Source of the DNA: Pseudomonadota bacterium | Lineage (GTDB): Bacteria; Bdellovibrionota; FAC87; UBA2466 | DNA length: 11,722 nucleotides | Assembly (NCBI GenBank): GCA_043718025.1 | Contig: JAYSWN010000084.1 | Location: 1-11,722, forward strand | Direction: 5' to 3' | Shown here: in pieces, positions 1-11,722 of the stretch | Numbering within the stretch: position 1 is the stretch's first letter | Layout of the letters: each line of letters begins with the position of its first letter | Made by a program: the position numbers and the translations under genes | Notes under the pieces: model-generated | What the model saw: the letters and a program-made list of their open reading frames with translations, nothing else | Databases searched by the model: none | What the model was told of the DNA's origin: nothing

Positions 1-288
1 GTCTACACGCCAACCGCGGTGGCTTCTCCCATTACCTTCACGCATCCCTGTCTGACTAACCTCATGGGATCGATGATGGTGCCGATAAAGCCCGAACGAA
101 ACGCTGAATTGTTTGAAGTGGTGGCCTCGCTGCCGCAACCCAAAGGATCTTTGTTGGTATTTCCGTGGTTTTTGACCCACCAGGTGGGCACCAATTACGA
201 TGACTCTCCTCGCCATTCTTTTTCTTTTAATGCTGTGCCCAGGGGCACGTTAGGAAGCGATAGCACCCTCACCAGTTTGGCTTTATAG
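1..288 (+). CDS. 2OG-Fe(II) oxygenase-like protein, C-terminal fragment (5' end lies outside the window)
   Basis: Frame 1 is open from nt 1 to TAG 286-288. Track ORF 19..288 is the same frame counted from an internal Met. The C-terminal stretch GSLLVFPWFLTHQVGTNYDDSPRHSFSFN resembles the conserved second-His / Arg-x-Ser region of small 2OG-Fe(II) oxygenase families (l.lFPS.l.H.V.p....pRiSiSFN). It is followed 14 nt later by another oxygenase gene. Confidence 0.45.
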   Translation, partial: VYTPTAVASPITFTHPCLTNLMGSMMVPIKPERNAELFEVVASLPQPKGSLLVFPWFLTHQVGTNYDDSPRHSFSFNAVPRGTLGSDSTLTSLAL

Positions 289-302
289 CCGCTTTTCGCC
301 GC

Positions 303-1184
303 GTGGCGCAGCGGTGGGGACCGTGCATTTTAAGCGGGAATAACCTATCCTCCCACTGCGTGACTCACCCCAACCAAGAAGACGTTTTTTTCGAAAAGAA
401 CTACTTCGATAAGTTGGCGCGCCAAAATAAAACGGCCTATCGTCACGCCAAACCTTTTCCCCATTTTGTTTTCGATGACTTTTTGCCAATCAATTTAGCC
501 AACCGATTGGCTGACCATTTTCCAAAACCAAATTTTGCCAATTTCAGATTAAACGAGAGTTCTCATCAGTGGAAAAAGCAGAGCAGTTTACAGCTCACCA
601 ACTTTGCTGGACTTATCCCCGCTTTTCGCCACACTTTGAATGAGTTTAACGGCAAAGTGTGCACCGAATTTCTCGAAGATCTAACCGGCATTGAGGGTTT
701 GATTGGCGACCCGCACTTTACCGGAGGTGGGCTGCATCAAATTCTTCGCGGTGGGCGGTTGGCGGTTCACGCCGATTTTAACTGGGACGCGAAAAGAAAA
801 TTAGATCGCCGTCTAAATCTGCTGCTGTTCTTAAATCGCGATTGGTCGAATGAGTGGGGGGGGGATTTAGAGCTTTGGAGCCGCGATATGTCGCGTTGCG
901 AAGTGCGCATTGCGCCGCTATTTAACCGCTGTGTAATCTTTAATACTAACTCGTGGTCCTACCATGGGCACCCCGACGCCTTGGCATGTCCCGAACCTCG
1001 AACCAGAAACTCGATCGCCATTTATTATTATTCGAACGGCCGGCCCACCGAAGAAAAAGTTGAACCCCACGAAACGTTGTGGCAAGCACGGCGGGGCGAA
1101 AAATTTCCGAACCGGTTTATGACATGGCTCAAACGCAGTTGCCACCTGGCGGCTCATTTTTACACAAAATTGGTGAGGGGCTGA
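303..1184 (+). CDS. 2OG-Fe(II) oxygenase (prolyl-hydroxylase / Tpa1-like family)
   Basis: 293-aa ORF. It has the N-terminal PFPHFVFDDFLP box typical of this family, an HxD iron motif (LAVHADFN, His codon 768-770), a downstream His (SWSYHGHP) and an RxS 2-oxoglutarate-binding motif (RNSIAIYYY). The track start at 303 is a GTG and an in-frame GTG at 360 is an alternative, so the start is uncertain. The stop TGA 1182-1184 lies 1 nt before the next ATG. Confidence 0.8.
   Translation: MAQRWGPCILSGNNLSSHCVTHPNQEDVFFEKNYFDKLARQNKTAYRHAKPFPHFVFDDFLPINLANRLADHFPKPNFANFRLNESSHQWKKQSSLQLTNFAGLIPAFRHTLNEFNGKVCTEFLEDLTGIEGLIGDPHFTGGGLHQILRGGRLAVHADFNWDAKRKLDRRLNLLLFLNRDWSNEWGGDLELWSRDMSRCEVRIAPLFNRCVIFNTNSWSYHGHPDALACPEPRTRNSIAIYYYSNGRPTEEKVEPHETLWQARRGEKFPNRFMTWLKRSCHLAAHFYTKLVRG
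856..864 (+). repeat. homopolymeric G9 tract inside the oxygenase CDS (codons W-G-G-D)
   Basis: Direct reading gives tgagtGGGGGGGGGatttag. A run of 9 is rare for a roughly 50% GC sequence of this length. Confidence 0.9.
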
Positions 1185-1185
1185 C

Positions 1186-2100
1186 ATGGCGGATCGAGGC
1201 CCAATGAAAAGCGGAAACCACGAAACACTTCCGCACTTTTTGGCAACGATGCGGGAGAAGTTTGAGAAAATCACCTTGGGCTTTGCTAAGCCAAAAGAGC
1301 CAGGTACCGGCCATATTGAGCACGGAAACATGGGTTGCTTGATCGAAGAGCTTCTCTTCGTCGCCGCCTATCTACACTTACTGGCCAAGAAAGATGCCTC
1401 GGGGGTAGTTATCGAATGCGGGGCCTTCAAAGGCTTTTCCTCAAGTTGTCTAAGTTGGGCCTGTCACGCTTCGGGTAAACCATTTTTTGTGGCCGACTCG
1501 TTTCGCGGCTTACCGGAGACCGACGAGTACAGCTGTTTTGGTGCAAAATATCGAGCCGGTGATTTTTGCGGAAAAAAGAGTGAATTCACGGAAAATCTTA
1601 GGCGGTTTGGCAGGCCGGAAATCACGACCGTGGTCGAAGGGTGGTACGCCGATTCCCTAAAGGGCTGGGCTGAACCGGTGTCCTTATTGTGGTTAGACGT
1701 AGACCTATATGATTCGGCACGTGATGTAATGAAGCACGTTTATTCGTCGCTTTCTTCGCAGGGAGTCATTCTTAGCCACGAAGTTAAAAAATTCATGGTT
1801 AAAGAAGGGCGCTTTATTTACAAAAAAAAGAGTGTTCCCTTGGCGTTGCATGATTTTTTTATTGAACGGGGCATACCCTACCACGCCTTTCATTTAACCG
1901 GAGACCTTGCGGTGATCATTGCCAACCCGAGTAGCCATTGGTTATTGAACGGCGGAGCGCCCGCGGTAGAGTCGATCGCGGCTATGGTAGGGATGCCGCC
2001 GCGCAGTTTTAGAATTATTACTCGTGAGATAAAAGAATTTTTTTATCGAACGCTGCCGCCGCTGCTCTGGCTGTCTCGTGCACTACGCGCAGGGTTTTAA
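1186..2100 (+). CDS. class I SAM-dependent O-methyltransferase, TylF/MycF (macrocin O-methyltransferase) family
   Basis: 304-aa ORF with an ATG start. GVVIECGAFKGFSS matches the TylF-family SAM motif (G.ivE.GV.rGgS). LWLDVDLYDSARDVMKHVYSSLSSQGVILSHE matches the family's D-x-D-x-Y-E-S...GG-ii-DD block. The gene is tightly coupled to the upstream oxygenase. Confidence 0.8.
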   Translation: MADRGPMKSGNHETLPHFLATMREKFEKITLGFAKPKEPGTGHIEHGNMGCLIEELLFVAAYLHLLAKKDASGVVIECGAFKGFSSSCLSWACHASGKPFFVADSFRGLPETDEYSCFGAKYRAGDFCGKKSEFTENLRRFGRPEITTVVEGWYADSLKGWAEPVSLLWLDVDLYDSARDVMKHVYSSLSSQGVILSHEVKKFMVKEGRFIYKKKSVPLALHDFFIERGIPYHAFHLTGDLAVIIANPSSHWLLNGGAPAVESIAAMVGMPPRSFRIITREIKEFFYRTLPPLLWLSRALRAGF

Positions 2101-2547
2101 TCACTCTTGATTGCCGAAGGGGTTCTCCGTCCATCGAACCGTTGATTTTTTAATTATCTCGTCAATCTCCCAAGGGGGCATGGGAGGTTCTGGAAGCTGA
2201 GCATGGGCCGACTGGGCGGCCATGAAATTCTTTTTATAGTTATCGTACCTTTGACGGTATTCCTCATTGCGGTAGTAAGCTAAATCGAGCTCTGGGTCGC
2301 CCGTGGGGCTCTCCGGCTCAGCCAAAAGCGCTACCTTTTCTTCTTCCTCTGCGGAAGGTTGGCGTTGCTGGGGTAGCCCACCACGAACTCGCCTGGCCTC
2401 AACTGCCGCTTGGCTTGGACGTCGGCGGGTAATGTTTTGCAACGAGTTATCGGCCTGTTTACCGGTTTGGCTAAACACTTGCTGAATCACCCACACCACC
2501 ATCAACAGGCCGATGAGTCCAAAGAATGTGTTCTTAAACCTGCTCAA
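2101..2547 (-). CDS. hypothetical protein with an N-terminal transmembrane anchor and a Pro/Glu/Gln-rich tail
   Basis: 148-aa minus-strand ORF. The start is a TTG (rc of 2545-2547) preceded on the minus strand by GAGGAAG (SD-like). The N-terminal hydrophobic helix is FFGLIGLLMVVWVIQQ. There is no recognisable domain. Its stop abuts the methyltransferase stop, so the two genes converge with zero spacer. Confidence 0.5.
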   Translation of the reverse strand: MSRFKNTFFGLIGLLMVVWVIQQVFSQTGKQADNSLQNITRRRPSQAAVEARRVRGGLPQQRQPSAEEEEKVALLAEPESPTGDPELDLAYYRNEEYRQRYDNYKKNFMAAQSAHAQLPEPPMPPWEIDEIIKKSTVRWTENPFGNQE

Positions 2548-2779
2548 AGCTTCCTCAATGTGGTCAAAGGGGGAAAGCTAAAAAACTCTTACTTCGCCTG
2601 GCTTTATATTACCACTTAGGGCGCCCGGGATTGTGCTTTTTTCCACACAAATGCTTGATATCAAAAGATAAATATAGATTATCTATTGCACCGAAATGGC
2701 GCTTCCTTTACCCTAAATCTAAGGCCGTAATTGGGCCCGATGTTTCTCCCTCAGCGGTACGTTTATTTCACGGGAGTTG
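2548..2779. promoter_or_regulatory. divergent AT-rich promoter region with two short perfect palindromes: TGATATCA (2656-2663) and ATAGAT-T-ATCTAT (2674-2686)
   Basis: It is intergenic between divergently oriented genes. The palindromes were read directly. A TTGATA -35-like hexamer sits at 2655-2660. A GGGAG Shine-Dalgarno at 2772-2776 precedes the lipoprotein ATG. Confidence 0.35.
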
Positions 2780-3025
2780 ATGATGAGCCGATTAATTTTT
2801 GTTTTGTTTTTGGGGTTCCTACTAAGCGGTTGCGCACGCGCTAAACTTGGCGGCTCGTTCGGCCAAGGTTCCGCCAATCCTGCATCTTCTACCAATCCAG
2901 ACTCTTCTACCGATCCGGTAAATTCTTTTATTGCTGCAGCCAAGCAGATCAGACCAGCCACTAATCAAGCTGCGGTTCAAGCACCGTCGGCACAACCGGC
3001 AGTTTTAGAAGGGGGCACTCGATGA
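2780..3025 (+). CDS. small lipoprotein (signal peptide + lipobox LLSG-C) with a Ser/Pro/Thr/Ala-rich mature region
   Basis: The track ORF starts at TTG 2777. ATGs at 2780 and 2783 follow the GGGAG at 2772-2776. The N-terminus MMSRLIFVLFLGFLLSGC is a classic type-II signal with an invariant Cys. The stop TGA 3023-3025 overlaps the next gene's ATG 3022-3024 (ATGA). Confidence 0.6.
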   Translation: MMSRLIFVLFLGFLLSGCARAKLGGSFGQGSANPASSTNPDSSTDPVNSFIAAAKQIRPATNQAAVQAPSAQPAVLEGGTR

Positions 3026-6000
3026 GCTCATTCACCCATTCCAATTTAACCCAGCGAGCAAAACGGTTAACCCCGGTGCGTTCGCTTCTATTATTAATTA
3101 TCTCTTTTTCTTCGGGCTTGGCGTCTGCCGAGACGACTTATAACGTAAAAACCTTCAGCACGAATTTGACCAACAATTGTGACGGCGGACCTCCCGGCAC
3201 AGTTAAAGACATTACCTATTCTGACTCCATCCTGAGTACCCCGATAACCGGCAACTGCAAGAATTTGGCGAATAGTTTCACCATTAACCAGTACTACCTT
3301 AGTCCTACCAACCCTCTTTTAAGTGGCGCTACTGTAATGTCAACCGGCGGAACTGCCGCCATCGCCCCGACTGTCAACTGTTCCACATGCGTATCCTCCC
3401 CCCCCGACATGACTTGCCCCGTCTGCTCCGGCGATTCGACGTTTTACAAAGTGACTAATCTACTGGTGGGTGATCGTGGACTTGCGACCCCGTTTTTTAC
3501 GGGCGCCGTTACTTTTGATCCAAATCCACAATTTTTGACCAAGTCTTATGATTGCACCGCGTTCCCAAGTAAAAACATTAACTTTCTGTATCTCCAGATA
3601 CCTAACGCTAATATTGCGTCCATCTCTAGTCGTTACCTTGCAGGTACGGCAACCTTCGGGCCCAGCGTAAATACATTGACCTCTAAGGTTGATATTCTTG
3701 GAAACATTACTTGGAGCGGAAGCTACTCTGCTCCAACCGGCACCTGCACCGGTACAACCATAAACAACAGTACGGCCGGCGCATTCGATGCTACGACCCA
3801 GGTTTCAATCAATACCTCAGGGTATTTTAAGAATATTAATTCAGTTGCTGCATTTACCCCGGCCATGACGGTACTTCCCGTCAGTCTTGGCACTAACGAC
3901 GTTGGTGGTCCGGCAACCTACAACGGAATTACTTTTCGAAGCAATTACGCCAATAACACAAACACTATTTTTCCGTTCAGAGCCGTGGCCGCCACAAATG
4001 GCATGAGTTTTAACCTCTTTAAGTTTACCAACGTTGAAACCGATACGGCGGCTGCCGTTAAATACGCCACTATCACCGTAACCGCGTGGAACTCTCCGAG
4101 CGCCGGCCTGGGCAAAGGGACCATTACAACAAATCCCGGCGGCTTAGTTGGAAATATAATGCTCATGGTGGCTCCCCCTGGAGGCATGGGCGGAGCGGGC
4201 GGCGCCAGAATTGATTTTTCAGGTCAGGACCCCGATGGCACGCAATATTTGTTGGCCGGCAGTTTTGTTGCCCGCGGTCCCGCCGGAGTTTTGGATACCT
4301 CGTTTGGCACAGGGGGAATAAAAATCGACCAAATCTCTTCGGCCACTACCAACACTAACTCCGTAGGCCACGCCGCAGCCATTCAATCGGACGGAAAACT
4401 ATTGGTGGCGGGACAATCTGCAACCGGCGCGTCCCTCAATGAGTTTTCGGTCACGCGTTATAACACCGATGGCTCTAACGATAATACGTTTGCCACCAGC
4501 CATAAGTTTCAAACCCAATTTTCACTGCCGGCCACCGCCAAAGCGGTAACCTTTACGCCCAACTCCACCGCCACGGTGACAGGTACCGTGGGCACCACCA
4601 CGACGGCGTACATTAACTGGGCCAATAGCCCATTACTCGCCGACGAAAAAGTAATGTTCGGAGGCACCCCGCTGACGTCGACGGTCACTTTTACTACTAC
4701 GGGTAGTGCCAGCACTAGCTTCGTGAACTGGACCGGCCATGTCTTAACCGCCAACGCTCCGGTCATTTTTACCGGAACCACCATGCCCTCAAATATCACT
4801 GCCGGAGTTACGTATTACGTAAAGGCACCTGTAGCGAATAAGTTCCAGGTCACCACAACCTCGGGCGGGGCGACCGCAGTTATATTCAGTGCCGCACCGG
4901 CGGCCGTGGCAGTAACCGCAACGGGGAGCCATGCTCCCGCACCCTTATTAGACAACACGGTATATTACGTGAAATCACCGACTGGCACCGGAGCAAGCAC
5001 AAAGTTTCTGGTAAGCGCCACTCCCGGCGGAACGGGTATCGCGCTAACCACGGTTGGAATTGCGGTTACCGCAACCCAAGTTGGCGGAAGAGCTACGGCA
5101 ACCGCGCACGCCTATGCGGCCAATGCTGCAATTACCTTCGCACAAAACGTCAGCAGCACGTTACCTGCCGGCTTGGCGGTGGGAACCACTTATTACGTGG
5201 CGGCTTCGCCCGCCCCTCTTGCCAATAGCTTCTTTGTCTCGGCAACTAACGGTGGCGCGGCGATCAATTTAACTGCCGCGGGCACGGGAACCTTTACCGT
5301 TACTGGCCCGGGCACATCTTCTACTGACTCTATTGCCCACGGTATAGCGCTAGACACCGCAGGAAAAATATACGCTACCGGATACGCCAAATTTGGTACT
5401 ACAAGGCGAGTGGTGTTGGTGCGATTAACTTCGGCCGGCGTGCTTGATGCCACTTTTGGTACCGGCGGTGTAGTGCTAACCGATGACAGCCCGGGCAACA
5501 ATAGCCGGGCCAGGGGAATTAAATTAGATTCTACCGGCAAAGTGGTTGTGGCCGGCGATGTGGTAGTAGGCACCATTACCGCTTTCATGGTACACCGCTA
5601 CACAACCGCCGGCGTGCTAGACACCACTTTCAACACCACGGGCAAGCGCACTACCCAAGTTGATACCAGCCTCGTTTACGGCTCTTCCGCCCAAGGCCTC
5701 ACCATTGATGCTTCGGATAATATTTATATGGTGGGTTTAACTTATGATCCCGTCTCGACTTTAGAACAGTTCGCGCTTGTGAAAGTAAGCAACGTTGGCG
5801 CGTTGGTCACAGCGTTCTCCACCGACGGCATAGTCACCGTGCAACCATCCTCCGTTTGGGGAAAATCTTGGGCTTACGGAATAGTGCTCGACGGAACCAA
5901 GGTCACCGTCGTGGGAGATTCCATGTATGACGGAACAAACTTTCAATTTGCCGCGGCCCGCTTTAACGCTACCACGGGCGCGGTGGACACCACTTTTAAC

Positions 6001-6381
6001 GGGGGTGTTGGCGGAAACCTCACCGGCACGGTTGTCTTTGACGCCTCAACCTTCACCACTAAGAGCTCCACGGCGCACAATATTAGCCTTAGAAATAACC
6101 AATATCTCGTCGGCGGCACGGGCCGGATTGTAACGACTGGCAGTAATGCTTTTGCCATGGCCCGACTCAATAGCAACGGTAGCTTAGATTCCACTTTCGG
6201 AACGGCTGGCGTAAGCATGAAACAGATATCGCCTTGGACCACACCAATGTCCTACATGGGCGCGCTCGATAAAAATGGCGCCGCGATCACCAATAACTGG
6301 GGTCAAATTTTCTTTGTCGGCGCGGCAAAAGATGTCACCGCCGGGTACTATGCGATTGGGATCACCGCGCTAGTCCCCTAA
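3022..6381 (+). CDS. large secreted delta-60-repeat (beta-propeller-type) cell-surface or extracellular protein, 1119 aa
   Basis: Signal peptide MSSFTHSNLTQRAKRLTPVRSLLLLIISFSSGLASA-ETT. The protein is strongly Thr/Ser/Gly/Ala-rich. The N-terminal roughly 360 aa carry scattered Cys pairs (NNCDGG, GNCKNL, NCSTCVSSPPDMTCPVCSGDS). Motifs of the form DGK(L/I/V)(L/V)VAG...(F/A)x(V/A)(T/A)R(Y/L/F)NxxGxLDxTFGxxG recur at least 7 times and match the delta-60 repeat family. Stop TAA 6379-6381. Confidence 0.85.
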   Translation: MSSFTHSNLTQRAKRLTPVRSLLLLIISFSSGLASAETTYNVKTFSTNLTNNCDGGPPGTVKDITYSDSILSTPITGNCKNLANSFTINQYYLSPTNPLLSGATVMSTGGTAAIAPTVNCSTCVSSPPDMTCPVCSGDSTFYKVTNLLVGDRGLATPFFTGAVTFDPNPQFLTKSYDCTAFPSKNINFLYLQIPNANIASISSRYLAGTATFGPSVNTLTSKVDILGNITWSGSYSAPTGTCTGTTINNSTAGAFDATTQVSINTSGYFKNINSVAAFTPAMTVLPVSLGTNDVGGPATYNGITFRSNYANNTNTIFPFRAVAATNGMSFNLFKFTNVETDTAAAVKYATITVTAWNSPSAGLGKGTITTNPGGLVGNIMLMVAPPGGMGGAGGARIDFSGQDPDGTQYLLAGSFVARGPAGVLDTSFGTGGIKIDQISSATTNTNSVGHAAAIQSDGKLLVAGQSATGASLNEFSVTRYNTDGSNDNTFATSHKFQTQFSLPATAKAVTFTPNSTATVTGTVGTTTTAYINWANSPLLADEKVMFGGTPLTSTVTFTTTGSASTSFVNWTGHVLTANAPVIFTGTTMPSNITAGVTYYVKAPVANKFQVTTTSGGATAVIFSAAPAAVAVTATGSHAPAPLLDNTVYYVKSPTGTGASTKFLVSATPGGTGIALTTVGIAVTATQVGGRATATAHAYAANAAITFAQNVSSTLPAGLAVGTTYYVAASPAPLANSFFVSATNGGAAINLTAAGTGTFTVTGPGTSSTDSIAHGIALDTAGKIYATGYAKFGTTRRVVLVRLTSAGVLDATFGTGGVVLTDDSPGNNSRARGIKLDSTGKVVVAGDVVVGTITAFMVHRYTTAGVLDTTFNTTGKRTTQVDTSLVYGSSAQGLTIDASDNIYMVGLTYDPVSTLEQFALVKVSNVGALVTAFSTDGIVTVQPSSVWGKSWAYGIVLDGTKVTVVGDSMYDGTNFQFAAARFNATTGAVDTTFNGGVGGNLTGTVVFDASTFTTKSSTAHNISLRNNQYLVGGTGRIVTTGSNAFAMARLNSNGSLDSTFGTAGVSMKQISPWTTPMSYMGALDKNGAAITNNWGQIFFVGAAKDVTAGYYAIGITALVP
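3398..3405 (+). repeat. homopolymeric C8 tract inside the large surface-protein CDS (codons S-S-P-P-D)
   Basis: Direct reading gives gtatcctCCCCCCCCgacatg. Confidence 0.9.
4207..4526 (+). repeat. delta-60-type repeats, block 1 (two units: ...YLLAGSFVARGPAGVLDTSFGTGG..., ...DGKLLVAGQSATGASLNEFSVTRYNTDGSNDNTF...)
   Basis: Read from the translation. Frame checked at nt 4291 (Leu424). Confidence 0.6.
4732..5307 (+). repeat. three roughly 55-65-aa 'YYV' repeats (G(V/T)TYYV(K/A)...(F/L)xVxATxGG(A/T)xIxLT...AVTATG), an unnamed module inserted between the delta-60 blocks
   Basis: GVTYYVKAPVANKFQVTTTSGGATAVIFSAAPAAVAVTATG, NTVYYVKSPTGTGASTKFLVSATPGGTGIALTTVGIAVTAT and GTTYYVAASPAPLANSFFVSATNGGAAINLTAAGTG align by eye. 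A degenerate copy may precede them (AYINWA...KVMFGG...TTTG). Confidence 0.55.
5320..6378 (+). repeat. delta-60-type repeats, block 2 (5-6 units through the C-terminus)
   Basis: Units are anchored by LDATFGTGG, LDTTFNTTG, ALVTAFSTDG, VDTTFNGGVGG and LDSTFGTAG. Each is preceded by a hydrophobic beta-strand pair (KIYATGYA / VVLVRL, KVVVAGDV / FMVHRY, NIYMVGLT / FALVKV, KVTVVGDS / FAAARF, QYLVGGTG / FAMARL). Confidence 0.7.
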
Positions 6382-6419
6382 GGCTTGAGCTTACGATGGC
6401 TGGTCGCAAATCAACGCAC

Positions 6420-6454
6420 CGCCAACCGCCGTACAAGCAATTGCGGCGTTGGCG
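6420..6454. other. imperfect GC-rich hairpin (CGCCAACCGCCG - 12-nt loop - CGGCGTTGGCG), 39 nt downstream of the large gene's stop; no U-tract
   Basis: Inverted repeat read directly, with one bulged C. Neither strand has a T-run after it, so it is not a canonical intrinsic terminator. It may be a processing or stability element, or a weak terminator. Confidence 0.3.
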
Positions 6455-6565
6455 AGTAAGATCACTACCAAGCCAATCGAAGGCACTAAATACCAGCCCA
6501 ACTCGTTGGCGCGCGCCAGTAGATGGCAAAAACAAAATTAAAACTCGGTAGGTAGCTTTGTTTGT

Positions 6566-6787
6566 TTGGGCTTTGTGTGCGATGCTTCTCCCCTCACTAT
6601 GGGTGTTTCACTAATCGAAATTATCTCTGCTCTTTTTCTGTTCTTAATTCTGTGGAGGGCCTTGCGCCCTTTTCAGCAGGCGGTAGAACGTCGGATACTT
6701 AAAACGTTTGGCCGCGAGGGAAGAAGAATGGGAAACATTATCGACATCACCCCAAACCGCAATTCAAGAAATGACTGGGAGCACTAA
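6566..6787 (+). CDS. small hypothetical membrane protein (73 aa from TTG 6566; 62 aa if ATG 6599 is the start)
   Basis: It has one hydrophobic helix (VSLIEIISALFLFLILW) and a basic tail. The stop TAA 6785-6787 lies 2 nt before the SPFH gene ATG 6790, consistent with an operon. There is no strong SD or homology, so whether it is coding is uncertain. Confidence 0.35.
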   Translation: MGFVCDASPLTMGVSLIEIISALFLFLILWRALRPFQQAVERRILKTFGREGRRMGNIIDITPNRNSRNDWEH

Positions 6788-6789
6788 AA

Positions 6790-7704
6790 ATGGCCATTAA
6801 TATTAACCGCGACGTCACGCCGGGAGACCTCATTGCGTGGTTGGGAAGTCGCATCGTGACCGTGCTCTTAATCGTTGTTGGTCTACTATTTTTCGTTAGC
6901 TCTTACGCCATCATCGCGCCCGGCAACACCGGCGTTATTTTTAATATTTGGACGGGCGGTCTTCGGACCGTGCCACAAGGAATTGCTTGGCGCTTGCCCT
7001 GGATCACTCGGGTGCAGAGCTATCCCACCGCCCTTCGTACCTACACCATGGTTCGACGCAGCGGCGAAGGGTCGGCGGGAAATGACGACAGTATGGATCT
7101 CCCGACCAAAGAGGGGCAACATATTCGGCAAGATCTTTCGGTGACCTACAACACCACCGAAGAGCGCGCCGCCGAAGTATTTAGATCGTTTCGGGGAGCC
7201 GAAATCGAAGAGATTGAAGCCACCTTTATTCGACGCACCATCATTACCGTGGCCCAAAATGCCGCCGGTCATATGTCGCTATCGGAAATCATTGGAAACC
7301 AAAGGTCAGAACTTCAAGCCTCGATTGAAAAAGTGTTGGACGGCGAACTCAAAAAAATGGGCTTCCATTTAGATAAAGTAAATATGGGAGCAAGCCACCT
7401 TCCCGCCGCGATTGAAGCCCAAATGCAAGCCAAAATGGCCGCTCAACAGACCGCCCTTCAGGCTGACTACGAACTTCTAAAACAGGAAACTTTGGCCAAG
7501 GCGGCGGTGGCCAAAGCGCAAGGCGAAGGTCAGTCGGTTTTGGTTCGCGCCAAGGCCGAGGCGGAGGCCAACAGATTATTGCAGCAGAGTCTCACCCCAC
7601 TCATTGTGCAACGTCAGACCATCGATAAATGGAACGGCACCCTTCCCCAAGTTACCGGCGGGGCCATGCCATTCGTTACGCTAGGAAAATCCGAAGCGAA
7701 GTAA
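6790..7704 (+). CDS. SPFH/Band-7 (prohibitin / HflC-like) family membrane protein
   Basis: 304 aa. It has an N-terminal TM helix (IVTVLLIVVGLLFFVSSYAII) and then the SPFH core (PGNTGVIFNIWTGGLRTVPQGIAWRLPWITRVQSYPTALRTY...), which parallels prohibitin's VDAGHRAVIFDRF.G...EGTHFLIPW. A coiled-coil Ala/Gln/Glu-rich region and the prohibitin-like C-terminal LLQQSLTP...IVQRQTIDKWNGTLP are both present. Confidence 0.85.
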   Translation: MAININRDVTPGDLIAWLGSRIVTVLLIVVGLLFFVSSYAIIAPGNTGVIFNIWTGGLRTVPQGIAWRLPWITRVQSYPTALRTYTMVRRSGEGSAGNDDSMDLPTKEGQHIRQDLSVTYNTTEERAAEVFRSFRGAEIEEIEATFIRRTIITVAQNAAGHMSLSEIIGNQRSELQASIEKVLDGELKKMGFHLDKVNMGASHLPAAIEAQMQAKMAAQQTALQADYELLKQETLAKAAVAKAQGEGQSVLVRAKAEAEANRLLQQSLTPLIVQRQTIDKWNGTLPQVTGGAMPFVTLGKSEAK

Positions 7705-7813
7705 CCGGGCAAATTTCTCGCCGAACCACAACTAGAGAGTGGCGACCCACTTGAGAAAAGGGCTACCGGATTTCCGGCAACCCTTCTTATTGGGGAAAAA
7801 GGCCTGTCTAAGG

Positions 7814-8350
7814 TCAGCTATTGAACATCCAGTTCGCGCAGGCGGCAGGGCCGTTTGGTGCATTTTTGTCGTCGACGAATGCCGAATTTACTTCATCAAG
7901 CTTCTTTAAAATATGAGGATCAGAAATTCGGGCCTTCATGTAATTAACCAGATGCTGTGGACTTGGACCACCCACCGCGTCGAAGCAAGCAAGGCCGCTT
8001 TTGAAAGAGACGAGTTCCGCACTATTCAACTTTTGCTCAAGCCAACCGCTGGCCACGCTGCGCACCATCTCTTCAAAAAAACCTACGTTAGGTACGTCAA
8101 CCTGGGTAATCACTTTTGCGACTTCGCTGTTCTGTACCCGTTCGGCGGTATAGCCTATCGCCTTTACCGCCATATAGCCCACCCCTACCGCACCAACCGA
8201 AAACAAGGCGAATAGTGAGAGACTCGCCATCACGAGCGTTCGCTTGTTGCGTTTCAGAAAATCTAATTGCTTCCCGATTCTTAATTCGTTGTTCATGAAT
8301 AGATAGTGACTCATTCTTTCGAATTGAAGAAATTGATATTCCAGAAACAT
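7814..8350 (-). CDS. hypothetical single-pass membrane protein
   Basis: 178-aa minus-strand ORF with TM segment LVMASLSLFALFSVGAVGVGYMAV. Alternative in-frame ATG starts exist at rc 8312-8314 and 8294-8296, so the start is uncertain. No recognisable domain. Confidence 0.5.
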   Translation of the reverse strand: MFLEYQFLQFERMSHYLFMNNELRIGKQLDFLKRNKRTLVMASLSLFALFSVGAVGVGYMAVKAIGYTAERVQNSEVAKVITQVDVPNVGFFEEMVRSVASGWLEQKLNSAELVSFKSGLACFDAVGGPSPQHLVNYMKARISDPHILKKLDEVNSAFVDDKNAPNGPAACANWMFNS

Positions 8351-8401
8351 TGATTCGTTAAAAACAATATAAGCGCCGCGAAGAGGAAACTATCTCCGAA
8401 C

Positions 8402-8422
8402 TGTCAAAAGGCACTTTTGACA
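8402..8422. promoter_or_regulatory. perfect 9+3+9 palindrome TGTCAAAAG-gca-CTTTTGACA in the divergent promoter region upstream of the repeat-peptide/HTTM cassette
   Basis: Read directly. It places a consensus TTGACA hexamer on both strands. No downstream T-run on either strand, so it is more likely a dimeric regulator site than a terminator. Confidence 0.35.
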
Positions 8423-8442
8423 CTGGTGTTACATGACCACTC

Positions 8443-8451
8443 TGAAATAAT
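8443..8451 (+). promoter_or_regulatory. extended -10-like element TGaAATAAT, about 130 nt upstream of the cassette's first gene
   Basis: One mismatch to TGnTATAAT. No good -35 at 17 bp. This is a weak, sequence-only call. Confidence 0.2.
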
Positions 8452-8581
8452 TTTAGAGACACCTTCCCGATTTCTGCAGATCCCTCCACAGTTCATCAAT
8501 TCTCAATGGCTCTACATTTGCATAAGCACCGCAGAAATACGTAGAGGTTTAGTCTGATCGTTTATTAACGGGAGAAAACTA

Positions 8582-9142
8582 ATGAAAATGACTCGCATTG
8601 CCATGACCGGTTTATCGATTGCTATCGGAGGCGTCGCTTACCTTAAGACATCGCCCTCGTTTTCCTCTGTGCCAATTTCAAACCTAAAACTGATTGCCGA
8701 AACTTCGGCACCCACGGAGGTCGCCTTCAAGTTGGTAATGGCACGTACCAATGGGCTGATCGAAGGCAATTTTCCAGCGGCCGTGATTAACGGAAACTTT
8801 CCCAACGCAGTCACTAGTGGCAACTTTCCCGATGCCGTGACCAGTGGAAATTTTCCGACCAGTGGCATTCCTACCATCTCAGGCGGTAGCCCAGAGGGAA
8901 GGGATGAATTGGTCTCCAACACAAATTCGGTTCAGTCCATATTGGGGGGCAACTTTCCGAACTCCGTGTTGAACGCCAATTTTCCGGACACCCTGTTAAA
9001 CGGAAACTTTCCGAATTCAGTCCTAAACGCCAATTTTCCGGAAACTGCTCTCTCCGGCATCTCAGGCGAGTCGGCAAACCTTTCTGCCGTTTCGTTACGC
9101 GAACTGGAGAGAAATATTCCGCAACCTGAAATTTCTCTATAG
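8582..9142 (+). CDS. secreted protein with eight tandem 9-residue GNFPxxVxN repeats; candidate repeat-peptide precursor / substrate of the downstream HTTM system
   Basis: ATG 8582 is preceded by GGGAG at 8570-8574 with a 7-nt spacing. The N-terminus MKMTRIAMTGLSIAIGGVAYL is signal-peptide-like. The repeat units are GNFPAAVIN, GNFPNAVTS, GNFPDAVTS and GNFPTSGIP, then a 25-aa linker, then GNFPNSVLN, ANFPDTLLN, GNFPNSVLN and ANFPETALS. Each block is followed by an ISG-containing segment (TISGGSPEG / LSGISGESA). Stop TAG 9140-9142. Confidence 0.7.
   Translation: MKMTRIAMTGLSIAIGGVAYLKTSPSFSSVPISNLKLIAETSAPTEVAFKLVMARTNGLIEGNFPAAVINGNFPNAVTSGNFPDAVTSGNFPTSGIPTISGGSPEGRDELVSNTNSVQSILGGNFPNSVLNANFPDTLLNGNFPNSVLNANFPETALSGISGESANLSAVSLRELERNIPQPEISL
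8765..8872 (+). repeat. 4 x 27-nt (9-aa) in-frame tandem repeats, block 1
   Basis: Frame verified at 8765 (GGC = Gly of the first GNFP). The nucleotide copies diverge at synonymous positions (aatttt/aacttt, cca/ccc/ccg) while the peptide motif is conserved. Confidence 0.85.
8948..9055 (+). repeat. 4 x 27-nt (9-aa) in-frame tandem repeats, block 2
   Basis: Frame verified at 8948 (GGC) and 9029 (GCC = Ala of ANFPETALS). Confidence 0.85.
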
Positions 9143-9155
9143 CTAAAGAGTGCCT

Positions 9156-9695
9156 ATGAATTTACTTGGTAGACGTTGGTTAGGAAGTTTGGTGATTTTA
9201 TTGGCGCTGTCGCATTTGACGTGGGTTGCTCTATTTGCAGCCCACGTCCCCATGCCTTCCGAAGGTGCCTTAGGAACCTTCATGCGCTGGTATTTGGGCA
9301 TCTCAGGTTGCAACACCCGCTACGGATTCTTCGCGCCGAATGTGGGAACCAACTTGAGGGCCAGGTTTGAAGTGGTAGATCACAAGGGCACTCACAAGTC
9401 AGAGATTCTTGAGGCAGGTAGCTCGAGAGAATCGCAGATACGAGTTCAAAATGTTATGTCCCTCTTTGGACGATACATTGCCAACCCCAAAATTGAGCGA
9501 TCACTCACCGCTTCCTGGGCCGGAACCGTTTTGGGCCGTTACCCGGCGGCAACTGAAGTGGGTGTCTTCGTTGAAGTGCTCGAATTTCCCGAGCTCTCCC
9601 ATCACGCCAGAGGCAAAGAATCGGTCTGGCGAGAAGTCTACCGCGTTAAATTTACCAGAAATCAAATCAAGAAAGAGTCGTCGAATGGTATCTAA
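9156..9695 (+). CDS. hypothetical 179-aa protein with an N-terminal hydrophobic segment; by position an SdpA-like partner of the HTTM gene
   Basis: The track ORF starts at GTG 9150. ATG 9156 sits 6 nt after AAAGAG (9144-9149) and gives MNLLGRRWLGSLVILLALSHLTWVALFAAHVP... Stop TAA 9693-9695 overlaps the HTTM ATG 9685 (ATGGTATCTAA). No motif I can name. The SdpA-like role is inferred from gene order and size only. Confidence 0.55.
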   Translation: MNLLGRRWLGSLVILLALSHLTWVALFAAHVPMPSEGALGTFMRWYLGISGCNTRYGFFAPNVGTNLRARFEVVDHKGTHKSEILEAGSSRESQIRVQNVMSLFGRYIANPKIERSLTASWAGTVLGRYPAATEVGVFVEVLEFPELSHHARGKESVWREVYRVKFTRNQIKKESSNGI

Positions 9696-10623
9696 AATTG
9701 AGTTGGCGATTCGCAATTTTTTCTTAAAACCGACCAATGGCGCCCCGCTGGCCGTGTTGAGAGTTGGTATTTCGTCGGTACTTCTCATTCAAGGTTTTTG
9801 GATCGCCAATAATTTTGTTTCTCTCTATACCCCCACGGGGTTTCTCCAGGAGGGATTGAATCAATATTTCACCTTTTCGCTAGGCTACTCAACTCTGGTA
9901 CACAAATTTTTTAAATGGTTTGGCAATATTGAAGTGACCCCCGTTCAGGCGTTTCGTGGGCTGTTCTTTGTCTATATCGTTTCACTGGTCCATTTATTGG
10001 TAGGCTTGCGTACCCGTCTTTTTTCGATTCTGGCGTTACTCTGTCACTTCCTGCTTTTGACGACCGGCTATTTTGCTAGCTACGGAATGGATCGATTCTG
10101 CCAAATCGGCCTATTCTACTTAAGTGTATTTCCTTGTGGCGAGGCATTTTCGGTCGAGGCCGGTTGGAATAGAATTACCGAGAGAAAAAATTCATTCAAC
10201 ACTTTAGGATTACGCGTGCTGCAACTTCATCTTTGCATCGCCTACCTTGCCACCGGGGTGGAAAAATCTCTGGGGCACGAGTGGCACAACGGAGAGGCGA
10301 TCTGGAGATCGCTAATGCTTCCCCACTTCCGGCAGTTTGATTTTAGCTGGCTCTCCTCGATGCCGTGGATCGCCAAGCTTGCCGGTTGGGGAACTCTAGT
10401 GGTCGAAGCGGGCTACCCTTTTCTTATCTGGTCAAGGCGCACCAGAGGTATCTGGCTCGCGGCGATCATCGGACTTCACCTTGGCATCAGTGTTTTCATG
10501 GGTCTGGTTTCCTTTGGCCTAACGATGATCGTCTTAAATGTGGCGGCTTTTGGTTTCGCCAAACTCGGCACCTCTGGCTCGGTTGCCGCGCAGCCCCCCC
10601 GCCAGGTAACGCTAGGCCTTTAG
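9685..10623 (+). CDS. HTTM-domain (vitamin K-dependent gamma-carboxylase-like, SdpB-type) polytopic membrane protein, 312 aa from ATG 9685
   Basis: The track's 404-aa ORF from 9409 has a 92-aa N-terminal extension that overlaps the upstream gene in another frame and reads as low-complexity noise. The internal ATG 9685 gives MVSKIELAIRNFFLKPTNGAPLAVLRVGISSVLLIQ, matching the HTTM N-terminal helix (human GGCX LAVFRFLFGFLMVLD). Further matches are LRVLQLHLCIAYLATGVEKSLGHEWHNGEAIW to GGCX [27 protein letters not shown], and WGTLVVEAGYPFLIW-SRRTRGIWLAAIIGLHLGISVFMGLVSFGLTMI to the GGCX/HTTM C-terminal block. About 8 hydrophobic helices. Confidence 0.85.
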   Translation: MVSKIELAIRNFFLKPTNGAPLAVLRVGISSVLLIQGFWIANNFVSLYTPTGFLQEGLNQYFTFSLGYSTLVHKFFKWFGNIEVTPVQAFRGLFFVYIVSLVHLLVGLRTRLFSILALLCHFLLLTTGYFASYGMDRFCQIGLFYLSVFPCGEAFSVEAGWNRITERKNSFNTLGLRVLQLHLCIAYLATGVEKSLGHEWHNGEAIWRSLMLPHFRQFDFSWLSSMPWIAKLAGWGTLVVEAGYPFLIWSRRTRGIWLAAIIGLHLGISVFMGLVSFGLTMIVLNVAAFGFAKLGTSGSVAAQPPRQVTLGL

Positions 10624-11069
10624 CGGCTACGATACAATTTTACCGAGGAGATCGTGCGGTTCACTTCTTTTTGAATGGCTTCGTAGGTTTCTTCGGGCGC
10701 CTCGAACCGCACTTCAAACGCCATCTTCTTTCCGTTCACCTTGGTGAGCGTTTGGGAAGAACGAACCAATCCCGACCCGGTTTGGTAGAGGGAATCGAGC
10801 CATTCGACACCGTGGATGTCGCGGTTGGTAGCGAAGTGCACCTTTTCCCCATGCGGACGCAAGCTCGCTAAGGAAACTCCCGGCAAAATTTTCTTAAGCC
10901 CCATGGTCATCGTGGCCATTTCATCGGAGTAAGGGCTGCGGCAGGTCAAGGACCCTTCATCGATACGACGACACTTCCAATTGGGCGGCTTCTTCCACGC
11001 TTTAACGCGAAACTCATCCGCGTGGGCGCCAAAGGTTAAAAAAAGGAGCGCTAAAAAGGCTAATTTCAT
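10620..11069 (-). CDS. hypothetical secreted or periplasmic protein (149 aa)
   Basis: The minus-strand ATG (rc 11067-11069) gives MKLAFLALLFLTFGAHA-DEF, a clean Sec signal peptide with an AHA cleavage site. The mature part contains 4 Cys. It converges on the HTTM gene with overlapping stops. No recognisable domain. Confidence 0.55.
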   Translation of the reverse strand: MKLAFLALLFLTFGAHADEFRVKAWKKPPNWKCRRIDEGSLTCRSPYSDEMATMTMGLKKILPGVSLASLRPHGEKVHFATNRDIHGVEWLDSLYQTGSGLVRSSQTLTKVNGKKMAFEVRFEAPEETYEAIQKEVNRTISSVKLYRSR

Positions 11070-11199
11070 ACCCGTTTAGGGTGCAACCCGCGCACCAGTA
11101 GGCCTATGCGTACACCCAACTGTATTCCCGTGGTGGGGTGTAAATGGTGACAAACTTTGTCGCCCCAACCGGCGGCGCGAGATTCTTTATGATAATTAG

Positions 11200-11400
11200 T
11201 GGAAAAAAAGGGGGCGTGGCGTCTTTGCTCTCGCGTTGCTCGTGGGGGTGGGACGGCGCTTCCACCCGGCGTTATTCGGGCGGGCAGTGCAAGGCCGGGC
11301 GTTGGCGGCGTGCCTAGCCGTGACTTCACCCGCTTTGCCTTTTTGTCTTTGGCGCGACAACCTCACTTCGGGGCTAGTGCTATTTAGGAGGGCTAGCCAA
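11200..11400. other. sharply GC-rich noncoding island, about two-thirds GC, flanked by AT-rich sequence; possible structured RNA or leader
   Basis: A hand count over 11221-11340 gives about 68% GC, against about 50% for the window. It contains hairpin-capable segments, for example GGCTAG-15nt-CTAGCC at about 11374-11400 and CCTCACTTCGGGG. It has no tRNA T-loop (GTTCRANYC), no RNase P P4 box (GGAAAGTCCGG) and no tmRNA or SRP signature. The only ORF across it (11066-11329, minus strand) is Pro/Arg-rich low-complexity sequence. Confidence 0.25.
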
Positions 11401-11449
11401 GCGAACTAAATCAAAAGCGTTCCACCCGCTTTCGGAGTTTTGTTTAATT

Positions 11450-11463
11450 TTTTTCCGGAAAAA
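11450..11463. promoter_or_regulatory. perfect 14-bp palindrome TTTTTCCGGAAAAA
   Basis: Read directly. AT-rich arms around a CCGG core. It sits in the noncoding stretch about 120 nt upstream of a possible gene start at 11585. Further palindromes GCGTG-ggcg-CACGC / CGCA-cgcag-TGCG lie at about 11545-11563. Confidence 0.3.
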
Positions 11464-11584
11464 TGAGATAAAAAAATTCAGAGCCATTTCAAAGCCAGAA
11501 AATTTCCTCAGAGAGTCTCTCAAAAGTGGTATTTCGCCGTCATTGCGTGGGCGCACGCAGTGCGGCTGAAGCAACCCTTTCATT

Positions 11585-11722
11585 ATGAGTGAAGAGGGAC
11601 GTCGACAAAACCAAGCAGGCCAACGGTTGCCGCGCCTGCTACGCAGGCTCGGTAAATTGGAAAAGGTGGTCGCCCTGGAGTTACGAAACTCCGATGCGTT
11701 GTTTGTAGTTGCGAGACAACAA
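11585..11722 (+). CDS. possible 5' end of a CDS running off the window (MSEEGRRQNQAGQRLPRLLRRLGKLEKVVALELRNSDALFVVARQQ...)
   Basis: ATG 11585 is open to the window end (46 codons). There is no SD and no recognisable homology in so short a fragment. Confidence 0.25.
   Translation, partial: MSEEGRRQNQAGQRLPRLLRRLGKLEKVVALELRNSDALFVVARQQ

Follow-up and report, generated by a model that had tools for sequence, protein, structure and literature searches.

A widespread bacterial gene set encoding an HTTM/GGCX-like membrane protein, an unannotated partner, and a putative secreted repeat-protein substrate

The 11,722-nt stretch of DNA analyzed here (the window) contains three consecutive genes, A, B, and C, which are one instance of a widespread and so far unnamed set of bacterial genes for an enzyme, a helper protein, and a secreted repeat protein. 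C resembles the transmembrane catalytic domain of GGCX, the human vitamin K-dependent carboxylase, as judged from the fold of its structural model and the conservation of catalytic residues, and the secreted repeat protein is probably the substrate of the C-type enzyme. The explanation that we favor as a whole, with somewhat better than even confidence, is that the three genes form one operon and that B and C together constitute a split, GGCX-like, quinol-dependent periplasmic enzyme that modifies the co-encoded protein A.

Organization and conservation of the cassette

The genes and the ribosome-binding region of the first are as follows.
8570-8575, plus strand: Shine-Dalgarno-like GGGAGA of gene A, 6 nt before the ATG, read from the sequence
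8582-9142, plus strand: gene A, an ORF of 186 aa encoding the putative substrate or partner repeat protein
9156-9695, plus strand: gene B, an ORF of 179 aa counted from the ATG
9685-10623, plus strand: gene C, an ORF of 312 aa counted from the ATG, encoding the HTTM protein

The preliminary description of this DNA had reported three tightly packed plus-strand genes and a convergent 149-aa ORF, and all of these are present. A and B are separated by 13 nt, B and C overlap by 11 nt, and the convergent gene D (10620-11069) shares 4 nt of its 3' end with gene C. Purine-rich, Shine-Dalgarno-like stretches were found for A (GGGAGA), B (AAAGAG), and C (AAGAAAGAG); a GTG at 9150 is an alternative possible start of gene B, and the reading frame of gene C is already open from a TTG at 9409.

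The conserved three-gene linkage that the same description had anticipated was recovered in relatives. In 76 of 78 genome loci the gene immediately after B is an HTTM gene in the same orientation, and a signal-peptide protein is encoded ahead of B; the spacing of B and C in other loci is confined to overlaps or gaps of at most 14 nt plus one 32-nt overlap. Approached from the HTTM side, all three homologues that were looked up had B upstream. These loci are distributed over six or more phyla (Myxococcota, Bdellovibrionota, Planctomycetota, Verrucomicrobiota, Bacteroidota, and Acidobacteriota), and in two Sorangium loci A and B are present but no HTTM gene adjoins them. The window cassette fits the definition "repeat protein - B - HTTM" by its matches to the B and C family HMMs, by the N-terminal motif of A (E 0.0087), and by its repeats.

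The gene neighborhood bears on a reading modeled on SdpABC/YitPOM, in which A would be a pre-toxin and B and C would process or release one or more antimicrobial or signaling peptides. We regard this reading as unlikely, although the three-part logic is the same as that of sdpABC/yitPOM (PMC6818787). No SdpI/SdpR-like gene was matched by Pfam or NCBIfam among the 10 largest ORF products of the window (at least 148 aa), and the related loci share no immunity or regulator gene. Gene D, which had been put forward as the nearby immunity or partner candidate, has no homologue in about 90 related loci, and neither does the divergent upstream gene at 7814-8350; both were therefore rejected as conserved partner or immunity genes. 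Sorangium genomes carry up to four cassettes, again with no adjacent immunity candidate. On the other side, Gram-positive DUF5819-HTTM-DCC1 loci have upstream small signal-peptide proteins with Gly/Ala-rich amphipathic cores, one of which adjoins an S8 peptidase.

The membrane proteins C and B

The residues of C that correspond to catalytic residues of GGCX were located by profile alignment.
10264-10284, plus strand: K194...W200 of C, equivalent to GGCX Lys218 (general base) and Trp223 (stacking partner)
10405-10515, plus strand: E241, H265, and F277 of C, equivalent to GGCX Asp263, His287, and Phe299

C is a polytopic membrane protein of 312 aa that comprises the HTTM domain only. Its assignment as an HTTM protein holds: it scored 34.8 bits (E 1.7e-8) with Pfam HTTM PF05090, above the gathering score of 27.7, and its structural matches were confined to GGCX. 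A Foldseek search of the AF2 model (pLDDT 90.1) against the PDB returned 15 hits at E <= 1e-3, all of them GGCX, with query TM-scores of 0.59-0.66 (0.62-0.66 for entries at E 1e-6); the next non-GGCX hit had an E of 1.8. For C, 889 homologues were found, and C matched the family HMM with an E of 8e-125. By contrast, the label SdpB-type was not sustained, since the only NCBIfam match of C, to the SdpB family (TIGR04033), reached 41.2 bits against a cut-off of 178.4. This match points toward the pre-toxin reading by its family and away from it by its score.

A single-sequence phmmer search of C against the PDB gave only spurious matches to light-harvesting peptides, and a family profile was therefore needed. 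The residue equivalences were taken from a profile alignment to PDB GGCX chains that is not significant alone (E 0.33). In GGCX, Lys218 acts as the general base, Trp223 stacks on it, and Phe299 is the CO2-stacking residue (PMC12647623). Of the 83 unique homologues collected across all loci, 82 retain K194, and the same count holds for W200, E241, H265, and F277. An invariant Y133-G134-x-D136 (YGxD) aligns with GGCX Asn159/His160 in a loop segment of the same alignment (E 0.33). Since this pair appears to be replaced by YGxD, B-C probably does not act on a Glu held in the manner of GGCX, as far as sequence comparison indicates.

Two features of B were mapped.
9162-9239, plus strand: N-terminal transmembrane helix, aa 3-28, from AF2 secondary structure
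9327-9338, plus strand: FFAP motif, aa 58-61, invariant in 74 sequences

B is a single-pass membrane protein whose homologues, at about 30% identity, occupy the same position; it matched the B-family HMM with an E of 1e-86, and the family comprises about 1,050 clusters at 50% identity (about 1,053). No Pfam or NCBIfam family was matched among 74 family members. The AF2 model (pLDDT 85.9) consists of the transmembrane helix, the FFAP loop, and a small domain, with FFAP in the loop between helix 2 and the beta-sheet, where pLDDT dips (aa 51-70). Arg-Arg precedes the helix, which contains a nearly invariant His20 by conservation. From the positive-inside rule, we infer an N-in/domain-out topology.

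The suggestion that B is SdpA-like found no support: neither PF17418 nor TIGR04034 matched window B or the 74 members, even at E <= 10. Nor is B a plain DUF5819 member, given that no family member matched PF19136. A local DUF5819 HMM reached a best E of 0.042 against the 74 B sequences, and the B HMM a best E of 0.08 against nine DUF5819 proteins. An hhalign comparison of the same two sets gave a weak signal (probability 4.5%, pairwise P 0.009) over roughly the first 70 columns (10-78), from the transmembrane helix through the FAP region. One protein with 21 B-profile matches (P0323, 2010 aa) was a false positive containing Ig-like repeats with SFTAPNV.

Genes for a DCC1-like/DUF393 thiol-disulfide oxidoreductase follow the HTTM gene in L085, in Ralstonia L092, and in Gram-positive loci. 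They favor a reading in which B and C act in the envelope as a redox module that is linked to quinones and is of the type classed with the DoxX, MauE, and DCC thiol-disulfide families. A would then not be their substrate but a periplasmic or surface protein under common regulation, such as a metal-binding, spacer, or solenoid-like structural protein. We consider this reading as a whole to be rather unlikely; a Pfam scan of the 10 largest ORF products of the window (at least 148 aa) found no DCC gene, A has no Cys, and C keeps the equivalent of the CO2-holding Phe299.

The secreted repeat protein A and its relatives

Along protein A, the following features were distinguished.
8582-8665, plus strand: predicted signal peptide, about aa 1-28, by hydrophobicity/charge heuristic only
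8666-8713, plus strand: post-signal-peptide motif, SVPISNLKLIAETSAP, by motif HMM and alignment
8765-8872, plus strand: repeat block 1, GNFPAAVIN GNFPNAVTS GNFPDAVTS GNFPTSGIP, from the sequence and Tandem Repeats Finder
8948-9055, plus strand: repeat block 2, GNFPNSVLN ANFPDTLLN GNFPNSVLN ANFPETALS, from the sequence and Tandem Repeats Finder
9113-9139, plus strand: C-terminal NIPQPEISL, by eye only

The predicted signal peptide begins with MKMTR followed by hydrophobic IAMTGLSIAIGGVAYL. The segment behind it corresponds to a family consensus of [ST]TP[IV][QE][DE]LxL[VI]EE[TV]xAP (TTPIQDLxLVEE-like). With a motif HMM built from 34 homologues, window A excluded, the match of window A was weak (9.7 bits, E 0.004-0.009), and window A ranked first among the 161 six-frame ORF segments of the window. 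By eye, its motif is closest to that of locus L020 (TTPIEELVLIAETRAP). The motif also occurs in L085 (E 0.005) and, by eye, in L084, neither of which was used for building the HMM. In vitamin K-dependent proteins the propeptide directly follows the signal peptide, at the mature N-terminus, and the motif of A is placed in the same way. We propose that it is a docking or recognition element.

The eight GNFP-type nonapeptides in two blocks of four noted in the preliminary description are evident in the sequence. They take the form [G/A]NFP and lie at aa 62-97 and aa 123-158; both blocks were detected by Tandem Repeats Finder as period-27 DNA arrays (8792-8856 in block 1 and 8950-9040 in block 2). 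Block 2 shows an 18-residue super-period, and the best autocorrelation period of A is likewise 18. The C-terminal NIPQPEISL resembles the family C-terminal LP[ST]P[VQ]V[SE]L, examples of which are GMPSPQVSLN (L008), LPSPQVEL (L084), and LPTPSVEL (L085). It obtained no significant score with the motif HMM and was therefore retained as a by-eye resemblance.

Protein A matched no Pfam or NCBIfam family and is a singleton cluster, and a scan of metagenomes with C gave two loci at 39-41% identity, both without GNFP repeats. A word-index search for B returned B alone, and no second GNFP-repeat protein was found. A linkage of GNFP-repeat genes with HTTM homologues in relatives, about which the preliminary description had asked, was not supported, the closest relatives carrying other repeat types; the GNFP type is unique to window A.

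What the relatives share is architecture. The upstream signal-peptide protein is repeat-rich in Myxococcota, Bdellovibrionota, and related MAGs, and the upstream genes of 49 of the 78 genome loci encode proteins in which tandem repeats or low-complexity sequence accompany a signal peptide and the motif, the same position and architecture as window A. Repeat scores of these proteins are mostly 0.5-1.0, whereas the B and C controls reach at most 0.40. The tandem repeats are hypervariable (HGH, WHGH, YRPYG, and GNTTG among them) and have no chemistry in common; many, including these four, lack Asp and Glu entirely. In Bacteroidota and Verrucomicrobiota, non-repetitive lipoproteins are encoded upstream instead. 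Gene callers often miss the secreted repeat proteins of these loci or place them on the wrong strand, as antisense ORFs.

These data argue strongly against the view that A is a spurious or unrelated ORF whose adjacency to the B-C pair has no functional meaning, which we regard as highly improbable. In its favor are the singleton status of A, its lack of a family match, and the tendency of low-complexity regions to yield spurious ORFs, antisense mis-calls included. Against it, A has a good Shine-Dalgarno sequence, an ATG start, and a predicted signal peptide, it lies 13 nt from B on the same strand, and equivalent motif-sharing upstream genes occur in dozens of loci from distant taxa.

The redox reading gains from the numerous His-rich A proteins, a composition typical of metal binding, and from the way repeat number drifts among strains, a single orthologous group ranging from 101 to 146 aa, as is seen in spacer or structural proteins. 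The nonapeptide period and 18-residue super-period of window A are also compatible with a beta-roll or solenoid. However, His-rich proteins are not universal among the A family, and the conservation of the mature N-terminal motif on repeat proteins that are unrelated in other respects would be difficult to account for unless they shared a binding partner.

For the pre-toxin reading, the A proteins of Corallococcus carry at their C-terminus about 45 Gly/Asn/Leu-rich residues, flanked by two Cys, which look bacteriocin-like. Window A, on the other hand, has neither Cys nor a long hydrophobic, toxin-like segment past the signal peptide, and His-rich repeats such as an array of HGH x20 do not look membrane-active. 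The repeats of A directly abut one another, neither dibasic nor other spacer or cleavage sites occur between units, and a Pfam scan of the 10 largest ORF products of the window (at least 148 aa) detected no peptidase gene. Thus, of the features of a multi-core RiPP precursor, A has the repeats and lacks the cleavage sites with a dedicated protease.

Proposed mechanism and comparison with known systems

In the split-enzyme explanation that we prefer, C would be the catalytic membrane subunit, a bacterial relative of vitamin K-dependent carboxylase that appears to keep the GGCX residues for quinol deprotonation and oxygenation as well as the aromatic residue that holds CO2. B would be a single-pass accessory subunit in physical complex with C, its periplasmic alpha/beta domain and FFAP loop completing the active or substrate site. 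Its role would be that of the fused lumenal "clamp" in GGCX and, by prediction, of DUF5819 in Gram-positive HTTM systems. A would be exported by Sec, and after removal of the signal peptide its N-terminal motif may dock on B-C on the periplasmic side of the inner membrane, where B-C would use menaquinol and O2 to modify residues of A by carboxylation or another reaction beginning with proton abstraction. A more specific version, in which B-C acts in the periplasm as a protein carboxylase dependent on menaquinol, or as a related enzyme that activates C-H bonds, and modifies Sec-exported ribosomal repeat proteins, seems to us doubtful. Its targets could be acidic residues of the motif, or Gly or other residues of the repeats, and its products could be Gla- or aminomalonate-like metal-binding groups.

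Few bacterial HTTM/GGCX homologues have a known function; SdpB/YitO, known by their role rather than their chemistry, and MloH are the exceptions. The cassette is a compact test case, with enzyme, accessory subunit, and candidate substrate within 2 kb and hundreds of natural variants whose substrates differ in the repeat region only. It also brings to light B as an unannotated family of roughly a thousand 50%-identity clusters and, as a second new item, a family of secreted hypervariable repeat proteins. If the enzyme modifies these proteins, the cassette would show evolutionary splitting or assembly of the GGCX fold and could uncover a novel kind of post-translational modification in the envelope or secreted proteins of bacteria. 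Were the carboxylase version true, it would provide the first bacterial example of a vitamin K-dependent system for modifying proteins, with a substrate family of rapidly diversifying repeats (HGH, WHGH, YRPYG, GNTTG, GNFP, and others).

In sdpABC/yitPOM, production of a toxin from a signal-peptide precursor requires an HTTM protein together with a small partner (PMC6818787). Like these Bacillus subtilis systems, the window combines all three kinds of protein in a single operon. The precursor gene is first in the window cassette rather than last, however, B and C fall below the SdpA and SdpB HMM thresholds, no immunity/regulator pair was matched among the 10 largest ORF products of the window, and A is repetitive and Cys-free, without a hydrophobic, disulfide-containing toxin core. 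Of the SdpABC-like system originally suggested, the logic "HTTM enzyme + small partner + Sec-exported protein" (PMC6818787) therefore stands, whereas membership in the SdpA and SdpB families does not, by the HMMs.

The His-Xaa-Ser system (HxsA, NCBIfam NF038313) likewise places short His-containing tandem-repeat proteins beside putative maturation enzymes, and the A protein of L008 scored 16.8 bits with NF038313, below the cut-off of 55. The maturases there are radical SAM proteins rather than HTTM proteins, and window A has no His repeats.

Closer to the cassette are the two-gene DUF5819 + HTTM(-DCC1) systems of Bacillota and Actinomycetota, in which DUF5819 and HTTM proteins are predicted to assemble into a GGCX-like complex and Leu59/Phe60 of a DUF5819 protein are predicted to contact the vitamin K pocket (preprint, bioRxiv 10.64898/2026.08.19.745780). 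In both cases the partner gene directly precedes the HTTM gene, and its product consists of an N-terminal transmembrane helix and a domain of about 150 aa; [LF]FAP lies about 30 residues past the helix, the W-x-LFAP[DN]P of DUF5819 being at the same distance as the FFAP of B; the HTTM subunit retains Lys, Trp, and Phe; and the upstream neighbor encodes a small signal-peptide protein or, in Actinomycetota, a repeat protein. The two differ in that B is unmatched by PF19136 and DUF5819 proteins by the B profile, that the window has no DCC1 domain or gene, that hosts of the B cassette belong mostly to diderm phyla, and that the substrates there carry another conserved motif. An N-terminal motif common to A proteins and the Gram-positive small proteins upstream of DUF5819 was sought and was not significant.

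Among solved structures, the C model matches GGCX alone, and the equivalents of Lys218, Trp223, Asp263 (Glu in C), His287, and Phe299 are conserved in the C family. The active site of C is expected on the non-cytoplasmic face, and the putative substrate A is Sec-exported, with a conserved element right after the signal peptide like a propeptide. Unlike GGCX, C has 312 aa and no fused lumenal propeptide- and Glu-binding domain, a separate 179-aa B being encoded instead. It appears to have YGxD where GGCX has Asn159/His160, in a low-confidence alignment, and the repeats of A are mostly without Glu. For MloH, a bacterial HTTM enzyme that serves as the malonomycin carboxylase of Streptomyces, vitamin K-dependent carboxylation has been demonstrated (Law et al. 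2018, as cited in bioRxiv 10.64898/2026.08.19.745780 and PMC12647623). According to these citing accounts, its HTTM domain differs from C in being fused to a DUF5819-like region, and its substrate is a PKS-NRPS intermediate rather than a ribosomal secreted protein; its reported activity indicates that vitamin K-dependent carboxylation exists in bacteria, on a non-Glu target.

Organization of the A-B-C cassette and its surroundings

The cassette comprises three plus-strand ORFs, each with a purine-rich Shine-Dalgarno-like stretch ahead of its start.

8582-9142, plus strand: gene A, secreted GNFP-repeat protein (186 aa)
9156-9695, plus strand: gene B, small membrane protein (179 aa counted from the ATG; same form in public collections, protein record P0001)
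9685-10623, plus strand: gene C, HTTM protein (312 aa; protein record P0002)

The sequence confirmed the layout given in the preliminary description, namely three ORFs, a 13-nt gap between A and B, an 11-nt overlap between B and C, and eight repeats in A in two blocks of four. We found no intrinsic terminator-like site that convincingly separated A, B and C and no promoter-like site between them; therefore, a single transcript is the simplest reading.

The window is the entire 11,722-bp contig, which was found in both NCBI and Logan, and its G+C content is approximately 50%. It also encodes a delta-60/DUF5122 beta-propeller protein, an SPFH protein, a 2OG-Fe(II) oxygenase and a TylF-like methyltransferase. 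The beta-propeller protein (3022-6381) is a secreted protein of 1119 aa with six delta-60 (TIGR02608)/DUF5122 repeats and long Thr/Ala/Gly-rich stretches; no other feature of the window hints at a deltaproteobacterium-like source. The oxygenase and the O-methyltransferase (303-2100), separated by 1 nt, may form a small tailoring pair; the similarity of the oxygenase to the cyclophane-peptide oxygenase YhhC was weak and sub-threshold (29 bits versus 150). A convergent minus-strand gene (10620-11069), which shares 4 nt of its 3' end with C, encodes a signal-peptide protein of 149 aa. This protein had been proposed as an immunity or partner candidate, a role that found no backing: it had no family match and no homologue at any related locus.

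The B family and its linkage to HTTM genes

Gene B had no Pfam or NCBIfam match, and a word-index search returned B alone. In Sorangium So ce26, Corallococcus interemptor and a MAG, a homologue of C is directly preceded and overlapped by a gene for a 171-184 aa protein with 28-32% identity to B; the shared blocks include Y-x-FFAP-x-V and SWA-x-x-M/L-F/G-R-H/Y-P. A profile search with B yielded 81 proteins, every one annotated as hypothetical and devoid of Pfam domains. When 1.84 billion representatives were searched exhaustively with HMMER, 1,053 proteins scored E <= 1e-3 and 725 scored E <= 1e-10; almost every one is a stand-alone protein of 160-190 aa, and one long match (protein record P0323) was rejected as a false positive. 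B did not match SdpA, as had been suggested for it, and none of 74 family members matched SdpA, DUF5819 or any other curated family, even at E <= 10. In the searchable literature, neither the B family nor the motif-plus-repeat proteins treated below were found to be described. The AF2 model of B (pLDDT 85.9) has the following elements.

Transmembrane helix, aa 3-28
Second helix
Loop of lower confidence with the invariant F58-F59-A60-P61
Four-stranded sheet against two helices

Scanning the B alignment against one genome per species gave 78 loci.

Distribution of the 78 B loci
Sorangium: 36 loci, up to 4 per genome
Byssovorax: 1 locus
Corallococcus or Myxococcaceae: 9 loci
Bdellovibrionota MAG: 1 locus
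Planctomycetota: 5 loci
Verrucomicrobiota: 4 loci
Terriglobia: 1 locus
Bacteroidota: 17 loci
Other MAGs: 4 loci

An HTTM ORF directly followed B on the same strand at 76 of these loci. The two exceptions, the orthologous loci L027 (Sorangium So ce1078) and L033 (So ce1014), have kept the repeat gene A and B with no HTTM gene downstream; both genomes carry three complete cassettes elsewhere. The partner on a Hymenobacter plasmid also belongs to the B family (E 5e-8). A rival reading of this arrangement is a redox module beside an unrelated structural or metal-binding neighbor. In some relatives the HTTM gene is succeeded by a gene for a DCC1-like/DUF393 thiol-disulfide oxidoreductase (loci L085, 4024-4401; L092, 3885-4337; L093, L094 and L097), and in Bacillus this domain is fused to HTTM; the window contains no such gene.

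Paralogous cassettes, up to four per genome, occur in Sorangium (loci L006-L057 and L080; in So ce1014, L007, L014, L033 and L038), each with its own repeat type (HGH; WHGH/WHGG; YRPYG/FRPYGH; HHHHG). The number of repeats varies by strain, with A proteins of 101-146 aa inside one orthologous group.

Secreted proteins encoded upstream of B

The N-terminus of A consists of Lys/Arg and a hydrophobic stretch, which a heuristic predicted to be a signal peptide. The eight [G/A]NFP nonapeptides form period-27 arrays in the DNA in both blocks, and block 2 (8948-9055) has an 18-residue super-period, (GNFPNSVLN ANFPDTLLN) x2. Since two nonapeptides per unit recall beta-roll or solenoid repeats, A may have a folded structure and not be a disordered protein.

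Counterparts of A upstream of B in Sorangium, Byssovorax, Corallococcus, the Bdellovibrionota MAG and several MAG or metagenome loci share a four-part plan.

Part 1: signal peptide
Part 2: conserved motif where the mature protein is predicted to begin, [ST]TP[IV][QE][DE]LxL[VI]EE[TV]xAP
Part 3: hypervariable short tandem repeats
Part 4: in many cases, LP[ST]P[VQ]V[SE]L at the C-terminus

Their repeats include HGH, in as many as about 22 copies, WHGH/WHGG, YRPYG/FRPYGH, HHHHG, GNTTG/GNxxG, HGGY, GGGGGGH and GHGY; their repeat scores were mostly 0.5-1.0, whereas the B and C proteins from these loci averaged 0.23 and did not exceed 0.40. In the window, the signal peptide is followed by SVPISNLKLIAETSAP, the putative counterpart of the conserved motif, and a motif HMM built without the window ranked A first among 161 window ORF segments (E 0.0087). 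A fits the plan of signal peptide, motif and repeats. Its C-terminus, NIPQPEISL, resembles that of the family by eye, with a non-significant HMM result. As for linkage in relatives, HTTM genes after B and repeat genes upstream recurred, but the GNFP unit was found nowhere outside gene A in word-index, cluster and metagenome-locus searches; what is conserved is therefore not GNFP but the class of motif plus repeats.

The Gly/Asn/Leu-rich end of A in Corallococcus and relatives (loci L043, L047, L051, L055, L056, L059, L061 and L063) spans about 45 aa, is bracketed by two Cys (GGCGF...GNCN) and resembles a disulfide-closed bacteriocin. In Bacteroidota and Verrucomicrobiota, the protein upstream of B-HTTM is a lipoprotein (150-225 aa) or secreted protein, 130-225 aa overall, with no tandem repeats; such proteins seem to make up another partner family, separate from the first. 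A '..L..KY(Q/D)' motif recurs in these proteins, C-terminus included (loci L064-L083, L058, L070, L079 and L091, 1904-2305). Some Planctomycete and MAG loci have upstream signal-peptide proteins of 59-78 aa with acidic tails.

His-rich A genes were often missed by gene callers, which called an antisense or alternative-frame ORF instead, so the motif-plus-repeat family is under-annotated in public data. Such spurious ORFs ('VVVMAAAA...', 'MVTTAVMVV...') occur at loci L004 (3318-3806), L085 (1809-2363, minus strand) and L088 (480-854, minus strand) and at the N-terminus of protein P0277; the true genes beneath them lie on the plus strand, and their products combine the motif and HGH/HGGY repeats with a signal peptide.

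GGCX-like features of C and comparison with known systems

The assignment of C as an HTTM protein held (Pfam, 34.8 bits; threshold, 27.7). Its single NCBIfam match, the SdpB family, scored 41 bits against a cut-off of 178, and the proposed membership in that family was not upheld. C has at least 889 homologues; those with 40-54% identity were from Sorangium, Corallococcus and Planctomycetes as well as numerous metagenomes. A profile of 48 homologues matched only chains of GGCX, the gamma-glutamyl carboxylase that depends on vitamin K, in the PDB sequence set; the alignment was in register at a non-significant E of 0.33.

Residues of C and GGCX paired in the profile alignment (E 0.33)
K194: Lys218
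W200: Trp223
E241: Asp263
H265: His287
F277: Phe299

In GGCX, Lys218 is the general base, Trp223 stacks on it and Phe299 stacks on CO2 (PMC12647623). All five residues of C are kept in 82 of 83 unique homologues, covering every locus and phylum. An AF2 model of C built from the family alignment (pLDDT 90.1) matched GGCX alone among solved structures (E down to 1e-6; query TM-score, 0.62-0.66). The Glu-binding pair of GGCX, Asn159/His160, aligned weakly, in a loop, with the invariant Y133-G134-x-D136 of C; this pairing tentatively suggests a different substrate site.

The analysis showed how the genes are arranged and linked, the fold, and which residues are conserved. The model that accounts best for this is a split enzyme of GGCX type, for which we infer a B-C complex, A as the substrate and the chemistry. 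C would provide the quinol-activating site and B a periplasmic domain with the FFAP loop, and A would be exported and dock via its N-terminal motif. Classical Glu gamma-carboxylation of the A repeats is unlikely, because most repeats lack Asp/Glu and the Asn159/His160 site is apparently changed; the target may be an acidic residue conserved in the motif or another C-H acid.

The other rival is an SDP-type bacteriocin, in line with the SdpABC-like system first proposed. The likeness of A-B-C to SdpABC/YitPOM is confined to operon logic (PMC6818787), which stood, but the SdpA and SdpB family matches did not. A 2026 preprint (10.64898/2026.08.19.745780) describes DUF5819 proteins, made up of an N-terminal TM helix and a domain, as encoded beside HTTM(-DCC1) genes. 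The predicted complex resembles whole GGCX, with DUF5819 where one side of the lumenal clamp would be and its Leu59/Phe60 predicted to contact the pocket for vitamin K; the HTTM subunit has conserved Lys189, Trp195 and Phe273, and MloH is presented there as a natural fusion and a demonstrated carboxylase. At the nine plasmid loci that we compared, the DUF5819 gene lies directly upstream of the HTTM gene and is itself preceded by a gene for a small protein with a signal peptide or, in the actinomycetes Kitasatospora and Curtobacterium, for a repeat protein. The Kitasatospora protein (locus L098, 974-2236) is an 'ice-binding family protein' with terminal GGEHGGDHGG repeats; that of Curtobacterium (locus L099, 196-2331; 711 aa) contains ADATTATNGATN 14 times, together with a sorting-like signal, LAFTG. 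The DUF5819 motif QNW-x-LFAP[DN]P and the FFAP motif of B are equally far from their respective TM helices. HMMs gave no link between the two families, and hhalign gave a weak signal from the TM helix through the FAP region (probability, 4.5%; pairwise P, 0.009); B is therefore an analogue of DUF5819 outside that family, and possibly a very distant homologue. The A-B-C cassette is an instance of a widespread and unannotated variant on the theme of an HTTM protein, a partner and a secreted protein.
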